Translations under genes and position numbers: made by a program | Notes under the pieces: generated by a model | Told to the model about the DNA's origin: nothing | Databases searched by the model: none | The model's input: only the letters and a program-made list of their open reading frames with translations | Source of the DNA: an uncultured Mycoplasma sp. | GTDB lineage: Bacteria > Bacillota_I > Bacilli_A > RF39 > UBA660 | Assembly (NCBI GenBank): GCA_947646115.1 | Contig: CANSFH010000003.1 | Location: forward strand, 16,078 to 80,077 | Direction: 5' to 3' | DNA length: 64,000 nucleotides | Shown here: positions 1 through 64,000 of the stretch, one piece after another | Layout of the letters: every line of letters starts with the position of its first letter | Position numbering within the stretch: the stretch's first letter is position 1

Positions 1-442
1 GGCCATGAGGATTAACAAATTTAGTATTCTTCATACCTATTATAGTAGCATATTCGTTCATTAAATAAACAAAACCATCAAGAGAACCAGCGACAGTATT
101 TGCTATGGCAACTGCGGCATCATTTCCACTTCTAAGCATTAAACCATATAATAAGTCTTTTAATTTTATTTCTTCTCCGACACTTAAATATACACTTGAA
201 CCATAAGCTTTTAGGATATCTTCATCAGCTACAACTATTTTGTCTAGATCACTATATTTAATTGTTACAAGACAAGTCATTATTTTAGTAATAGATGCAA
301 TTAGTTGAGGTTCATCACTATTTAGATTATATAAGACTCGGCCACTATTTAAATCCATTACAATAGCTTTATTTGCACTTATAGCAAATATATTTAATGG
401 TAAGATAATAAAACTTAATATTGCAAATATTATTTTTTTCAT
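1..442 (-). CDS. D-alanyl-D-alanine carboxypeptidase (low-MW PBP, peptidase S11, DacB/PBP5-like); N-terminal part only, 3' end runs off the window
   Basis: Not in ORF track because it is open at the window edge. ATG at 442-440 (minus) gives MKKIIFAILSFIILPLNIFAISANKAIVMDLNSGRVLYNLNSDEPQLIASITKIMT... This is a signal peptide followed by the SxxK active site (SITK), with LRSGNDAA (SxN) further on. Confidence 0.8.
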   Translation of the reverse strand, partial: MKKIIFAILSFIILPLNIFAISANKAIVMDLNSGRVLYNLNSDEPQLIASITKIMTCLVTIKYSDLDKIVVADEDILKAYGSSVYLSVGEEIKLKDLLYGLMLRSGNDAAVAIANTVAGSLDGFVYLMNEYATIIGMKNTKFVNPHG

Positions 443-504
443 AGACTCACCCTATTTAAATGTATGATGATAAGAATGTAAAAATAACTTTCATTAAATG
501 AAAG

Positions 505-1128
505 TTATTTCTTTGGAGCAAGTTGGGTAATAGTTTCATCCAAATTTTCTAAATCTAAGTTGTTGTTGGCTATTAAATCATCTAATAAAGGGGCAAGATG
601 TCCCATTATTTCAGCGACTATTGCTTGTTGTTCACCTATTTTTTCTTCTAAAGAGTATTTTTCTTCAAGATATACCCTTCGACGATGAGAGTTTTCACGT
701 CTTTTTTCTTCTAACAAAGCTAGTTTTTCTTTTTCATCTAATATGGCTTGAGCATTTTTAACTCTTAATGTTTGATAATGTTTTTTATTTTTAGATTCTT
801 TATAGAAAAAACTCAAACCTTCTAAAATGGTTGCTATAAGAAAATAAATAATTACAGAAGGTCCTAGGAAATGAAAAGAACTGAAAGCTAAAAAGATAGT
901 AGCAATATAAATAACACCGTGGGTGGCAATATTATTAAGTTCAGTTTCTCCTTCGCCCATAACCTCACTTAACTCTTCTAGTCGTTTTACGATTTGGCCG
1001 AATTCTTTATTTATTTCTTTTGATGTTTTATCAGCAACAGCTAGTTTTTTAGTTACTGATTGCAAATCTTGTTTCAATTCTTTAATATAGTTACGACAAT
1101 TTTCTAAAATTTCAAGATAATTTTTCAT
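505..1128 (-). CDS. hypothetical membrane protein with coiled-coil flanks
   Basis: ORF track. Two central hydrophobic helices (VIYIATIFLAFSSFHFLG, VIIYFLIATILEGLSFF) lie between charged heptad-like segments. No family recognised. Confidence 0.5.
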   Translation of the reverse strand: MKNYLEILENCRNYIKELKQDLQSVTKKLAVADKTSKEINKEFGQIVKRLEELSEVMGEGETELNNIATHGVIYIATIFLAFSSFHFLGPSVIIYFLIATILEGLSFFYKESKNKKHYQTLRVKNAQAILDEKEKLALLEEKRRENSHRRRVYLEEKYSLEEKIGEQQAIVAEIMGHLAPLLDDLIANNNLDLENLDETITQLAPKK

Positions 1129-1146
1129 AAACTCACACTCTTTTTA

Positions 1147-1344
1147 TTAATCTTCAAATAAATTATCTACTAATGATTTAATACCTTTTTTTCTTTTTTG
1201 GGTAGCATTACTATCAATATTTATTTTTATTACATCGCCTTCTTTAGCTTTGGGTAATAATTTTTTAGATATTTTAGCAAATTCGCCAATATTAATTTCA
1301 ACGATAGCATAGTCTTGTTCAAATCTATCAATAATAACTTCCAT
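1147..1344 (-). CDS. small DUF3006-like protein
   Basis: 65 aa, with a 4-nt gap to the downstream ComEC-type MBL hydrolase, which is the usual DUF3006 context. Sequence pattern IDRFEQDYAIVE...GDVI. Confidence 0.55.
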   Translation of the reverse strand: MEVIIDRFEQDYAIVEINIGEFAKISKKLLPKAKEGDVIKINIDSNATQKRKKGIKSLVDNLFED

Positions 1345-1348
1345 AATA

Positions 1349-2224
1349 TTAATTCCTTTCTAGAATTGCATTTATGTCAATGCCATTACTTTTTATAATT
1401 ATAGTGCCATTTAAATCAGTACGATAAATATTATTTGTATATTGCTTTATTTTTTCTATTGTTTCTATACTCGGATGATTATATGAATTATTTTCTCCTA
1501 CACTTATTATAGCATATTTAGGATTAACTTTAGCTAAAAATTTAGCACTTGTACTAGTATTTGAACCATGATGCCCTATCTTTATAACGTCAGCACTAAT
1601 ATCAGTATTGATTTCATTTTCGCTTAATTCTTCAGCGTCACCCGTAAAAAGAAATTTAGTATTGCCATAAACTAATTTTAAGACTAAAGAATAGTTATTT
1701 AAGCTAGCATATTTTTCTTTATTAGGAGCGACTAAAAAACTATGTAAATTTTCTTCTGATAATATTTCGACACCAGCCTTACCAGTTTTTATCTTTAAAT
1801 CTTTATTTTTAATAGTTGTTAAGAGATTCTCATAAGTTTTACTTGTTGCTACCGCTTTAGGCATATAAATAGTTCCAATTTCAAAAGTACTAATGATTTC
1901 ACTTAAACCGCCAATGTGGTCAGCATGAGGATGAGTTCCTAAAATAAAATCTATTTGGGAATACCCTAAATCTTTTATATAATTTGTTATTTTAGAAGCA
2001 TACTTTTTTTCAGCACCATCAATTAGCATTGTTCTATTATTAGGAAGTTCAATAAATATTGAATCTCCTTGCCCAACATCTAAAAAATGCACTACTAACT
2101 CATTCTCTAATTTTTCGGTAACATTAGAAACAGGGTTACCTTTACTTTCTTTGATGTCAATAATAGGATTAGCACAACTAGTTAAACTAAAGAGCATTAT
2201 CAATATAATAACAAATTTCTTCAT
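1349..2224 (-). CDS. lipoprotein MBL-fold metallo-hydrolase (ComEC C-terminal-domain-like)
   Basis: Lipobox LTSC after a signal peptide. Motifs HPHADHIGG (HxHxDH), TGDAE and GHHGS. Confidence 0.8.
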   Translation of the reverse strand: MKKFVIILIMLFSLTSCANPIIDIKESKGNPVSNVTEKLENELVVHFLDVGQGDSIFIELPNNRTMLIDGAEKKYASKITNYIKDLGYSQIDFILGTHPHADHIGGLSEIISTFEIGTIYMPKAVATSKTYENLLTTIKNKDLKIKTGKAGVEILSEENLHSFLVAPNKEKYASLNNYSLVLKLVYGNTKFLFTGDAEELSENEINTDISADVIKIGHHGSNTSTSAKFLAKVNPKYAIISVGENNSYNHPSIETIEKIKQYTNNIYRTDLNGTIIIKSNGIDINAILERN

Positions 2225-2295
2225 ATTATCCCTCTATTATAATTATAGAAGATATCGAAAAAAAGAACAATGATTTTTTTTCATTATTCTTTAAA

Positions 2296-2463
2296 TTATT
2301 TATCCATATTATTTAAAGCAAAGTTGCAAGCATCAATAACAAACTGCGAGAAAGTAATTTTTTTATCAGTAGCTTTATTTATTTTATTAATTAGTTCTTT
2401 AGGAAACCTTATACATTTATTATTAGTTTCTTCTTTTATTTTTTCTTCTATTTTAAACTTCAT
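2296..2463 (-). CDS. small ribbon-helix-helix (CopG/Arc-like) protein, 55 aa
   Basis: My own translation of the minus strand: MKFKIEEKIKEETNNKCIRFPKELINKINKATDKKITFSQFVIDACNFALNNMDK. It shows the beta-strand (CIRFPKEL) plus two-helix pattern with the ..S.FVI.AC..AL ending typical of RHH proteins. AAAGG lies 6 nt before the ATG. It is co-oriented with its neighbours, unlike the low-complexity plus-strand ORF 2270-2467 listed in the track. Confidence 0.45.
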   Translation of the reverse strand: MKFKIEEKIKEETNNKCIRFPKELINKINKATDKKITFSQFVIDACNFALNNMDK

Positions 2464-2472
2464 GTAATACCT

Positions 2473-3792
2473 TTACTCAACTACGTATGGATCACTTGCT
2501 GTTCCTTTTCCTGTTAATGTTACATCAGCTTTCAGATTTATTACTGGGCGCACACCATGTTGAGAATCAACAGCTGATGAACCATAAACAGCATAAAATC
2601 CACCTTCATTGCCAATAACAAATACATTTGCTGGGTTAACAAATTCGGCTGTATTATCAAATTCTATAGGTGATAATGTCCAATAAAGTTGGCCTGTATA
2701 CAAATAATAACTTTTGTTTTTGCCTCCCCATGTACCTCCGACCATAGAAACTTCATCTGCACTTATTAGTCCTATTGGATAAGTTAATGACTTGTTTCCT
2801 TTATTAGAACCACTTAATGTGTAGAAATCTTCTGTTGGACATGTTAGTACTGGTGATTTATTTGTTATTAATCTTATATCTCCTCCATAATATGTTCTAG
2901 TTGTTCCTGTTCCTCCTGAATTATTTATTGTACTTGAACTTGTACTTGGTGTTCTATCTCCACAAAATCCTGCATTTGTATCTAATTTACTTGCATAACT
3001 TGATAGATTGCTTGTATACCATGTTTCTAAATTTTCTAGTATTGTGGATTTTGTTCCTGTTCCGTGTACTTGTCCACTTGTGTATTTAAATCCTACATGC
3101 ATATTATTATTATTTGTCGAATTAAATTTACTTGTATTTAAAGTTAATGTTGTCCCGTTTGCTCTTGCTGTCTCACCATCATAAATTAAACGGATACTTC
3201 TATCACCATTGATTCTGATAATTCGCCAGAATTTATTGGCAAATTTTACGTAATTGTTTTCTACTGCTCCTCTAAAATAGTAACTATCCTTTCCTGATTC
3301 ATCTATTGCTTTATATACGCCTTCATCGGTTGTTGCTGATTTACTGAAGTCTGGTGTTCCTTCATTTACTATTATACTAGATAGTATACAATCTGCACCT
3401 TTACATAATTTCTTATCAAAATATATATAGCATCTATCACCTTTTGATAGCATTGATATTACATGTTGACCATTTCCATCTGTATACATTCTTGCATTAT
3501 TATCTTTACTTCCATTTAGATTACAATAACTTTTACTTTCGTTTATTGTGTATCCGCTTGTTGGCATAGTACTTATTTCTATATCTCCTGCTCCATCATT
3601 TTTATACATGGCGATAATATTAAAATCAGGTATCTTATAGTTTATTGTTCCACTTGCTATTGTTACATTCTTTGTTGTTTGATATCTCGCATAACTTAAT
3701 TGCACTGTGAAAACTATAGCTATTATTACTAATGCTATTACTCCTATTATTATTTCTTTCTTATGACTTTTTTTTATTACTTCAAATTGCAT
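2473..3792 (-). CDS. signal-anchored extracellular protein, DUF6273-like C-terminal module
   Basis: N-terminal TM (IIIGVIALVIIAIVFTV). The C-terminal half shows FWRIIRINGD.SIRLI ... IGLISADEV ... YWTLSP ... GVRPVINL, the W.(V/I)L / (W)LxSP / GVRP pattern I associate with DUF6273-type surface proteins. A paralog fragment lies at 63882-64000. Confidence 0.6.
   Translation of the reverse strand: MQFEVIKKSHKKEIIIGVIALVIIAIVFTVQLSYARYQTTKNVTIASGTINYKIPDFNIIAMYKNDGAGDIEISTMPTSGYTINESKSYCNLNGSKDNNARMYTDGNGQHVISMLSKGDRCYIYFDKKLCKGADCILSSIIVNEGTPDFSKSATTDEGVYKAIDESGKDSYYFRGAVENNYVKFANKFWRIIRINGDRSIRLIYDGETARANGTTLTLNTSKFNSTNNNNMHVGFKYTSGQVHGTGTKSTILENLETWYTSNLSSYASKLDTNAGFCGDRTPSTSSSTINNSGGTGTTRTYYGGDIRLITNKSPVLTCPTEDFYTLSGSNKGNKSLTYPIGLISADEVSMVGGTWGGKNKSYYLYTGQLYWTLSPIEFDNTAEFVNPANVFVIGNEGGFYAVYGSSAVDSQHGVRPVINLKADVTLTGKGTASDPYVVE
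2501..2557 (-). repeat. 57-nt near-identical segment shared with 63922-63978
   Basis: 48 consecutive identical nucleotides (2510-2557 = 63931-63978), extended by 9 nt with one mismatch. It encodes GVRPVINLKADVTLTG in both genes. Confidence 0.85.
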
Positions 3793-3968
3793 TATTTATC
3801 CCTTCCTTACAAAGTTCTAAATAACTGAGCGCTCGGGTTATATTAGAAATTTATCATTTACATTATTATTATATATCTTGGGTATACTAAAGTCAAGAAT
3901 TATTTCCTATTTACCAAACTTTTATTACTTTTAGACTTTATTGTAAGAAAATGGAACTAGGTGATATT

Positions 3969-4421
3969 ATGAATTTGAAAAATTTAGTGAATTATAGAAT
4001 AGAAAAAGGAATAAGTCAAAAAGAAATGATAGAAGTTTTAAATATTTCTAAAGGCACTTATTCAGCTTGGGAATCAGGAAAAGATAATATTCCTCTTTAT
4101 AGATTAAATGAAATATGCAATTATTTAGGTATATCCATAGACTATGCTTTAGGTATATCTAGTAAAGAAAATTATGCAATTATAAGTAAAGATTTGGATT
4201 TAAAATTGATAGGAAAAAGAATAAAAGATATAAGAAAAGGTAAAAAATATACTTTAGAGAAACTGGCTACTGCTTTAAATACTTCTATTTCCGTAATTTC
4301 AAGATATGAAAATGGCCATACATTAATACTTACTTCTTTTATTTATGAATACTCTAAATTATTTAACGTATCTGTAGATTATTTATTAGGTAGAACTAAC
4401 GATTATAATATTTATAACTAA
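3969..4421 (+). CDS. XRE-family transcriptional regulator with two tandem HTH domains
   Basis: Two HTH_3-like units (ISQKEMIEVLNISKGTYSAWESG and YTLEKLATALNTSISVISRYENG). The ORF track starts at 3951, but the ATG at 3969 is preceded by AGGTGA. Confidence 0.8.
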   Translation: MNLKNLVNYRIEKGISQKEMIEVLNISKGTYSAWESGKDNIPLYRLNEICNYLGISIDYALGISSKENYAIISKDLDLKLIGKRIKDIRKGKKYTLEKLATALNTSISVISRYENGHTLILTSFIYEYSKLFNVSVDYLLGRTNDYNIYN

Positions 4422-4448
4422 AAAAGAACGATTACTAGTCGTTCTTTT
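4422..4448. terminator. bidirectional terminator between the XRE gene and the lipoprotein gene
   Basis: AAAAGAACGA-ttactag-TCGTTCTTTT. Confidence 0.6.
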
Positions 4449-4983
4449 CATCATAATTGTAAACACCATGAAGTTTTTCTAAAGTTTCTTCATTAGGTTG
4501 TTCAACTTTCCATTTACCGTCTTCTTTATTTACTTTGAAAACAATTGTATAGGAAATTGTATCAGTTATTTTACTCATTTCTTTTAATTTGTATTCTAAA
4601 TATTTAGCAGCATCATAGGCACCATTAGTTGTAAATTCATCTTTATGTTCATTTAAATAATCATTAGAATTTTTTTGAGCTTTGTAAAGGTCATATACTG
4701 TGATTTTTGCTGTTACTTTAGCTGTATCACCATCATAGTCTTCGTTTTCGATAGTGTACATTAAATCACGATATTGACGTTTTAATGTCTCTCTGTAGGC
4801 ATCCTTATTGTTATCGTCAATATTTTCTTTTTCTGCTAATGTTTCTATATCTTTTAGAACATTATCAGATAATCCCTTATAATCGTTTAGATAATCTTTT
4901 ACAGCATCCGCAGCTTTATTATTTGCACATGAACATCCTACTGCTAGAAAAATACAAGTAAGAAATAAAATAATTTTCTTCAT
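4435..4983 (-). CDS. lipoprotein of unknown function
   Basis: MKKIILFLTCIFLAVGCS contains a lipobox (AVGC). The ATG at 4983 has an upstream AAAGGA..GGTG. The track start at 4992 is a TTG. Confidence 0.6.
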   Translation of the reverse strand: MKKIILFLTCIFLAVGCSCANNKAADAVKDYLNDYKGLSDNVLKDIETLAEKENIDDNNKDAYRETLKRQYRDLMYTIENEDYDGDTAKVTAKITVYDLYKAQKNSNDYLNEHKDEFTTNGAYDAAKYLEYKLKEMSKITDTISYTIVFKVNKEDGKWKVEQPNEETLEKLHGVYNYDEKND

Positions 4984-5088
4984 TTTCACCAATCCTTTAC
5001 TTATATTATGAGGTATAAACTTTTAAATTATACGAAAAATGTTTTTTTTATTTTTTATTTGTAGTATAATAAGTATAGGTGAATAGAT

Positions 5089-5406
5089 ATGGATACATGG
5101 TTACAATATTTAATTATTGGAATAGTTTTATTTTTAATTTGTTTAATAGTGCTTAAATTAACAAAAAGAGATTTTAGAATTGAAGCTAATAAGTTAATTG
5201 GTTATTTAGGTGGAAAAGACAATATTGTTAGTGCTGAATGTAATATGAGTAGATTTAAAGTTATTTTAAAAGATATATCTTTAGTTAATAAAGAAGCGAT
5301 TGAAAAACTTGGTGCTAAAGGAATTGTAGAAATTGATAATCAACTTAAAATAATTTTTGGTAAAGAAGCTCATCAGTTAAAAAGATATATTGACGATATA
5401 ATTTAA
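5089..5406 (+). CDS. membrane-anchored PTS EIIB(Glc)-like domain protein (orphan)
   Basis: N-terminal TM followed by LIGYLGGKDNIVSAECNMSRFKVILKD, which resembles the EIIB signature ..GG..NI....C.TRLR. No EIIC or EIIA gene is adjacent. Confidence 0.55.
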   Translation: MDTWLQYLIIGIVLFLICLIVLKLTKRDFRIEANKLIGYLGGKDNIVSAECNMSRFKVILKDISLVNKEAIEKLGAKGIVEIDNQLKIIFGKEAHQLKRYIDDII

Positions 5407-5436
5407 AACAAGACTATTGAACTAGTCTTGTTTTTC
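5407..5436. terminator. bidirectional terminator after the EIIB-like gene
   Basis: AACAAGACTA-ttgaac-TAGTCTTGTT followed by TTT. An A-run precedes it, serving the opposite strand. Confidence 0.7.
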
Positions 5437-5461
5437 TATATTTTACTAAAATTTTTAATAA

Positions 5462-6610
5462 TTATCCTCTAGAAACACTACCAGGATTTTCGTCTAGTTC
5501 TTCGCCATTATGCTTTTTAAATATTTCACCATAAGCAATTTCATAAGATGCACGAATAACTTTTTCTAATTGTGGTAATTCAGCAACCAAAATATTTCCA
5601 GAGTTTTCAAGATTTTCAAAAAAGTGTTTTAATGTAGCTATGTTATTTTCATTGGCAACCGGATCTTCTTCGAGTTTTTGGATAGCAGCATTTAATATTG
5701 TAGGAACATTAGCAATATTAACATTTCTAACAGGTGTATTTGGTCCTACTTCAATATCATCACTTTTAAGTACTTTCTCTGGTAAGTGAACATTGCCATT
5801 ATCATCTAATAAAGTATAATCTCCAGCTGGCACACTTCTAAAAATATGAAAGCCAAACATATCAGTATTAGTATTTTCGAACCAAGATACAGTTTTCAAT
5901 CCTAGATTTAATACGCCTCCACAAGAACTATAAAAATATGAACCATAAAATAGATTATTAATATTTATTAAATAGTCATCACTTACTCTTTTTGCTAATT
6001 CTTTTTCTTCTTCTATCTTTTTTTTAGCAGCATAAGAAATTAATTCAGGAAACAACTCTATATCATCTCCGTTTTTTCTGATACTTTCATTAATTCTACG
6101 TTGCAAAGAGCGCACTAATTCATATTCATACTCTTTTCGATCTTCATATTTTAAATCATATAAAGGTAGCCAAGTTTTAGGATTAAATTGGGGTTTTGTT
6201 CCACTACTTAATACAATACTATCATCTATAAAGTCCACTGGGTGCGTTAACATTAAATTAATATCAATTAAAGATTTATCTAGAACTCCACCAATACTAT
6301 ATTTTCCAATAAATCCACATAATATTATAAATCTATTTTTATCTTTGCCACATATTTCATAAAGTTGATAAAGTTTCTCGCCTAAATATCCATATTCATC
6401 TAAAAGCATCATATTTGTCGTTCCGTCGTATTCAGCATATTCCATAAAATCTTCAGCATCGGGACCTTCAAGGTATTTGCCTACTGCATAAGATATTATA
6501 AAATTTAAAAAATCTTCATCACCTTTAAAGTTATTAATATCACCAGCAGTATAAGCATCAATTATTTCTTCTACGCTATAACTTTTATTCATAAAATCTA
6601 TTTTTAACAT
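5462..6610 (-). CDS. hypothetical cytoplasmic protein
   Basis: Long ORF with a GGGGGA Shine-Dalgarno. No motif recognised. Confidence 0.5.
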   Translation of the reverse strand: MLKIDFMNKSYSVEEIIDAYTAGDINNFKGDEDFLNFIISYAVGKYLEGPDAEDFMEYAEYDGTTNMMLLDEYGYLGEKLYQLYEICGKDKNRFIILCGFIGKYSIGGVLDKSLIDINLMLTHPVDFIDDSIVLSSGTKPQFNPKTWLPLYDLKYEDRKEYEYELVRSLQRRINESIRKNGDDIELFPELISYAAKKKIEEEKELAKRVSDDYLININNLFYGSYFYSSCGGVLNLGLKTVSWFENTNTDMFGFHIFRSVPAGDYTLLDDNGNVHLPEKVLKSDDIEVGPNTPVRNVNIANVPTILNAAIQKLEEDPVANENNIATLKHFFENLENSGNILVAELPQLEKVIRASYEIAYGEIFKKHNGEELDENPGSVSRG

Positions 6611-6772
6611 AAAAATATCCCCCTTTTTTATTAGTTATATATATTATACTAATTAATTATTTTTGTCAATAATTGCTTTTACCTCTGTAATTCTTTTTAG
6701 AAATAATCTAAATTTTAAGATTAAATAAAAAACACTTAACAATAAGATTTTCATCTTAAAATTAAGCGCAAC

Positions 6773-7306
6773 CTAATTATTAATCCAGTATCTTTTAAGT
6801 TCTTCTTTATCTTTTTTGATAGTGTTTTCTAAAAAACCACCACAATTTTCAATAACTTTACAACTGGCAATATTTTTTATATTACAAGTAATTAAAACTC
6901 TTTTTATATCTAGTTTTTTAGTTTCTTCTAAAGCAAGTTTTAAACCTTCAGTGCCATATCCTTTTTTTCTTTCACTTGGTCTTATAGAATAACCAATGTG
7001 ACCAGCAAAATTTAGTAAAAAATCATTTAGTTCATGACGAATATTATACATACCTAAAACTGTATTGTCACTATTTCTAACTAAAATATAGGTTGTAGCG
7101 GGTACTCTATTAGGAAGCAAATCTTCTCCTTTACTTTCTTTATTTATTTTTAGAAGCCAATCATCAAAGTTATTAAATGATTCTAAACTAGCCATACCCG
7201 CATATTGCCATGGAGTGTTTTTATCTTGTTCTTCTATTTCTTTTAGCATTGCAAGAATATCTTCATCGTAATCTTTTATAGCTTTTATAAGTTTTAAATC
7301 ATTCAT
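6773..7306 (-). CDS. GNAT family N-acetyltransferase (COG3981-like)
   Basis: Matches the family pattern: IRHELNDFLLNFAGHIGYSIRPSERKKGYGTEGLKLAL...ITCNIKNIASCKVIENCGG. Confidence 0.8.
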   Translation of the reverse strand: MNDLKLIKAIKDYDEDILAMLKEIEEQDKNTPWQYAGMASLESFNNFDDWLLKINKESKGEDLLPNRVPATTYILVRNSDNTVLGMYNIRHELNDFLLNFAGHIGYSIRPSERKKGYGTEGLKLALEETKKLDIKRVLITCNIKNIASCKVIENCGGFLENTIKKDKEELKRYWINN

Positions 7307-7309
7307 ATA

Positions 7310-8056
7310 TTATTTCCTTTCTTTATTTTCTACTTCTTCTTTTATTCTAGTTAGTGCAGCCAGAATTTCTTCAGGCCAACATAAAAATTCATAATCAAAG
7401 AAATCTACATCTACTGGCAAATCCTTTAAACATTTAATTAATTCATTTAATTTGTTTTGTAAATCTTGATATTCATCTAAAGTATAAGTTCTAAATGGTT
7501 TAATCTTATATTTTTTAAAATATGTTTTTTTAGCCATGATTAAATTTTTAGAAAAATCATAGACATCATCACCAACAATTACAAAAGCATTAAGTTTGGG
7601 TACTCCTCTGTAATCAGTCTCTTTGGCAATAGTTAATAAGCCATTAAAATATCGCATTAAAATTATGGCATCTGAAAAGGCATATTTAGCTCGAGAAGAA
7701 TTTTTTAAGATATCAGTATTATTAGGATAAAAATCAGATAAAATGCGAAAATGAATATTATTAAATACCCAATCTTCACCATCTTTTGCTACCTGCAATT
7801 TACGTGAAAGCAATAAATCATGAAATATATCACCACGAAGTAGCATAGTAAATTTCTCTATAGTTTCTAAATCTATATTTTTAGATTTTCGGTCTAAATT
7901 ATATTTCTTATATTCATAACTATAAACTCTTGATTCTATTTCTTCTATAGAGCAGCCTGCTATAGTTAAATCTTGGCGCAATATTGCACTTTTTCCAAGC
8001 GTTTCTCGATATTTTTCTATATCTATATTTGTATTTCTTGTAACCCACTGATACAT
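7310..8056 (-). CDS. hypothetical protein
   Basis: ORF track. It lies 16 nt downstream of truB and 3 nt upstream of the GNAT gene, so it is probably co-transcribed with them. No motif recognised. Confidence 0.5.
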   Translation of the reverse strand: MYQWVTRNTNIDIEKYRETLGKSAILRQDLTIAGCSIEEIESRVYSYEYKKYNLDRKSKNIDLETIEKFTMLLRGDIFHDLLLSRKLQVAKDGEDWVFNNIHFRILSDFYPNNTDILKNSSRAKYAFSDAIILMRYFNGLLTIAKETDYRGVPKLNAFVIVGDDVYDFSKNLIMAKKTYFKKYKIKPFRTYTLDEYQDLQNKLNELIKCLKDLPVDVDFFDYEFLCWPEEILAALTRIKEEVENKERK

Positions 8057-8072
8057 TATCTAAAACCTGCCT

Positions 8073-8921
8073 TTAATTTATTTTTAGCATCACGTAAACT
8101 TTATACCCTTTTTGGTCTTTTTCGTAAATAGCAATTTCTTCATTATTAAAAAGTAATAATACATATTTTTCATGACTTGATAATTTTATTTTATTACCAT
8201 TTTTGACTTTTTCATATTCAGTTTCACTTAAATTGTATATAGGAAATTTTAGTAAATTTCTAATACTTGATAGCTTAAAATTATTACTTTTTATATCATC
8301 TATACTATAAGAATTATCTATTGTAAAATCTCCCTGTTTAGTTCTAATTAAACTATTCATAGTTCCAATTGTATTTAGTGATAAGCAAATATCTCTTATT
8401 AAGCTTCTAATGTATGTTCCTTTTTCAACTTTAGTTCTAAATTTAATAATGTCATTATTAAACTCCAATAGTTCTAATTCGTGTATAAATACTTTTTTAA
8501 CTGGAAGTAATACACTAGTACCATTTCTAGCATATTCATATAATTTTTTGCCATTAACTTTAATTGCAGAATAGATTGGTACTTCCATTTCGTATTCCCC
8601 AATAAATTTATTAAAAATTTCTAAAATATCCTCTTTAGTAATATTAAAGTCTTGTTTTTCTAGTATATTGCCTGTAATATCCAAAGTATCAGTTTTTATG
8701 CCTAATTTAATTTCAGCAATATACTCTTTATCATAACTGGTTAACATATCAACTAGTTTAGTATAGCGGCCTACACAAACAACAAGAACTCCTTCCGCTA
8801 GAGGATCAAGAGTTCCTGTGTGGCCTACTTTTTTAGTGTTTAAACTTTTACCTACAATATTTACAACATCTCGAGATGTATAATCTTTAGGTTTATTTAT
8901 AACTATTAAGCCATTAATCAT
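8073..8921 (-). CDS. truB: tRNA pseudouridine(55) synthase
   Basis: GHTGTLDPLAEGVL catalytic-Asp motif. Synteny after rbfA. Confidence 0.9.
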   Translation of the reverse strand: MINGLIVINKPKDYTSRDVVNIVGKSLNTKKVGHTGTLDPLAEGVLVVCVGRYTKLVDMLTSYDKEYIAEIKLGIKTDTLDITGNILEKQDFNITKEDILEIFNKFIGEYEMEVPIYSAIKVNGKKLYEYARNGTSVLLPVKKVFIHELELLEFNNDIIKFRTKVEKGTYIRSLIRDICLSLNTIGTMNSLIRTKQGDFTIDNSYSIDDIKSNNFKLSSIRNLLKFPIYNLSETEYEKVKNGNKIKLSSHEKYVLLLFNNEEIAIYEKDQKGYKVYVMLKIN

Positions 8922-9258
8922 TTTCGTGTATCTCTTTTATTATACTTTCAATACGATTTGCATATTCTATAGAATCATCATAAACAAATTCTAATATTGG
9001 AGTATGGCGTAAGTCTAGACGTGCCGCTACTTCAGTTCTGATAAAGGAACTAGCTTCATTAACTTCTTTTACTAAAATATTTTTATCTAAATCACTTAAA
9101 GATGTAAAATATACTTTAGCATAACTTAAATCACGGGATACTTTACAGCCAGTAATAGTTATGGATTTTAATATATTATCTCTTGCTTCACTAAATATAA
9201 TCTCACTTATAACACGCATCATATCAGATGATATTTTAGCTATTTTATGGCTAGGCAT
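8914..9258 (-). CDS. rbfA: ribosome-binding factor A
   Basis: Size, the ITITGCKVSRDLSYAKVYF pattern, and position after infB. Confidence 0.9.
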   Translation of the reverse strand: MPSHKIAKISSDMMRVISEIIFSEARDNILKSITITGCKVSRDLSYAKVYFTSLSDLDKNILVKEVNEASSFIRTEVAARLDLRHTPILEFVYDDSIEYANRIESIIKEIHEND

Positions 9259-11363
9259 TAACGTTTCACCTCAACCATTTCAAAACATTCGATAACATCA
9301 CCAATACGTATATCAGTATAGTTGTCTAGAGTAATACCACATTCAAAACCTTTTTTAACTTCCTTAACGCTATCTTTTTCTCTTTGAACTGATGCTATTT
9401 TACCAGTATATATTATTACACCATCACGAATAAGACGAGCTTCAGCATTATTTTTTACTAAACCATCAGTAATGTAGCTTCCTGCAATATTACCAACTTT
9501 AGAGAATTTAAAGATTCTTCTAATTTCTGCACTTCCTAAAACTTTTTCTTCAAATTCAGGATCTAACATACCTTTCATTGCAAGTTCTATTTCTTCAATA
9601 CACTTATAAATTATTGTGTAAAGACGAATATCTACATTGTATTCTTTAGCTATTTCTTTAGTATTATTAGATGGACTTACGTTAAAACCAATTATAATAG
9701 CGTTAGATGCATTTGCGAGGACAACATCACTTTCAGTAATAGTGCCAATTCCAGAGCGAATAACATTTACTTTTACACCAGCAACATCAATTTTAAGTAA
9801 ACTATTTTTAACAGCTTCTTCAGAACCTCGAACATCAGTTTTTAATACAACATTTATCTCTTTTTGACCTTCATTAATTTTGCTAAATAAATCATCAAGA
9901 GATATTATGTCTTTTTTATATTTATTTTCTTTAGCAGAAATGGCTCTTTTTTCAGCAATTTCTTTGGCTTCATGTTCAGTTTCAAAAGCCATAAATTTAT
10001 CGCCAGCACTTGGATTTTCATTTAAACCAGTAATTTCCACAGGAGTTCCTGGAGCAGCAGTAGTAATTGATTCGCCTAAATCGTTTTTCATAGTACGAAT
10101 TTTACCAAATGTAGTACCAACAACAATTGGATCTCCAAGACGAAGAGTACCATTAGTAATAAGTAAACTGGCTATACCACCAATATTTTTATCTTGGCGA
10201 GATTCGATTACAGATCCTACAGCATATCTACTTGGATTAGCTTTAAGTTCAGATATTTCACTTATAGCTAAAATTGTCTCTAATAATTTATCAATTCCCA
10301 TTCCAGTTTTAGCTGAAATATTTATAAACGGAATATTTCCTCCCCATGCTTCTGGTGTAATATTAAGTTCAGCCATTTCTGTCATAATACGGTCAGGGTT
10401 AGCATCTGCTTTATCCATTTTATTTACAGCAACAATAATAGGTACTTTAGCACTTAAAGCATGTTCTACTGCTTCTTTAGTTTGAGGCATAACACCATCA
10501 TCAGCTGCAACAATAATTATAACAATATCAGTTACACTAGCACCTCTAGCACGCATTTCTGTAAATGCCGCATGCCCTGGAGTATCAATAAAGGTTATTT
10601 TATTACCATTTGTTTCAATTTGATAAGCACCAATATGTTGGGTAATACCACCAAATTCCCCTTCGACTACACGAGAGTTTCTAATATAGTCAAGTAGGGT
10701 TGTTTTTCCATGGTCAACATGACCCATAATTGTTACAATTGGAGGACGAGCTACTAAATCAGTTTCATTATCAACGATCTCGTATTCTTCAAAGTTAGAT
10801 ACATCTTGAGTTTCTTCTCTTTTTAAAGTTTTATTATATTCTAATGCAACAATTTCAGCTTGTTCAAAGTCAATTGCATTATTTAATGATAGCATTAAAC
10901 CTAAACCCATTAATTTTTTGATAATATCAGTGCCACTTATATTTAGTTCGTTAGCTAAATCTCCTACAGTCATTCCATCTTTAAAAACAATAATATTTTC
11001 ATCTTTAGTGTTTTTCATTAATTTGTTTTTATTTTTATACATTTCTTTACGAAGACGAGAATAATCTTTAGATTCAACTTGATCTTTTTTCTTTTTTAGT
11101 TTTTGTTTCTTATCAGTAATATTTATATTTTTAGTAATATTACTTGATTCAACTATTTCATCTACAACTTCATCAATTGTATCTTCTTCATCATAAGAGT
11201 CTTCTTCAACTCCAATTAAGTTAATAGCATTATCGAGTGATATTACCTCATCTTCAGTTAAGAAATCCTCTCCATTTTTTACTTCCATTCCTAAGTCGTT
11301 ACATTTTTTTAATATTTCTGCAACGCTTAAGTTTACATCACTTGCATATTCTTTTACAGTCAT
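9258..11363 (-). CDS. infB: translation initiation factor IF-2
   Basis: [20 protein letters not shown] and NKMD G-domain motifs. Operon context. Confidence 0.95.
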
Positions 11364-11401
11364 ATAAACACTCCTTTCTCTTATTTATAATTTATTTAAA
11401 A

Positions 11402-11671
11402 TTATTTTATTAAATTTCTAGCTTCCTCATATACACTATTGTCAATTTCTACTCCGAGAATTCTCTCTAATATTTTAGTCTTTTCGGCTTTATTTATAAC
11501 CTCAATATCTTTTTTTAGATAAGCTCCTCGACCATTTACTTTGCCAGTTATATCAGCAACAACAGTACCTTCTGGAGTTCTTACAATACGAATTAATTCT
11601 CTTTTTTCTAATTTTTCTTTTGTTACAACACAACTACGCATAGGTATTTTTTTAGTTTTCAATAATACCAC
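11402..11671 (-). CDS. ylxR: YlxR/DUF448 RNA-binding protein
   Basis: KIPMRSCVVTKEK..ELIRIV....G.V..D..GK.NGRGAYL pattern. Position between nusA and infB. Confidence 0.85.
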   Translation of the reverse strand: MVLLKTKKIPMRSCVVTKEKLEKRELIRIVRTPEGTVVADITGKVNGRGAYLKKDIEVINKAEKTKILERILGVEIDNSVYEEARNLIK

Positions 11672-11677
11672 AATCCT

Positions 11678-12139
11678 TTATCTATTATTTTTAAGTTTTG
11701 TTTCTGGGTTTACAAAATCAGTTAAAATTGTCGCAGCATCATAAAGTGAAATTTCTGGATTGCTCTCATAAATACTGCTTAATTTAAGTTTTAAAATTTT
11801 TAAGATACCATCAATATCTTCGGGTCTAACAACTCTTTTTACTTCAATAACTTCATCAGCAATTACCTCATATCCAACTACCATTCCACACCCCAAACAT
11901 ACATATATTTCGCCATGTTTGGATTCATTAAATTTTACTAATAAATGATGGTTACATACAGGTTCTTCACCACATTTAGTTCTCATTTTAGAATACTTGG
12001 CAGATATTAAGCTGTCTATTCTTGCTATTTCTGCAGCCTTCTCTTTTTCTAATAAGTGAATATCAAACATAATACTGGCACTTTTGATATTATAATCTGC
12101 TTGCGCCCTATATTCTTCCATTAGTCTTTTTAAATCCAT
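11678..12139 (-). CDS. hypothetical Cys4 zinc-ribbon protein inserted between nusA and ylxR
   Basis: 153 aa with KCGEEPVC...VCLGCG (four Cys). Tightly packed in the operon, with a 19-nt gap to nusA and a 6-nt gap to ylxR. Confidence 0.5.
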   Translation of the reverse strand: MDLKRLMEEYRAQADYNIKSASIMFDIHLLEKEKAAEIARIDSLISAKYSKMRTKCGEEPVCNHHLLVKFNESKHGEIYVCLGCGMVVGYEVIADEVIEVKRVVRPEDIDGILKILKLKLSSIYESNPEISLYDAATILTDFVNPETKLKNNR

Positions 12140-12158
12140 AACCCTCTGCCCCTATTTT

Positions 12159-13310
12159 TTATTTATTTCCTTCAGCATTTATTTCTTCCATAGTTTTAAT
12201 ATTAATCTTATATTTAGTTAAACGGCTAGCAAGTTTAATATTATTTCCACCTTTTCCGATAGCTACTGATAATTGGTCAGAAGCAACTACAGCTAATGCC
12301 TCCTTTTTTGTTTCATTTGTAATATTTACAATAGCATTTTTAGCTGGACTTAAAGCATTTTTAATAAATTCTGTGGCATCATCACTATAAAGAACAACAT
12401 CAACTTTTTCGCCATTAAGTTCTTTTAAGATACTCGCTATACGAGAACCTCTTTCACCAATACAAGTTCCAATTGGATCAATTCTTTCGTTAGTTGATGA
12501 AACTGCTATTTTACTACGTAAGCCTGCTTCACGAACACAAGAATACATAATTAAAGTTCCATCTTGAAATTCAGGTATTTCAAGTTCAAATAATCTTTTA
12601 ACAAAACCATAATGTTTTCTTGATAAAAGAATTAATGGTCCTTTAGTATTATTTTCGATTTTAGTAACATAAACACGAATATTAGAACCCATTTTAATAG
12701 TTTCGCCAGGAATAATTTCACTTTTTGGTAAAACTCCTCTTGTACGACCAAAATCAATGTAGTAATTACGAGCATCTTCCATTGCAACTAGTCCAAGTAA
12801 CATTTCATCTTGTTTATCTTGAAATTCTTCAATGATACTATTTTTTTCAGCTTCTCTAATTTTTTGTGTTAGTACTTGTTTAGCAGTAGAAGCCGCTACA
12901 CGACCAAAATCTTTTGGAGTTACTTCATATTCAATAGTTTCCCCCACTTTGATACCTGGTACTATTTCTTCAGCTTGTTCTAAAATAATTTGAGCATCAA
13001 TATTAATTTCAGGTGGTATTTTAACAATGTTTCCTTCTTCATCAGTTTCTTCACTTCCAAAGTCAACATCTTCTACTACTATTAAGTAACTAAACACTCT
13101 AATTTCTCCTGTTTCACGGTTAATATCAACTCTAACATTAGTTTTAGAATCAAAGTTTTTCTTGTAAGCTGTTGTTAAGGCTTGTTCCATACCTTCAAAT
13201 ACAACAGCTTCACTTATTCCTTTTTCTTTTACTATATTTTTTACAGCTTTAATGAATTCTTCACTATTCATTCCAACACTATTTTCTTCTTTAGTTTTCT
13301 TTTTCATCAT
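12159..13310 (-). CDS. nusA: transcription termination/antitermination factor NusA
   Basis: N-terminal domain, S1 and two KH domains (IGERGSRI, IGKGGNNI). The start is ambiguous: ATG at 13310/13307 with a GAGGTG Shine-Dalgarno, or ATG at 13271 (MNSEEF..., the usual NusA N-terminus). Confidence 0.9.
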   Translation of the reverse strand: MMKKKTKEENSVGMNSEEFIKAVKNIVKEKGISEAVVFEGMEQALTTAYKKNFDSKTNVRVDINRETGEIRVFSYLIVVEDVDFGSEETDEEGNIVKIPPEINIDAQIILEQAEEIVPGIKVGETIEYEVTPKDFGRVAASTAKQVLTQKIREAEKNSIIEEFQDKQDEMLLGLVAMEDARNYYIDFGRTRGVLPKSEIIPGETIKMGSNIRVYVTKIENNTKGPLILLSRKHYGFVKRLFELEIPEFQDGTLIMYSCVREAGLRSKIAVSSTNERIDPIGTCIGERGSRIASILKELNGEKVDVVLYSDDATEFIKNALSPAKNAIVNITNETKKEALAVVASDQLSVAIGKGGNNIKLASRLTKYKINIKTMEEINAEGNK

Positions 13311-13566
13311 TTACACCTCTCTCTTTGGACACAACATCTAATATATATGAATCATCAGTAAAATCATTAGCATCTACTATTGGATTAATAATATTAGTAG
13401 CATCTACAATTGTATCAATATCAATTCCCCCAACTTTATCTAGAACTACTGATAAAACATTATAATTACCACTATTCTTTTCATATGTTATACTATCAAC
13501 AATTATTTCTTTTGGCTCTAATGCTTCTTTAATTTTTGCTTCTAAATATTCTAAAGTACCTTTCAT
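13291..13566 (-). CDS. rimP: ribosome maturation factor RimP, N-terminal domain only (91 aa)
   Basis: Position upstream of nusA. YILDVVSKERG aligns with the RimP Y.LEVSSPG..R motif, and the ORF stops right after it, so the C-terminal Sm/SH3-like domain is absent. Confidence 0.7.
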   Translation of the reverse strand: MKGTLEYLEAKIKEALEPKEIIVDSITYEKNSGNYNVLSVVLDKVGGIDIDTIVDATNIINPIVDANDFTDDSYILDVVSKERGVNDEKEN

Positions 13567-13593
13567 AACTCACCTCTTTAAATATAATAATAA

Positions 13594-13657
13594 AAGTGGG
13601 AATTTCTGCCCACTTAAATCTGTAAGGTAATTATATCATAAATTAAGTATTTGTCAA
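13594..13657 (-). promoter_or_regulatory. rimP-nusA-infB operon promoter plus leader terminator-like hairpin
   Basis: Minus strand: TTGACA (13657-13652), 16-nt spacer with TGn, TATAAT (13635-13630). In the leader, AAGTGGG-cagaaatt-CCCACTT (13615-13594) is followed by TTATTATTAT and then the GAGGTG Shine-Dalgarno. Confidence 0.55.
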
Positions 13658-13926
13658 AGTATTTTTTGAATAAAAATTTATGTAATTTCATTAAAATATA
13701 AGCAATTAATTATTATGTTTCATTTTTCTAGTTTTAGATAATAGTTTTCATTTAAAGCTATAAGCCTTAATGAATTCAATTTTTAATGATTTCACATTTT
13801 CTTCTGATTTTTTATCTTTTACTTCTATTTCTTTTTTTCAAATATTTTTTTATTAATCTTTTTTAGAATACTAAAATTCTAAACTAATTTGCTTTTAATA
13901 TAATTTTCAGCTTTCTTTTAGTCAAG

Positions 13927-13950
13927 TAAAATAGAACTATAAAGTTCTAT
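13927..13950 (-). terminator. terminator of the coiled-coil MPE gene
   Basis: On the minus strand, ATAGAAC-tttata-GTTCTAT is followed by TTTTAC. It overlaps the stop codon. Confidence 0.5.
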
Positions 13951-15836
13951 TAATTATTATTTTTAGGTTTAGTGTAGTTAATAATAGTAGTAGGTTTTAA
14001 TTCTCTTTTTAATGTTAAAGGTTTTAAATCAAGGCTAGTTAATCCAGTCTCATCAAAATACATATCTGCGGCCATTGCGCCTCTTTCGCGATTAACTCTA
14101 CCCCAAGTTGTAACTTGGCATACGCTTTGTGTTAAATATATTTTACTGCGATGTGAATGACCTAATAAGCTAAAATCATAATCTCTAAACTTTTGCCTAA
14201 ATACTGATTCAGTATCATTTTTAATTCCTATATTGGGATGCGCTACAAGAAGATGAAGTCTATCACTCTTTTTTCTTCTAAATGTTAAATCAGCATAATC
14301 ATAGCCTAAAAACATAAAGTCATTACGATGCTCTGTAAAATATTTTAGAAAGTCTACTCCTAAATACAAAGTTTCTTGCTCGTGATTTCCTCCTAAAATA
14401 AGATGCATAATGGGTGAAGAAGGTATTTTTTCGATAGAATCAAAAACAAGATCTTTAATTCTTTCATATTCTTCTTTACTAAAACAACCTTTATTTTTAT
14501 ATGCATAATCACAAAAGTCTCCGAGATTGATAATCATGTCAACTTCATTTTTATCACAGTACTCAAGTAATCTTTTATAATTATCAATAAAATTTTCAGT
14601 TATAAAGTCACGGATATGAGCATCAGCAATAGAGACTATCTTTAGGGGTTTACTATTATCTGGAAGAATAAAATTAAATGTGCCACCTCTTTTAATTAAA
14701 GGAGAAGTTATTTTAAAAATAGGATTATTAATATCAAGCCCAACTATTTCAATATTAATGCTTCTTTTAAGATGTAAAATATGTTCTATTAATTCTCCTA
14801 CTGTAATATCGAAATTTTGTTTTTTTAGTATTTCTATTAAAGTAAATGCTGAACACTCTCCAGTAAATAAAGCTTCTAAAATTACGGCTTCAATTTTAGC
14901 TTTTCTTTTGGCTAATTTTTTTTGACTATCTAATTCATAAAGTCTTGATTTGTATTTTAGACGATATGCTTCCTTTGCTTCTTCTAACTGTGCGGCTTTG
15001 GCTCTTTCATCATCTAATTCTTTTTTTATTGCTTCAATTCTTTCTTCAAGTTCTTTTATAACTCTCCTAAATTCAGTTTTTATAGCATTAACTCTATCTT
15101 CACTTATTTCTTTTTCGCCTGTTCTCATTTGCTTTTTTAATGAAGATATTCTATTATTTAAGTTATTATTTGCTTTGACAAGATCATCATTACTTGATGA
15201 TAAAGCGGTATTTTCTATAGTAATGGCGAATAAATTTTGCTGTAATGCATCTATTTTGCCTGAACTATCTTTTAGGCTTTCTTCCAATTCTATTATTTTT
15301 CTTCTTTTGGCCTTATTACTTTTAGTTAAACTTTCTATGTTATCTTCCAGTTTAGCTAGTGTTGTTTCTTTTTCCCTTAAAGCGTCTTTTAGTTGAGCGA
15401 GCATTTTAGTTAAGTCTTCTGGTTCTTTTGCAGTTTTTTCTTCCTTAACGCCTCTTATTTCAGATGCTTTGGCATTTAATTCTTCAATTATTTTAGTTAG
15501 TTCATCATCTATAGAACTGGATTGACTTGCGATTAAGTTTTGATAAAGGTCATAAATGCTAAAAATTCCAGTAATAATAGATTCACTTAATTTTTCATTA
15601 TTTCTTATACACAATGTAAGTGTAGAAATAACACTAACTATTAATTTTTTAGTTAATTTTAAGGGAAACTTATCTTTATTTAAATTATCTAAAATAGCTT
15701 TAATAAAATATTCTATAAAATCCTCTTTATGATATTTTTTATTAAGCGCTTTAAACATAGCTTCCATATCCAAATTGGATATATCTGTAGAATTTAAATA
15801 ACCTAGTATTTTAGTTTTATCTACTGGATTTATCAT
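13950..15836 (-). CDS. coiled-coil / wHTH-like / calcineurin-type metallophosphoesterase fusion protein
   Basis: Residues from about 110 to 330 are heptad-rich with a charged coiled-coil character. The C-terminus carries MPE motifs: SIADAHI (DxH), LGDFCD (GD), GGNHE (GNHE) and GHSHR (GH.H). Confidence 0.6.
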   Translation of the reverse strand: MINPVDKTKILGYLNSTDISNLDMEAMFKALNKKYHKEDFIEYFIKAILDNLNKDKFPLKLTKKLIVSVISTLTLCIRNNEKLSESIITGIFSIYDLYQNLIASQSSSIDDELTKIIEELNAKASEIRGVKEEKTAKEPEDLTKMLAQLKDALREKETTLAKLEDNIESLTKSNKAKRRKIIELEESLKDSSGKIDALQQNLFAITIENTALSSSNDDLVKANNNLNNRISSLKKQMRTGEKEISEDRVNAIKTEFRRVIKELEERIEAIKKELDDERAKAAQLEEAKEAYRLKYKSRLYELDSQKKLAKRKAKIEAVILEALFTGECSAFTLIEILKKQNFDITVGELIEHILHLKRSINIEIVGLDINNPIFKITSPLIKRGGTFNFILPDNSKPLKIVSIADAHIRDFITENFIDNYKRLLEYCDKNEVDMIINLGDFCDYAYKNKGCFSKEEYERIKDLVFDSIEKIPSSPIMHLILGGNHEQETLYLGVDFLKYFTEHRNDFMFLGYDYADLTFRRKKSDRLHLLVAHPNIGIKNDTESVFRQKFRDYDFSLLGHSHRSKIYLTQSVCQVTTWGRVNRERGAMAADMYFDETGLTSLDLKPLTLKRELKPTTIINYTKPKNNN

Positions 15837-15920
15837 ATAAATTACCTCATTTGATTATTCTAGCATAATGCTAAAAGCAAAGTCAATAGACTAAAGTTTA
15901 TTTTGATATATTTTCTAAAA

Positions 15921-15954
15921 TCTAAAAAAGTTTAGTAATTTTTATACTAAACTT
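15921..15954 (-). terminator. terminator of the ABC operon
   Basis: On the minus strand, AAGTTTAGTA-taaaaat-TACTAAACTT (10 bp) is followed by TTTTTAG. Confidence 0.6.
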
Positions 15955-18496
15955 AAATGTTTTCTTCGCGTAATGCTTCTAATATATTTTCTCGTTTTAT
16001 TTTTTTAGAAGCATAATTCATAGAAATAAGTACTATTAAAAATACAGCGATAATACTAATTATTAGAGATGACCAATTAATAATCATATTTGTATCAAAA
16101 ACGTTACCTATACTTAAAGAGATTAAATAATTTATAGCAAGTGATACAGGAATACCATATATTAGGGATTTAAGACCAAAGAATAAGCTTTCGAAGAATA
16201 ATAGTTTATTAAAGCCTTTAGGCGATAAACCAATGCTTCTTAACATTGCAAATTCTTTTCTTCGTAAATTGATATTGGTATTGATAGTATTTATTACACT
16301 TGTTACTCCGATTAAAGTAACTAAAGTGATAAAGCCATAAAATAATATTTTAACTGTTATAACTAAATTTTTAGTTTCAGCCATATCTATTTTGGGACTA
16401 TGAAAATAAATTGTCGAACTAAAAGCATTTTTCTTATTATCAATATCATCATCAATTGTTTTATAACTAGGAGTATTGATAATTAGACTAGCACATAAGT
16501 TATTATTGTACCCTATTTTTTCTTTGTATGTTGATTCATTAATTAAAACTAAAGGTGTTTCATCATATTTTGTGATTTTTAAGCCCCAAATATCATCATT
16601 TATGACTATAGCATCTAAACTTAAATTTAGATTTTTAGCTTCGTTTTTTAATTCTAAATTATATTTATCTTTACTATATATGGATAAAGAAATTGTTTTT
16701 CTTTCATCTTCATTATAGATTGTAAGATATTTATTATTTAATAAAACTGCTTCACTATTAGTAATTTTATTATAATCTTCATCAGCTAAAACTTTTATAA
16801 TATACCCAATATCATCAGTAGTATCAATTGATATACCATTAAATCTATGATAAAAATCTTGATATTTTTGCGTAAAATCGTTTTTCTTTAGATTGGTTCT
16901 GGTAACCCAAAGTTCATCTATAATTGTTAGGCTATCAGTAATATTATATTTTTGTTTTATTAAATTTATATCACTGGTAACTTCTTCAAGATTTCCTTGA
17001 ATATTAAAAGCAACATCATAATCATAATAATCAATGGAATCTGTAGCTTTTACAACATACTTTAAATATGAAGTAAATGTATTAAACATAACAATACTTA
17101 TAAATAAAGATATAATAGTTATACGATATTTTCGCTTATTTCGTTTAATATTTTTATAAGCGATATCTCCTTCGATGCCAAATAATTTATTTATAAATTT
17201 AGGAGTTTTAACTTCACGCTTCGATATTTTAATTTCATCATTTCCTCTAATTGCTTCAATAGGACTTACTTTACTACTACGTTTAGCTGGTAGATAAGCA
17301 CTTAAAAATATTACTAGAACCATAAATATTAGTGGCATAGCTAAATATAAAGGTTCAACACTAAATATGAAAGAATAACCAAAAGTATCTTTTAATAGGT
17401 TATTTATAATTTCAATAACTATGTATATTCCAAAGAATGCACTTATAATTCCTAATATAATTCCTATTAGCCCCACTATAACTGCTTCAAAGAATACTGA
17501 TGATCTAATTTGTTTATGGGTTGCGCCAATTGAAGCATACAAACCAAAACTTTTTTTACGCTCCATAGTTGAGATAGCAAATGAATTATAAATTACTATA
17601 ATACATCCGATCGATATTACTGATAAAGCAATTATAATTAGTGGTATAATAGTATCATTAACATTGGAATATTTTGTTGCACCATAATAATATAAAATAT
17701 TGGTATTAGCTCCATAATCAAGGTTATCACTTTTTAAGTTGTTTTCAATATCTTTTAAATATTCAAATGTTTTAGAAGGCTTTTTAAACTCTACAAAAGC
17801 ATTATAAATATTTTTAGGATTAGTGTTTAGAGAGAATGCCATATAACCAGCATCACTATAACTTTCATAAAAGGTTTTGTCTACAATTCCGACAATTGTA
17901 TAAGTCTTGGAAGTTATATCTTTTATTTCTTCACTGACATATGTATAATCATTTTCATTCCAAGAGCCAGGAAGTGAATAATTATGAGCAATATTTAAGC
18001 TGCTATCACTATCATAGCGAGTTCCTATATCAAGTGTTATAGTATCCCCAACTTTAACCTTTAATTTGCCATTACTAATTAAATGCTCACTTATAACAAG
18101 TTCATTACTATTTTCAGGTAATCTTCCATTAATTAAATTTAATGTTTCTAATAATTTAGAATTGGCTTCAGTAACATAAATATAGGGTTTAGCTTCATTA
18201 CCACTATTAAATTTAGCAAAGCCTAAAGGAACATAATAGTAGAATTTATCGATATTAATATTTTTAGAAATGATACTCATTTCCTTATCATTTAAATTAT
18301 TAAACATTGCGTGGAAAGATCCATAATTTTCGGCTGCTTTTTGTCTTTCCGTTGTAAGAACACTTGATATTAATAAACCTATTCCAACCATTAAAGCTGT
18401 AGATAAAGCAATACCTATGATTGTAACTAACGTTCTTTTTTTGTTCATTTTAAGATGTTTAATTGTTAGTTTATTTAGTATATTCATGATTGCCAC
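15953..18496 (-). CDS. ABC transporter permease, duplicated FtsX/MacB-type (two TM1-periplasmic domain-TM2-4 halves)
   Basis: 847 aa with two FtsX-like 3-TM bundles, each preceded by a TM helix and a domain of about 230 aa predicted to be extracytoplasmic. Overlaps the ATPase gene. Confidence 0.85.
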   Translation of the reverse strand: MAIMNILNKLTIKHLKMNKKRTLVTIIGIALSTALMVGIGLLISSVLTTERQKAAENYGSFHAMFNNLNDKEMSIISKNINIDKFYYYVPLGFAKFNSGNEAKPYIYVTEANSKLLETLNLINGRLPENSNELVISEHLISNGKLKVKVGDTITLDIGTRYDSDSSLNIAHNYSLPGSWNENDYTYVSEEIKDITSKTYTIVGIVDKTFYESYSDAGYMAFSLNTNPKNIYNAFVEFKKPSKTFEYLKDIENNLKSDNLDYGANTNILYYYGATKYSNVNDTIIPLIIIALSVISIGCIIVIYNSFAISTMERKKSFGLYASIGATHKQIRSSVFFEAVIVGLIGIILGIISAFFGIYIVIEIINNLLKDTFGYSFIFSVEPLYLAMPLIFMVLVIFLSAYLPAKRSSKVSPIEAIRGNDEIKISKREVKTPKFINKLFGIEGDIAYKNIKRNKRKYRITIISLFISIVMFNTFTSYLKYVVKATDSIDYYDYDVAFNIQGNLEEVTSDINLIKQKYNITDSLTIIDELWVTRTNLKKNDFTQKYQDFYHRFNGISIDTTDDIGYIIKVLADEDYNKITNSEAVLLNNKYLTIYNEDERKTISLSIYSKDKYNLELKNEAKNLNLSLDAIVINDDIWGLKITKYDETPLVLINESTYKEKIGYNNNLCASLIINTPSYKTIDDDIDNKKNAFSSTIYFHSPKIDMAETKNLVITVKILFYGFITLVTLIGVTSVINTINTNINLRRKEFAMLRSIGLSPKGFNKLLFFESLFFGLKSLIYGIPVSLAINYLISLSIGNVFDTNMIINWSSLIISIIAVFLIVLISMNYASKKIKRENILEALREENI

Positions 18497-19172
18497 CTAC
18501 TCGTTCATCAGATATGATTTTACCATCTTCAATAGTTATAATTCTTTTAGCATTTAAAGCTAAATTTTTATCGTGGGTAATCATTATAATTGTTTGACCA
18601 AATTTTTCATTTGATACTTTTAAAAGTTCCATAATCTCGGTGCTTGCTTTAGAATCTAAGTTCCCTGTTGGTTCATCAGCGAGTAAAAGTGCGGGATGAT
18701 TCATTAAAGCACGGCCAATTGAAACACGTTGTTGCTGACCTCCTGATAATTCATTAGGTAAATGATTAACTCTCTTTTCAAGGCCTAAAGTTTCAATTAA
18801 TTCATTTAAGTATTTTTGATCTGGTTTAGCGCCATCTAATAAAACTGGTAAAGTAATATTTTCTTTAACATTTAAAATAGGTATAAGATTATAAAATTGA
18901 TAAATTAATCCTACTTCACGACGTCTAAAGATTGCTAAATTATTTTCATTTAATTTATAAACATCTTTACCATTTAAGTAAACTTTACCACTTGTTGGTG
19001 TATCTACTCCACCTAATATGTGAAGTAAAGTAGATTTACCAGAACCACTAGCTCCAACAATAGCAACAAAGTCTCCTTTTTCCACATTAAAACTTACATT
19101 ATCTAGAGCATTAACTTTAATTGAACCACTAGTATAAGTTTTACATAAATTTTCAACTTTTAAAATTTCCAT
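18471..19172 (-). CDS. ABC transporter ATP-binding protein (MacB/LolD/BceA-like)
   Basis: Walker A GASGSGKST, signature LSGGQQQRV, Walker B LLLADEPTG. Confidence 0.9.
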   Translation of the reverse strand: MEILKVENLCKTYTSGSIKVNALDNVSFNVEKGDFVAIVGASGSGKSTLLHILGGVDTPTSGKVYLNGKDVYKLNENNLAIFRRREVGLIYQFYNLIPILNVKENITLPVLLDGAKPDQKYLNELIETLGLEKRVNHLPNELSGGQQQRVSIGRALMNHPALLLADEPTGNLDSKASTEIMELLKVSNEKFGQTIIMITHDKNLALNAKRIITIEDGKIISDERVGGNHEYTK

Positions 19173-19194
19173 ATAAATTTTCCTTTCTGAAATA

Positions 19195-19229
19195 ATTATA
19201 TAATTTTAATGTGACTTAAGAGTGACTTA
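19195..19229 (-). promoter_or_regulatory. candidate promoter of the ABC operon with response-regulator-type direct repeats
   Basis: Minus-strand TATAAT at 19200-19195. At 19211-19218 and 19222-19229 the plus strand reads GTGACTTA-aga-GTGACTTA (TAAGTCAC x2 on the minus strand). These are perfect 8-bp direct repeats with 11-bp periodicity covering the -35 region. Confidence 0.45.
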
Positions 19230-19303
19230 TTTAATTACAATTTTGTCATTTATATACCATATTTTTAGCTAAATTTCAAGAAAAAATTTACCTATATTTT
19301 TAA

Positions 19304-19333
19304 TAGACTTTAGCCTATTTTATATATTATAAT
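19304..19333 (+). promoter_or_regulatory. sigma-A-type promoter of the candidate toxin mRNA
   Basis: TAGACT (19304-19309), an 18-nt spacer, then TATAAT (19328-19333). The predicted start is near G19341, exactly where the long-range helix begins. Confidence 0.45.
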
Positions 19334-19340
19334 TAATATA

Positions 19341-19579
19341 GAGATGCCAGTGGTGTTTATCCTCAAGTCCAATTAAATTTTTTTTAAATTAAAATAGACT
19401 GGAGGTGATGTCCGTATGTTTAAGGAGAAAGATGGAATATTTGGTTATTCTAGTTGTACTATTAGTACTTATTCTTCCTTCAAAGAAAGACAGATAACAA
19501 AAGAACACCATATCAGTTTTGATAAGGTGTTCATTAAACCCAATTTGGACTAGAGAACACCAATAGGCATCTCTTTTTT
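19341..19579 (+). other. candidate type I toxin mRNA with 5'-3' end pairing
   Basis: 19341-19372 pairs with 19545-19573: GAGAUGCC/GGCAUCUC, then AGUGGUGUU/AACACCAAU (8 of 9), then CUCAAGUCCAA/UUGGACUAGAG (10 of 11). The helix is followed by UUUUUUA. It encloses two SD-led small ORFs and an internal hairpin at 19503-19532. Confidence 0.45.
19432..19497 (+). CDS. candidate type I toxin peptide, 21 aa (MEYLVILVVLLVLILPSKKDR)
   Basis: AAGGAGA Shine-Dalgarno 4 nt before the ATG at 19432. A single hydrophobic helix is followed by a basic tail. An in-frame upstream ATG at 19408 would give 29 aa, but its GGAGG is only 2 nt away. Confidence 0.35.
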   Translation: MEYLVILVVLLVLILPSKKDR

Positions 19580-19607
19580 ATGTCCTACAGAAAGTTTTTT
19601 TCTTTCT
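19497..19607 (-). ncRNA. candidate antisense (antitoxin) RNA overlapping the 3' end of the toxin mRNA
   Basis: Minus-strand promoter TTGCAT (19643-19638), 18-nt spacer, TATAAT (19619-19614). Minus-strand terminator GAACACC-N16-GGUGUUC (19532-19503) followed by UUUUGUU. The predicted RNA of about 110 nt is fully complementary to 19497-19579 of the plus transcript. Confidence 0.35.
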
Positions 19608-19721
19608 AGTTATATTATATACTCTTTTTAATACAAAATGCAAGAAAAACTTATATACTATAAATACTTTTATTATTTAATTCAATTATTAGCTTTATAT
19701 AAATAATTATTTGCCTCTTTA

Positions 19722-20825
19722 TTATTTTATAATACTTGTTGGTATTCTTTTTCTAGTTAAAACCTCATTATATATTTTGGTATGATGCCTTTTTTCACGT
19801 TTAGATAATTGAGGCAGCGCATCTAACGGAAGGAATCTTGAATGTTGGTACTCGCAAATTGTAACTTTGTCCGGTTTTATTTGTGATAATATATTTAATG
19901 TTTCTTTTATATCATCAATAGTTTCTGTTGGTAATCCCGATATGATTGTTAAAACAAAATTTCTTGGATAAAATCTTGATATATATCTTATAAAATCAAT
20001 AACTTCTTCTTTTGTATATCCTTTTTTAATCATTTCTAAAAGTCTATTACTAGCTGTTTCTAAACTTGCAAAAACAGTATTTAATTTTGTACTTAAAGCT
20101 AAAGCATCTTCTAAATGATATTTTATTGCATCTTTAAATGCTAAACCAGATATATCTAATTGTTTTATATTTGGCTGTTTTTCTATCAGTTCAATTATTT
20201 CTGGAAGTATGGGTTTATTATATAAATCTAAACCACATTGAGACAAATTAGTAGCTATTAGTGTTACTTTTCTAAATTCACTTTCATTAAAGAAATCAAT
20301 AAAATATTTAATTGATTCTAAATCAAGACTTTTTAAAGGATAACTTTGATAGGTTACTTTACAAAAAGCACAATTATTGAGACAACCATTACCAACATAA
20401 AAATCTACTGTACCATCTTCTTTACTATAAAAGCATGCTCCAAAAGCATCACTAATCCTATCAGAAAAAATATCAGAAATTGTTTGTAATATTAGATTAG
20501 GCTCGTTATGAGGTATAATATAGTCTATATTGTTGTCCATCCACAATTTAATATTATGAGAAAATTCTTCATCTTTAAAAGGTCGTGTAAAACATCCTGT
20601 AAGTATTGATATAGCATCTTTTTTCATCTTACTTATACACTTATTTATATAATTACCAATATAATTAATTTTATTTTCCGTACAAGCGCAAGTACCTGCA
20701 AATACTACAATATCAGCTTCACTTATATCTTCTGTTAGTATAAAATGTCTCTCTAAATTATTTCTAATATAATCATATTGATAATTAAAATCACAACTAA
20801 AATCTTCACTAATAAATATTTTCAT
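19722..20825 (-). CDS. radical SAM enzyme, methylthiotransferase-like (UPF0004 N-domain + radical SAM core, no TRAM domain)
   Basis: GCLNNCAFC matches CxxxCxxC. The N-terminal domain has three spaced Cys (FSCDF, GTCACT, TGCFT) and ADIVVFAGTCA, like the MiaB/RimO/MtaB N-domain. At 367 aa it ends without a TRAM-like segment. Confidence 0.75.
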   Translation of the reverse strand: MKIFISEDFSCDFNYQYDYIRNNLERHFILTEDISEADIVVFAGTCACTENKINYIGNYINKCISKMKKDAISILTGCFTRPFKDEEFSHNIKLWMDNNIDYIIPHNEPNLILQTISDIFSDRISDAFGACFYSKEDGTVDFYVGNGCLNNCAFCKVTYQSYPLKSLDLESIKYFIDFFNESEFRKVTLIATNLSQCGLDLYNKPILPEIIELIEKQPNIKQLDISGLAFKDAIKYHLEDALALSTKLNTVFASLETASNRLLEMIKKGYTKEEVIDFIRYISRFYPRNFVLTIISGLPTETIDDIKETLNILSQIKPDKVTICEYQHSRFLPLDALPQLSKREKRHHTKIYNEVLTRKRIPTSIIK

Positions 20826-20899
20826 AAAATCCCCTTATTTGAACTTTAAAAGTTCTAAATTAAGGAACATTTTAACATATATTTAAATTTAAATCTAGA

Positions 20900-22084
20900 C
20901 TAAATAATATTTTTATAAAAAATTATTTTAAAGCTTGTATATTTACCGACTTCACTTGTAACTTCAATACTTCCGTTTTGCTTTTCAAAAATAAGTTTAG
21001 CCATATTAAGACCTATTCCCACACTATTTTTAGAACTATTAGTGCTATAAAATCTTTTAAAAATGTTTTTAATATCACTTTCTTTAATACCTTTACCATT
21101 ATCTTTAATAGTTATAGCTTTATATAAAGGATTATTTTCGCCTGTAATTTTAATCGTTCCCTTATTATCTAAATGTTCAATAGCATTTTTTATAATATTA
21201 GTAAAAGCTTCTTTTGTCCAATTTATATCACAGTTTAAATTAAAGTTTAAATTTTCTATTACAAGTTCAATATTTTTTAATTCTATAGATATATTTAAAG
21301 GTTCTAAAGAACTAGCAATTAAATCATAAGCTCTAATATTTTCTTTTTTGAGGATAGCTGAACCACTATCAAGTTTACTATATTTAAGAAGAGTTGTAAT
21401 AAGCCATTCCATACGTTCTAATTCTTTAGTTTCTTTATTTAAAAATTCTCTATATTCTGTTTCAGATAAATTACTGGATTTTAAGATATCATTAGTAAGC
21501 ATTAAAGCTGTTAGTGGTGTTTTTAATTGATGTGAAATATCTTCTAGAGTATTCATTAAATATACTTGTTCATTTCTCTCATATTCAGTAAGTTCTTTTA
21601 ACTTAATGGTTACTTTATAAATATCATTTTTTAAGATGGATAATTCATCTTCATTATAATCAGCTATGTTAAGCTCGTAGGAGCCTTGTAAGATTTTATT
21701 TAAATAACTATTAATAGTAATTATTTCTTTCTTCATTTTTAAATTATGTAATAAAAAATAAAGAGCGAAAATAGATACTATAATTAAATAGATAGATGTG
21801 GTAATAATAATTGTATTTAATTGCACTTTCCTAATATGAGATATTTCTGTTAAAGTTTTAGAGTTAATGCCGTATTTTGGTAAAACATTAAGAGTATTAT
21901 TACTATAGATAATTGTATCTAATATAGCGTCTTCACTTTCTGGATATTTTTCAATTAGATTACTAGTAATGTTATTAAGAGTTCTAAATAAATAATTTTC
22001 ATATGTTTTAGAAATAGTGATATTAAGTATTATTAAAAGAATAAAAGTTATAGTTATTAAAATAAAATATTTTTTAGTTTTCAT
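20900..22084 (-). CDS. sensor histidine kinase (two TM helices with a loop of about 65 aa between them)
   Basis: H-box EDISHQLKTPLTAL, N-box IKNAIEH, G-boxes DNGKGI and GIGLNMA. Confidence 0.85.
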   Translation of the reverse strand: MKTKKYFILITITFILLIILNITISKTYENYLFRTLNNITSNLIEKYPESEDAILDTIIYSNNTLNVLPKYGINSKTLTEISHIRKVQLNTIIITTSIYLIIVSIFALYFLLHNLKMKKEIITINSYLNKILQGSYELNIADYNEDELSILKNDIYKVTIKLKELTEYERNEQVYLMNTLEDISHQLKTPLTALMLTNDILKSSNLSETEYREFLNKETKELERMEWLITTLLKYSKLDSGSAILKKENIRAYDLIASSLEPLNISIELKNIELVIENLNFNLNCDINWTKEAFTNIIKNAIEHLDNKGTIKITGENNPLYKAITIKDNGKGIKESDIKNIFKRFYSTNSSKNSVGIGLNMAKLIFEKQNGSIEVTSEVGKYTSFKIIFYKNII

Positions 22085-22748
22085 TTGCTTTATACCCTAG
22101 TCCTCGTACAGTTAAAATTATTTTAGGATTGGTTGGATCTTCCTCTATTTTTTCACGTATTCTTTTAATATATACTGTAAGAGTATTATCATTAACATAT
22201 GCTTCATCAGTATCCCATATTTCAGCTAGAATAGTATCTCGAGTGTAAACCATTCCAGGATGCATAAACATAATTAATAAAATTTTATATTCTAAAGCAG
22301 TTAAAAATACCTTTTTATTATCTTTATATACACTTGCATCAGTTAAATTAATAGTAATATTTTTTATAGTTAATGTGCTTTTATTTTCAGTTTTATTTAC
22401 TCTTCTTAAAACGGAATTAATTCGGCTTATCAATTCTCTAGTTTTAAAAGGTTTAGTTATATAATCGTCCGCGCCTTTATCTAGAGCTTCTACAGTAGTT
22501 GTTTCAAAGTCATTAGCAGTTAAAAAAATGGTTGGGATATCTTTATGTTTAATTTGGTTAAATAAGTCAAGGCCATTATAATCAGGGAGATTTATATCTA
22601 AAAGTAATAAATCTATTGCATTATTAGCGATTTTATTTAAGGCTTCCTCACCATTATTTGCTTGTAATACTTTAAAGTTTTCTTTTTCTAAACAAAAACT
22701 TAAGCCACTTAATATTGTAGTATCATCTTCAACTAATAAAATAGTCAT
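22074..22748 (-). CDS. OmpR-family response regulator
   Basis: Receiver domain (LLVEDD, LLLDINLPDYNG, K in ITKPF) plus a winged-helix output domain (LTALEYKILL...TVRGLGY). Confidence 0.9.
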   Translation of the reverse strand: MTILLVEDDTTILSGLSFCLEKENFKVLQANNGEEALNKIANNAIDLLLLDINLPDYNGLDLFNQIKHKDIPTIFLTANDFETTTVEALDKGADDYITKPFKTRELISRINSVLRRVNKTENKSTLTIKNITINLTDASVYKDNKKVFLTALEYKILLIMFMHPGMVYTRDTILAEIWDTDEAYVNDNTLTVYIKRIREKIEEDPTNPKIILTVRGLGYKANEN

Positions 22749-22807
22749 AATATCACCTAAATAAAGTATAACATTTTAAGGGTGTATTTGCTATTACAAT
22801 TTAGTCA

Positions 22808-23737
22808 TTATTTTAATCTTCTGACGCGATAACCCATACTTTCTAGCTCTTGATAAAAAGATTCATAATTTTCTTTTTTTATTTTAAAATAATTATCAAG
22901 CATTTTATCAACGATATTTTCCAATTCAGCTAATTCAAAATCACAAATACTTTGCTTGTAATATAAATGTTTTACTCTATCGCAATACTGATTAAAAGCA
23001 CTAACTCCTAAACTTTTTTCTAACATATTATGATTACCACTTATCAAAGATTCAAGAATTAAAGGATATAATGAATTATAAAAATATTCAACAAGGTAAG
23101 ATTTATCTTCATACTTTTGAGGTAATTTAAAGCGACTTAAACTTTCAGGGATAACTCCACCTATTCTGATGTATTCTTCTAAAACTTTTGTAGCAATAAA
23201 ATCACTTATTAATTCCATCGTTTCGGTATTAGGAAAACCATGAGATACTATTAATCTATCCTCTGTTAAACATAAAACGCTTATCAAAAGTGCATGTGTT
23301 AGTTCATGAATAATAGTCTTTAGGTCAATCACAAAAATGGAAAGCAAGACAACCTTTTTATGTTTTAATACTTTATTAGAATCGTACTCTAATACATTAG
23401 TAAATAGTGCACTATCTTCTTCAAGAAATTGGGTAATTTGAGCATTTTCGTAATGACTTTTTAATTTTTGTCTTAAATACTCATTATATTTTTGATATTC
23501 ATTTCCTACTTTATATAAAGGACTATTTTTAGGCATCGCTAAAGGATGAAATAAATAATATTCTGGAATAAAATAAACAAAATTAAGATTAGTTAATGTA
23601 AATGATATGTAATCTTTGTGTCCTTCAAATATATTAACAAAAGCTTGAATAAGTTTAGGCATAATAATTCTAATGGCGTTATCTAACTCCCCAGTATATT
23701 TTCTATTGTAACCTTTAATACTATCAAACTGTACCAT
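22808..23737 (-). CDS. hypothetical HExxH protein (putative metallopeptidase)
   Basis: IIHELTHALL motif. The ATG at 23737 is preceded by AAGGTG. The track start at 23746 is the GTG inside that Shine-Dalgarno. Confidence 0.5.
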   Translation of the reverse strand: MVQFDSIKGYNRKYTGELDNAIRIIMPKLIQAFVNIFEGHKDYISFTLTNLNFVYFIPEYYLFHPLAMPKNSPLYKVGNEYQKYNEYLRQKLKSHYENAQITQFLEEDSALFTNVLEYDSNKVLKHKKVVLLSIFVIDLKTIIHELTHALLISVLCLTEDRLIVSHGFPNTETMELISDFIATKVLEEYIRIGGVIPESLSRFKLPQKYEDKSYLVEYFYNSLYPLILESLISGNHNMLEKSLGVSAFNQYCDRVKHLYYKQSICDFELAELENIVDKMLDNYFKIKKENYESFYQELESMGYRVRRLK

Positions 23738-23797
23738 TAAAATCACCTTGATTTAATCATTATAAAATAATTTGAGTTTTTTGCCAAGAAAAAATCT

Positions 23798-24340
23798 TTA
23801 GTTTGTAACCAAAGATTTCTTTTTACAGTGTTCATATATATAGTTGGTGGTCTTACAATCATCTACACTTCTATGAGAACCATAATCTAATTTAAAATAA
23901 TGTTTTAATGTTTCTAGTTTATAGTTATAAGCTTTAGGAATATATCTTTTAGCTAAATCTATAGTATCAATATTTTTATTTTTAATAATAGGCATATTTA
24001 ACCTTTTTAAATTCTCTTCAATAAAACTTAAATCAAAACTCGAATTATGAGCGATTAATGTTAAGTCTTTTATAAATGATAAAAATTCAGGTAAAACTGT
24101 TTCAATAGTTGGTTTATCTTCTAAATCAGCACTGCTTAAACCTGTAATTCTAGTTATAACTTCAGGTAGTGGCACTTCAGGATTTATTAAAACACTAAAT
24201 TCTCCTACTAATTTATTATTTTTATATTTTAAGGCTCCTATTTCAATAATTTTATTAGTTATAGGATCTAAACCTGTAGTTTCTAAATCAAAAACTACGT
24301 AGTCATCAACAAAGTTTGTTTCTTTATTTAAATATATCAT
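23798..24340 (-). CDS. DnaQ-like 3'-5' exonuclease (DEDDh)
   Basis: Exo I VVFDLETTGLD, Exo II AHNSSFDLSFI, Exo III HRSVDDC. 4-nt overlap with engB. Confidence 0.8.
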   Translation of the reverse strand: MIYLNKETNFVDDYVVFDLETTGLDPITNKIIEIGALKYKNNKLVGEFSVLINPEVPLPEVITRITGLSSADLEDKPTIETVLPEFLSFIKDLTLIAHNSSFDLSFIEENLKRLNMPIIKNKNIDTIDLAKRYIPKAYNYKLETLKHYFKLDYGSHRSVDDCKTTNYIYEHCKKKSLVTN

Positions 24341-24915
24341 ATTAATTCCTTTATGACTTCATATACTTCGTCTTTACCCTTTTTAGTTATAGTAGAAAAA
24401 GTTATAAAGTCTTCACTTTCTAATTTTAATGTATCTTTTATTAATTTATTTTGTTTATCTCGAGCATTTTTCTTAATTTTATCAAATTTAGTCGCAACAA
24501 TCTTAATATTTAAATTATAAAATTTTAAAAATTCATACATTAAGACATCATCTTCAGTTGGTTTATGACGGTAATCTATAAGTAAGAAAACACACTTTAA
24601 GTTATCACGACTTTTAATATATTCTTCAATCATAACACCAAATTTTTTTTGACGGTCATGAGAAACAGAAGCGTATCCATAACCGGGAACATCAACAAAG
24701 TAAAAGCTGTTATTTATCAGATAAAAATTCAAAGTTTGAGTTTTACCTGGTTTAGAAGAAGTATGAGCGAAATTTTTACGATTAATAAGGGTATTAATAA
24801 AACTTGATTTTCCAACATTACTACGCCCTACTAATAAAAATTCAGGTAATTTTTCTTCTGGATATTGACTGGTTCTAACAGCCATAGTAGTTAATTCTAC
24901 ATTATCTATTTGCAT
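24337..24915 (-). CDS. engB: ribosome biogenesis GTPase YsxC/EngB
   Basis: GRSNVGKSS, DVPGYG and TKFDK motifs. Confidence 0.9.
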   Translation of the reverse strand: MQIDNVELTTMAVRTSQYPEEKLPEFLLVGRSNVGKSSFINTLINRKNFAHTSSKPGKTQTLNFYLINNSFYFVDVPGYGYASVSHDRQKKFGVMIEEYIKSRDNLKCVFLLIDYRHKPTEDDVLMYEFLKFYNLNIKIVATKFDKIKKNARDKQNKLIKDTLKLESEDFITFSTITKKGKDEVYEVIKELI

Positions 24916-25019
24916 AATTTTTTCACCTGTTACTATTATATTATATTTTTTTTAATTTTGCAAATTTCTCTAATATTCAAGTAGACCCAGAATATTATTA
25001 TATAGATAGGAGGAATACT

Positions 25020-25391
25020 ATGCATAACATAAATTTAGAAGGATTTCCTCCTAGTTTAGATCCTCAAGTCTTTGCCTTTTTAGCAGTTTTAATAGGTTCA
25101 GCTTGCGTTGGAGATTATACAGCAAACGAACAAAATAGTTTTGGTAACTGGTTAATTTTGGTAGGACAATTCATTTTAACAACCGCAGCTCAACAACAAT
25201 TAATTGAAGCAAGATTAGAATCTAACAATATAAATATTAATAGTAAAGAACATAAAAATGGTGGTAGTTATTACTCTAATAATAGTAAAAGTAATCAAAC
25301 TCAAAGACCAGAAGTAGATTTTTTACTGGATGCTGTAGAAAAACTTCAAAGAGAACTAAATAACTTAAAAAACCAAAAAGAAAAAGGTTAA
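25020..25391 (+). CDS. hypothetical protein
   Basis: GGAGG Shine-Dalgarno. Hydrophobic N-terminal half and a Q/N/S-rich C-terminal half. No family recognised. Confidence 0.5.
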   Translation: MHNINLEGFPPSLDPQVFAFLAVLIGSACVGDYTANEQNSFGNWLILVGQFILTTAAQQQLIEARLESNNININSKEHKNGGSYYSNNSKSNQTQRPEVDFLLDAVEKLQRELNNLKNQKEKG

Positions 25392-25552
25392 CCTCTATGG
25401 TTATACCTCGTTTTTATAATCTTTTCTTCATCATAATAATTAGAGTTTCCTCTTTCACTATGACCAAATTCGTTTAAGAGACCAAATTTTAAATATTCAA
25501 TCTTATTTGACGAATCTTGATATCCTTCATAATAACGGTTAACTTCTTTCAT
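25388..25552 (-). CDS. small hypothetical protein, 54 aa
   Basis: My own translation: MKEVNRYYEGYQDSSNKIEYLKFGLLNEFGHSERGNSNYYDEEKIIKTRYNHRG. GGTGAG Shine-Dalgarno. It lies 38 nt downstream of the PBP gene, and its 3' end overlaps the convergent ORF by 4 nt. Confidence 0.3.
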   Translation of the reverse strand: MKEVNRYYEGYQDSSNKIEYLKFGLLNEFGHSERGNSNYYDEEKIIKTRYNHRG

Positions 25553-25590
25553 AATCTCACCTGTTATTATTATGGATTTCTATTTTTAAA

Positions 25591-27687
25591 TTATGTAGCT
25601 TTTAAGGTTATTTCTAATTTTTTCTTTAAATCTATTACTGAATCAGGTTCAATATTAAAACTTTCAACTGTTCCAAAGCCATCAAAAGTATATTTTAAAC
25701 CTATTAAATTACAGAAATTCATTACTTCACTACTACTCCATCCTTTAATATTTGGCATAGTATATTCATTACTATCTGTTAAAAGGAATACTTTGCTTCC
25801 CTTTAGAACTTCGGTATTTTTTAAAGGATATTGATTAATAATTTTAGTCCCATTACCGATAGATATAGGAATTAGAGATTGTCTTTCTAGTGATTTAGTT
25901 GTTTCTACTGTATCACTACTAATATAATTATTTAAAGATATAACTTTAGATGTATCTAACTCTGTATCATCTTTTGTTAAATGCGCATAATTAGCAATAC
26001 TCTCAATTGCTTTAGTAACAACTTTAGCAACAGCACTTGCACCACCATCAATTTGCTTTGCTGAAACATAAAATATATATTCTGGATCTTCGTAAGGAAA
26101 AATCCCCGCAAATGAACGTATGTAATTAATATCACCAGTTAAATATCCGCCTGAACCCGCAATTTGAGCTGTTCCTGTTTTTCCTGCTACAGTGACATTT
26201 TTAGTTTGCCAAGCTTTGGTAACGCCATTATATACAACATCATACATTAATTCATTAATTTTCTTTACAGAATTACTAGAAACTTTTTTACCCAGTTCTG
26301 TACGTTTACCTTCGTATGTAACATTTCCTTTTTCATCAACTATTTTATCAACTATATAAGGTTTTATCATTACACCATCATTAGTAATAGTTGTTAGAGC
26401 CTGAAGCATTTGAATAGGTGTCGTAGTGATACCTTGCCCAAATGATGCACTAGCTAGTTCAGATTCATAAGTAAGTCTTATAATCCCAGGTTCTTCTCCA
26501 GGCAGTTCAATACCAGTTTTAGAGCCAAATCCTAATGAAGTATAAAATTCACGTAATTTTTTATTGCCTAATTCTAAAGCTAAATTAGTCGCAGCAACAT
26601 TGGATGAATAAGCGAACCCTTTATCATAACTAATTTTTCCCCATCCAACATTATTAAAGTCTTTAATGGTAGCTCCTTTAATAACTTTACTACCTGACAT
26701 AAATTCTTTATTGCCATCATATATACCATTTTCCATAGCAGCGAGCCATGAAAATATTTTCATAGTAGATCCTGGTTCATAAGTATATCCAACTAAAGGA
26801 TTAACATAATTTTTTAAGCCTTCTAAAGTATTAGGATTAAAGTTAGGACTAGAGGTTGAGCCTACAATTGCTCCGGTTTTAGCATTCATGACTGTAAATG
26901 TAAACCAAGAAAAAGTATTATTTTCTTCTAAAGTATGAGTAGCATCTTCTAATATTAATTGGATTTGCGAATCGAGAGTAAGATAAATGTCACTACCACT
27001 TATAGGTTCGGTAGTATAAGCATCTCCCATTTGGTAGCCATAAGCATCACGTTGGTATTCAGTTTCGCCATCTGTTCCTTTTAATATTTCGTTATAGTAT
27101 CCTTCAATACCCATTTCGCCAACTATTTCACCTTCGTCATTAGCTTTGGCATATCCTACTATATAGGAAGCCATTTTTGATTTTTTATAGTATCTTTTGT
27201 TTCCTTCAATAAAATCTATACCAGGTAAAGCTAAAGCTTCTATGTCTACTTTTTTATTTTCAGATAAATTTTTGCCAGCAACACCAAATTCTACTTGATA
27301 AACATTAGGAATATTTAGACGGCCTAAAATATACTCATAATCAGCATTTAATACTTTAGCTAGTTCTTTAGCCGTAGTTTCTTTATCAACAACATGTTTG
27401 GGATTTTCAGGATTAGTTGTACGAGATTCACTCAAGTAGGCAATTAAAGTATATGAGTTAGCATTACTAGCGATTAAATCACCAGATACATCATAAATAT
27501 TTCCACGTGAGGCATAAAGTGTTTTTTTTACAGTATTACGGTTATTAGCAAATTCTGTTAAGTTAATTCCATCAACATTACTTGACATTGCTACATATAT
27601 AAGTTTACAAGCAGCCATTAAAAAAGAGAAAAAAAAGATCAGAATAAAAAATGCACTTATTTTAACTCTTGATCTCTTTCTTCTCAT
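25591..27687 (-). CDS. class B penicillin-binding protein (PBP2B/SpoVD/FtsI type) with C-terminal PASTA region
   Basis: STMK (SxxK), SSN and KTGTA motifs, with an N-terminal membrane anchor. Position after ftsL. Confidence 0.9.
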   Translation of the reverse strand: MRRKRSRVKISAFFILIFFFSFLMAACKLIYVAMSSNVDGINLTEFANNRNTVKKTLYASRGNIYDVSGDLIASNANSYTLIAYLSESRTTNPENPKHVVDKETTAKELAKVLNADYEYILGRLNIPNVYQVEFGVAGKNLSENKKVDIEALALPGIDFIEGNKRYYKKSKMASYIVGYAKANDEGEIVGEMGIEGYYNEILKGTDGETEYQRDAYGYQMGDAYTTEPISGSDIYLTLDSQIQLILEDATHTLEENNTFSWFTFTVMNAKTGAIVGSTSSPNFNPNTLEGLKNYVNPLVGYTYEPGSTMKIFSWLAAMENGIYDGNKEFMSGSKVIKGATIKDFNNVGWGKISYDKGFAYSSNVAATNLALELGNKKLREFYTSLGFGSKTGIELPGEEPGIIRLTYESELASASFGQGITTTPIQMLQALTTITNDGVMIKPYIVDKIVDEKGNVTYEGKRTELGKKVSSNSVKKINELMYDVVYNGVTKAWQTKNVTVAGKTGTAQIAGSGGYLTGDINYIRSFAGIFPYEDPEYIFYVSAKQIDGGASAVAKVVTKAIESIANYAHLTKDDTELDTSKVISLNNYISSDTVETTKSLERQSLIPISIGNGTKIINQYPLKNTEVLKGSKVFLLTDSNEYTMPNIKGWSSSEVMNFCNLIGLKYTFDGFGTVESFNIEPDSVIDLKKKLEITLKAT

Positions 27688-27700
27688 ATTTTAATCTCCT

Positions 27701-28000
27701 TTAGTCACTAATTGTTTTAATGTTATTATTATTATAAGACAAACCTGATGAACTTGCAATATCTTGAATGTTATCAATTGAGGCTAATTCATCAATCTGC
27801 ATACCTAAAGCTTCATTAGTGTTGTTTTGTTTTTCAATTTTCATTTTTATTTTTTCAAGTTCAATATTGGTTTCAGATAGTAGAGCTTTAGTATAAATCC
27901 AAGAAAATGGTAAAACTAAAAAGCCAAAGAAAACAATTAAGAAAAACATTAATTTTTCTCCTTTTAATAATTTTACTCTCTTTACTTTTTTAGTTCTCAT
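27701..28000 (-). CDS. ftsL: cell division protein FtsL
   Basis: 99 aa, with a single TM plus a short coiled coil. Position between rsmH and the PBP gene. Confidence 0.65.
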   Translation of the reverse strand: MRTKKVKRVKLLKGEKLMFFLIVFFGFLVLPFSWIYTKALLSETNIELEKIKMKIEKQNNTNEALGMQIDELASIDNIQDIASSSGLSYNNNNIKTISD

Positions 28001-28004
28001 TTTG

Positions 28005-28934
28005 TCAGACCCTTTCTATTACTCTTAATTTAGCACTTTTACTGCGCGAGTTAAGTTTTATTTCTTCTTCGCTTGGTAAAATTGGTTTTTTATTTATTAA
28101 TTTTATTAGAGGTTTATATTCTTCAGGTATTTCTTTATCTGGCAAACCTTTAAAAATTTCATTGGTTTCACTATATTTTTTAAATATGTTTTTAACAAGT
28201 CTATCTTCTAAAGAATGAAATGTTATAACACATATTCTTCCACCTTTTTTTAATTTTTTAATAGCGATAGGAAGCGCTACTTCTATCGCTTCTAATTCTT
28301 TATTAACCTCTATTCTGATGGCTTGAAATATTACACGTTCGGGATGTTCTTTATAAAAATAGTTAGCACCCACAGCGTTTTTTATAATATCAACTAATTC
28401 TAATGTTTTCTCAATTTTTTTAGTCTCACGATATTTGACAATAAATTTGGCAATTCGTTTGCTTTGAGGTTCTTCACCATATTTATAAAAGATTCCAGTT
28501 AGTTTTTCTTCACTATAAGTGTTTACTACCTCTTTAGCTGAAATTGTAGAACTTCTATCCATTCGCATATCAAGTTCAGCATCCACCATAAAACTAAATC
28601 CACGGTTAGCATCATCAATTTCGGGACTAGATAGTCCTAAATCAAATATAAAGCCATCTACACTTGAGACCTTAACTTTTTCAAGCTCATTTTCTAAATT
28701 AATAAAATTAGAATGAATTATCTCGAAATTCTCCCCTATCTCAAGTAATAATTGATGCGAATAGCTTATAGCTTCACTATCCGCATCAAAGGCGAATAAT
28801 TTCCCTTTTTTTATTCTTTTTAAAATTTCGCTACTATGACCGGCATATCCTAGTGTGGCGTCTACATAAATACCGTCATCTTTGATATTTAAATACTCTA
28901 TTGCAATATCACGCATTACACTAAAATGTTTCAT
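28005..28934 (-). CDS. rsmH: 16S rRNA (cytosine1402-N4)-methyltransferase
   Basis: DATLGYAGHS and FDLGLSS motifs. dcw synteny. Confidence 0.95.
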   Translation of the reverse strand: MKHFSVMRDIAIEYLNIKDDGIYVDATLGYAGHSSEILKRIKKGKLFAFDADSEAISYSHQLLLEIGENFEIIHSNFINLENELEKVKVSSVDGFIFDLGLSSPEIDDANRGFSFMVDAELDMRMDRSSTISAKEVVNTYSEEKLTGIFYKYGEEPQSKRIAKFIVKYRETKKIEKTLELVDIIKNAVGANYFYKEHPERVIFQAIRIEVNKELEAIEVALPIAIKKLKKGGRICVITFHSLEDRLVKNIFKKYSETNEIFKGLPDKEIPEEYKPLIKLINKKPILPSEEEIKLNSRSKSAKLRVIERV

Positions 28935-29362
28935 ACTTCACCATTAAATAAATGTTCTGCGACATTTTCAAGTGTTTCGCTATATTCAAGATTGAAATTA
29001 TCCCAATCCTCTTTAGACCATATTTCGATACGATCGTTTGCACCGATTATGACACACTCTTTTTTTAAATTAGCATAATCACTTTGAGGAGTTGTAATAT
29101 TAATTCGACCTTGTTTATCAAAATTGCAACTAGCAGCAGCAGAAAAGAAAGATCTTACAAAAATACGAGCATCTTTTTTGGTAAATGGTAGACTTGCTAA
29201 CTTATCTACTATTTTTTGCCATTCAGATTCAGTATAGACATAAAGGCATTTTTCTAAACCACGTGTTATTACAAAGGTTTCTCCAAGTAATTCACGATAG
29301 TTTGATGGAATTACTAGTCTATTCTTGTCATCAATATTATGATGATACTCGCCCATGAACAT
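28931..29362 (-). CDS. mraZ: transcriptional regulator MraZ
   Basis: Two DxxxR repeats (DDKNRLVIP, DKQGRINI). I place the start at the ATG at 29362 (MFMGEYHH, GGGGGA Shine-Dalgarno). The 11-codon extension in the track covers the operator repeats. Confidence 0.9.
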   Translation of the reverse strand: MFMGEYHHNIDDKNRLVIPSNYRELLGETFVITRGLEKCLYVYTESEWQKIVDKLASLPFTKKDARIFVRSFFSAAASCNFDKQGRINITTPQSDYANLKKECVIIGANDRIEIWSKEDWDNFNLEYSETLENVAEHLFNGEV

Positions 29363-29370
29363 CTTTATCC

Positions 29371-29395
29371 CCCACTTTCTACCACAATGTACCAC
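29371..29395 (-). promoter_or_regulatory. MraZ operator: three GTGG(T/G) direct repeats with 10-bp periodicity
   Basis: The minus strand reads GTGGTacattGTGGTagaaaGTGGG (plus-strand accac 29391-95, accac 29381-85, cccac 29371-75). Confidence 0.7.
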
Positions 29396-29406
29396 TGCTT
29401 ACCATC

Positions 29407-29435
29407 ATCTTATCAAATATAAGAAAAGTTGTAAA
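29407..29435 (-). promoter_or_regulatory. sigma-A-type promoter of the mraZ operon
   Basis: Minus strand: TTTACA (29435-29430), 17-nt spacer, TAAGAT (29412-29407). It lies immediately upstream of the MraZ boxes. Confidence 0.5.
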
Positions 29436-29510
29436 GTTTTAAGTGTTCGCTTTTTAAAAAAACAGGCTTTTTTACATAATGTTTACAAATAAAAAAATAG
29501 TCTTAATAGA

Positions 29511-30218
29511 CTATAATTTAGGAAAATCTTCTCCAGGAAGAGATAAATTAATCTCTTTAATAGAAGCTAATGACAAAAGTTCTTCGTAACTCATATTATC
29601 AGAAATACCAATACCATTTAAAAAGCTTCTAATTTGTTCTAATGTAGCATTGTCTTGAGCTTGAACTTCTTGTTTTTCTACGTAAACATTGATTCTGGAT
29701 TCAATTTCTACTAAAATTCTATTAAATTCAGGAAATTGCATTAATACATCATTGCATTTAGTAGCTCCTGTTTTTTTCTTAATTTCAAAGTATTTAATAG
29801 CAAGAGAATAAAGAGCTTGTAAATCACTTTCATATCCTTCATACTTACTAAATGCAACTAATTTCATATTTTTAGTTATATATAATAAGAAATCATCTTC
29901 ATTATCTTTTTTCTGATTTTGCTTGTTTTCTAAAGCCGTAGCTTTTTTTAAATCATTTTCAGAAATAGCTTTGTTTTTTATATGTTCATAAAGTTCATCT
30001 TGCTTCTTGATGAATGCAATACCATATATTATATTTAAGCCTGGTACTGCATATGATAATAATATTTTAATTAATTTTGATATGTTTTCAATAAAGGATA
30101 CTTTATTTTTTTTATAAGGTATTCCTTCTCTTTTTAATTTTTTGACTATAGATGCGGCAGAAATAAAGCTCAATCCCAAACCAACTAATACTGATACTAA
30201 ATAAGCCGTTAATAACAT
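29511..30218 (-). CDS. hypothetical membrane protein (two N-terminal TM helices)
   Basis: ORF track. A consensus promoter lies upstream on the minus strand: TTGACA (30273-30268), 16-nt spacer, TATAAT (30251-30246). A terminator hairpin lies at 29491-29513. Confidence 0.5.
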   Translation of the reverse strand: MLLTAYLVSVLVGLGLSFISAASIVKKLKREGIPYKKNKVSFIENISKLIKILLSYAVPGLNIIYGIAFIKKQDELYEHIKNKAISENDLKKATALENKQNQKKDNEDDFLLYITKNMKLVAFSKYEGYESDLQALYSLAIKYFEIKKKTGATKCNDVLMQFPEFNRILVEIESRINVYVEKQEVQAQDNATLEQIRSFLNGIGISDNMSYEELLSLASIKEINLSLPGEDFPKL

Positions 30219-30317
30219 TTTAATACCTCTTTCTTTTTAGCAGTTATTATAAGCATTTTTCGTTAAATGTCAAGATATAATTATCTAAAATCCAAAAGAA
30301 AAAGAGGTTTATCCTCT

Positions 30318-30446
30318 TTAATAATATAGTATTCCACCTAGAATTATTGCGAGTAGTATGTATAGTACTATGATTAAGAATGCACCATTTTGTAAGAATC
30401 CTCCACAACAATTATTGGTTTGTACTTTGTCTTTACAACATCCCAT
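30318..30446 (-). CDS. YjcZ-like tiny sporulation membrane protein, 42 aa
   Basis: My own translation: MGCCKDKVQTNNCCGGFLQNGAFLIIVLYILLAIILGGILYY. GGAGGTG Shine-Dalgarno. A Cys/Gly-rich head is followed by F.L(I/V)VL(F/Y)ILL(I)I, as in the YjcZ family. Terminator at 30291-30319. Confidence 0.55.
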   Translation of the reverse strand: MGCCKDKVQTNNCCGGFLQNGAFLIIVLYILLAIILGGILYY

Positions 30447-30475
30447 GGGACACCTCCTATTATATTTTTAAAAGA

Positions 30476-30568
30476 CTAAATGAATGCTCCTACTATGATG
30501 ATTAGTAAGATAAATAGTACTAAGATCATGGCAGCACTGAAGCCATTTCCACATCCGCAGTTATTCAT
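30476..30568 (-). CDS. YjcZ-like tiny sporulation membrane protein, 30 aa
   Basis: My own translation: MNNCGCGNGFSAAMILVLFILLIIIVGAFI. AAGGAGG Shine-Dalgarno. Close to the YjcZ-family pattern. Confidence 0.6.
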   Translation of the reverse strand: MNNCGCGNGFSAAMILVLFILLIIIVGAFI

Positions 30569-30667
30569 AAATCATTCCTCCTTTATTTGTCTTTTCACTT
30601 ATATATTACGTAAAATTTTATAAATGGTGCTGGGCAATATTCTATTTATATAAAATTATTAAAAGTC

Positions 30668-30696
30668 TTGTAAAATAAGTATGTAACTGCTATAAT
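30668..30696 (+). promoter_or_regulatory. sigma-A-type promoter of prsA
   Basis: TTGTAA (30668-73), 17-nt spacer, TATAAT (30691-96), followed by a GGAGG Shine-Dalgarno. Confidence 0.5.
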
Positions 30697-30714
30697 TATT
30701 GATGGAGGAATATA

Positions 30715-31728
30715 ATGAAAAAGAAAATATTTTTACTAGGGGCATGTTCCCTATTACTATGTGGATGTGGTAAAATACCTACATTATCAAACGGAGATGA
30801 AGCGGTAGTAACTTTTAAAGATGGTGCAATTAGTGCTAATGATTTTTATAAGGAGATAAAAGATAGCTTTGGATTAAGTACTTTGGTAAATATGATTGAT
30901 AAATATATTTATGAAAAAGAATTAGATGATAAAACTACAGATGCTAAATCTTATGCGGATGCAGTTATTAAACAAATGAGAAGTACTTATGATAGTGAAG
31001 AAGCTTTACTTCAAGTATTAAGTTGGAATAAGTTTGAAACAGTTGAAGCTTATCATAACTATCTTTATATAAGTTATTTACAAAATGAAGCTATTAAAAA
31101 TTATGTTGAAGGAAAAATTACTGATGATGAATTAAAAGAATTTTATGAAAAAAGTGTTTATCCTGATATGACTATTTCTCATATTTTAATAACACCTAAT
31201 GTTAAAGATGGTATGAGTGATACTGATAAGAAAAAGGAAGAAGACAAAGCTAAAGAAGAAATCAATAAAATTATTGAAGAATTAAATAAAGCAAAAAAGA
31301 ATAATGAAAATATTAGCGATACTTTTAGTAAACTTGCTAAAGAATATTCTAAAGATGATTCTACTAAAAATAAAGGTGGAAATTTAGGAGAAATTAATAT
31401 TGATTCTTTAAATAGTAAATATGATGAATTAGTAAAAGCTGCTTATAAATTAAAAGATGGTGAATATTCTACAGAACTTATTACTACAGAATCTGGTTAT
31501 CATGTTATTTTAAAAACTAAAACTGGAACAAAGAAAAGTTATGAAGATTCACTTACTAGCATGAAAGAAAAAATTACAGAAAATAAATTAGCAGAAAACA
31601 AAGAATTATCTGTAGAAGCTATTAAATACTATCGTGAAAAATATGATCTTAACATAGTTGATTCAGAAATTAAAACTCAATACGGTAAATATATGAACAA
31701 CTTAATTAATCAAAGTAAAAATAATTAA
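30715..31728 (+). CDS. prsA: foldase lipoprotein PrsA (parvulin-type peptidyl-prolyl isomerase)
   Basis: Lipobox LLCGCG. PpiC domain: ISHILI ... FSKLAKEYSKDDSTKNKGGNLG ... GYHVI. Confidence 0.8.
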   Translation: MKKKIFLLGACSLLLCGCGKIPTLSNGDEAVVTFKDGAISANDFYKEIKDSFGLSTLVNMIDKYIYEKELDDKTTDAKSYADAVIKQMRSTYDSEEALLQVLSWNKFETVEAYHNYLYISYLQNEAIKNYVEGKITDDELKEFYEKSVYPDMTISHILITPNVKDGMSDTDKKKEEDKAKEEINKIIEELNKAKKNNENISDTFSKLAKEYSKDDSTKNKGGNLGEINIDSLNSKYDELVKAAYKLKDGEYSTELITTESGYHVILKTKTGTKKSYEDSLTSMKEKITENKLAENKELSVEAIKYYREKYDLNIVDSEIKTQYGKYMNNLINQSKNN

Positions 31729-31735
31729 ATAAAGT

Positions 31736-31766
31736 AAAACTGCGAAATTTCTCCGCAGTTTTTATT
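31736..31766. terminator. bidirectional rho-independent terminator between prsA and the convergent operon
   Basis: AAAACTGCG-aaatttctc-CGCAGTTTT, flanked by a T-run on both strands. Confidence 0.7.
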
Positions 31767-31786
31767 TGCTTAAAATATATATAAAG

Positions 31787-32791
31787 TTATTTTCTTCTTG
31801 TAAGAATTGGTGACTCTTCCAGTTCTACTGGAGAATCTTCTTTTATTTTTTTATTTTTATTTAATTCAAAAACACAGTCATTAACTTTCATAAAACCATA
31901 ACCCGCTAACAATTGTTCAATAATAACAAGTTTAAAATATCCATGTTCAAATTTAATTGTCATTTTAAGAACTGGATGACTCATATTTCTGCTATCTTCA
32001 TCATCCATTAAAGTTGGAATATAAATAGATGGAATTGAGTTACGAAAATTAAAACGTGTTTGATGACTATGACCCTTTAGCCAAAACGTTTTTACTAACT
32101 TTAAATTTCTTTGTGTAGTGCCATTATCAAGTTTATGGAATACTCCAAATGCATCATTTTTAATTCTTATTATGCCACTTTCATAACCAATTGGAATGAT
32201 ATCATGTCGCCTTTCATGGAGAGCTAAAGCAATATCTTGGTTAGTTCTTAATAAGGCATCAAAATCATGGTTGCCTAAACATAGATAAGTTAAAATATTT
32301 TTATCATAAGGATAACGCTCTATAGCATAATTGATTTGCTCCTCTTGAGCACGCTCCACATCTTCTGTTTCTACAAAAAAATTCATAAAGCTATCAATAA
32401 AATCTCCGCCATTTATAATTGTATGTATTCCTTCTTTAGCACAATAATTAAAACAATTATCTAAAATATCTAAACGTTCTCTACTTCCAAAAATACTATA
32501 TTTTCCATTACGTCCAATATGTAAATCAGAGGTTAGTAAAGCTGTAAATTCTGTTTCTTCTGGTGCTGTAATAATACTCGCACTATCATTAAATGAAGCA
32601 GGATTATTTGTATAATTATAAATTATATCACCACTACTGTAATATTTTCGATCAAATGAATATCCTTTTTTTCTCAAATTAAATAGAATTTCCCAAAAAG
32701 TTTTATGGTCTATTTTTACAATATCAAGAATTTGATTAAGCGTAAAGTTTGCTTTTATTAAGCGAATTATTTTTATTTCTAGTTCTGTCAT
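31787..32791 (-). CDS. wHTH-like N-domain + calcineurin-type metallophosphoesterase
   Basis: MPE motifs SDLHIG (DxH), GGDFID (GD), LGNHD (GNH) and KGHSHQ (GH.H). The N-terminal 60 aa or so look like a winged helix (FTLNQILDIVKIDHKTFWEILFNLRKKGY). The ATG at 32791 is preceded by GGTGG. The track start at 32800 is the GTG inside that Shine-Dalgarno. Confidence 0.6.
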   Translation of the reverse strand: MTELEIKIIRLIKANFTLNQILDIVKIDHKTFWEILFNLRKKGYSFDRKYYSSGDIIYNYTNNPASFNDSASIITAPEETEFTALLTSDLHIGRNGKYSIFGSRERLDILDNCFNYCAKEGIHTIINGGDFIDSFMNFFVETEDVERAQEEQINYAIERYPYDKNILTYLCLGNHDFDALLRTNQDIALALHERRHDIIPIGYESGIIRIKNDAFGVFHKLDNGTTQRNLKLVKTFWLKGHSHQTRFNFRNSIPSIYIPTLMDDEDSRNMSHPVLKMTIKFEHGYFKLVIIEQLLAGYGFMKVNDCVFELNKNKKIKEDSPVELEESPILTRRK

Positions 32792-32828
32792 TTCCCCCAC
32801 CTAAATTAGTATAATATACGATTAAAAT

Positions 32829-33590
32829 CTATTTGTCAAGATATTTATCAATATTAATATCTATGTATCCTTTTTGATATAAATAATTTTTTATTTTCAT
32901 TTTAGTAGTATTTAAATCATATTTATTTATATACTTTTTATATAATTTATTTATTAATTTTTCTAATTCAAAAGTATTTTCTTCTATCTCTATCTCATTC
33001 AAACCAGTAATAATATCTTCTTTAGAAAATCCTTTATTGATTAATTCATCTAAAACTTTTCTTTTAAACTCATTAACACTTCGCTTGTTAGCTTTTGCTT
33101 TTTTGGTAATGTATTTATTTATTTTGGTAATATAAATACTTTTATCTACTTTAGCTAAATGAGGTAATATTTCATTTTCTTTAAAACCTAATTTAATTAA
33201 ATCTTTTAATATTTTAGTTTCTCCAACTAAATAAAGATTTAACATATCATGAATATAAGCTTCTATATATACTTCGTGATTTAAGTAACCTTCTTTTGCT
33301 AACTTTTCGATAGCATAATTAATTTCTTCGGAAGAATATTCCTTCTTTTTTAATAAGTTTTTTAATTCTATTTCACTCCGCATTTTAATCGAAACCATTT
33401 TTAAAGCACTATAATAGGCTTTTAACATATTATTTTTCGCTAAAATATTAGCAAATTCCTCTTTACTAATATCCTTTTTTAATAAGAGTTCACTTTTAAT
33501 AATTATATCATCAAAAAGTTTATAGTCTCCTTCATCTGTTGTTATTTTATATTCATTAGACTTTGTTTTTACATATTTAAGTATTTTCAT
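32829..33590 (-). CDS. recX: RecX family regulatory protein
   Basis: About 250 aa of repeated three-helix units (AYYSALKMVSIKMRSEIELKNLLKKKEYSSEEINYAIEKLAKEGYLNHEVY...), as in Firmicute RecX. Confidence 0.65.
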   Translation of the reverse strand: MKILKYVKTKSNEYKITTDEGDYKLFDDIIIKSELLLKKDISKEEFANILAKNNMLKAYYSALKMVSIKMRSEIELKNLLKKKEYSSEEINYAIEKLAKEGYLNHEVYIEAYIHDMLNLYLVGETKILKDLIKLGFKENEILPHLAKVDKSIYITKINKYITKKAKANKRSVNEFKRKVLDELINKGFSKEDIITGLNEIEIEENTFELEKLINKLYKKYINKYDLNTTKMKIKNYLYQKGYIDINIDKYLDK

Positions 33591-33635
33591 ATTATCACCA
33601 GAATTAGTGTATCATACTAGTGTTTGTAGTGTCAA

Positions 33636-34742
33636 TTATTTTCGAATACGAGTCATTGCTTTATTAAATTCTGTTTGAAAATAAGAGTCTGTCATGCCAG
33701 CCAAATAATCAATAGCTATACGAGTATTATCGTTATTGTCTCTATAAATTTGGTTCATGCCATTCACGTACGCTACAACGGAAGAATTAGGATTCATTCT
33801 TTCTAGGTCTTGAACATAAATTTGAAACATAGTATCAAACATAAACTCAATATATTTTGCTTGTTCTGGTGATAATTTAGCCATATAAATATTAGCAGTA
33901 TTAAACTTTAAAAGTCTATCAAGTGTTTCATATACGATTGCACTAAACTCTAAATAAGGTTTATTGTAACTATTTTCTAACACATCATAAATAATGTTAT
34001 CAACAATTTCAGGAGTAGAATTACCAAGAATCTTTTTAATATCATTGGGAATATCTTCCCAAGTAAGAATTCCTACTCTCTTTGCATCATCTATATCTCG
34101 GCCAATATAAGAAACTAAATCACTTAAACGAACTGTTTGCCCTTCTAAAGTCATAGCATGAAGCCTGCCTAAAACACTTTTATCTTGATAACAAGCATAA
34201 TATTCTTCTAAAAATTCTTCTTTTGTTTTGGGGCGAGGAATATATCTTCTTTCAGTAACTTCTCCATTATGACATAAAGCTGTATCTAGAACTTGCATGG
34301 ATACATTAAGACCTTTTCCGTTGTTTTCCAAAAACATAAGATTTCTAACACTTTGAACATTATGATTAAAGAAACCAGCGCCATATTTCAAACTTATTTT
34401 ATTTAAAGCTCGCTCTCCTTCATGGCCAAAAGGAATATGTCCAAAATCATGTACACTTGCTCCTGCCTCAATTAAATCTTCATTTAAACCTAGATTACGG
34501 CCAATCGTTCTAGCAATTCTACCTGTTAATTCGACATGAATTTTTCTTTTTGTTAAATGGTCATTAGATGTCCAAAGCCTTGGAAACACTTGAGTTTTAT
34601 CCATATACCTAGAATAAGTATTGCAAGCAACTATTTTATTAGTATCATGATAAAACGGTGTATATATAGGATTAATTTCTTCTGGCTTTAAATATATTGC
34701 TTCTTCATCCCTACAAGCATATTCCGATAAGTTCTTTTTCAT
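33636..34742 (-). CDS. dGTPase-like HD-domain triphosphohydrolase paralog 1
   Basis: RKIHVE...VHDFGHIPFGHEGE...RLSDLVSYIGRDIDDA, giving the H..HD..D metal ligands of the Dgt/dNTPase family. Confidence 0.75.
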   Translation of the reverse strand: MKKNLSEYACRDEEAIYLKPEEINPIYTPFYHDTNKIVACNTYSRYMDKTQVFPRLWTSNDHLTKRKIHVELTGRIARTIGRNLGLNEDLIEAGASVHDFGHIPFGHEGERALNKISLKYGAGFFNHNVQSVRNLMFLENNGKGLNVSMQVLDTALCHNGEVTERRYIPRPKTKEEFLEEYYACYQDKSVLGRLHAMTLEGQTVRLSDLVSYIGRDIDDAKRVGILTWEDIPNDIKKILGNSTPEIVDNIIYDVLENSYNKPYLEFSAIVYETLDRLLKFNTANIYMAKLSPEQAKYIEFMFDTMFQIYVQDLERMNPNSSVVAYVNGMNQIYRDNNDNTRIAIDYLAGMTDSYFQTEFNKAMTRIRK

Positions 34743-34755
34743 ATAAACTCCTTAA

Positions 34756-35901
34756 CTATTGTGTTCTAGCCCTTACTAATTCTTTTTTATACTCATTTTT
34801 AAAATAATTAGTAGTCATACCAGAAATATAATCTAAAGCTACTCTTTCTCTACTGTTGTTTCTTTGATATTCTGGAGTCATATTATGATAATATTGTACT
34901 ACTAAAGATTGCTCTTTATCCTTATCTAAATCTTGCAAATACGCATTAAACAAAGTATTAAACATGACTTCCATTTGTTCCTTTTCTCCTGGTTTTAAAT
35001 AATTATGATAGATATTTTTGGTGTTAATTTCTAAAAGCTTTTTTAAAGCAATAAATATTTTATCACTCATAGCAATATATGGTTTATTAAAACTAGATTT
35101 AACTATATCTCTAATACAAGTATTTACTAGCTCACTACGAGAGTGACCTAAAACAGCTAAAATATCTTCAGGTACTTCTTGCCAAGAAAAAATCCCGTAT
35201 CTTTCAGCGTCATCAAGATCTCGTCCTAAATATGCAATTAAATCACTAATGCGAATAACACATCCTTCTAATGTCATTGGAACAATTCTATTTAAAACGG
35301 TTTTATCTTGATATGTGGCATAATATTCTGCCATAAATTGTTCTAAAGTTTTACTATGAGGTTCCATAACTGGTTGTAAACCTTTACTATTATGGCATAA
35401 AATAGCATCTAATACTTGTAAGGAAATATTTAATCCTTGTCCATGATTTTCTAAAAACATTAAATTTCTAACGCTTTGGACGTTATGGTTAAACCGTCCT
35501 TCACCTACAGACTGACTAATATCATCTAAAATATATTCTCCTTCATGACCAAAGGGAACATGACCAAGATCGTGTCCTTTCCCTGCTGCTTCTAATAAAT
35601 GTTCATTTAAACCAAGAAAAATACCTGTAGTTCTTGCAACACGACTAACCAACTCGACATGAATCATTCTATTTTGAATGTGATCATAAGTATTATTATG
35701 AGTGTATACTTGAGGTTTTCCAATATATCTTGTATAAGATGCCGAATTTATTATTGCTTCAGTATCCTCATAAAATGGTGGCAAAAAACTAGATTTTCTC
35801 TCATTAAAATAAACAGCATATAAATCATGGCAAGCATATGCTGATAAAATATCGTTATGTTTATATATTTGTTTTATACTTTCTTCTAACATTTCAAACA
35901 C
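34756..35901 (-). CDS. dGTPase-like HD-domain triphosphohydrolase paralog 2
   Basis: RMIHVE...GHDLGHVPFGHEGE...RISDLIAYLGRDLDDA. Confidence 0.75.
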   Translation of the reverse strand: MFEMLEESIKQIYKHNDILSAYACHDLYAVYFNERKSSFLPPFYEDTEAIINSASYTRYIGKPQVYTHNNTYDHIQNRMIHVELVSRVARTTGIFLGLNEHLLEAAGKGHDLGHVPFGHEGEYILDDISQSVGEGRFNHNVQSVRNLMFLENHGQGLNISLQVLDAILCHNSKGLQPVMEPHSKTLEQFMAEYYATYQDKTVLNRIVPMTLEGCVIRISDLIAYLGRDLDDAERYGIFSWQEVPEDILAVLGHSRSELVNTCIRDIVKSSFNKPYIAMSDKIFIALKKLLEINTKNIYHNYLKPGEKEQMEVMFNTLFNAYLQDLDKDKEQSLVVQYYHNMTPEYQRNNSRERVALDYISGMTTNYFKNEYKKELVRARTQ

Positions 35902-35939
35902 CCTGCTTATTTATATTTTATCATATTTATTTATAATTT

Positions 35940-37067
35940 TTAATTTAATTTATTATTTTTTTCATACTCTTTCAAGAAAAATTCATCGGTCATACCAGAT
36001 ATGTAATCAATAACTATTCTAGCATTAGTGTTTTTTTCTTGATAATCTAGACACATATTATTTAAATAAGACGAAACGATCACAGAATCTCTATTATTAC
36101 TTTCTAAATCAGCTAAATATTTATTAAATAATGTTTCAAACATTGTTTTTAGCTTATGCCTATTTTTAGAAGATTCAGAATTATTATAAATATATTTGTA
36201 ATTAAATTGCATAAGTTCTTTAATTGCTTTATAAATGTCACTACTTAATTCTAGATAATTTTTATTATAGCTATTTTTAATGATATCTAAAATGCAACTA
36301 TTTACAATATCACTAGTATTATCACCTAAAGTTTTTACGATAAATTCAGGAATATCTTCCCTTTTTAGCATAGACATTCTAATAGCGTCATCTATGTCAC
36401 GACCAAGATAAGCTATAAGGTCACTTATTCTAACTACACAACCTTCAAGAGTCATAGGTTTCATATTAGTAATCGTTTCTTTAGATTTATAGCTTTCTTC
36501 GTATTCTTTTAAAAATTCATCTTTAGTTTTTCTTACAGGTTCATAACGCCCTAAAGCAAATTCGCCATTATGACACATAATAGCGTCTAATACTTGAATA
36601 GATATATTTAGTCCTTGTCCAAAATTTTCAACATAAAGAAGTTTTCTAACACTTTCGATATTATGATTAAAGAAACCTTCATTATGATTTAAACTAATTT
36701 CATTTAAAATAGATTCTCCAATGTGACCAAAAGGAACATGGCCTAAATCATGAGCTAGCGAAGCTGCTTCGATTAAATCTTCATTTAACCCTAAAGCTCG
36801 ACCAATAGTTCTCGCTATTTTACTTACAAATTGTACATGAATCATTCTTTTGGAAATATGATCATTTTTAGTAAAAGAAAACACTTGAGTTTTGTCTTGA
36901 TAACGAATAAAGCTTAAACTATATAGTATTTTATCAATATCGTGAAAAAATGATGTTCTAATATCGCTTTTGGTAGGTTTTAAATAGATTGCTTCTTGAT
37001 CTTTACAAGCATATTGAGATAATATTAAATTATGACTAGCCATTCTTTCTTTTATTTGATTTTCCAT
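35940..37067 (-). CDS. dGTPase-like HD-domain triphosphohydrolase paralog 3
   Basis: RMIHVQ...AHDLGHVPFGHIGE...RISDLIAYLGRDIDDA. The 5' end overlaps the amidase gene; an alternative ATG lies at 37043. Confidence 0.75.
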   Translation of the reverse strand: MENQIKERMASHNLILSQYACKDQEAIYLKPTKSDIRTSFFHDIDKILYSLSFIRYQDKTQVFSFTKNDHISKRMIHVQFVSKIARTIGRALGLNEDLIEAASLAHDLGHVPFGHIGESILNEISLNHNEGFFNHNIESVRKLLYVENFGQGLNISIQVLDAIMCHNGEFALGRYEPVRKTKDEFLKEYEESYKSKETITNMKPMTLEGCVVRISDLIAYLGRDIDDAIRMSMLKREDIPEFIVKTLGDNTSDIVNSCILDIIKNSYNKNYLELSSDIYKAIKELMQFNYKYIYNNSESSKNRHKLKTMFETLFNKYLADLESNNRDSVIVSSYLNNMCLDYQEKNTNARIVIDYISGMTDEFFLKEYEKNNKLN

Positions 37068-38919
37068 AAGTTCTCCTTTTATTATTTTTCTTTATTTTAT
37101 GTGTTAAATGTTTTAAAGATTTTTTAATCTCTAAATAAATAGTAATAGCTATTGGTGCTAATATGACAATAATTAAAATTAAAGCTATTTTATAATTAAT
37201 TAAACTACTAATCTCTGAAATATTTTCAGAAATAATTTCTACTATAGGAACTTTTTTATTTTTAAATTCTTCTATTAACTTGGTTGCTAATTCTTCATTT
37301 TTTAAAGTATCGTTGTGATGATATTCTAAAAAGAAATTTTTAGTATTATTAATTAATTTAGTATAATTTTTATTTTGATAATATTGTTCGTATAGTCCTT
37401 TTAATTCAGAAATATAATCGGGGATTTCATAAAGACTAGGAGTTAAAGGACTATTTGATAGTTCTAAACCATTTAACTTTTCAAATATCGAAGCAATTTT
37501 ATAAAGGTTTTCTTCATTATATTTGGTACTAAAGAATTCTAATCCATATGGAAGATTATCAATATATCCCATAGGTATAGTAATTGAAGGATACCCTATT
37601 ACAGGACTCAAACCACTTCCAGGAGCGTTAAGACTTCCTCCTTGATTTAGTTTGAGTTGTTTAGCTTTCATTGTGGGATAAACAAGTACTTCAACATCAT
37701 ATTCTTTCATAACTTCTAAAATATGATCTTCAAATTTTTTTTTCTTAGCATTGATATTTTTCAAATTATTTTGCCATGCTCCTGTACAACCACTAAGATA
37801 ACCTGATATGCCATATATATGGCCTTCTGCATATACTAAATCTTTAAAGGAGCGAATTTTTCCCGTAGTATTTTTAATATAATTATTAAAGCCAGTACAA
37901 AAACTAATACCAGTCATAGTAGAACTTGCTATATTAGAATAATAGCTATTTACTAGACGATCAATCGCAATTAAATTAGCACCATTATCTTTTAATAACT
38001 GTAATTTTTCATTAGTAAGAGTGGAAATATCTGTATCTGTTTTAGAATTAGCGCCATATTCATTGGCATAACCATCAACATAACCAGTTATAACACCAAT
38101 TTTAAAATCAGATAAATTATTTTTAGTACTATTCTTATAATTATCATTATCCGCTATAATATCTAAAATTAATGCATTATCTTGTACCGTTTTCGTTAAA
38201 ATACCAACTGTATCTCTTTCTAAATCATAAGGAATTACACCTTCACTACTAATTAAACCTAAAGTTGGTCTTAAACCTACTAAACCTGCGGCAGAGGCAG
38301 GAACTCTAACCGAAGAGTTAGTATCTGTACCTAAAGATGCGGCAGCAAAACTAGTTGCTATGGCAACAGCACTACCACCACTAGATCCATTGGGAGAATA
38401 TTGGGTATTAAAGGCATTTTTGACATTACCATAGGAGCTATTAGAAGCAATGGCTTGAAAAGCAAATTCACTCATGTTTGTAGATCCTAATATAATAGCG
38501 CCAGCATCTTTTAACTTCTTGATAACTGTTGCATCACTTTTAGGATAATTATCTTGCAAAGATTTTGCTCCAGCAGTGGTCATAATTCCCAAAACATCAA
38601 TATTAGTCTTTACAAGTATAGGTATACCATGTAAAGCTCCTCTAACATAGCCATTTTGTCGTTCGTTATCTAAAGTTTTGGCTTCTGCTAAAGCATTGGG
38701 ATTTAATTCTCTTATTGCATTAAATTCTTGGTTATATGCTTCAATACGATCTAAATATAATTTAACTAAAAGTTCACTTGTTAAGTATCCTTTGTCTAAA
38801 GCATCACTTAAATCCTCAATACTAGTTTTCGTGATATCCACGACAGATTTATCATATGCAAAAACATTTAATGGTATTAGACTTATTAATATAGCTATTA
38901 TATATTTCAACTTCTTCAT
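37036..38919 (-). CDS. amidase-signature (GatA-like) amidase, secreted with a C-terminal membrane anchor
   Basis: Signal peptide MKKLKYIIAILISLIPLNVFA. GGSSGGSAVAIA...GTDTNSSVRVPAS signature. C-terminal TM (IALILIIVILAPIAITIYL) plus a basic tail. Confidence 0.8.
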   Translation of the reverse strand: MKKLKYIIAILISLIPLNVFAYDKSVVDITKTSIEDLSDALDKGYLTSELLVKLYLDRIEAYNQEFNAIRELNPNALAEAKTLDNERQNGYVRGALHGIPILVKTNIDVLGIMTTAGAKSLQDNYPKSDATVIKKLKDAGAIILGSTNMSEFAFQAIASNSSYGNVKNAFNTQYSPNGSSGGSAVAIATSFAAASLGTDTNSSVRVPASAAGLVGLRPTLGLISSEGVIPYDLERDTVGILTKTVQDNALILDIIADNDNYKNSTKNNLSDFKIGVITGYVDGYANEYGANSKTDTDISTLTNEKLQLLKDNGANLIAIDRLVNSYYSNIASSTMTGISFCTGFNNYIKNTTGKIRSFKDLVYAEGHIYGISGYLSGCTGAWQNNLKNINAKKKKFEDHILEVMKEYDVEVLVYPTMKAKQLKLNQGGSLNAPGSGLSPVIGYPSITIPMGYIDNLPYGLEFFSTKYNEENLYKIASIFEKLNGLELSNSPLTPSLYEIPDYISELKGLYEQYYQNKNYTKLINNTKNFFLEYHHNDTLKNEELATKLIEEFKNKKVPIVEIISENISEISSLINYKIALILIIVILAPIAITIYLEIKKSLKHLTHKIKKNNKRRTYGKSNKRKNG

Positions 38920-38971
38920 TATACATCACATATTAATTATACCTTAAAACATAAAAAAGCTAAATCAAAAA

Positions 38972-39697
38972 TTATTCATTTGTAATTTTTTTCAAGAAGT
39001 TTTTACTTTTTAAATATAAACCTGTATACCTATCATAATAGGTATTTAAGAAATTATTTATTTCATTTTTAGCATTCGAGCTTATATTTAAATTTGTAAT
39101 ACTTTTAATTTCAACGTAATAATACATACGCAATAATTCTATAGTTTTAGGTTCGACTAAAGGTTCATTTTGATAACAATTTTGACAAATATATCCTCCA
39201 CGGTCACCGTCTATAGTTACAATATTTTTAGTAGAATTACAACTAACACAACAATCTAAATTTAAGCCTACTCCTAAATAATCTAAATATTTTATTTCTA
39301 AAATATTACACATTATTAGAGGATCTAATCCTTCATTTATTTTTAAAATAGTTGCTAGAAAGTCCTGATATATGTCATCACATGATTGTTTTACTACTTG
39401 TTCTGTAAGTTCAGTTAAATAATTTAAATAGCTTAATAAAACTATATCGTTTTTAATTGTACTTAAGGAATTTATAACATCAACACTTTTTAGGGTAGAT
39501 AACTTATTTTCTTTGTAATAAATAATAAATTTTGCATAGGTAAATTTTAAAGTTGTAGCTCTAAATTGACTTTTTAAAGATCTAGCTCCTTTACACATAA
39601 TCCCTATTATACCCTCATTAGTATAAACATTTATTATCTTAGATGTCTCACTGTATGGGGTTTCTTTTATGATAATTCCTTCTATTTCTCGTATCAT
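38972..39697 (-). CDS. recO: DNA repair protein RecO
   Basis: OB N-domain and a Cys4 zinc finger (CVSC...CQNC). era-yqzL-recO synteny. Confidence 0.85.
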   Translation of the reverse strand: MIREIEGIIIKETPYSETSKIINVYTNEGIIGIMCKGARSLKSQFRATTLKFTYAKFIIYYKENKLSTLKSVDVINSLSTIKNDIVLLSYLNYLTELTEQVVKQSCDDIYQDFLATILKINEGLDPLIMCNILEIKYLDYLGVGLNLDCCVSCNSTKNIVTIDGDRGGYICQNCYQNEPLVEPKTIELLRMYYYVEIKSITNLNISSNAKNEINNFLNTYYDRYTGLYLKSKNFLKKITNE

Positions 39698-39828
39698 TTA
39701 AATCATCTCAATATATATTATAACAACAATATGTTGAAAAATAAAGAAATGGTAAAATATTTTTAAGGGTTTTTAAAACACTACCAAAAGGCAGTGTTAT
39801 GTATCATAAGTTATTATTTATTTTAAAT

Positions 39829-39921
39829 TTATCTTTCATCTTTTTCAATTTTTTTATATTCTAAATAATCTTCAACTTTACCAGAATTAACAAATTTTTT
39901 CCAGGCTTCCTTTTTATTCAT
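39829..39921 (-). CDS. yqzL: YqzL-family small protein, 30 aa
   Basis: My own translation: MNKKEAWKKFVNSGKVEDYLEYKKIEKDER. AAAGGA Shine-Dalgarno. It sits between era and recO, as yqzL does in Bacillus subtilis. Confidence 0.6.
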   Translation of the reverse strand: MNKKEAWKKFVNSGKVEDYLEYKKIEKDER

Positions 39922-39973
39922 AAGTGTCATCCTTTCTATATTAATTATGAGACACTTATTATTTTTTTATTCA

Positions 39974-40855
39974 TTAAAAGTCTAAAAAGCCTAATTCTTT
40001 TATATAACGCTCTTTATCTTTCCAATTTTTAATGGTTTTAACAAATAATTCTAGATAAACTTTCTTACCAAATCTTTCTTCTAATTCTTCTCTGGCTAAA
40101 GATCCGACCATTTTGAGGCGGTCACCCTTTTTGCCAATAATTATTTTTTTGATTGTATCTCGGTCCACAATTATATCAACATGAACTTCAATTAAATCTT
40201 TTTTTTCTTCATAATAAATAGTATGACAAGTTAAGCTATGAGGGATTTCTTCAACTGTAACATTAAATAATTTCTCTCTAACTATTTCGCTAATCATAAA
40301 ATAATTACTATTGCTGGTTTTAATATCTGTATCAAAATATCTAATTTCATCTTTTAAATATTTTTTAATAACTTCTAATAAATGGTCAACATTATCATTA
40401 TCTAAAGCTGATATAGGAACTATTTCTTGAAAGGGATATAAATCTTTGTATTCATTGATACTATAAATAATATCTTCTTTAGTAAGTTTATCAATTTTGT
40501 TTAAAACTAAAATTACAGGTGATTCCGTTTTCTTTAAAACATCGATAATAAAACGGTCCCCTTTACCAAGTCCTGCGGAAGCATCTACTACAAAAAGTAA
40601 ACAATCAATATCTTTAACTAAAGACATAGCTTGTTTATTAGTAATTTTTCCTAATTTATTTATAGGTTTAATAATTCCAGGGGTGTCCATAAAAACAATT
40701 TGATAATCAGGTTCATTATAAATTCCTTGAATAATATTTCTAGTTGTTCCTGCTATTTTAGAAGTAATAGCAACTTTTTCATTGATTAGAGTATTTAATA
40801 ATGTTGATTTACCTACATTAGGTCTTCCAATTAAACTGACAAATCCACTTTTCAC
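39974..40855 (-). CDS. era: GTPase Era
   Basis: GRPNVGKST, DTPG and NKID motifs, with a C-terminal KH domain. Confidence 0.95.
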   Translation of the reverse strand: MKSGFVSLIGRPNVGKSTLLNTLINEKVAITSKIAGTTRNIIQGIYNEPDYQIVFMDTPGIIKPINKLGKITNKQAMSLVKDIDCLLFVVDASAGLGKGDRFIIDVLKKTESPVILVLNKIDKLTKEDIIYSINEYKDLYPFQEIVPISALDNDNVDHLLEVIKKYLKDEIRYFDTDIKTSNSNYFMISEIVREKLFNVTVEEIPHSLTCHTIYYEEKKDLIEVHVDIIVDRDTIKKIIIGKKGDRLKMVGSLAREELEERFGKKVYLELFVKTIKNWKDKERYIKELGFLDF

Positions 40856-40871
40856 AAAAATACTACCTTTC

Positions 40872-41312
40872 TTACAATAATTTAAATAAGTCCATTAAAT
40901 ATGGTCCAAATACAAATAAGCTAATTACGATTGAAACAATTGACATAATAAAACTGGAAGCCGAACCACAATCTTTAGCGATTTTAGCTAAAGGATGAAT
41001 TTCACTAGTTGTTAAATCAACTGCAGCTTCAATAGCTGTATTTATTAACTCTAAAGCTAGAATACTGCCAAGAGCAATAAATATAATTGCCCATTCTGAT
41101 AGTTTTATTTTAAATATAATTCCCAAAGTAATAGCTAAAATTGTTACTATACCATGAAGCCATAAACTTTGCTCATAACGATAGGCATATACTAAACCAT
41201 CTAATGAGTATTTGACACTTTTTATAAAACGAGATATGCCATAAACTTTAACAGCTTCTCGATTAAATTTTTTTATTTCTTTATTATGATTACCTTTTGA
41301 TACCTGTTTCAT
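40872..41312 (-). CDS. dgkA: diacylglycerol/undecaprenol kinase DgkA family
   Basis: Three TM helices and the ELINTAIEAAVD motif. Synteny. Confidence 0.85.
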   Translation of the reverse strand: MKQVSKGNHNKEIKKFNREAVKVYGISRFIKSVKYSLDGLVYAYRYEQSLWLHGIVTILAITLGIIFKIKLSEWAIIFIALGSILALELINTAIEAAVDLTTSEIHPLAKIAKDCGSASSFIMSIVSIVISLFVFGPYLMDLFKLL

Positions 41313-41733
41313 TTAAAACCAACTCCTGTAACGCAAACATAACCTCTTCTTCTTCTTTTTTCATATGATCGTACCCTAATAAATGTAATAAACCATGCAC
41401 AGTTAAAAAAGAAAGTTCTCTTTTTACACTATGGCCATAACTTTTAGCTTGTTCAAGCATTCGCGGAATACAAATATAAATATCTCCTAAAACCCTGATT
41501 TTATTATACACTAAATCTTCATTATCTTCAAATGCAAATGATATAACATCGGTTATTTTATCAATATTACGATATTCTTTATTTATTCTTTGAATTTCTT
41601 CTTCACTGACAAAAATAATAGAAAAAAAAGCATTTTTGACTTTTTCATGTTTTAAGGTTTTTTTAATAACTTTTTTTAAATAATTATATTTAAAATCAAC
41701 ATGATATACATCATTTATTTCAAATTTATTCAT
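41290..41733 (-). CDS. ybeY: rRNA maturation endoribonuclease YbeY
   Basis: HGLLHLLGYDH zinc-binding motif. Confidence 0.9.
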   Translation of the reverse strand: MNKFEINDVYHVDFKYNYLKKVIKKTLKHEKVKNAFFSIIFVSEEEIQRINKEYRNIDKITDVISFAFEDNEDLVYNKIRVLGDIYICIPRMLEQAKSYGHSVKRELSFLTVHGLLHLLGYDHMKKEEEEVMFALQELVLNETGIKR

Positions 41734-42365
41734 ATTATATTAACTCCCATTCGTCCTAATAAACAAATCACAATTAAAATTAAGATAATAACACATAATA
41801 TGTTATAAATTATATCCTTGCCAAAAATGCTTGGTAAGTATTTCTTTATGGCATTAAGAGCAACATATAATAAGAAACCGATTATGGCACCTAAAGTATT
41901 TAAGATAATATCATCAACATCAAAACTTCTGCCTATACATAATTGAACAAATTCGACAGTAGCACTACTAATAGCACTTACGAGTAATATAGGTAAAATC
42001 TTTTTGGGTTTTATATAGCTTGAGATAAAATAACCAAAAGGGATAAATAAGACAATATTGCCAACAACATTTATATAAAAAGCATTACTTCCTATTTTAT
42101 ATCGAAATATTTCCGTAAATGGAGCTAGGTTATAACCACTTACATGATTTAATTCAGATCTTGTTAATAGTTCATATAGTAAAAGAACATAGACAATAAA
42201 TAAGAGATTAGTGAATTCTTTATAGAAAACAAATTTTTCATTATTAGACCTTATAGCAGCTATACGAACAGTGGCAATTATTACTAAAAATATGGTTAAC
42301 ATAGGCCACATATTGTCAATTGATTCAGTTACTATTTTCGTTATGCTTGTTATCATTAGTATCAC
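41730..42365 (-). CDS. VanZ-like membrane protein
   Basis: Multi-TM protein with N.VLFIPFG and D..D...N..G..IG segments typical of the VanZ family. The start is uncertain because it overlaps the yqfD 3' end. Confidence 0.55.
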   Translation of the reverse strand: MILMITSITKIVTESIDNMWPMLTIFLVIIATVRIAAIRSNNEKFVFYKEFTNLLFIVYVLLLYELLTRSELNHVSGYNLAPFTEIFRYKIGSNAFYINVVGNIVLFIPFGYFISSYIKPKKILPILLVSAISSATVEFVQLCIGRSFDVDDIILNTLGAIIGFLLYVALNAIKKYLPSIFGKDIIYNILCVIILILIVICLLGRMGVNII

Positions 42366-43503
42366 TATCCATTTCTAATTCATAAGACGATTTTTTCCCA
42401 ATTTGTTCTTTAATAGCCAGAAACATATCTATATCTAAATTATCATTATTTATACTTTTTTTCAAGACTTTTTCGTCTATTATATCAGAAATTTTATTGC
42501 CTCTAATAGCAAGTTTTTCATAAATAAGTTCTTTTGCTTTATTTAAAGCTTCTGTTTCATTATATTTGTGCTTTGTAACATTAACTTCATATTCTTTTTC
42601 TATATAAAATTCCAGTCCAAATATTTTAAATAAAAGTTTTTTTTCAGTGTCTTTATTCTCTACTCTACTTTTTAAGATTACATATTCCTCATGCTTACTT
42701 TTAATCATAAAATTGTACCGCATTTTACCAGTTTTAACTTTTTTTTCATAATTTAGAGGTACAGTGGCACTTATATTATACCATACTTCAGCATATACTT
42801 CCCCGCTCGCACAAACATTATTTTTTACTTCTTCATTAAGTTTTATTTCACCACTAATTAAGATTTCACCAGAACTTACATAATCATTAATATTCACTAG
42901 TGATACTCCCTTTTTAGTAGAAATACTTTTTACTATACCAGATTTAGATGCTACTATATGACAAAAACCACTTTCTTCTTCATAATTATTAATAATACGT
43001 TCTTCAACTCTAACATTTACTATCATGCCATCAACATCTATTTCTAGCCACTCTATTTTATCTTTATAATTATTTTTAATATCTTCAATAATACGTTCAT
43101 ATTCGTCATAGTTTTTTTTAAAAGTTAAGGGAGTTAGACCTCTTTCAGCTAAAGCATCGTATAATAAATCTCGTAATTCTTTATTTTCATGGATAACATT
43201 CACGTCTACAATTATATTTGTTAAAAGCAAAAAGAAAATAACAGCAAAGATGATACTTACTATAAAAAGCATATTTTTACGCAATTCTTTTTTTATTTTG
43301 TAAATACCAGTTTCATCAATTATTTCAATTTTATAGCTTATTAAGTACTTTTTAACTCTTTTTAAATCACTAGATAATATTTCTAGAACTAAAGAATCTT
43401 TTTCATATATTATATTCCTAGTATCAACATTAATTTTATTAAGTTTTAATAAGGTATTAGTTTTTTTAGAAGTAATTATTCGTATTTTTAAATAGTGTTT
43501 CAT
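42325..43503 (-). CDS. yqfD: sporulation protein YqfD
   Basis: Size, a single TM near residue 90, and position after yqfC. Confidence 0.7.
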   Translation of the reverse strand: MKHYLKIRIITSKKTNTLLKLNKINVDTRNIIYEKDSLVLEILSSDLKRVKKYLISYKIEIIDETGIYKIKKELRKNMLFIVSIIFAVIFFLLLTNIIVDVNVIHENKELRDLLYDALAERGLTPLTFKKNYDEYERIIEDIKNNYKDKIEWLEIDVDGMIVNVRVEERIINNYEEESGFCHIVASKSGIVKSISTKKGVSLVNINDYVSSGEILISGEIKLNEEVKNNVCASGEVYAEVWYNISATVPLNYEKKVKTGKMRYNFMIKSKHEEYVILKSRVENKDTEKKLLFKIFGLEFYIEKEYEVNVTKHKYNETEALNKAKELIYEKLAIRGNKISDIIDEKVLKKSINNDNLDIDMFLAIKEQIGKKSSYELEMDSDTNDNKHNENSN

Positions 43504-43751
43504 CGTATAAACCTCACATTATTAATTAGACCTTTAATTAATATTTCATGATTATCCATTTTACTTACAATTAAATCTTTACCTTCAATAGCTAGGACAA
43601 ATTCTTTTAATTTTAATTCTATTAAAGTTTCACTTAAACTGATTAAAGTTTCGTAATAATATACATGTAAAAAATTATTAAAAATATCTATATAATAATC
43701 TTGGTCCATTAAAAAATTTTGAAGGTTTTTTACAATACGCATAATCTTCAC
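43500..43751 (-). CDS. yqfC: sporulation protein YqfC (YabP family)
   Basis: 83 aa, 4-nt overlap with yqfD. The L.IEG..L.V......EI.I.G.I..V.F pattern is present. Confidence 0.65.
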   Translation of the reverse strand: MKIMRIVKNLQNFLMDQDYYIDIFNNFLHVYYYETLISLSETLIELKLKEFVLAIEGKDLIVSKMDNHEILIKGLINNVRFIR

Positions 43752-43924
43752 CCTTATAATTTTATGTTAATGGGTATTAAAAAAGAATATAGAATGAATT
43801 GCTTTTAAAGTCGGTGTCATAATTTATCGAAGACAATAAATAAAAATCAAGAAAAATATTTCTATTTGGCACATATCATTTCGGATATTATTTATAAATG
43901 AGAAAATGGGACTGGTGGATAATT

Positions 43925-44056
43925 ATGAATTTTGAAAATATTTTAAATACTAACCAGTCGGTTATTGCTAATTATGAGCGAGGTAGAACAATTATTGTGA
44001 CTCCCTTTTTATGCGCGATTTGCAGAAAATTTAATGTAAGTGCGATTATCTTTTAA
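43925..44056 (+). pseudogene. remnant of an XRE-type HTH gene (C-terminal half of the HTH only)
   Basis: MNFENILNTNQSVIANYERGRTIIVTPFLCAICRKFNVS matches only the recognition-helix/ErG half of an HTH_3 domain. Extending to the upstream in-frame ATG at 43898 adds a non-HTH MRKWDWWII. Confidence 0.35.
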
Positions 44057-44061
44057 AAATT

Positions 44062-44092
44062 AAATAACCATTTTAAAAATGGTTATTTTTCT
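44062..44092. terminator. bidirectional terminator hairpin
   Basis: AAATAACCAT-tttaaaa-ATGGTTATTT, with T-runs on both strands. Confidence 0.6.
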
Positions 44093-44102
44093 ATTTTAAG
44101 GA

Positions 44103-44654
44103 CTAACAATATGGATTTAAACGTTTAGCTATAATGCGGCGTTCTTTTTTGGTATCTACTACTTTTTCAGTTATACTGTTATAGGCATTTTTACTAAAAG
44201 TTTCATAAATACTACAAGCTTTATCTACTAAACAAACTATTAAGCTTTCTTTATATTTAGGAGGTGTAAAAGTAAGAGGAAACATATGACGACTAATAAT
44301 ATCTTGTTCTAAATAATTAATATTAAAGTCTTTTTTCGCATTATATAAAGCTATTTTAGGATGGATAACGCCATGAAGACCTACTTTTTTACTGGGTTTA
44401 TATTTAGCGTGCCAATCATATAAGAAATAATCATGAAGAAGCGCTCCTCTTATTAATTCACGCTCATGTACTTTTAATTTTAAAAATTTACATAAACGAT
44501 AACTATAATAAGAAACTGCTATAGAATGAAGTAAACAACTAGTATTGCCATGTTGAACATAGCGATGCATTTTTAAATACTTCTTTTTCTTAATTACTTC
44601 TTCTAAATAGCTTTTAAATAACAAATCCTCTATTTCTTTATTTTTTAACTTCAT
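44103..44654 (-). CDS. HD-domain phosphohydrolase (small, YqeK/HDIG-unrelated type)
   Basis: H...LLHDYFLYDWH motif with an upstream His (LLHSIAV). Confidence 0.6.
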   Translation of the reverse strand: MKLKNKEIEDLLFKSYLEEVIKKKKYLKMHRYVQHGNTSCLLHSIAVSYYSYRLCKFLKLKVHERELIRGALLHDYFLYDWHAKYKPSKKVGLHGVIHPKIALYNAKKDFNINYLEQDIISRHMFPLTFTPPKYKESLIVCLVDKACSIYETFSKNAYNSITEKVVDTKKERRIIAKRLNPYC

Positions 44655-44759
44655 TTTTATAATCTCCTAAAATAATTATATTATAAAAATATAGAATTAC
44701 CAATATAAAATTTATAATATAACAAATTTGTAAGAAAAAAATAACTTGAAAGTGTCAAG

Positions 44760-45353
44760 TTATTTAACTTTAAATGTATCTTTGGTATTGTAATAGTACT
44801 CACAACCACTAATTACGGATAAGATTGTGGCAATAATTATAAGAGCATAAGCTACATTAATACCAATAAGTTCAAATGGTAAATTATAGAACATTGTAAG
44901 AGTCATACCAATCATCATACACATGGTTTTAGCTTTTCCCATCATAGATGCTGCTACAACTTTTCCTTTTTTACCACTGGCCATTTTAAATGAGTCCACA
45001 AAAATGTCACGAGTAATGATAATAACTGGTATAGCTATACTGATAAATCCATCATAAGCAAGAATTATTAATAAACCATTAACTAGTACTTTATCAGCTA
45101 TAGCATCCATTACTTTACCAAAATCAGTTACTAAATTTCTACTACGAGCTATGTAACCATCTAAAAAATCAGTAAAAGCGGCAATAACAAATAAAACGCC
45201 AGCAATTATATATTTTAAGTCAATAGCAATTTTACCCGCAATGAAGAATGTAGGAAAATTTATACCAAGACTGTACCATGGTATCATAAGCATTATTAAG
45301 ATAATTATAGATACAATTATTCTTGTTAAAGTTAATTTATTAGGTAAATTCAT
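44760..45353 (-). CDS. pgsA: CDP-diacylglycerol--glycerol-3-phosphate 3-phosphatidyltransferase
   Basis: CDP-alcohol phosphatidyltransferase motif DFLDGYIARSRNLVTDFGKVMDAIADK. Confidence 0.9.
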   Translation of the reverse strand: MNLPNKLTLTRIIVSIIILIMLMIPWYSLGINFPTFFIAGKIAIDLKYIIAGVLFVIAAFTDFLDGYIARSRNLVTDFGKVMDAIADKVLVNGLLIILAYDGFISIAIPVIIITRDIFVDSFKMASGKKGKVVAASMMGKAKTMCMMIGMTLTMFYNLPFELIGINVAYALIIIATILSVISGCEYYYNTKDTFKVK

Positions 45354-45366
45354 AATATTCTCCTCT

Positions 45367-45837
45367 TTACTTCATAACATAACTAATTTCTCTAGTTACT
45401 CTATTATCAACAGTTATTTGCTTAATACTCCAAACAATAGCTAATACTACTAACAAAATAATTATTAAATAAGCTGTTATGTAGTAATTTCGACTATATT
45501 TGTGTGGTTTTCTAGTATATGGACTAGATATTTTAGTTGTTTCTTCTTTTTTTTCTTTTTTAGCAAGTTGTTCAATTTTTTTTACTGGTATTTTAGATGT
45601 ATATTCAAACATGTATTCATTGAAATCATCAATTAACTTTTTATTATCAAGTCCTAAATATTTTGCATAATTATTCAAATATTCTTTTAATACAAATATA
45701 TCTTTAAAGCATCCTATTTTTCCATCTTCGATATTATGGATAAATTCTGCTTTAATGTTTAAATCCGCACTTGCTTCATCAATACTAACCCCTGAAGATT
45801 CTCGAGTTTCTTTTAATAAACTCCCAATACTTTCCAA
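45367..45837 (-). CDS. RodZ-like HTH membrane protein
   Basis: N-terminal HTH (LKETRESSGVSIDEASADLNIKAEFIHNIEDG) plus a single TM. It sits upstream of pgsA, as ymfM/rodZ does in Bacillus. Confidence 0.65.
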   Translation of the reverse strand: MESIGSLLKETRESSGVSIDEASADLNIKAEFIHNIEDGKIGCFKDIFVLKEYLNNYAKYLGLDNKKLIDDFNEYMFEYTSKIPVKKIEQLAKKEKKEETTKISSPYTRKPHKYSRNYYITAYLIIILLVVLAIVWSIKQITVDNRVTREISYVMK

Positions 45838-45869
45838 GTGTTATTCACTCCTTTTTTAAATTTAAAAAT

Positions 45870-46225
45870 AAAATATTCATAAGCCATGTTCTGTTCCCTT
45901 TACGGGCGACAAATATTTATCTACTAGTTAACCTAGTCCCTTACGCCATTTTTGTTCTTTTGTAAGAGCTCTCCTACCAAATTTGGATTTCTCACTCGTG
46001 GGGTTTACCGCGTTCCATTTCCACCGTTTCCAGTTTGTACGTTACTATGGCACTTTATCCTTACTAATTCCATAAGTTATACTTTTAGGAATGTTTAGGG
46101 CCGTTAGATTACTCTACCTTAGGTTATTTTTTCCCTAAGCACGAACACTACAGTCATTACAGAGCTGTGTGAGCATGGACTTTCCTCTACATAATATTTA
46201 TGCAGCATTTGTCCGAATATTATTA
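45870..46225 (-). ncRNA. rnpB: RNase P RNA, bacterial type B
   Basis: The minus strand contains GAGGAAAGUCCAUGCUC, GGAACGCGGUAAACCCCACGAGUGAGAAAUCCAAAUUUGGUAGG and ACAGAACAUGGCUUAUGAAUAUU. The terminal AAUAUUC/GAAUAUU can form P1. Ends are approximate to about 10 nt. Confidence 0.9.
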
Positions 46226-46549
46226 TTCATATTTACCAAATACTACTTTTTCAAGTTGACTTATACGACGAAGTAAATCAACATTGTTAGTAGTATTGCC
46301 ACTTGATTCTTCACTCGCTACAAGTTGTTCGCGAAGACTTCTAATCTCTGCTTTTAGTTTAGAATTATCTTCATTTAGATTTTTTATTTCTTTTTCTTGT
46401 CTTTTGATAATATTTATAAATTCGGTATAATCACGTATTACCATATCTAAATATTTATCAACTTCTTGAGGACGATATCCTCTAGCATCAATTTTAAACT
46501 CTTTATCAAGTATTTCTTGCGGAGTTAAATATATTTTATCGCTATACAC
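46223..46549 (-). CDS. gpsB: cell-cycle protein GpsB (DivIVA-domain)
   Basis: LTPQEILDKEFKIDARGYRPQEVDKYLD DivIVA N-domain plus a coiled coil. GTG start after AAGGAAG. Upstream promoter on the minus strand: TTGACA (46604-46599), 18-nt spacer, TATAAT (46580-46575). Confidence 0.85.
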   Translation of the reverse strand: MYSDKIYLTPQEILDKEFKIDARGYRPQEVDKYLDMVIRDYTEFINIIKRQEKEIKNLNEDNSKLKAEIRSLREQLVASEESSGNTTNNVDLLRRISQLEKVVFGKYE

Positions 46550-46725
46550 TGTCCCACTTCCTTAACTTATAACTATTATAATATTTTTTGGGGTATTTTG
46601 TCAATAAGGCATAATTTATAAGTTAAGTATTTACTATAACTAGTTTTCTAATAGTGTTAAAGCAACTTCTAATTTCGCCATTAATATCAATAGTATAAGG
46701 AAGATTGAAAGCGAAACATATAATT

Positions 46726-46848
46726 TTAAAATAAGCAATAAAAGTTCTGATATTCCCATAATTCATCAATTAAAGATAATTTGAATTTTATAGTTTCTTC
46801 TTCAATCCTAGAAAAATTATTTTCGTCTAAATATAAAATATTATTCAT
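46726..46848 (-). CDS. small hypothetical protein, 40 aa
   Basis: My own translation: MNNILYLDENNFSRIEEETIKFKLSLIDELWEYQNFYCLF. Strong GGAGGT Shine-Dalgarno. Confidence 0.35.
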   Translation of the reverse strand: MNNILYLDENNFSRIEEETIKFKLSLIDELWEYQNFYCLF

Positions 46849-46870
46849 AATACCTCCTAGCAAATATTTT

Positions 46871-46990
46871 TTAGATGTCAAACATTTTGGATTCTTCTTT
46901 GGCATTTTTTAAGGTACAATAAACATTAAAATCCATAATTAGTCCATTTAATTTTCTTATTACATCATTGATTAATAAATCTTCTTTCAT
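46871..46990 (-). CDS. small hypothetical protein, 39 aa
   Basis: My own translation: MKEDLLINDVIRKLNGLIMDFNVYCTLKNAKEESKMFDI. GGTGAT Shine-Dalgarno. It lies 22 nt upstream of the 40-aa ORF. Confidence 0.3.
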   Translation of the reverse strand: MKEDLLINDVIRKLNGLIMDFNVYCTLKNAKEESKMFDI

Positions 46991-47151
46991 AATATCACCA
47001 AATTTATATTAACAAATTTTTGAAGCTATATCATTAAAGTTTCATTTATTCGACAAAACTTGCCAAAATATCTTTGTAAAATTTGGTCAAGATTATTTAT
47101 TGAGGTAGAAATTAATGTACTTTTATTGTATAATTAATATTAGGTGGTAGT

Positions 47152-47709
47152 ATGAAATATCCTGGTCTTGGAAATAAGACCTATAAGAAAACTATTAATT
47201 ATAAAAACAGAGGTATGGAACTGGAAGAATTAATTAATGAAGCTTGTAGGTATTATTTAGAAAAAGATGTCGCGGTTATTTATAAAAAGCCTACCCCGAT
47301 TGGTGTCGTAAGTGTTGATTATAAAAATGGCGCTACGATAAATAAAGCTTATTTTAAAGAGCCTTCTACTTTAGATTATAATGGATTATATAAAGGAAAA
47401 TATATTGAATTTGATGCTAAAGAATGTAAAAGTAATTCAGCTTTTCCAATTAAAAATATTCATAATCATCAAATTGCTCATATAAGAAATGTAATTAAAC
47501 ATAAAGGAGTTGCTTTTCTAATTATATATATAAATGGTAATTATTATTTATTTAAAGGTGAAGATTTATTAGAATTTTTAGAAAGCGAAACAAGAAAAAG
47601 TATTCCATTTAATATAATAGATAGTAAAGGTTATAAATTAAAATATAATTATAATATGGGAATAGATTTTTTAAAAGGAATAAATGAATGTTATAAGGAG
47701 TTGGTTTAA
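47152..47709 (+). CDS. recU: Holliday junction resolvase RecU
   Basis: Family pattern (NRGMELEELIN...YKKPTPIGVV...FDAKE). Conserved recU-ponA pairing. Confidence 0.85.
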   Translation: MKYPGLGNKTYKKTINYKNRGMELEELINEACRYYLEKDVAVIYKKPTPIGVVSVDYKNGATINKAYFKEPSTLDYNGLYKGKYIEFDAKECKSNSAFPIKNIHNHQIAHIRNVIKHKGVAFLIIYINGNYYLFKGEDLLEFLESETRKSIPFNIIDSKGYKLKYNYNMGIDFLKGINECYKELV

Positions 47710-50319
47710 ATGAAATTGCCAAAAATAAAATTAAAAAAGAAAAATAGTAATAGTAATAGTACTAAAAAGAAAGTTAATAAGAAGAATTTGATTTTAATTA
47801 TTCTTATCAGTATAGGAATAATTGTTACTTCTTTAATTCTAGCTTTTGCCCTATTTATTATAATTACTAGTCCAGACTTTGTTCCACAAGAATTATATAA
47901 AAAAGAAGCTACTGTTCTTTATGCAAATGATGGAAAAACAGAAATTGCAAGATATGGAAATGAAAATGTAGAATTGATTACTTATGATGATTTACCACAA
48001 GTACTTGTAGATGCTTTAGTGGCAACAGAAGATTCAAGATATTTTCAACATAATGGTTTTGATGCAGCAAGATTTATAAAAGCTTCAATGGGACAACTTG
48101 CAGGTAAAGATGCTGGTGGTGCTTCTACTATTTCCATGCAGGTTATAAAAAATACTTATACTGGAAATATTGCTAGTGGTATAAAAGGTATTATTCGTAA
48201 ATTTACAGATATTTATATGGCAGTATTTAAACTGGAAGCTGTTTATACGAAAGAAGAAATTATTGAGTTTTATTTAAATTCTCAATGGTTAGGTGGAGGT
48301 TCTACCTATTATGGTTCAATTACAGGTATTGAACAAGGAAGTCAATATTTCTTTGGAAAGCCAGTGGCAGATTTAACTTTACCAGAAGCTAGTTTATTAG
48401 TTGGAATGTTTAATAACCCTGCTTATTTAAACCCCTATACAAATCCTGAGGGAGCAAGTAATAGACGTTCGGTTGTTCTAAATCTAATGGAAAGACATGG
48501 TTATATTACAAGTGAAGAAAAAGAATTTGCGGAAGCGATTCCAATTCAAAGTTTGCTAGCTGTACATAATAATGATTCTAATGATGAATATCAAGCATTT
48601 ATAGATTTTGTTTTAGTTCAAGTACAAAAAGAAACTGGTAAAAATCCTTATGAAGTGCCAATGGCTATTTATACAACATTGGACCCTAATATTCAAAAAG
48701 TTTTACATCAATTAGAAAATGGTGAACTATATAAATTTAAAGATGATAAAATCCAATTTGGTATGGCGATTACAAGTACTGAAGATGGTTCAGTATTAGC
48801 TTTATCAGGGGGGCGAAATTATTTGCCAAAAGGTACTAATAGAGCTGTTGGTGTAAATAATTATGATGCGACTAAAGGTATAAAAAGACAACCTGGTTCA
48901 ACGGCAAAAATACTATTTGATTATGGACCTTATATTGAATATTTACATGGTTCGACTGGTACTATATTTATAGATAAACCTTGGACTTATACAAAAGGTG
49001 GTAGCATTTATAACTATGATAGAAGTTATAAAGGTGCTATAACAATGAGAGCTGCTTTAGTAGATTCTCGAAATGTAACAGCAGTACAAGCTTTCCAACA
49101 AGTTGCTAAAGAAGTTGGAGAAGATAAAATTGCAGATTTTGTTCATAGTTTAGGAATTGATTACGGAGATACATTATATGAATCATATGCTATTGGTGGT
49201 GGTGTTTATACAGACCCTCTTACAATGTCAGCTGCATATGCGGCATTTGGACGTGGTGGATATTATGTTGAACCTTATGCATTTACAAAAGTTGTTTATT
49301 TAGAAAATGATGATGTTTATAATCATCCAATTGAAAAAAATAGAGTTATGAGCGAAGAAACAGCTTATATGATTACGGATATGTTAGTTACAGCTGGTGC
49401 TAGTGGCGTTGGTGGTAAATTTTCTATTAGTGGTACACAAATAGCTGCTAAAGGTGGTACTACTACTATTTCAGCGAGTGATGCTAAATTAAATGGAATT
49501 CCTAGTTCAGCTACTCCTGATCACTGGAATATAACTTATTCACCTAATTATTCAATTGCTTTATGGCATGGATATGATAAAAATACCGATGGATATTTTA
49601 CAAGTAGTCAAGGTAGTGCAGCTCGTAAAGCAATAATGAAAGCTGTAGCTACTAAAGTTTATAAGAAAAATGCAAAATTTTCTAAACCCTCTGGTGTTAC
49701 TTCAGTAACAGTGGAAAGAGATACTTACCCTACTAAACTTGCTTGTAGTTTTACTCCTAGTAGTTTAAAAGTTACAGAATATTATAAAGATGGTTATGAG
49801 CCTTCTGAAGTATCTTCTAGATTTGATACTTTAGCTAATCCGACGAATGGTAAAGCTAGCTTTGATGGTTCAACTATTACTCTTACTTGGGATGCAATTA
49901 GTACTCCAGAAGCTCTTGATTCTTCTTATATCGAGAATATGTATAATGATTCCTATTGGAAAAACTTTGAACAATATAGAAACGAATACTATGAGAGTTA
50001 CATAAATTACAATACAAATAGTATTGGAAATATTGGCTATCAAGTTTATTTGAAAGATGCTAGTGGTAATTTAATAAGTTTAGGATATACAACTAATAAT
50101 AGTTATACTTATACTGCTAATCCAACAACTTCTAACTATACATTTGTAATTAAATCTGCTTATAGTATTTTTAAGAATAATATGAGTGAAGGTATAATCA
50201 TTAATGCCCAAGCGCAAGTCGATAATAATATTGGAAATATTGGTGGTCCTACAGAACCTAATATTCCAGATAATCCTGATGACGGCGATGATAATCAAAA
50301 TAACGGTGCTTTAGATTAG
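47710..50319 (+). CDS. ponA: class A penicillin-binding protein PBP1A (glycosyltransferase + transpeptidase)
   Basis: GT51 motif EDSRYFQHNGFD. Transpeptidase motifs STAK, SRN and KGGTT. Long low-complexity C-terminal tail. Confidence 0.9.
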   Translation: MKLPKIKLKKKNSNSNSTKKKVNKKNLILIILISIGIIVTSLILAFALFIIITSPDFVPQELYKKEATVLYANDGKTEIARYGNENVELITYDDLPQVLVDALVATEDSRYFQHNGFDAARFIKASMGQLAGKDAGGASTISMQVIKNTYTGNIASGIKGIIRKFTDIYMAVFKLEAVYTKEEIIEFYLNSQWLGGGSTYYGSITGIEQGSQYFFGKPVADLTLPEASLLVGMFNNPAYLNPYTNPEGASNRRSVVLNLMERHGYITSEEKEFAEAIPIQSLLAVHNNDSNDEYQAFIDFVLVQVQKETGKNPYEVPMAIYTTLDPNIQKVLHQLENGELYKFKDDKIQFGMAITSTEDGSVLALSGGRNYLPKGTNRAVGVNNYDATKGIKRQPGSTAKILFDYGPYIEYLHGSTGTIFIDKPWTYTKGGSIYNYDRSYKGAITMRAALVDSRNVTAVQAFQQVAKEVGEDKIADFVHSLGIDYGDTLYESYAIGGGVYTDPLTMSAAYAAFGRGGYYVEPYAFTKVVYLENDDVYNHPIEKNRVMSEETAYMITDMLVTAGASGVGGKFSISGTQIAAKGGTTTISASDAKLNGIPSSATPDHWNITYSPNYSIALWHGYDKNTDGYFTSSQGSAARKAIMKAVATKVYKKNAKFSKPSGVTSVTVERDTYPTKLACSFTPSSLKVTEYYKDGYEPSEVSSRFDTLANPTNGKASFDGSTITLTWDAISTPEALDSSYIENMYNDSYWKNFEQYRNEYYESYINYNTNSIGNIGYQVYLKDASGNLISLGYTTNNSYTYTANPTTSNYTFVIKSAYSIFKNNMSEGIIINAQAQVDNNIGNIGGPTEPNIPDNPDDGDDNQNNGALD

Positions 50320-50327
50320 CATCGTTT

Positions 50328-51254
50328 TTATATATCGTTATAACTATAATTAATTTTTAAAGATCTTATAGTATACCCTTTAGAACTTTTAATAAAATAG
50401 TCTTCTATATTCTTACAGGGACTATTTTCATAATCTTCAGATAATGTACTTAAATAATCAATTAAATCATCAAAAGAAATAGCATTGCCTTCCATATCAT
50501 GTTTAAAAATTTTAGCTAGTAATTTATTTAATGGTAAATAATCGTGATATAAAGCAGCATTATAACAAGTCAAGAAAAAGTCTTGGTCACAAAATAAATA
50601 TTCCCAGATATCCGTTACTTCATAGGCATATAAATAATCATCATCTAAATTAAAGCTATCTAATAAAGTTTTTATTCCAACATCAGTAATTGGCTTTTTA
50701 GCTAAATTACTAATAATTTGCAAATAAATATTGGTAATAAAACTATTAAAAGCTTCATCAAGCATTAAGTTTCCTTCATAGTAATCTTTACCATCATACA
50801 TGTAAAATAAAATTCCTGCATAGCAATATGATTTTCTACCATTAGATTCAAAATTGCTAACGATTACATTAATGGCGTGTTTAACTTCATGTATTATATA
50901 TTCAAATAAAAGAGAAAAAACGATTTTACTAGAAATTCGTATTTTTCTTAAATCTATTGCAATAAATTCATAATTATATATATCGTTTAAATCAAAATCA
51001 GGATTATGATGAAAACCTGGGGCGTCAAGTGGTGCTTGGAACTCTGTTAATATATCATCAAATTCTCCATTATTAAATAAGATATATACCCTACTAAATA
51101 CTTCATCTAGTAAGTCAGTAATATCATTATCAATTGATGCCATGGCAATATAACAAATAGTAAAAATGTTTATTTGTTCTTCAGTATAAGGAAAATGTTT
51201 AGTTAATAGAGTTATTCTTTCCTTTACTTCTTTTATTTTTTCATTTATATTCAT
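50328..51254 (-). CDS. hypothetical HExxH protein, tandem paralog B
   Basis: IIHEVKHAIN motif and LDEAFNSF block. Clearly homologous along its length to 51266-52177. The ATG at 51254 is preceded by GAGAGGGGA. The track start at 51269 is a TTG. Confidence 0.55.
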   Translation of the reverse strand: MNINEKIKEVKERITLLTKHFPYTEEQINIFTICYIAMASIDNDITDLLDEVFSRVYILFNNGEFDDILTEFQAPLDAPGFHHNPDFDLNDIYNYEFIAIDLRKIRISSKIVFSLLFEYIIHEVKHAINVIVSNFESNGRKSYCYAGILFYMYDGKDYYEGNLMLDEAFNSFITNIYLQIISNLAKKPITDVGIKTLLDSFNLDDDYLYAYEVTDIWEYLFCDQDFFLTCYNAALYHDYLPLNKLLAKIFKHDMEGNAISFDDLIDYLSTLSEDYENSPCKNIEDYFIKSSKGYTIRSLKINYSYNDI

Positions 51255-51265
51255 TGTGTCCCCTC

Positions 51266-52177
51266 TCAATCTATATTGATATTTTGATTACTTTCATTAA
51301 ATTTTAAAGATAATTTAGGACCTTTAAGTGGTGATAAAGCTATCTTTCTAGGTAAAGTATTGCTACTAAAAGAGTAGTAATCAAATAATAAAACATCAAA
51401 AATATAGTATGGATCGTCTTGATAGATTTCCTCTAATCTAGTAAACAAAGGAGTAAAATCTTTATATAAAGTAGCATTATAAAATAATTTAAACATTTCT
51501 TCATTACTAAATATAGGTTCTAGAAGTGTAGTTGTTTTAGCGTAGCTATATTTATAAGAATATAAGCTAAAGTTACGTAAGATATTGCTTATGCCTTCAT
51601 CTTCAATATCGCAATTTAAAATTCGTTCTATTTGCTTTAAATATAATTTAACTAGAAAGCTATTAAATGATTCTTCTAAAAGAAGATATTCGCCTAAATC
51701 TCCTGGTATATTTCTTACCATAGTATATATTCCACAATGAAAAACAGCATGATTACCATTTTTACCAAAAGATTTAATTATACTATTCATACCATGTTTT
51801 ATTTCATGTAAAAATGAATCTATTACATCTCTTATATGATAATTGATTTTTCTTTTGCGAGAATGAGGTCGCCAATCGCAAATAATAATAAAGTCATCGT
51901 TATAGCTTCGGTTATTATCGAAACTTGGTTCTTTATAATAATCACTATCACAATTTATATCTGGATAGTATTTTTTTAAAATTTTATCGTAAGAGCCATC
52001 GTTAATTAAAATATATTTTGAGGATAATACCATTTCTAAAATATCTTTTGTGTCTTCATCAAAAGAAACAATGGCAAAATAGCATAATGTTAAAATATTT
52101 ATGGTATCTTCATCATAATTAAAATGTTGTGTCAGATTTATAACATGAAGTTTTATTTTAGTTAATAGTTCATTCAT
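51266..52177 (-). CDS. hypothetical HExxH protein, tandem paralog A
   Basis: FLHEIKHGMN motif and LEESFNSF block. Paralog of the downstream gene. Confidence 0.55.
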   Translation of the reverse strand: MNELLTKIKLHVINLTQHFNYDEDTINILTLCYFAIVSFDEDTKDILEMVLSSKYILINDGSYDKILKKYYPDINCDSDYYKEPSFDNNRSYNDDFIIICDWRPHSRKRKINYHIRDVIDSFLHEIKHGMNSIIKSFGKNGNHAVFHCGIYTMVRNIPGDLGEYLLLEESFNSFLVKLYLKQIERILNCDIEDEGISNILRNFSLYSYKYSYAKTTTLLEPIFSNEEMFKLFYNATLYKDFTPLFTRLEEIYQDDPYYIFDVLLFDYYSFSSNTLPRKIALSPLKGPKLSLKFNESNQNINID

Positions 52178-52215
52178 AAATGCCCTCTTCTTTATTAAGT
52201 TCGTATTATAAAATA

Positions 52216-52255
52216 AACTATATAAAAAAGCAAGCTATATGTTCATAGTTTGCTT
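52216..52255 (-). terminator. terminator-like hairpin at the sigE stop codon
   Basis: On the minus strand, AAGCAAACTA-tgaacata-TAGCTTGCTT (10 bp including one G-U) is followed by TTTTTTAT. Confidence 0.45.
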
Positions 52256-52918
52256 AAGTCTTTTAATTACTTTCTTTTCGATACGCGAAATATAACTTTG
52301 AGAAATACCAAGTTTTTCGGCGACTTCTTTTTGAGTATATTCTTTAGTATTATGTAATCCATATCTTAAAGTCATAATCTCTTGTTCTCGAGGGTCTAAA
52401 GTACTTATTTCTCTTTCAAGTATTTCTTTATTTAAAATTCGTTCATATTCATTAGGAACATAATCAATCTCTGTTCCTAAAATGTCTTCTAAATGTAATT
52501 CATTACCATCAGAATCATAATTTAGGGCATCTTCAAAGCTTATCTCTCCTCTTCTTTTTTTGTTTTTACGAAGAAACATTAATATTTCATTTGAGATACA
52601 CCTCGATGCATAAGTAGCTAATTTTATATTCTTATCTAGCTTATAAGTATTTATTCCTTTAATTAAACCAATTGAACCAATACTAACTAAATCTTCAACA
52701 TCATAGCCTGTATTTTCATATTTTTTGGCTAAAAAAACAACTAGTCTCAAATTATGTTCAATTAATTTATTTTTAGCTTCTATATCACCTTTGCTAGCTT
52801 TTATAACTGCATCTCTTTCTTCAACATCATTTAGTGGGGGTGGTAATTTATCTGTGGACCCCACAAAGAAACACTCATTATATTTCTGTTTTAACCAAAG
52901 TAAAAATTTATTAATCAT
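52235..52918 (-). CDS. sigE: sporulation sigma factor SigE (pro-sigma-E)
   Basis: Pro-sequence followed by LPPPL..EE, then LIEHNLRLVVFLAKKY and LATYASRCISNEILMFLR. It lies immediately after spoIIGA, with an 8-nt overlap. Confidence 0.85.
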   Translation of the reverse strand: MINKFLLWLKQKYNECFFVGSTDKLPPPLNDVEERDAVIKASKGDIEAKNKLIEHNLRLVVFLAKKYENTGYDVEDLVSIGSIGLIKGINTYKLDKNIKLATYASRCISNEILMFLRKNKKRRGEISFEDALNYDSDGNELHLEDILGTEIDYVPNEYERILNKEILEREISTLDPREQEIMTLRYGLHNTKEYTQKEVAEKLGISQSYISRIEKKVIKRLKQTMNI

Positions 52919-53705
52919 TTATATCCTCCAATAATTGATAATTTAATAAACATTCTATGCCATTTAGTTTAAAATTAGTATCACTTAATCCTATTAAATA
53001 ATTATTTAGTTCTTTATTATTAATAATTAGTTTTTTAGGTTTAATGACTTCTAAAAGTCCATGATTATTCAAACTATTATATGGGATATACATTGGACTT
53101 CTTATTTTTAGTTCGCCTTTTAATATTTTTTTATTAATTAAAATAATAGGTTTATTAGTAACAGGATCTTTTAATTTATTACCTGTATCTAGAAATCCAG
53201 TTAGAGTAAAATTATTATTTTCTAAAATAATATTTACTTTATAATAATAATTTTTTACTTCTTTTAATACTTTTATAGATTTTAGAAAAACATAGAGAAT
53301 GAATGGAGCAATAAACAATAAAATCAGATAATTTATAGTTAAGCCTTGATAATAAAATACTAAACCGTTGTTTTGATAGCTGAATGTTGTTTTTAAATAG
53401 TAAAGAAAACCGCCAAGTATAATACTAGTCATATATAAATAAATGATATTATAGAAAGTATATTTAATATTTTTATAGCCAAAGGAAATAATAGACATTC
53501 CTACCCCCATTAAAAGCTTTAAAATTGTTAGAAGAGTACTACTAAAAGGAATGAAAAGACTTAAAAGAGAAATACTGCCAAATAAAGATCCTAATAATAA
53601 TCTAGATATTTTACTATATCTTTTTAAAGCAATATTTACAGTTAATAGTAAAAGAAAATCTAAAATGAAATTAATTAAAAATACTAGGTCTACATATATT
53701 ATCAT
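52911..53705 (-). CDS. spoIIGA: sigma-E processing peptidase SpoIIGA
   Basis: Five N-terminal TM helices and the aspartic-protease motif GFLDTGN. Confidence 0.85.
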   Translation of the reverse strand: MIIYVDLVFLINFILDFLLLLTVNIALKRYSKISRLLLGSLFGSISLLSLFIPFSSTLLTILKLLMGVGMSIISFGYKNIKYTFYNIIYLYMTSIILGGFLYYLKTTFSYQNNGLVFYYQGLTINYLILLFIAPFILYVFLKSIKVLKEVKNYYYKVNIILENNNFTLTGFLDTGNKLKDPVTNKPIILINKKILKGELKIRSPMYIPYNSLNNHGLLEVIKPKKLIINNKELNNYLIGLSDTNFKLNGIECLLNYQLLEDIND

Positions 53706-53720
53706 AATATCACCATTTAG

Positions 53721-53753
53721 ATTATATATTATTTATAGTGAATTTTTTGTCAA
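53721..53753 (-). promoter_or_regulatory. candidate spoIIG-type promoter with over-long spacer
   Basis: Minus strand: TTGACA (53753-53748), 21-nt spacer, TATAAT (53726-53721). The -35 is embedded in TTTGACA, one mismatch from a Spo0A box (TTCGACA). An alternative -10, TAATAT, gives 16-nt spacing. Confidence 0.35.
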
Positions 53754-53778
53754 ATAAACAGATGAGCTTTATTTTTTT

Positions 53779-53807
53779 AATAAAAAAATCAGAGATATTT
53801 TCTGATT
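53779..53807 (-). terminator. rho-independent terminator of dxs
   Basis: On the minus strand, AATCAGA-aaatatc-TCTGATT is followed by TTTTTTTATT. Confidence 0.7.
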
Positions 53808-55651
53808 TATTCATAAAGTTTTTTTATTTCTAAAGCAATACTTTTTGGATCCATTTTTTCTTCAATTAGTAGTTCTTCAATACTACCATGATCAATAAAT
53901 TTATCTTGATAACCCATTATTTTAATTTTACCTTTAAAATTTAAGTTATTTAAAGCATATAATACTTGTTCTCCAAATCCTCCAATAATATTATTATCTT
54001 CTAAAGTTAAAACATTATAATTTTTATTTACAATCTTTTTTAAATATTTATAATCTAGAGGTTTAATAAAGGTGGCATTAATTATAATAGGATTATAGTT
54101 TTTTAAAGTTTCTTTGGCTTTTATCGCTTTTTCAACCATTTTACCAGTAGCTAAAATAACTACTTTTTCACCTTTTTCAATTTGTTCCCAAACTCCAGTT
54201 TTAATTTCAGTTAGAGGTTTTAGGTTTAATTCATCTCCACCTCTAGGATATCTAATTGCAACAGGACCTGTTTCATTAAAAGCATAATCAAGCAAAACTT
54301 CCATTTCACTAGTACATTTAGGACTTAATATTTTAAGGTTAGGCATTAAATTTAAATATGATATATCAAATACACCTTGATGAGTTTTGCCATCGTTTCC
54401 TACAAGCCCTGCTCTATCTATACCAAAAACAACAGGTAAGTTTTGCATACATACATCGATTAAAAGTTGATCGAAGCCTCGTTCTAAAAAAGTTGAATAA
54501 ACTGCAAAAACAGGTCGTAAACCGCTAGTAGCCATACCTGCAGCAAGAGTGACAGCATGTTCTTCAGTAATACCTACATCAAAAGTACGATTTGGATAAA
54601 GTTTAGCAAATTCTTTTAAGCCTGTTCCATTAATCATGGCCGCAGAGATAGCAACTATAGTATTATCTTTTTTTGCTAATTTTACTAGCGACTTTCCAAA
54701 AGCATTAGAATAGGTATTAGGATTATTTTGTGTTGAGGTCCCAGTTGTAATGTCAAATTTTGATACAGCGTGAAATTTATCAGGATTTTCTAAAGCTGGG
54801 ATATATCCTATTCCTTTTGTAGTAACAATATGTAATACAACTGGACCATCAAGTTTTTTGACTTTTTTTAGTACTCGATCTAAATCTTTTAAATTATGTC
54901 CATCTATTGGTCCAATATATCTAACGCCTAAATTTTCAAAAAACATTGGATTAAAGAAAAGCGTTTTAATACTATTTTTAATTCTTCTTATTATTTTAAT
55001 AATTTTATTATTTTTTTCAAGGATTAGTTTACGATGCATACTTTTTTTTATTTTATTATAAGATGGATTTAGTTTTACTTTATTTAAGTAATTAGATAAG
55101 CCCCCTACATTGGAAGAGATACTCATTTGATTATCATTTAAAATTATAAGCATCTTACTATGATTATAACCTAAATCATTTAAAGCTTCATATACCATTC
55201 CACCTGTAAAAGCTCCATCACCTATCACAGATATTATATTATGGTCTTCACCTTTTAAGTCTCGAGCGCGAGCCATTCCTAAAGCTGCAGAGATGGAATT
55301 ACTACTATGGCCAGTATCAAAGAAATCATACTTGCTCTCTTCCCTTTTAGGAAATCCGCTTATTCCTTTATAATTACGTAAAGTATTAAATGTATTTTTG
55401 CGGTCAGTTAATATTTTATAAATATAACTTTGATGTCCAACATCAAATACTATTTTATCTTTTGTAAAATCAAAATTATTTAATAAGGCAATGGTAAGTT
55501 CTACTACACCTAAATTGGAAGCTAAATGGCCCCCATTTTTAGAAACATTATCCAAAAGAAATTCTCTTAATTCGATAGCTAATTCATTTTGTTCATTAAA
55601 AGATAATTTTTTTATATCTTCTGGTTTATTTATTTTATCTAATATTTTCAT
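53807..55651 (-). CDS. dxs: 1-deoxy-D-xylulose-5-phosphate synthase
   Basis: GHSSNSISAALGMA and IGDGAFTGGMVYEALN (ThDP motif). Transketolase-like domains. Confidence 0.95.
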   Translation of the reverse strand: MKILDKINKPEDIKKLSFNEQNELAIELREFLLDNVSKNGGHLASNLGVVELTIALLNNFDFTKDKIVFDVGHQSYIYKILTDRKNTFNTLRNYKGISGFPKREESKYDFFDTGHSSNSISAALGMARARDLKGEDHNIISVIGDGAFTGGMVYEALNDLGYNHSKMLIILNDNQMSISSNVGGLSNYLNKVKLNPSYNKIKKSMHRKLILEKNNKIIKIIRRIKNSIKTLFFNPMFFENLGVRYIGPIDGHNLKDLDRVLKKVKKLDGPVVLHIVTTKGIGYIPALENPDKFHAVSKFDITTGTSTQNNPNTYSNAFGKSLVKLAKKDNTIVAISAAMINGTGLKEFAKLYPNRTFDVGITEEHAVTLAAGMATSGLRPVFAVYSTFLERGFDQLLIDVCMQNLPVVFGIDRAGLVGNDGKTHQGVFDISYLNLMPNLKILSPKCTSEMEVLLDYAFNETGPVAIRYPRGGDELNLKPLTEIKTGVWEQIEKGEKVVILATGKMVEKAIKAKETLKNYNPIIINATFIKPLDYKYLKKIVNKNYNVLTLEDNNIIGGFGEQVLYALNNLNFKGKIKIMGYQDKFIDHGSIEELLIEEKMDPKSIALEIKKLYE

Positions 55652-55878
55652 AGAACTACACCTCGAAAATATTATACACTATTAAACATTTTTTTTAAAG
55701 TTTATTACTTAAAATTACTCCAAAATAAAATTTGAGCAAATACTCAAATTTTACCCAAGCATTTTGATTAAAAAAGCCTGTATGTTATTCTAAGTAAAAT
55801 ACGAAGTTTACTTAGTGGTTATATTATAACATAATAATTTATTTTTTACTAGGAGTAACTTTAAAATTATGTAAATTT

Positions 55879-58800
55879 TTAGACAAAATCAAATAAACTT
55901 AATTGACTTGTTTCGGGAAGATTACCAAATACACCTAGACTTCTTAATTTATCTACAGTAGTTCCATTAACATGACCTCTTAAACTAAAGTCCTCAATAC
56001 TATAAAAAGGTTTTATATTTCGTTCTTCAATTATTTTTTTAGCGACAGAATCGCCTAAACCATCAAGAGTTCTAAATGGACAAATAAGAGTTTTATGATC
56101 ATCTCCAATTATAAAGTTCTTGCCATCACTTTTTTCAATATCTATATTACCGAATTTAAATCCTCTAGCTGTAGCTTCTAAACATAATTTTAAGGTTTCT
56201 AAAACACTTGTTTCTTTATTTGTAGCGCTATAACCTTTAGCGATAATTTCATTCATTTTAGCTTTAATAGCATCATATCCTTTAATCATGGTTTCAAGAT
56301 CAAAATCATCAAATCTAGTAGAAAAATAAGTTGCATAGTAAACATCAGGATGATGTACTTTAAAATATGCGATTCTAAAAGCACTCATTACATAGGCTGC
56401 GGCATGGGCTTTAGGGAACATATACTTAATTTTGCCACAAGAATCAATAAACCAAGAATCAATGCCAGCGTCTTCCATCGCTTTTTTATGTTTAACCCAA
56501 GTTTCTGGATCTTTGGATGCTTTTCCTTTACGCACAAATTCCATTATTTTAAATGCTTTTATAGGTTCCATTCCCTTATACATCAAATAAACCATTATAT
56601 CGTCACGACACCCTATAACATCACTAAAAGGTACTACTTTATTACGGATTAATTCTTGAGCATTACCTAACCAAACGTCAGTTCCGTGAGATAAACCAGA
56701 AATTTTAATTAATTCAGCAAAGGTTTTAGGTTTAGTATCAACTAACATACCTATTGTAAAGGGAGTTCCGAATTCTGGCACACCTAATGTACCTGTTTCA
56801 TTCATAATTTGCTCTTTAGTCACACCAAGCGGTTCTGGAGAAATAAAGATGCCCATTGTTTCTTTATCATCTAAAGGTACAGTAGTAACATCAACACCAG
56901 AAATATCCTGAATCATTCGCAGTTGAGTAGGATCTGTATGTCCTAATATATCTAATTTTAAAACATCTTCATCAATAGCATGATAATCAAAATGAGTTGT
57001 ACGCCATGCTGCATCTATATCTTCAGCGGGATATTGAAAAGGTGTAAAATCAAAAACATCCATATATCCAGGAATAACTACTATACCTCCTGGATGTTGG
57101 CCAGTTGTACGTTTAACTCCTGTACAACCTATGGCTAGTCTTTCTATTTCACAATTGTTCATTATAATTCCCTTTTGTTCTGCATAGCCTCTTACAAAAC
57201 CAAAAGCTGTTTTTTCGGCGACTGTACCAATAGTTCCTGCACGATAAACATTATCTACACCAAATAGAACTTTAGTGTAATCGTGAGCTGCAGCTTGGTT
57301 TAAATCAGAAAAATTGAGATCGATATCCGGTACTTTATCAGCATTAAATCCAAGGAAAGTAGCAAAAGGCATATCTTGACCATCTTTAGTCATTAAGGTG
57401 CCGCATTTGGGACAATCTAAATCAGGTAAGTCAAATCCACTTTTGTAAGTTGCACCTAAAGGATTACCTTTTTCATCATCAAAAATACTATGACAGCAGT
57501 TCTTACAACGATAATGAGGAGGTAGAGAATTAACTTCAGTTATACCCATCATAGTAGCAACAAAGCTAGATCCTACAGAACCACGTGATCCAACCAAGAA
57601 ACCGTCATCATTACTTTTTTTAACTAATTTTTGAGCAATTAAATAAATAACGTCGAAACCTCCACCTATGATTCCTCCTAAAGCTTTTTTGATCTTTTTA
57701 TCAATATCATCTAATGGATTTATTTCTTTTAATACTTTTAATTCTGCTTCTAAAGATTCTTTATCTTCATTATTATCTTTAACTTTTTCTTCTAAATCTT
57801 TAATATTATTGTTGTATTCATTTTCTAATTTAATAATTAATTCATTTTTAATTATTTCTTTAACACTATCAAAACCTTTTAAAATAGTTTCATGAAGTAA
57901 AGCAAAAGATTTAACAGTAAGTTCTTCGCCCTCAAGCTGTTCTTCTCTTATAAGTTTAGTTTTAATACTATCTAAAACTGCATCACCATAAAGTTCTTTT
58001 GAAATACGCTCTTCAATGTTATATGGAAGCGGATTGCCATACCATGAAGCTGCTTTTGTATACACTAAATCTGTAACTGTTTCTACCGATTTATCGATAC
58101 GTGGTGAAAATGGTACCCCACCTGTTTGAATAATTACTTCTACCTCTTCAATCATATCAGCAATAATATTCGAATTTGTAACAACTATTTCATATGCTAA
58201 ATCGGGACCTAAAAAGGCAAATTCATCTAACATTTCATCAGTTGTTCTAATATGCATATCAGGTTGATCTACCCCTCTTTTATTTAAAGGATGAAGTTTA
58301 CCATTAGATTTTTGAGCAATTATTATATCACGGTATATTTTATCATTTTGGGTTAAATAGTGAGCATCACTAGTAGCAACAACTATTTTTCCAGCGTCAC
58401 GAGCTACTTTAATAATTTTCTTTAAGTGTTCTTCTAAATCATGCATTGTTTTAAAGCCACTAGATTCTAGTTGTAATAAATGTTTAATAGCACTTAAAGG
58501 TTGAACTTCAATATAGTCATAGAAGCTCATTAAGTTAGCTAATTCTTCATCATCTTTAGTTTTAGCTTCCTCAAATATTTCACCATTAACACATCCTGAA
58601 CCTATAAGTAAACCTTCACGAAGCTTTTTTAATTCTCCACGTGGCAGTTTAGGCTCACTATTACGGAATAAATATGTTGTATTAGCATAAGATATTATTT
58701 TAAATAAGTTTTTTAAACCAGTTTTGTTTTTTACTAAACAACATAAATGAAATGGAAATGAGAATTTAATTAATTCATTAATATTTACAGAATTAAATAG

Positions 58801-60894
58801 TTTAGTCGTAGTTTCAATATTTCTAGCATCTAATTCTTCACACATTTTATGAAAAGCATGGGCTGTTCCTTCCGCATCGTAATCTGCTCTATGGTGCGCG
58901 TCTTCGTCCCATTCTATTTTATAACGTCTAACTAATGTTGTTAGTTTGTGATTAGGCCATTCAGGATGAAGCATACGAGCGATGCTCATTGTATCTAAAA
59001 CTGTATTAGTAAATTCACCAAGGTTATATTTAGCACAAGCAGCACTAATAAATCCAATATCGAATTTAGCATTATGAGCCACCATGGGAAGGTCGCCTGT
59101 CCATTCCAAGAAACGTCTAGTAACATTTTCTTCAGAATCATGGCCAGCAAGCATTTCATCAGTAATACAAGTAAGTTCCGTGATTTTAGCAGGAAGTGGT
59201 CTTTTAGGGTCAATAAATTCATCAAAACGGTCAGTAATTTCACCGCCTTTAATTTTAACAGCACCAATTTCAATCATTTGATCACTGCCTACATAAAAGC
59301 CTGTTGTTTCCGTATCGAAGACAACATATTCTTCATTAAGTAAATCATAATCTTTTAAATTATGAATAAAATCTATATCATCATTAACTACATTTAGTTC
59401 AGTACCATAAATTACTTTAAAGTGATCTTCAGGTGCTTTTCCTTTATTATAATCACATACTGCATGGAATAAATCAGGATATGATTGCAAAACGTTGTGG
59501 TCAGTTACTGCTATCGCTTTATGGCCTAAAGTAAGTGCATGATTTACTAATGATTTAGCTTCTATGACACCATCCATCATACTCATCATTGTATGGGTAT
59601 GAAGTTCTACTCTTTTAGTCTCACTATTATCGACTATTTTAGGAGCTTTACTAGCTATACATTCTAAATTCCAAATTTGGAAAACCATTTCATGAGAATA
59701 GTTGTCAAATTCAATATTTCCGTGGAATCTAAACCATTTTTTCTTTTTTGCAGCGTCTTTTAAAGCACTTTTAATAAGCCCAAATTCTCTTTTATTTTTC
59801 TTAAATATTTTAGCAAGCATACTACTAGTGTTATCGCTAATTTTTAAAGTCATTATATTAATAGTATCTTTTTCTAAAAGTTCGTCACCAAAAACATATG
59901 CTTCGACAATAACATTTTCTCTAGCTCCTAAAATATTTTCAATAGAAGTTGTTTCACCTTCAATATGGGTTCCGATTACAATATTAGGGTCCTCATTTTT
60001 GGCAATAATTATTTCGCGATCTTCAATACGTTCTAAATTTCTAACGCTTAAGGCTAAACATTTAGAATAAGAGTCAAAATCGACACTGCCATTTAGGCGA
60101 TACCATGCTTCTTCTTTTAATGCTTCCTTAATTGGCAAATATTCTTCTTTATCTTTTTTAAATATTTTAGCCATAATGCTTTTAGTATTATCACTTATAG
60201 ATAAAGTTATAATATTAATATTATCACGTTCTAAATAAGATATTGATTCAATATATCCTTCGATAGTAATATTTTTGCCTATAGATTCAATCGTATTTAT
60301 GTTTACTGCTTCTTTAGTTATTTCTTTACCTAAAATTATATCACCAGGAGTTAGTTCGTGAGTTATTTCGGTATAAGTTGTTGGAGCTTGAACTTGTTCT
60401 AATTCTTTAGCTACAATATCTCTTTTTTCTTCATTAAGTTTAGTTGTGATAAGATAGTCTTTAAAACCAAAGCTAGCTAATATTTTTCTAATGTTAGCTT
60501 CTTCTTTCTTAATAGTTTCTTCTTCAGTATTGCTGATAACTTCAAAGATAATTAAATCATCATCAATTATAGGCGTACTTTCTTCTAGACTAATAAGAGA
60601 AGGCTTATTTTTTACTAATTGTTTTATAATTTCATTTAAATAATTTAAGACGTCTTGGTCAGTAATATTTTCATAAGATATAAAGATATTACATTTATAT
60701 AAATTATTAATTTTATATTTACCATTTATTAATTCATTAATAACATTAAAGGGTAAAACTTTAGTGGATTTTAAATACACGTTAAAAGTTTCTGTTTTTT
60801 TATTTAAAACAACTTTATCTATTGTAATATTCTCTACAATTTCTTCTTCAATAACAAAATTAATACTTTTTAAGAATGCATTTATATCGTGCAT
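55879..60894 (-). CDS. polC: DNA polymerase III PolC-type, unusually long (about 1670 aa)
   Basis: PHP (RVELHTHT), DEDDh exonuclease (VVFDTETTG, AHNAKFDIGF, HRADYDA), zinc module (CKNC...CPKC) and palm (GSRGSVGSS, GVKRTTGQHPGG). The ATG at 60894 is preceded by AGGTGG. The track start at 60903 is the GTG within that Shine-Dalgarno. Confidence 0.95.
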   Translation of the reverse strand: MHDINAFLKSINFVIEEEIVENITIDKVVLNKKTETFNVYLKSTKVLPFNVINELINGKYKINNLYKCNIFISYENITDQDVLNYLNEIIKQLVKNKPSLISLEESTPIIDDDLIIFEVISNTEEETIKKEEANIRKILASFGFKDYLITTKLNEEKRDIVAKELEQVQAPTTYTEITHELTPGDIILGKEITKEAVNINTIESIGKNITIEGYIESISYLERDNINIITLSISDNTKSIMAKIFKKDKEEYLPIKEALKEEAWYRLNGSVDFDSYSKCLALSVRNLERIEDREIIIAKNEDPNIVIGTHIEGETTSIENILGARENVIVEAYVFGDELLEKDTINIMTLKISDNTSSMLAKIFKKNKREFGLIKSALKDAAKKKKWFRFHGNIEFDNYSHEMVFQIWNLECIASKAPKIVDNSETKRVELHTHTMMSMMDGVIEAKSLVNHALTLGHKAIAVTDHNVLQSYPDLFHAVCDYNKGKAPEDHFKVIYGTELNVVNDDIDFIHNLKDYDLLNEEYVVFDTETTGFYVGSDQMIEIGAVKIKGGEITDRFDEFIDPKRPLPAKITELTCITDEMLAGHDSEENVTRRFLEWTGDLPMVAHNAKFDIGFISAACAKYNLGEFTNTVLDTMSIARMLHPEWPNHKLTTLVRRYKIEWDEDAHHRADYDAEGTAHAFHKMCEELDARNIETTTKLFNSVNINELIKFSFPFHLCCLVKNKTGLKNLFKIISYANTTYLFRNSEPKLPRGELKKLREGLLIGSGCVNGEIFEEAKTKDDEELANLMSFYDYIEVQPLSAIKHLLQLESSGFKTMHDLEEHLKKIIKVARDAGKIVVATSDAHYLTQNDKIYRDIIIAQKSNGKLHPLNKRGVDQPDMHIRTTDEMLDEFAFLGPDLAYEIVVTNSNIIADMIEEVEVIIQTGGVPFSPRIDKSVETVTDLVYTKAASWYGNPLPYNIEERISKELYGDAVLDSIKTKLIREEQLEGEELTVKSFALLHETILKGFDSVKEIIKNELIIKLENEYNNNIKDLEEKVKDNNEDKESLEAELKVLKEINPLDDIDKKIKKALGGIIGGGFDVIYLIAQKLVKKSNDDGFLVGSRGSVGSSFVATMMGITEVNSLPPHYRCKNCCHSIFDDEKGNPLGATYKSGFDLPDLDCPKCGTLMTKDGQDMPFATFLGFNADKVPDIDLNFSDLNQAAAHDYTKVLFGVDNVYRAGTIGTVAEKTAFGFVRGYAEQKGIIMNNCEIERLAIGCTGVKRTTGQHPGGIVVIPGYMDVFDFTPFQYPAEDIDAAWRTTHFDYHAIDEDVLKLDILGHTDPTQLRMIQDISGVDVTTVPLDDKETMGIFISPEPLGVTKEQIMNETGTLGVPEFGTPFTIGMLVDTKPKTFAELIKISGLSHGTDVWLGNAQELIRNKVVPFSDVIGCRDDIMVYLMYKGMEPIKAFKIMEFVRKGKASKDPETWVKHKKAMEDAGIDSWFIDSCGKIKYMFPKAHAAAYVMSAFRIAYFKVHHPDVYYATYFSTRFDDFDLETMIKGYDAIKAKMNEIIAKGYSATNKETSVLETLKLCLEATARGFKFGNIDIEKSDGKNFIIGDDHKTLICPFRTLDGLGDSVAKKIIEERNIKPFYSIEDFSLRGHVNGTTVDKLRSLGVFGNLPETSQLSLFDFV
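59662..60348 (-). repeat. tandem duplication of the PolC OB-fold module (protein-level repeat)
   Basis: aa 186-292 and aa 305-414 align throughout: NINIITLSISDNTKSIMAKIFKKDKEEY...WYRLNGSVDFDSYS...RNLERI against INIMTLKISDNTSSMLAKIFKKNKREF...WFRFHGNIEFDNYS...WNLECI. Confidence 0.75.
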
Positions 60895-60910
60895 TAATAC
60901 CACCTACTTC

Positions 60911-63802
60911 TTATATTTTATTTAAAAAATCTATATTTATATTAAACTCATCAAAGCGTTTAGTAACACGACCTTGAATACTTATTATATCACCAACTTG
61001 TAAATTTGTAAGCATATAATAAGCTTTTGGGAATAAAATAAATTCACCTTCTCCTGTTTCATCAGAAGCGTTTATAAAGGCCATATTATCTCCTTTTTTA
61101 GTTTTAATAGTTTTTATTTTTTCAATTAGTACAACACATTTAATATGTTTATCAAAGTATTCTTTAATATTAACCATTTTAATTATAGATTTATCTTGAT
61201 ATTTGCTTATAGGGTGATTTTTTAAATAAAAGCCATAGGAAGTAAATTCTTTTTCACGAAGAATTTCTTCCTCATATTCTAATGTATTATCAATTGTTGG
61301 CTTTATAACAAATGATTCATCTAAAGACCCTATTAGTTCAGCATAGTTAAGAGCATTATCAAGATTTTCAATCATTGCTTTTTTACTTAAATTAAAGCTA
61401 TCTAAAACGCCAGAATCGATTAAAGATATAATAGTTTTTTTATTTACACTTTTGCCATATACTCTAGCAATAAAATCTAAATAATCTTTAAATTCCCCTT
61501 TTTCTCTTTCAGATAAAATTGCTGAAGTTGCTGAAGCTCCTAGATTCTTGATACTACAAAGTGGCAACATTAAAGAACCGGATTTAATTAAATAAGTATT
61601 ATCACTCAAATTAATATCTGGTTTTAAAATCGGAATATTTTTTCTTTTGGCTTCAGTAATATATTCTTTAGTTTTAACTATACTACCTAAACTCATATTT
61701 AAAAGATTAGTAATAAAATATATGGGAAATTTAGTTTTCAAATAAGCCATCTGATAGCCAATAAGTGCATAAGAAACAGAATGAGCTTTATTAAAACCAT
61801 AATTAGCAAATTTTAAAATTAAATCATAAATACTTGTTGCTATTTTTTCGTTATAGCCTTTTGTTTTAGCATTATTAATAAAATGAGCTTTGTCACTTAA
61901 CATAACACTTTCTTTTTTCTTGGACATAGCACGTCTTATAAGATCAGCTTCAGCATATGTATAGCCACCTATTTTAACAAGTATTTCCATTACTTGCTCT
62001 TGGTAGATTATAACACCATACGTATCTTTTAAAATCGGTTCTAAATCGGGATGCAAATATGTTATTTTATCTTTACCATATTTACGATTTATAAACAAAT
62101 CAATGTTTTCCATTGGGCCTGGGCGAAATAAGGCAACAGCGGCGACTAAATCTGAAAAACTACTAGGTTTTAATTTCTTCATTAAGTTTTTCATACCACT
62201 ACTTTCATATTGGAATATTCCTTCAGTATCGGCTTCACTAAACATTTTAAAAATTTCTGGGTCATTTAAACTGATTTTACTTAAATCAAGAATTTTGACT
62301 GTATTTTCTTTAATTAAATCTAAAACATTGCCAATAATAGTTAAATTTCTTAAAGCAAGAAAATCCATCTTTAATAAGCCTAAATTCTCCAAGTATTCCA
62401 TGGTAGTACCTGTCATTATACCTTCTCCATTGTTTATGATAGGAATAATATTATCAAGAGGAATACTTGATATTACTACTCCAGCAGCATGCGTAGATAT
62501 ATGGCGCTTATATCCTTCTAAAAAAGTACTATCTTGATACATTTTTTTAAGTTCAGGATAATTTATTAAAAAGTTTTTAATATTATCAATTTCTAAATTT
62601 TCAGGTAAAGTAAGTTTAGGATTAATTAAACTTACAAACTTATCAATAGTTGAAAGTGGTATATCTAATATACGACCAACATCACGTAGTACTTGTTTGG
62701 AGCCCAAAGTACCAAAGGTCATTATAGGCGCAACATTAAATTTGCCATAACGATCTTTAACATAATCAATTACCGCACCACGTTTAGTATATTCAAAATC
62801 AATATCAATATCAGGCATGGTTATACGTTCAGGATTTAAGAAACGCTCAAATAATAAATCATATTTGATAGGATCAACATCAGTTATCCCAATTGAAAAA
62901 CTTACTAAAGAACCTGCCGCACTACCTCTTCCAGGACCAACTAATATATTATTTTTTTTGGCATATAAAACATAATCATATACGATTAAAAAATAATCAA
63001 CAAATCCCATTTTTTTAATAACAGATAATTCATAATTAAGACGTTCTAAATAGTTAGGACTAACATTTCCTTTTAATCTTTTAGCTAAACCTTTATGAGC
63101 AAGATTATATAAAAATTCATAAGAATTAAGTTCTGCATTATATTTAGGAATTAAATTAGGATTATTTTCTAAAGTAATATTAATATCGTCAATAAATTCA
63201 ACCGTAGATAAAGCATCTTCTTCTTTAATATTAAGATTTAAGTAGTTAGAACTATAATCAGTTACAACATCTTTTAATAAGATACCTTTATCTATAGCTT
63301 CTAAATAACTTAAGTAATTAGTATCTTCTTTAGATAAAGATTTAATATCACGGATATAAACAACTTTAGTACTTTTTAATAAGGCATTTATTTTTTCCGT
63401 ATCATTAACATAACCTAAATAGGCACTAGGATATTTTTCTAGTAAATCATAAGATAAGCTTGGTAAAACTATTTTAATATTATCTAATAAAGGATTTAAT
63501 GTTTCAAAAGAAATATTTTGAAACTCTTTTAAAGTATGTATTTTTAATAAATTTAAATAGCCTTGATAATTTGTAGCATATAATAATATTTCATAATCTT
63601 CAATATTAATTTTTAAACCAATAATGGGTTTTAAATTATTTTGCAGCATTTTTGTATAAAATTCCATGACACCAAAAAGATTATCATCACAGATTCCTGC
63701 GCTAGTGATATTATTATTTTTTAAGAAAGATATAAGACTATCAATCTTAATTGTACTTTTAAGTAATGAATATTCAGTTGTAATTTTTAAAGGTACAAAC
63801 AT
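60911..63802 (-). CDS. dnaE: DNA polymerase III alpha subunit DnaE
   Basis: PHP domain, palm motif (MPDIDIDF), fingers (FNKAHSVSYA) and a C-terminal OB. Its stop lies 16 nt upstream of the polC ATG. Confidence 0.95.
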   Translation of the reverse strand: MFVPLKITTEYSLLKSTIKIDSLISFLKNNNITSAGICDDNLFGVMEFYTKMLQNNLKPIIGLKINIEDYEILLYATNYQGYLNLLKIHTLKEFQNISFETLNPLLDNIKIVLPSLSYDLLEKYPSAYLGYVNDTEKINALLKSTKVVYIRDIKSLSKEDTNYLSYLEAIDKGILLKDVVTDYSSNYLNLNIKEEDALSTVEFIDDINITLENNPNLIPKYNAELNSYEFLYNLAHKGLAKRLKGNVSPNYLERLNYELSVIKKMGFVDYFLIVYDYVLYAKKNNILVGPGRGSAAGSLVSFSIGITDVDPIKYDLLFERFLNPERITMPDIDIDFEYTKRGAVIDYVKDRYGKFNVAPIMTFGTLGSKQVLRDVGRILDIPLSTIDKFVSLINPKLTLPENLEIDNIKNFLINYPELKKMYQDSTFLEGYKRHISTHAAGVVISSIPLDNIIPIINNGEGIMTGTTMEYLENLGLLKMDFLALRNLTIIGNVLDLIKENTVKILDLSKISLNDPEIFKMFSEADTEGIFQYESSGMKNLMKKLKPSSFSDLVAAVALFRPGPMENIDLFINRKYGKDKITYLHPDLEPILKDTYGVIIYQEQVMEILVKIGGYTYAEADLIRRAMSKKKESVMLSDKAHFINNAKTKGYNEKIATSIYDLILKFANYGFNKAHSVSYALIGYQMAYLKTKFPIYFITNLLNMSLGSIVKTKEYITEAKRKNIPILKPDINLSDNTYLIKSGSLMLPLCSIKNLGASATSAILSEREKGEFKDYLDFIARVYGKSVNKKTIISLIDSGVLDSFNLSKKAMIENLDNALNYAELIGSLDESFVIKPTIDNTLEYEEEILREKEFTSYGFYLKNHPISKYQDKSIIKMVNIKEYFDKHIKCVVLIEKIKTIKTKKGDNMAFINASDETGEGEFILFPKAYYMLTNLQVGDIISIQGRVTKRFDEFNINIDFLNKI

Positions 63803-63844
63803 AATACCACCCCACTATATAAATTATATCAAATATTAATAAAA

Positions 63845-63870
63845 GAAAAAAGTAACTTTAGCTAGTTACT
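63845..63870 (-). terminator. rho-independent terminator of the upstream paralog gene
   Basis: On the minus strand, AGTAACT-agctaa-AGTTACT is followed by TTTTTTCTTTT. Confidence 0.6.
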
Positions 63871-63881
63871 TTAAAAATTTA

Positions 63882-64000
63882 CTAGGAATTTGCTCCTACT
63901 ACGACATATGGGTCAGCAGAAGTTCCTGTTCCTGTTAATGTTACATCAGCTTTCAGATTTATTACTGGGCGCACACCACGAGCGTTAGTAACATAATCGT
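63882..64000 (-). CDS. C-terminal end of a second DUF6273-like surface protein (5' part outside window)
   Basis: Minus-strand translation ...GVRPVINLKADVTLTGTGTSADPYVVVGANS*. Positions 63922-63978 are near-identical (1 mismatch in 57 nt) to 2501-2557. Confidence 0.6.
   Translation of the reverse strand, partial: DYVTNARGVRPVINLKADVTLTGTGTSADPYVVVGANS

Follow-up and report, generated by a model that had tools for sequence, protein, structure and literature searches.

What is encoded in the gap that adjoins the 3' end of a radical SAM gene in an uncultured Mycoplasma sp. (RF39; UBA660)? The stretch of DNA analysed here, referred to as the window, comprises 64,000 nt of contig CANSFH010000003.1 (assembly GCA_947646115.1). 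The original prediction for this gap was a type I toxin-antitoxin-like RNA module, and all the features that it listed are indeed present where it had placed them. Our results indicate that a genuine small gene with a high degree of structure lies on the plus strand of this gap. The type I toxin-antitoxin reading as such is partly supported. With a confidence somewhat short of even, we tentatively prefer to see in this locus a self-contained gene for a structured RNA of ~239 nt, which would act as an antisense-controlled translational switch and would represent an undescribed type I toxin-antitoxin-like family.

The RNA module in the gap forms part of an accessory region, situated between the stop codon of a histidine kinase gene and the promoter of an ABC operon, with the following components:

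19272-20895, no strand assigned: accessory insertion of 1624 bp, carrying the RNA module and the radical SAM gene
19722-20825, minus strand: radical SAM gene of the MiaB/RimO-like type, lacking a TRAM domain, cargo of the 1624-bp insertion

The presence of this insertion is polymorphic among strains. Strains L073 and L080 possess the empty site, in which TTTAGTCTA is joined straight to TAGCTAAA and a target duplication is absent. Where it occurs, the segment is near-identical across lineages that are 12-20% diverged elsewhere. This near-identity extends over 19230-20900 as one block, the synonymous sites of the radical SAM gene included, because the block is young, and an interpretation of the strain divergence in terms of purifying selection was therefore rejected. 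The RNA module, the promoter of which (19304-19333) lies inside the insertion, is convergent and not co-transcribed with the radical SAM gene, and it is intact in the four strains in which the latter carries a frameshift (deletion of T20470). The insertion is a small cassette without genes for transposition or integration that spreads by homologous recombination and whose module outlasts a decaying cargo gene. This accessory context, with a module that stays intact where its neighbor is frameshifted, supports the preferred reading.

The predicted transcript and the elements that define its two ends are:

19304-19333, plus strand: candidate sigma-A promoter TAGACT-N18-TATAAT, 10/12 matches
19341-19579, plus strand: predicted structured transcript of ~239 nt, from promoter to U6 tract, candidate toxin mRNA
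19341-19372, plus strand: 5' arm of the end-to-end helix, holding the first anti-Shine-Dalgarno element (anti-SD1) and GGUGUU box 1
19352-19357, plus strand: GGUGUU box 1, within the 5' arm
19361-19364 and 19366-19369, plus strand: anti-SD1, CCUC plus AGUC, within the 5' arm
19545-19573, plus strand: 3' arm of the helix, holding GAACACC box 4, with a predicted anti-anti-SD role
19555-19561, plus strand: GAACACC box 4, within the 3' arm
19574-19579, plus strand: U6 tract adjoining the helix, at which the RNA presumably ends

The plus-strand promoter that had been claimed is present, with TAGACT at 19304-19309, a perfect -10 element (TATAAT) at 19328-19333 and a spacer of 18 nt, and transcription is predicted to start at A19340 or G19341. 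However, in this DNA of 27% G+C promoter-like matches occur at chance density (16 found in the window vs 14 expected, i.e., no enrichment), which weakens the preferred reading, and it is therefore only in its placement with respect to the helix that the promoter carries meaning. Pairing in the helix begins at G19341, 7 nt after TATAAT. The helix had been described as comprising ~26 bp followed by a U-run; the helix and the T6 run (19574-19579) are both there, but the pair count is 25 (19341-19372 with 19545-19573), all Watson-Crick and with zero G-U pairs. In a scan for long-range duplexes across the whole 64-kb window (36 nt vs 150-290 nt downstream) it was the best of 10,617 windows, at -36.8 kcal/mol against a background mean of -10.9 (sd 3.5), the next independent site reaching -28.1. 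The fact that the strongest duplex in the window covers exactly the distance between the predicted +1 and the U6 tract supports the preferred reading. The minimum free energy (MFE) of 19341-19579 is -68 kcal/mol. Both strands fold strongly (z-scores for 19341-19580 of -5.2 for the plus and -6.75 for the minus strand), so that structure alone does not choose a strand. The plus RNA has no local terminator hairpin at its 3' end; its termination would therefore depend on the long-range helix, which also counts against our interpretation.

Pairing that is entirely Watson-Crick, in the hairpin as in the helix, and equally strong folding of the minus strand would fit an inverted repeat at the DNA level as well, and this weakens the preferred reading. 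The locus would then have no dedicated function and represent the relic of an inverted repeat, either MITE-like or due to an inverted duplication, that came in with the radical SAM insertion and is combined with the terminator of that gene; promoter, SD motifs and ORFs would have arisen by chance in DNA of 27% G+C. Such an origin would account for the 25+12 helix pairs without G-U and the equal folding of both strands, for the chance density of promoter-like sites and the frequent hydrophobic runs (see below), and for the confinement of conservation to one species, in a segment too young for visible selection. Nevertheless, the helix arms occur as a single copy in the 64 kb, where even a tolerance of 3 mismatches brought up no further site, and they are not flanked by a target-site duplication (ATATA on one side and TTTTT on the other). 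Furthermore, the coincidence of several independent features, i.e., of the -10 element with the helix start, of the helix end with the U6 tract, of a unique and perfect SD, of two anti-SDs and of four alternating boxes, makes a chance origin improbable, and we consider a relic repeat to be very unlikely.

Within the transcript, the elements concerned with translation are:

19401-19409, plus strand: SD1, GGAGGTGAT, perfect 9-nt anti-SD complement
19416-19553, plus strand: ORF45, 45 codons, hydrophilic, overlapping ORF21 in a mok-like position
19422-19428, plus strand: SD2, AAGGAGA, 3-4 nt before ATG 19432
19432-19497, plus strand: ORF21, MEYLVILVVLLVLILPSKKDR, 21 codons, hydrophobic, candidate membrane peptide or toxin
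19474-19480, plus strand: anti-SD2, CUUCCUU, inside the 3' end of ORF21

The strongest ribosome-binding site is SD1, which occurs only once in the window and lies 10 nt (9 nt in haplotype 2) from ATG 19416. It serves the hydrophilic ORF45, which had been noted as a second SD-led overlapping ORF and indeed exists, and not ORF21. The uniqueness of GGAGGTGA, found once in the window, and the location of at least four other GGAGG sites in the window just 5' of ORF starts (two long ORFs, starting at 25020 and 30715, and two YjcZ-like ORFs) argue for the preferred reading. AAGGAGA had been thought to lead ORF21. Both motif and ORF exist, but the spacing from GGAGA to ATG is only 3-4 nt, at the short edge of the range of 4-9 seen in the genome, and the best SD is that of ORF45. 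The ORF21 peptide has 13 hydrophobic residues in a row (12 in haplotype 3) and a KKDR tail, although the hydrophobic stretch is short for a membrane span. Both the short SD2 spacing and the short hydrophobic stretch weaken the preferred reading. The window contains six runs of 12 or more hydrophobic codons, most of which lie in frames that are not coding, so that hydrophobicity alone is weak evidence. The commonness of such runs in A+T-rich DNA, together with a codon-usage likelihood that leaves ORF21 and ORF45 indistinct from spurious small ORFs, also weakens the preferred reading. Small ORFs that have both an SD-like motif and at least 11 consecutive hydrophobic residues are much rarer: the window (128 kb, both strands) contains only three, ORF21 included, and this supports our interpretation. 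The other two encode small membrane proteins of the YjcZ type, an assignment that NCBIfam confirms for one of them.

The strains provide some further indications. Three 1-nt indels all fall upstream of ORF21 and ORF45, the sole indel inside the ORFs is 3 nt long, and the sole substitution (A19461G) is synonymous in the frame of ORF21. ORF45 varies by I16V and by deletion of I16 and is open in all three haplotypes. That the indels spare the ORFs and that the substitution is synonymous in ORF21 supports the preferred reading, although this evidence amounts to five events in a very young segment, which limits its weight.

On the minus strand, the following elements occur:

19503-19532, no strand assigned: hairpin of GAACACC box 2 and GGUGUUC box 3, intrinsic terminator on the minus strand
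19496-19607, minus strand: candidate antisense RNA of ~110 nt, putatively a separate transcript
19614-19643, minus strand: weak candidate antisense promoter TTGCAT-N18-TATAAT

The terminator expected here (GAACACC/GGUGUUC followed by UUUUGUU) is present, with its U-tract (19502-19496) after the hairpin, and it ends at the stop codon of ORF21, a position that supports the preferred reading. The candidate antisense RNA (fold of -29.6 kcal/mol, z -3.35) would overlap the plus RNA by 84 nt (19496-19579). Its promoter, which the original prediction considered to be good, has 3/6 matches in the -35 element (TTGCAT) and is not called by the promoter scan, a point against the preferred reading. Of the proposed antisense RNA with 3'-overlap layout, the terminator is present and the overlap is predicted, but the promoter is weak. 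An alternative source is the radical SAM 3' UTR, which would extend antisense into the RNA module and could also supply equivalent sequence. To regard the terminator as that of the radical SAM gene is at least as simple an explanation, so that the antisense partner may be the 3' UTR of this gene; the radical SAM gene would need a terminator at this point anyway, which again weakens our interpretation. A transcription attenuator on the minus strand (GGUGUUC/GAACACC/GGUGUUC) was considered as well; although this is formally possible, no target suggests itself, the ABC operon being served by a response-regulator-dependent promoter of its own.

The overlap of 84 nt with the radical SAM 3' UTR also bears on the reading of the locus as a non-coding structured small RNA, or as a sense/antisense pair, in which the ORFs and SD-like motifs are incidental and the role lies, for example, in the stability or termination of the 3' end of the radical SAM mRNA. 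The very strong structure, the unremarkable codon usage of the ORFs and the poor SD spacing of ORF21 would all agree with this. We nevertheless judge it distinctly unlikely, in view of the perfect 9-nt SD that a start codon follows at 9-10 nt, with at least four other GGAGG sites placed in front of ORF starts, of anti-SD elements complementary to both SDs, and of the 3-nt deletion in haplotype 3, which destroys the internal hairpin at 19456-19468 and keeps both reading frames. Neither strand matches an Rfam family.

How would these elements act together? The four clustered GGUGUU/GAACACC boxes permit two alternative folds, fold B being just 4.7 kcal/mol above the MFE, and, of the five GGTGTTC sites in the window, a stretch of 60 nt (19503-19561) contains three. 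In the free full-length RNA, the SD1 core is predicted to pair with a local 3-bp partner only (P about 0.6). When 19497-19579 is masked, mimicking a convergent antisense RNA on the 3' 84 nt, the core GAGG pairs with CCUC at 19361-19364 with P of about 1.0. The mean probability of being unpaired changes from 0.39 to 0.21 for SD1, and for SD2 it changes from 0.29 to 0.02. RNAs shortened at the 3' end, as in nascent transcripts, fold like the 3'-masked RNA. In these folds both ribosome-binding sites are shut away, by the CCUC of the 5' arm and by the CUUCC within the ORF, in line with the suggestion that CUUCCUU could mask an SD (it pairs with AAGGAG). The clustered boxes, the proximity of fold B and this closing of both SDs count in favor of the preferred reading and, as far as folding models go, support control of both ribosome-binding sites at the RNA level. 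Since the end-to-end helix ties up the 5' arm, the CCUC of which would sequester the main SD, the helix is predicted to behave as an anti-anti-SD, with the full-length RNA representing the ON state and the nascent or antisense-bound RNA the OFF state.

The sequence of events is proposed to be as follows. Transcription would start 7 nt past the perfect -10 element and end at the U6 tract after the 25-bp helix. In the nascent RNA the 5' arm would still be free, and its CCUC/AGUC may pair with the main SD region (GACUGGAGG), while CUUCC in ORF21 may pair with the second SD, so that both ribosome-binding sites would be closed. Once completed, the 3' arm would capture the 5' arm and leave SD1 in a weak 3-bp hairpin. 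ORF45 would then be translatable, and ribosomes crossing the SD2/anti-SD2 helix could start ORF21, as mok does for hok. A minus-strand RNA ending at the terminator (19532-19503), derived either from the radical SAM 3' UTR or from its own weak promoter (19643-19614), would pair with the 3' 84 nt, free the 5' arm and thereby re-close SD1; the long duplex formed is a likely substrate for RNase III. The module travels with the dispensable MiaB-like radical SAM gene in the 1.6-kb insertion. The placement of the two RNA ends and this linkage follow from the sequence and from the comparison of strains, the closing and opening of the ribosome-binding sites is predicted by thermodynamic folding only, and the pairing with a minus-strand RNA is an inference. 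A toxic action of the ORF21 peptide is suggested only by its composition and by this regulatory design.

Relatives of the module were sought in several ways. Rfam gave no match in 2 kb at E <= 1 (TxpA/RatA, BsrG/SR4, other antitoxin families, Sok and 6S-type RNAs) and, in a search of 371 nt that admitted E <= 10, only noise, with scores of no more than 18 bits and E >= 0.4, whereas at gathering thresholds the only true match in the whole window was RNase P class B (45876-46220); a scan for tRNA and tmRNA yielded none. ORF21, ORF30, ORF45 and the minus-strand ORF40 had no match above threshold in Pfam, NCBIfam, PADLOC or PHROGs, in agreement with the original prediction, in which the peptide was not recognized as a member of a named family. 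At the DNA level, blastn against phages and plasmids revealed no homologue, and nhmmer and blastn against 45 loci produced matches from the same species only. Exact-pattern scans of viral contigs (5' arm) and of metagenome and viral contigs (two-arm) resulted in chance matches in high-G+C coding DNA, the metagenome collection scanned being evidently without the source species. Tracing of the radical SAM family in related Bacilli MAGs led to 38 loci, the neighbors of which are not conserved, and no viral relative of the protein was found. The 38 related genomes yielded no homologue of the module. Further copies did not appear in the window or, outside the same species, in related loci, nor did covariation, the sequences being three near-identical haplotypes. 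Since neither a homologue or paralogue nor covariation was found, a function has no support outside a single species cluster, and this weakens the preferred reading. Two other candidates were rejected in the course of these searches: 6S RNA and comparable housekeeping RNAs whose ends pair (no Rfam match; module missing from some strains of the same species), and a RiPP precursor with its maturase (MiaB/RimO-like enzyme without SPASM, homologues without a conserved small-ORF partner, convergent ORFs).

The same searches bear on the possibility that this is an antisense- and structure-regulated small-protein gene and not a toxin gene, in which the switch governs ORF45 and/or a harmless ORF21 membrane peptide, perhaps in connection with the co-inserted radical SAM enzyme. 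This would explain that the best ribosome-binding site belongs to the hydrophilic ORF45, which is open in all haplotypes, and that the logic of the switch is centered on SD1; moreover, the module is linked to the radical SAM gene in one insertion, and harmless small membrane proteins of the YjcZ type are present in the genome. On the other hand, ORF45 has nothing but its own 90% cluster among 5.8 billion proteins, and the regions downstream of 24 related radical SAM genes contain neither a comparable long-range helix nor an SD-led small hydrophobic ORF. The convergent orientation and the persistence of the module despite the radical SAM frameshift also do not suggest a partnership, and double SD sequestration with a 3' antisense is typical of toxin genes. 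We, therefore, regard a harmless small-protein gene as unlikely, albeit a possibility of real weight.

If the preferred interpretation is confirmed, the locus would represent a new orphan type I toxin-antitoxin-like family in uncultured, very A+T-rich gut Bacilli, with one of the shortest toxin candidates of Gram-positives (21 aa), a 25-bp helix acting as an anti-anti-Shine-Dalgarno element and an antitoxin possibly embedded in the 3' UTR of a neighboring enzyme gene. If it is merely a regulated small-protein gene or a relic repeat, its interest would be modest. A more far-reaching proposal, to which we attach only a slight probability, is that the module is an addiction device for a non-mobile gene cassette, with the 3' UTR of the radical SAM mRNA as the antitoxin. 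Pairing of this 3' UTR with the last 84 nt would release the 5' anti-SD and shut translation, and losing or silencing the 1.6-kb insertion would unleash the 21-aa membrane peptide. This would explain both the near-identity of the cassette across diverged lineages and the module outlasting the decayed cargo, and it would combine a new type I family with a long-range anti-anti-SD switch and an mRNA-embedded antitoxin. Since the cassette keeps the RNA module while its cargo decays, the addiction idea is testable.

How does the module compare with known systems? T1TAdb describes type I systems as an mRNA of 150-400 nt encoding a usually hydrophobic peptide of 20-60 aa and a complementary antisense RNA of 60-200 nt, with overlap on the 3' side in Gram-positive families (PMC8594479). 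The mRNA (predicted, about 239 nt) and the peptide (21 aa) are both in this range, and the candidate antisense RNA, despite its weak and uncalled promoter, would measure about 110 nt with an overlap of 84 nt. This fit in dimensions and layout supports the preferred reading, even though the module falls within none of the named type I families by their membership criteria and is thus a candidate orphan family. The toxin of Ibs/Sib (Escherichia coli) is, like ORF21, very short (19 aa) and all-hydrophobic, and Ibs_toxin is the sole Pfam model for which ORF21 scores at all (12.1 bits, gathering cutoff 27, E 0.21), a score that reflects composition only. However, Sib covers the whole Ibs ORF and the family is enterobacterial. 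Assignment of ORF21 to the Ibs/Fst class, as originally proposed, holds for its hydrophobic run and basic tail and not for the family hallmarks.

The hok/mok/sok system of plasmid R1 shares with the module the pairing of 5' and 3' ends and the alternative, metastable folds. ORF45 is mok-like in being an overlapping upstream frame with a better ribosome-binding site and a route to translation of the hydrophobic ORF. The end pairing of hok (fbi) reportedly keeps the full-length mRNA inert until 3' processing (Franch et al. 1997, cited in PMC8594479). The comparison with hok that had been drawn from the end pairing fails in this respect, since the helix is predicted here to free the main SD and not to lock the mRNA off. 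Furthermore, Sok acts at the 5' mok region, whereas the candidate antisense acts at the 3' end; neither ORF21 nor ORF45 has a match to the Hok_Gef domain in Pfam or NCBIfam; and the host is a Gram-positive-type organism. In aapA1/IsoA1 of Helicobacter pylori, as described in PMC6733600, a 5'-3' long-distance interaction and successive anti-SDs close the ribosome-binding site during transcription; here, too, a 5'-3' interaction and anti-SD sequences would govern this site. The full-length aapA1 mRNA is the inactive form, the reverse of the logic predicted for the module, and the two are from different phyla and have no sequence similarity.

The par/Fst system (RNA I/RNA II) of Enterococcus faecalis, which belongs with the Fst/Ldr superfamily, likewise has an mRNA of about 230 nt and convergent promoters, and its peptide, like that of ORF21, is a hydrophobic helix with a charged C-terminal tail. 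A helix in RNA I of Fst sequesters the 5' end of the toxin mRNA (5'-UH), and the Fst/Ldr signature combines PXXXG in the transmembrane helix with a conserved Trp that precedes the charged tail (PMC7472228). The former has its counterpart in G19341, which is paired at the predicted +1, by analogy and not homology; the latter is absent from ORF21, which contains neither PXXXG nor Trp and has no Fst_toxin match in Pfam. Fst has a shared bidirectional terminator, whereas here the plus RNA would end at the helix and U6 tract and the minus RNA at the hairpin 19503-19532. Of the DRa/DRb repeats of Fst, inspection by eye revealed only a 6-nt match (AGAAAG/CUUUCU), which is at chance level.

Finally, bsrG/SR4 and txpA/RatA resemble the module in their convergent, 3'-overlapping RNAs, their small hydrophobic peptide and their location on accessory DNA, without sequence or Rfam/Pfam similarity. 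The toxins of bsrG and txpA are 38 and 59 aa long, compared with 21 aa here. Unlike in these systems, the SD effect would be exerted here via a 25-bp end-to-end helix that releases a 5' anti-SD, two ORFs overlap, and the antisense RNA is possibly the 3' UTR of a protein-coding gene. In bsrG/SR4, binding of the antitoxin at the 3' end extends the SD-sequestering helix (PMC3834814). Such tightening of SD sequestration by a 3'-bound antitoxin is also the logic predicted for the module, and bsrG/SR4 in this respect and Fst RNA I in its helix at the 5' end (PMC7472228) provide precedents that support the preferred reading.

The window is chromosomal DNA with a G+C content of 27%, carrying nusA and a class B RNase P RNA (45876-46220), and the nearest relatives of its source, an uncultured gut bacterium, are 'uncultured Bacilli' MAGs from rabbit, roe deer, goat and human gut. 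The gap considered here interrupts a run of minus-strand genes, in order:

22748-22074, minus strand, OmpR-type response regulator
22084-20900, minus strand, histidine kinase
20825-19722, minus strand, MiaB/RimO-like radical SAM gene without TRAM domain
gap of 549 bp
19172-18471, minus strand, ABC ATPase
18496-15953, minus strand, FtsX/MacB-type permease

The ABC operon has a compact promoter of its own (minus strand, 19195-19229), so that approximately 450 bp of the gap are not needed by the flanking genes. Its TATAAT lies at 19200-19195, and 11 nt upstream the -35 region is covered by an OmpR-type direct repeat of GTGACTTA (plus-strand letters; 19212-19219 and 19222-19229, 10-bp period), probably the binding site of the response regulator. 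Strains differ at 19220 and 19228-19229, positions within or beside this repeat.

The original prediction placed in this gap a plus-strand promoter and a transcript whose ends pair before a U-run, and the sequence elements proposed for both are indeed present. The promoter match, TAGACT-N18-TATAAT, is located at 19304-19333 (+); since promoter-like sites occur in the window at chance density (16 found vs 14 expected), only its geometry counts, i.e., 7 nt from the end of the -10 to the first paired base of the helix, with the U-tract starting straight after the last. The MFE fold of 19341-19580 on the plus strand (-68 kcal/mol, z = -5.2) is closed by 25 Watson-Crick pairs joining 19341-19372 (5' arm) to 19545-19573 (3' arm), immediately followed by six U (19574-19579). 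When the best duplex of each 36-nt segment with sequence 150-290 nt downstream was computed over the whole window (10,617 positions), this end-to-end helix ranked first at -36.8 kcal/mol (mean -10.9, sd 3.5), the runner-up independent long-range duplex reaching -28.1 kcal/mol. The minus strand folds as well as the plus strand (z = -6.75) and G-U pairs are absent from both the long helix and a 12-bp hairpin; the strand is therefore not assignable from structure alone, and it is the U-tract, the Shine-Dalgarno (SD) motifs and the promoter geometry that point to the plus strand. A functionless inverted-repeat relic with a terminator, compatible with this strand symmetry and to be set beside the rank of the helix, is improbable, the least likely of the alternative readings.

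The predicted plus RNA contains two small ORFs, the second nested in the first in the +1 frame:

19416-19553, plus strand, ORF45, hydrophilic, 45 codons
19432-19497, plus strand, ORF21, hydrophobic, 21 codons (MEYLVILVVLLVLILPSKKDR)

ORF21 had been proposed as an SD-led hydrophobic peptide. The ORF and its AAGGAGA are present, but the spacing is only 3-4 nt, at the short end of the spacings of 30 long genes (4-9 nt), and the hydrophobic run by itself is weak evidence because the window contains six stretches of 12 or more codons with T in second position, most of them in frames that do not code. The overlapping SD-led ORF, also foreseen, is ORF45, and this ORF, not ORF21, has the stronger ribosome-binding site, since its SD1, 10 nt from the start (9 nt in one haplotype), is perfect and unique: the 9-nt stretch fully complementary to the anti-SD opens with GGAGGTGA, which the window contains only at 19401. 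Four further GGAGG sites (25009, 30704, 30453, 30577) stand just upstream of the starts of two long and two YjcZ-like ORFs, with spacings of 6-8 nt. When both strands of the window were filtered for small ORFs that have 11 or more hydrophobic residues in a row and are preceded at 3-11 nt by an SD-like motif, only ORF21 and two tandem ORFs at 30318-30568 remained, and one of the latter exceeds the NCBIfam cutoff for the YjcZ family.

The tandem ORFs (30318-30446 and 30476-30568, both minus strand) have strong SDs, and in their products a hydrophobic helix comes after a Cys/Gly-rich N-terminus; the 30-aa product scores 24.6 bits against the YjcZ family sporulation protein model (TIGR01732, cutoff 21.35), and a family search with the 42-aa product gave no match.

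Codon-usage likelihood fails to discriminate for ORF21 and ORF45. A non-coding sense/antisense RNA pair, with which this result would agree, is improbable beside the ribosome-binding sites and the strain variation. Approximately 25 same-species contigs carry the module in three haplotypes, which differ as follows:

19378-19385, U8 to U7
19407, deletion of T
19371, deletion of A
19461, A to G, synonymous in ORF21, I16V in ORF45
19460-19462, 3-nt deletion, frame kept, small hairpin 19456-19468 destroyed

All three 1-nt indels lie upstream of both start codons and the sole indel within the ORFs is of 3 nt, a pattern of five events in all that is compatible with coding constraint. A regulated yet harmless small-protein gene would share this pattern as well as the stronger site of hydrophilic ORF45; set beside the layout of the module, discussed below, it is rather unlikely.

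Two strains, L073 (3380-3500) and L080 (440-570), have an empty site, in which TAGCTAAA follows the kinase stop TTTAGTCTA without interruption, 103 nt ahead of the ABC start. Between these points the window has 1624 bp (19272-20895), comprising the radical SAM gene and the entire RNA module, plus-strand promoter included, without target duplication or evident terminal repeats. Module and radical SAM gene form a presence/absence accessory insertion between the kinase stop and the ABC promoter. The region from 19230 to ~20900 is near-identical in lineages whose flanks (ABC genes, kinase N-terminus, nusA region) are 12-20% diverged, which indicates recent spread of this block by homologous recombination; its identity is consequently uninformative on selection on the RNA. 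Deletion of T20470 frameshifts the radical SAM gene in four independent samples (L075, L077, L078, L079), in which the RNA module is unchanged, so this gene is dispensable.

The locus is a recombination mosaic. The ABC ATPase/permease and kinase N-terminal (sensor/TM) alleles (15800-19230 and 21200-22875) are 12-20% diverged from those of the comparison loci L002, L046 and L069-L072, and transporter and kinase-sensor alleles that vary together would be in keeping with diversifying selection on a Bce-like module for peptide sensing and detoxification.

Five GGTGTTC sites occur in the window, three of them inside 19503-19561, and the plus RNA has four alternating boxes:

19352-19357, plus strand, box 1, GGUGUU
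19503-19509, plus strand, box 2, GAACACC
19526-19532, plus strand, box 3, GGUGUUC
19555-19561, plus strand, box 4, GAACACC

In the MFE fold box 1 pairs with box 4 and box 2 with box 3; a fold forced into 1:2 and 3:4 is only 4.7 kcal/mol less stable (-63.3 vs -68.0 kcal/mol). The following is a thermodynamic prediction for a single sequence. In the forced fold, in 3'-truncated (nascent-like) RNAs and in RNA with 19497-19579 masked to mimic the antisense, CCUC (19361-19364) and AGUC of the 5' arm would pair the SD1 region GACUGGAGG (P ~1.0), and CUUCC (19474-19478) would pair the second SD, whose P(unpaired) falls to 0.02. The masking of an SD by CUUCCUU is thus borne out in the model, and folding with the antisense mimicked closes both SDs. 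In the free full-length RNA the 5' arm is held by the 3' arm and SD1 lies only in a local 3-bp hairpin. Because its sequence (GGACUAGAG) imitates that of the SD1 region, the 3' arm is predicted to behave as an anti-anti-SD that frees SD1.

On the minus strand, the hairpin (19532-19503) and UUUUGUU (19502-19496, overlapping the stop codon of ORF21) proposed to end an antisense RNA of ~110 nt are present, and the candidate RNA from ~19607 has a predicted folding energy of -29.6 kcal/mol (z = -3.35). Its supposedly good promoter, TTGCAT-N18-TATAAT (19643-19614), fared less well, with 3/6 matches in the -35 and no call by the promoter scan. A terminator scan of 18500-20500 calls no site. As inspection of the stretch from the radical SAM stop codon (19722) to this hairpin shows no further hairpin with U-tract, the radical SAM mRNA most likely also ends here. 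In that case the final 84 nt of the plus RNA would be complementary to the 3' UTR of this mRNA, which would supply the antisense whether or not a separate promoter fires.

Relatives of the module were sought widely. Rfam gave no match; Pfam, NCBIfam, PADLOC and PHROGs gave no relative (top score Ibs_toxin, 12.1 bits vs cutoff 27), nor did phage and plasmid collections; pattern scans returned chance matches only, and ORF45 found just its own cluster among 5.8 billion proteins. Among relatives, the suggested search for further copies was equally fruitless: 38 related radical SAM loci have unconserved neighbours and nothing comparable downstream. The radical SAM protein itself has UPF0004 and radical SAM domains, lacks TRAM, falls far under the MiaB, MtaB and RimO cutoffs, and its relatives are at most 52% identical.

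This family (19722-20825 (-); loci L008-L036) occurs in ~40 lineages of uncultured gut Bacilli, with different neighbours each time. Reading of the gaps revealed, downstream of the homologue in one related MAG (L012, approximately 6260-6340 and 7110-7190), two near-identical tRNA-like sequences preceded by the same promoter-like stretch, and in three others (L018, L019, L033; ~6120-6460) a small Cys-rich (zinc-ribbon-like) protein, oriented like the homologue and unrelated to the RNA module.

The most economical reading is a small, independently transcribed plus-strand gene on accessory DNA, in which convergent antisense transcription and a long-range RNA switch would together control translation. 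That it is a type I toxin-antitoxin-like module is a tentative assignment, in which toxicity, transcripts and the translated ORF are all predicted. As anticipated, the peptide stands outside the named families, Hok, Fst, Ibs and Bsr signatures and an Rfam antitoxin match being absent. In hok and aapA1 the full-length mRNA is held inert by an end-to-end interaction, whereas the helix of the module, likened to that of hok in the original prediction, is predicted to free SD1, not to block it. In its dimensions and in the overlap at the 3' side the module agrees with Gram-positive type I systems as described in T1TAdb (PMC8594479), and the helix hiding the 5' end of Fst RNA I (PMC7472228) has an analogue here. 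In bsrG/SR4, the antitoxin binds at the mRNA 3' end and lengthens the SD-sequestering helix (PMC3834814), a tightening of sequestration likewise predicted for the module, which, if real, would be a new family within this known kind.

Follow-up and report, generated by a model that had tools for sequence, protein, structure and literature searches.

The window analysed here, a stretch of 64,000 nucleotides from an uncultured Mycoplasma sp., carries three adjacent open reading frames on the minus strand that appear in the window's ORF list with 368, 381 and 375 aa (par1, par2 and par3, Table 1), and their coordinates match those of the preliminary description. Pairwise identity among the three products is 49-52% when they are aligned along their entire length. 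The claim that they are three full-length mutual paralogues with intact catalytic residues is borne out by this alignment, by Pfam and NCBIfam profiles and by residue mapping. For par2, the ATG is most likely the true start codon rather than the upstream GTG, because an AGGG lies 8 nt upstream of the ATG and the corresponding database cluster (P0078) has 378 aa. Every gene of the triplet has its own Shine-Dalgarno site, and the intergenic gaps are 13 nt (par2 to par1) and 38 nt. The upstream amidase gene overlaps par3 by 32 nt. Pfam assigns the flanking genes to era, recO, the amidase, recX, prsA, ybeY and dgkA. Because the sole convincing terminator downstream of the triplet lies beyond recX, the sequence suggests one long transcription unit that runs through recX and a metallophosphoesterase gene. 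A genome-wide search found no dNTPase copies beyond par1-par3 in the 1.23-Mb genome. An assembly artefact is ruled out by the same tandem arrangement in five independent assemblies and by the fact that the copies are just ~50% identical.

Table 1. Features at the locus of the three dNTPase-like genes, in window coordinates
Feature	Coordinates	Strand	Remarks
recO	38972..39697	-	Pfam RecO_N, RecO_C; delimits the slot era-recO-[dgt]-recX on its upstream side
Amidase-signature gene	37036..38919	-	627 aa; upstream neighbour, outside the dNTPase set; Pfam Amidase E 3e-84
Shine-Dalgarno AAGGAG for par3	37073..37078	-	5 nt before the par3 ATG; within the 3' end of the amidase gene (sequence reading)
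par3	35940..37067	-	375 aa; first gene of the triplet; ancestral-type TT1383/Dgt-like dNTP triphosphohydrolase, orthologue of the single-copy gene of relatives
par2	34756..35892	-	378 aa from ATG at 35892 (381 aa from GTG at 35901); derived paralogue, catalytic set complete
Shine-Dalgarno AAGGAG for par1	34748..34753	-	5 nt before the par1 ATG (sequence reading)
par1	33636..34742	-	368 aa; derived paralogue, catalytic set complete; fastest-evolving position
recX	32829..33590	-	Pfam RecX_HTH1, RecX_HTH3; downstream neighbour of single-copy gene and triplet alike within the genus
Intrinsic terminator	31736..31762	-	12-bp stem and T run (consensus scan only)

The Pfam domains HD and HD_assoc are present in each of the three proteins, with HD_assoc above its cut-off in all of them. 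The best NCBIfam match for all three is NF002327 (PRK01286.1-2 dGTPase, E 1e-67 to 1e-84), for which the equivalog scores of 283, 233 and 229 are all below the cut-off of 393. With TIGR01353 (cut-off 152.35), par3 alone scores above the cut-off (177.9, compared with 131.4 for par1 and 132.1 for par2). Measured against the NCBIfam cut-offs, par1-par3 are thus members of the family and not equivalogs of a characterised enzyme. The best match among solved structures is TT1383 of Thermus thermophilus HB8 (PDB 2dqb; E 2e-38 with par3 and 1e-48 with the family profile), which has the same short HD + HD_assoc architecture of ~375 aa, the same catalytic motifs and the N-terminal R-T-P-Y…D.DRI motif found in par3. 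TT1383 is the product of one gene and forms a homohexamer, whereas the present locus has three diverged tandem paralogues, two of them without the N-terminal arginine(s), at an identity of ~24-35% to TT1383. In structure prediction, par1 (pLDDT 92.4, pTM 0.91) and par2 (pLDDT 93.2, pTM 0.92) both model as whole TT1383-like subunits, and the best fold match of par1 is to the chains of 2dqb (TM 0.70-0.76, probability 1.00). All top fold matches are hexameric Dgt-type enzymes; the tetrameric SAMHD1/EF1143 type is not the closest subfamily, no chain of it being found among the structure sequence matches at E <= 1e-5.

The metal ligands H77, H106, D107 and D216 (par3 numbering) are invariant in 15 of 15 triplet genes and in 39 of 39 single-copy orthologues. 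The His/Glu dyad of the FGH.GE motif (H115, E118), the essential tyrosine Y220 and nine more substrate-contact positions are kept in par1-par3. H115, E118, Y220, Q61 and D224, retained in every copy, are equivalent to H126/E129, Y272, Q53 and D276 of E. coli Dgt; this mapping was checked on the sequence of E. coli K-12 Dgt, with residue roles taken from PMC6511015. On alignment with homologues the active sites are non-degenerate, as had been stated for this locus, with 16/16 positions of the catalytic and substrate-contact set kept in par1-par3. The same holds for the three positions in every lineage with a triplet, apart from single changes (N136S or V62A) in the two deep position-3 genes, those of L028 and L032. 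The C-terminal DY(I/L)(A/S)GMTD motif reads GMTD in par3 and par1, and GMTT or GMTS is fixed across the par2 clade. We infer that par1, par2 and par3 would all be active dNTPases. A reading of the extra copies as pseudoenzymes or regulatory subunits is ruled out, since purifying selection maintains the full set of catalytic residues.

Equivalents of the His/Glu dyad, Tyr272, Gln53/Val54, Asp276 and the phosphate-binding Asn186 of E. coli Dgt and the L. blandensis dGTPase are found in par1-par3, and in those enzymes an allosteric site at the intradimer interface is built from the same N-terminal segment (PMC6511015, PMC9257424). Both differ from the present proteins in their length of ~440-505 aa, with insertions that hold the guanine-specific F391, E400, R433 and R442 and are absent here, and in occurring as one copy per subfamily; their NCBIfam models score par1-par3 far below cut-off. 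Since the base-specificity determinants of E. coli Dgt lie in an insertion that the short subfamily does not have, changes in specificity are unreadable from the sequence.

The view that a single copy is the norm for the Dgt-type enzyme is confirmed by the survey, which found exactly one copy in 23 of 24 congeneric species, in about half of the 200 genera of the family and at 115 further loci. The triplet recurs in four other metagenomic lineages (L025, L026, L028 and L032) with identical gene order and in the identical recO…recX slot. The preliminary description called the triplet conserved; this stands for its order and slot across the five lineages, but they form a narrow subclade of uncultured gut Bacilli only, given the single-copy state of the 23 congeners. 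Samples that contain the triplet include SRR22319377, SRR12338511, SRR14167419 and JGI 3300006217. In a 54-taxon maximum-likelihood (ML) tree, the par3-type genes fall inside the genus clade (support 99/97), and all extra copies make up one long-branched clade (100/99) with par2 (100/99) and par1 subclades. The identity of par3 to the single copy of the 23 congeneric species is 61-70%. The par2 orthologues of L026, L025, L028 and L032 are 88, 81, 65 and 63% identical to par2, and the par1 orthologues of L026 and L025 are 90 and 77% identical to par1. The position-3 genes of L028 and L032 belong to the extra-copy clade, yet their identity to par1 is 46-51%. The recO-recX slot was never seen with two tandem copies. 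In the tree, the one copy of genome G018 nests among the triplet lineages, which suggests a joint loss of the two extra copies. In lineage L169 (sample SRR8298008), a par2-type gene nested within the par2 clade stands alone in a different genomic context.

Further searches did not extend this distribution. A single-sequence query with par2 found no relatives in genome contigs and metagenome contigs, and a query of GTDB species genomes and metagenome contigs with the par2-clade alignment gave the 115 further loci counted above, all <=51% identical and all single-copy, with no par2 orthologue and no new triplet; they serve as a negative control. The position-3 gene of L028 as query retrieved one near-identical fragment (P0165) and otherwise matches of ~50-54% identity, with no further par1b lineage. 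The neighbourhood varies around the triplet. The amidase gene is confined to crown triplet lineages, being present in L025 and L026 and absent in G004, where recO abuts dgt; in G018 and L032 a different gene of 458-467 aa occupies the place of the amidase. The recO-dgt-recX order is kept only within the genus, and in other genera the single-copy gene lies beside polA, alaS or greA, so that the tie to the recombination genes is probably positional and not functional.

To compare the divergence of the copies, we used the 123 columns conserved in single-copy orthologues, of which par3 keeps 97.6%, par2 81% and par1 83.5%. The allosteric-site residues R37 and K46 are retained in par3. Fixed across the par2 clade are R37L/M, T60P (KPQV), G168S/E169K (CHNSK) and D361T/S (GMTT), and par1 shows R37Y, D45N, Y49A, V81T and C210Q/V211T, with two residues inserted in the loop that follows KTQV. 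The clade-fixed replacements fall on equivalents of the allosteric intradimer-site positions of L. blandensis and E. coli Dgt and on the active-site loop, with the allosteric-site mapping borrowed from these two enzymes (~15-25% identical) and not from TT1383's own site. According to this mapping, par2 and par1 appear to have lost or replaced the equivalents of Lb R28, Lb R37/Ec R38, Lb F40/Ec N41 and Lb V74/Ec Q75. The active-site loop that would couple the allosteric site to deoxyribose recognition also appears altered in both. In the L. blandensis enzyme, R28A and R37A abolish activation by dATP, and in hexameric Dgt enzymes two subunits together form the allosteric site at the dimer interface (PMC9257424). 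TT1383 itself requires dNTP activators with Mg2+ (PMC12186491). Pooled over the clades, fixed replacements occur at 9 of 22 positions of the N-terminal allosteric segment and at 19 of 101 elsewhere (OR 3.0, one-sided p = 0.029, for a segment defined post hoc). Within each clade the enrichment is not significant (p ~0.1), and many fixed changes lie outside the segment. We therefore take this excess of fixed changes as suggestive only.

The lost or replaced allosteric-site residues and the altered active-site loop most likely mean three differently regulated activities. With moderate confidence, we propose that a triplicated TT1383/Dgt-type enzyme would provide three differently regulated dNTPase activities here, possibly with different specificities. 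Together they would trim the dNTP pool, for which the only synthesis route in this organism would be the anaerobic reductase NrdD, the only RNR of the genome. Each protein may form a hexamer of its own, or hexamers may contain a mixture of subunits, and the two alternatives raised in the preliminary description, a hetero-oligomer or diverged specificities, are both live hypotheses. A precedent is Pseudomonas aeruginosa, whose two Dgt-family dNTPases PA1124 and PA3043 differ in substrate range (Mega et al. 2009, as reported in PMC12186491); to judge from that report, these two are unlinked members of anciently separate subfamilies and did not arise by tandem expansion of a single gene within one lineage. 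A role of the extra copies as substitutes for lost dNTP-sanitising enzymes is ruled out by the presence of a dUTPase and two Ham1/ITPase-like genes, as in relatives.

The three paralogues could alternatively be subunits of one complex, an obligate pseudo-symmetric hetero-hexamer in which none works properly alone. For example, three different dimers or heterodimers could assemble into a trimer of dimers in which the effector half-sites are intact in par3 and altered in par2 and par1. The conserved gene order and tight spacing of genes with their own Shine-Dalgarno sites, the lack of any two-copy tandem in the slot and the joint loss suggested by G018 are consistent with such a complex, as are the hexameric state of 2dqb and the differences among the paralogues at an allosteric site that two subunits build in hexameric Dgt enzymes. 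However, the stand-alone par2-type gene of L169 argues against an obligate partnership, and the full catalytic set in every copy means that none resembles a dedicated non-catalytic partner; we regard this reading as rather unlikely. One specific arrangement, doubtful on present evidence, would be a single pseudo-symmetric hexamer made as a trimer of three different dimers, with a different effector site at each interface, that would read several dNTP levels at once. If true, the pool would be balanced from the degradation side, in a counterpart to the RNR specificity site on the side of synthesis, and the enzyme would be the first example of a dNTP triphosphohydrolase that is naturally hetero-oligomeric.

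The origin of the triplet is best explained as one old expansion, fixed in the lineage, of the housekeeping single-copy gene between recO and recX. All three paralogues are under purifying selection, with dN/dS of 0.10-0.25 for unsaturated pairs of the three genes (the values for par2 span 0.12-0.29), and between the paralogues synonymous sites are saturated (dS ~1-1.3). The triplet is thus not a strain-specific recent duplication without conservation, a possibility that had been considered earlier; the duplication is old and has been kept by selection. It took place in situ and probably in two steps, with the ancestor giving par3 and a proto-extra copy, which then gave par2 and par1. During this process par3 stayed ancestral-like, and par2 and par1 diverged in a burst before coming under the present purifying selection.

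An older origin or a transfer would also fit the ML tree, in which the extra-copy clade branches just outside the genus clade. Under horizontal transfer, the extra copies would have come from another lineage and been inserted beside the resident gene; the par2-type gene in the foreign context of L169 indicates that such genes can move, and other genes have been inserted into the slot (the amidase, the 458-467-aa gene and the metallophosphoesterase). The basal placement is explained by the long branches, however, and in a smaller tree the extra-copy clade lies within the genus polytomy. A topology in which all the triplet genes form a single clade is not rejected by the AU test (p = 0.168). No candidate donor was found among 5.8 billion proteins, in which the best matches to par1 and par2 outside triplet contigs are 51-54% identical, equal to the identity with par3, and the scanned GTDB species genomes and metagenome contigs hold no par2 orthologue. 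A transfer is thus improbable, and expansion in place remains our preferred account.

A diversified triplet had also been read as a possible anti-phage module acting by nucleotide depletion, with copies that sense different phage cues or evade phage-encoded inhibitors. The Dgt family does include enzymes with a proven role in defence (Tal et al., bioRxiv 10.1101/2021.04.26.441389; Clover CloA, PMC12265719), the PADLOC dGTPase model matches all three proteins with 140-192 bits, and the extra copies passed through a phase of rapid evolution. However, the PADLOC model is generic for the whole family, and present-day dN/dS is low. The scores with the NCBIfam models antiphage_dGTPase (NF041026; 84-125 bits, cut-off 400) and NF003701 (63-110 bits, cut-off 383) are far too small. 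Sp-dGTPase (NF041026) and Clover CloA/CloB belong to the same superfamily and share its chemistry, but par1-par3 fall below the model cut-off, lie outside any defence island and have no CloB nucleotidyltransferase (PMC12265719) or other known dNTPase-defence partner among the flanking genes. The locus lies within era-recO…recX, a slot fixed across the genus and surrounded by housekeeping genes with no mobile neighbours, and the single-copy ancestor is vertically inherited. The Pfam survey of flanking genes agrees with the earlier remark that no other defence genes are nearby. Given the housekeeping context and the low scores, defence is not supported and we consider it highly improbable; with the catalytic site kept in all three copies and the regulatory segment differing, the locus seems to serve the control of nucleotide pools rather than defence against phages. 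A redundant dosage duplication with no functional differentiation would agree with the catalytic residues kept in all copies, but it is scarcely credible for paralogues that are just ~50% identical, saturated at synonymous sites, marked by long-maintained clade-fixed replacements at otherwise invariant positions and kept as an expansion across at least five lineages.

The dNTP triphosphohydrolases (Dgt, TT1383 and SAMHD1) have been studied as homo-oligomers, with allosteric sites at subunit interfaces. How effector specificity evolves at such subunit-interface sites is an open question (PMC9257424). In our literature search, neither sets of tandem paralogues nor hetero-oligomers turned up for dNTP triphosphohydrolases. 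The locus also advises caution, in that multiplied dNTPase genes alone are not evidence of phage defence. Judging by the sequences, selection on all three copies is long-held, and the locus represents a natural experiment, in which an ancestral-type subunit lies beside two derivatives with the chemistry kept and the regulatory segment and active-site loop apparently rewritten. The three proteins could show how effector dependence and substrate range come to be divided among duplicated copies, and whether their subunits assemble into mixed hexamers.

The three consecutive full-length homologous HD genes of the preliminary description, transcribed in the order par3, par2 and par1, were confirmed; they align end to end with pairwise identities of 49-52%. 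No further dgt copy was found in the genome of the window, G000 (1.23 Mb, 27% GC, an uncultured Bacilli MAG). The likelier start of par2, judged from the sequence, gives a product matching the length of database cluster P0078. Placement of each paralogue with Pfam and NCBIfam, as proposed earlier, revealed HD and HD_assoc domains in all three alike. Their best match is PRK01286, a group made up of short dGTPase-like enzymes (NF002327, E 1e-67 to 1e-84), with equivalog cut-offs reached by none and the TIGR01353 subfamily cut-off passed by par3 only. The genes are separated by 38 and 13 nt, AAGGAG Shine-Dalgarno sites precede par1 and par3, and the sole convincing terminator lies ~1.9 kb downstream of the triplet, beyond recX and a metallophosphoesterase gene.

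Positions of the triplet genes and other features discussed
Feature	Location	Position	Strand	Remarks
par1	window	33636-34742	minus	368-aa ORF
par2	window	34756-35901	minus	listed ORF; likelier start ATG 35892 (378 aa)
par3	window	35940-37067	minus	375-aa ORF
Amidase-signature gene	window	37036-38919	minus	upstream of par3, overlapping its start by 32 nt; signal peptide and C-terminal TM helix
Metallophosphoesterase gene	window	31787-32800	minus	Pfam Metallophos; between recX and oppositely oriented prsA
NrdD gene	G000, C13	24673-26466		class III anaerobic reductase
Single dgt	G018, L010	1486-2610		congeneric species
par2-type gene	L169	319-1452		Logan SRR8298008 contig, 2269 bp
dgt-like fragments	G206, C22	18009-18448		open frames of 46 and 135 aa

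The view that this enzyme normally occurs as a single copy was borne out. With par3 as query, 23 of 24 congeneric species yielded exactly one copy each, at 61-70% identity to the query, and 16 other families of the class yielded none. One copy is present in 106 of 200 genera of the family, three copies in 0 of 200, and an additional 115 loci, drawn from GTDB genomes and from metagenomes, carry one copy each within ±4.5 kb. Two copies occur in only 2 of 400 genomes of the class (G344 and G364, family f23); each pair is unlinked and mutually distant, its members belonging to different Dgt subfamilies (identity to par3 45% and 36-38%). These double sets resemble the PA1124/PA3043 situation and differ from a tandem expansion. 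By these counts, a single copy is plainly the rule, and hardly any sequenced congener carries the triplet.

A search of 5.8 billion proteins recovered orthologues of both extra genes, at 77% identity for par1 and 88, 81, 73, 65 and 63% for par2. The metagenomic contigs bearing them (L025, L026, L028/L029 and L032) show the same three genes in identical order and slot (era-recO-amidase-HD-HD-HD-recX in L025); the triplet is thus conserved inside a narrow subclade. The claim of a conserved triplet holds there and fails for the single-copy congeners. The slot is shared among the triplet lineages, and in relatives it reads recO-dgt-recX with one copy.

Among the triplet lineages, only the crown ones, namely the window, L025 and L026, have the amidase gene, which is a later insertion in them. 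In a relative, G004, recO directly adjoins dgt, and in G018 and L032 the place is taken by an unrelated 458-467-aa gene with no match in a Pfam search. Since recX directly abuts prsA in L026, L028 and single-copy relatives, the metallophosphoesterase gene looks like a recent insertion in this genome only. In other genera, the single-copy gene adjoins polA, alaS, greA or U32 peptidase.

Genome G206, from another genus of the family, has one full-length dgt and, on a different contig, two short dgt-like fragments, possibly left over from a second copy that has decayed. Genome-search matches to single-copy orthologues in G016, G237, G097, G161, G195, G465, G433, G160 and G060 each had one in-frame stop (TAA, TAG or TGA) flagged in the aligned range; these may reflect alignments that run on beyond the gene, errors in sequencing or pseudogenes.

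In a maximum-likelihood tree of 54 sequences, the first triplet genes and the single-copy gene of G018 form one group (99/97) inside the genus clade. The extra copies of all lineages form one clade (100/99) on a long stem, a result at odds with a recent strain-specific duplication. Within it, five lineages make up a par2 group and three a par1 group, and the strongly diverged genes of L028/L032 at position 3, the par1 slot, form the remainder. This clade lies just outside the genus in the 54-sequence tree and inside the genus polytomy in a smaller tree; an AU test did not reject all triplet genes as one clade (p = 0.168). There is no candidate donor, because protein searches including the 5.8-billion set found no relative of par1 or par2 above 54% identity outside the triplet contigs. 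The most economical history would be in-place duplication in the subclade ancestor, followed by fast divergence of the new copies. The grouping of G018 implies a probable secondary loss of both extra copies together; its genome is only 63% complete, but the locus is unbroken, running from the 467-aa gene through dgt to recX.

Orthologue pairs of each of the three genes give dN/dS values of 0.10-0.25 where synonymous sites are unsaturated, and at depth the position-3 gene evolves fastest. At 123 columns at least 92% conserved among 39 single-copy orthologues, ancestral residues are kept at 97.6% in the par3 type, 81% in par2, 83.5% in par1 and 80% in the deep position-3 genes. As claimed earlier, the catalytic residues are intact: each of the 16 positions for metal binding, catalysis and substrate contact is preserved in par3, par2 and par1 of every lineage. 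Structure models of par1 and par2 are complete subunits (pLDDT 92-93). The best fold match of the derived-paralogue model is the hexamer of TT1383 from Thermus thermophilus, the closest characterised enzyme, which hydrolyses all four dNTPs and requires dNTP activators with Mg2+ (PMC12186491).

In L. blandensis dGTPase (Lb), dATP activation is abolished by R28A and by R37A, and the effector site, situated at the intradimer interface, is coupled to active-site loop 55-58 (PMC9257424). Residues were mapped via alignment of E. coli K-12 Dgt (Ec), with numbering that agrees with PMC6511015; the allosteric positions are assigned by homology, from enzymes that are no more than distant relatives of the par subfamily. 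The concentration of fixed changes in the N-terminal segment, which was chosen post hoc, reaches only modest significance (OR 3.0, p = 0.029).

Examples of residue changes fixed within the individual clades of extra copies (par3 numbering)
Position	Lb/Ec equivalent	Change
R37	Lb R28	lost in all extra copies: L/M, Y, S/N
K/R46	Lb R37 / Ec R38	most par2 have A or E; deep position-3 genes have L
Y49	Lb F40 / Ec N41	N or A in extra copies
K83	Lb V74 / Ec Q75	R or Q in extra copies
T60	beside Ec Q53 / V54	P in every par2
G168, E169	directly past Ec Y212 equivalent	S, K in every par2
D361 (GMTD)		T or S in every par2
Loop after KTQV	Lb active-site loop 55-58, judged by position	indels particular to each paralogue clade

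The paralogues may assemble as mixed hexamers instead of separate ones, as the invariant order and close linkage of the three genes, the absence of two-copy tandems from the recO-recX slot and an effector site built from two subunits would suggest. However, the par2-type gene of L169 (73-75% identical to par2; motifs GKIQVY, CHNST and GMTT) nests in the par2 clade and stands alone in an unrelated context, which argues against an obligate complex. It is flanked by a GatB/YqeY-like C-terminus and an unrelated opposite-strand ORF, neither with a match in the genome of the window; the gene has moved there by relocation or horizontal transfer.

An anti-phage dNTPase module, as earlier suggested, is not supported. 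The PADLOC dGTPase model does match the triplet genes, but it is generic and would match any family member; against curated anti-phage dGTPase models the genes score a quarter or less of the cut-offs, no Clover-type nucleotidyltransferase is adjacent, and the triplet sits among housekeeping genes (ybeY, dgkA, era, recO, recX, prsA). Neither recent redundancy nor an assembly artefact is supported.

In G000 (91% complete), dNTP synthesis appears to proceed through NrdD alone; neither a class I/II RNR nor a deoxynucleoside kinase of the dNK family was detected there. The extra copies are ruled out as a replacement of lost sanitising enzymes because dUTPase and ITPase-like genes are retained.

Literature searches turned up neither tandem sets of Dgt-family paralogues nor dNTPases that are hetero-oligomeric; the enzyme kind itself is already known, and the triplet is narrowly distributed in uncultured organisms. 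The reading favoured by these results is that an allosteric housekeeping dNTPase has subfunctionalised: one ancestral-type enzyme would be accompanied by two derivatives, predicted to be catalytically competent, with rewritten regulatory and perhaps also specificity determinants.
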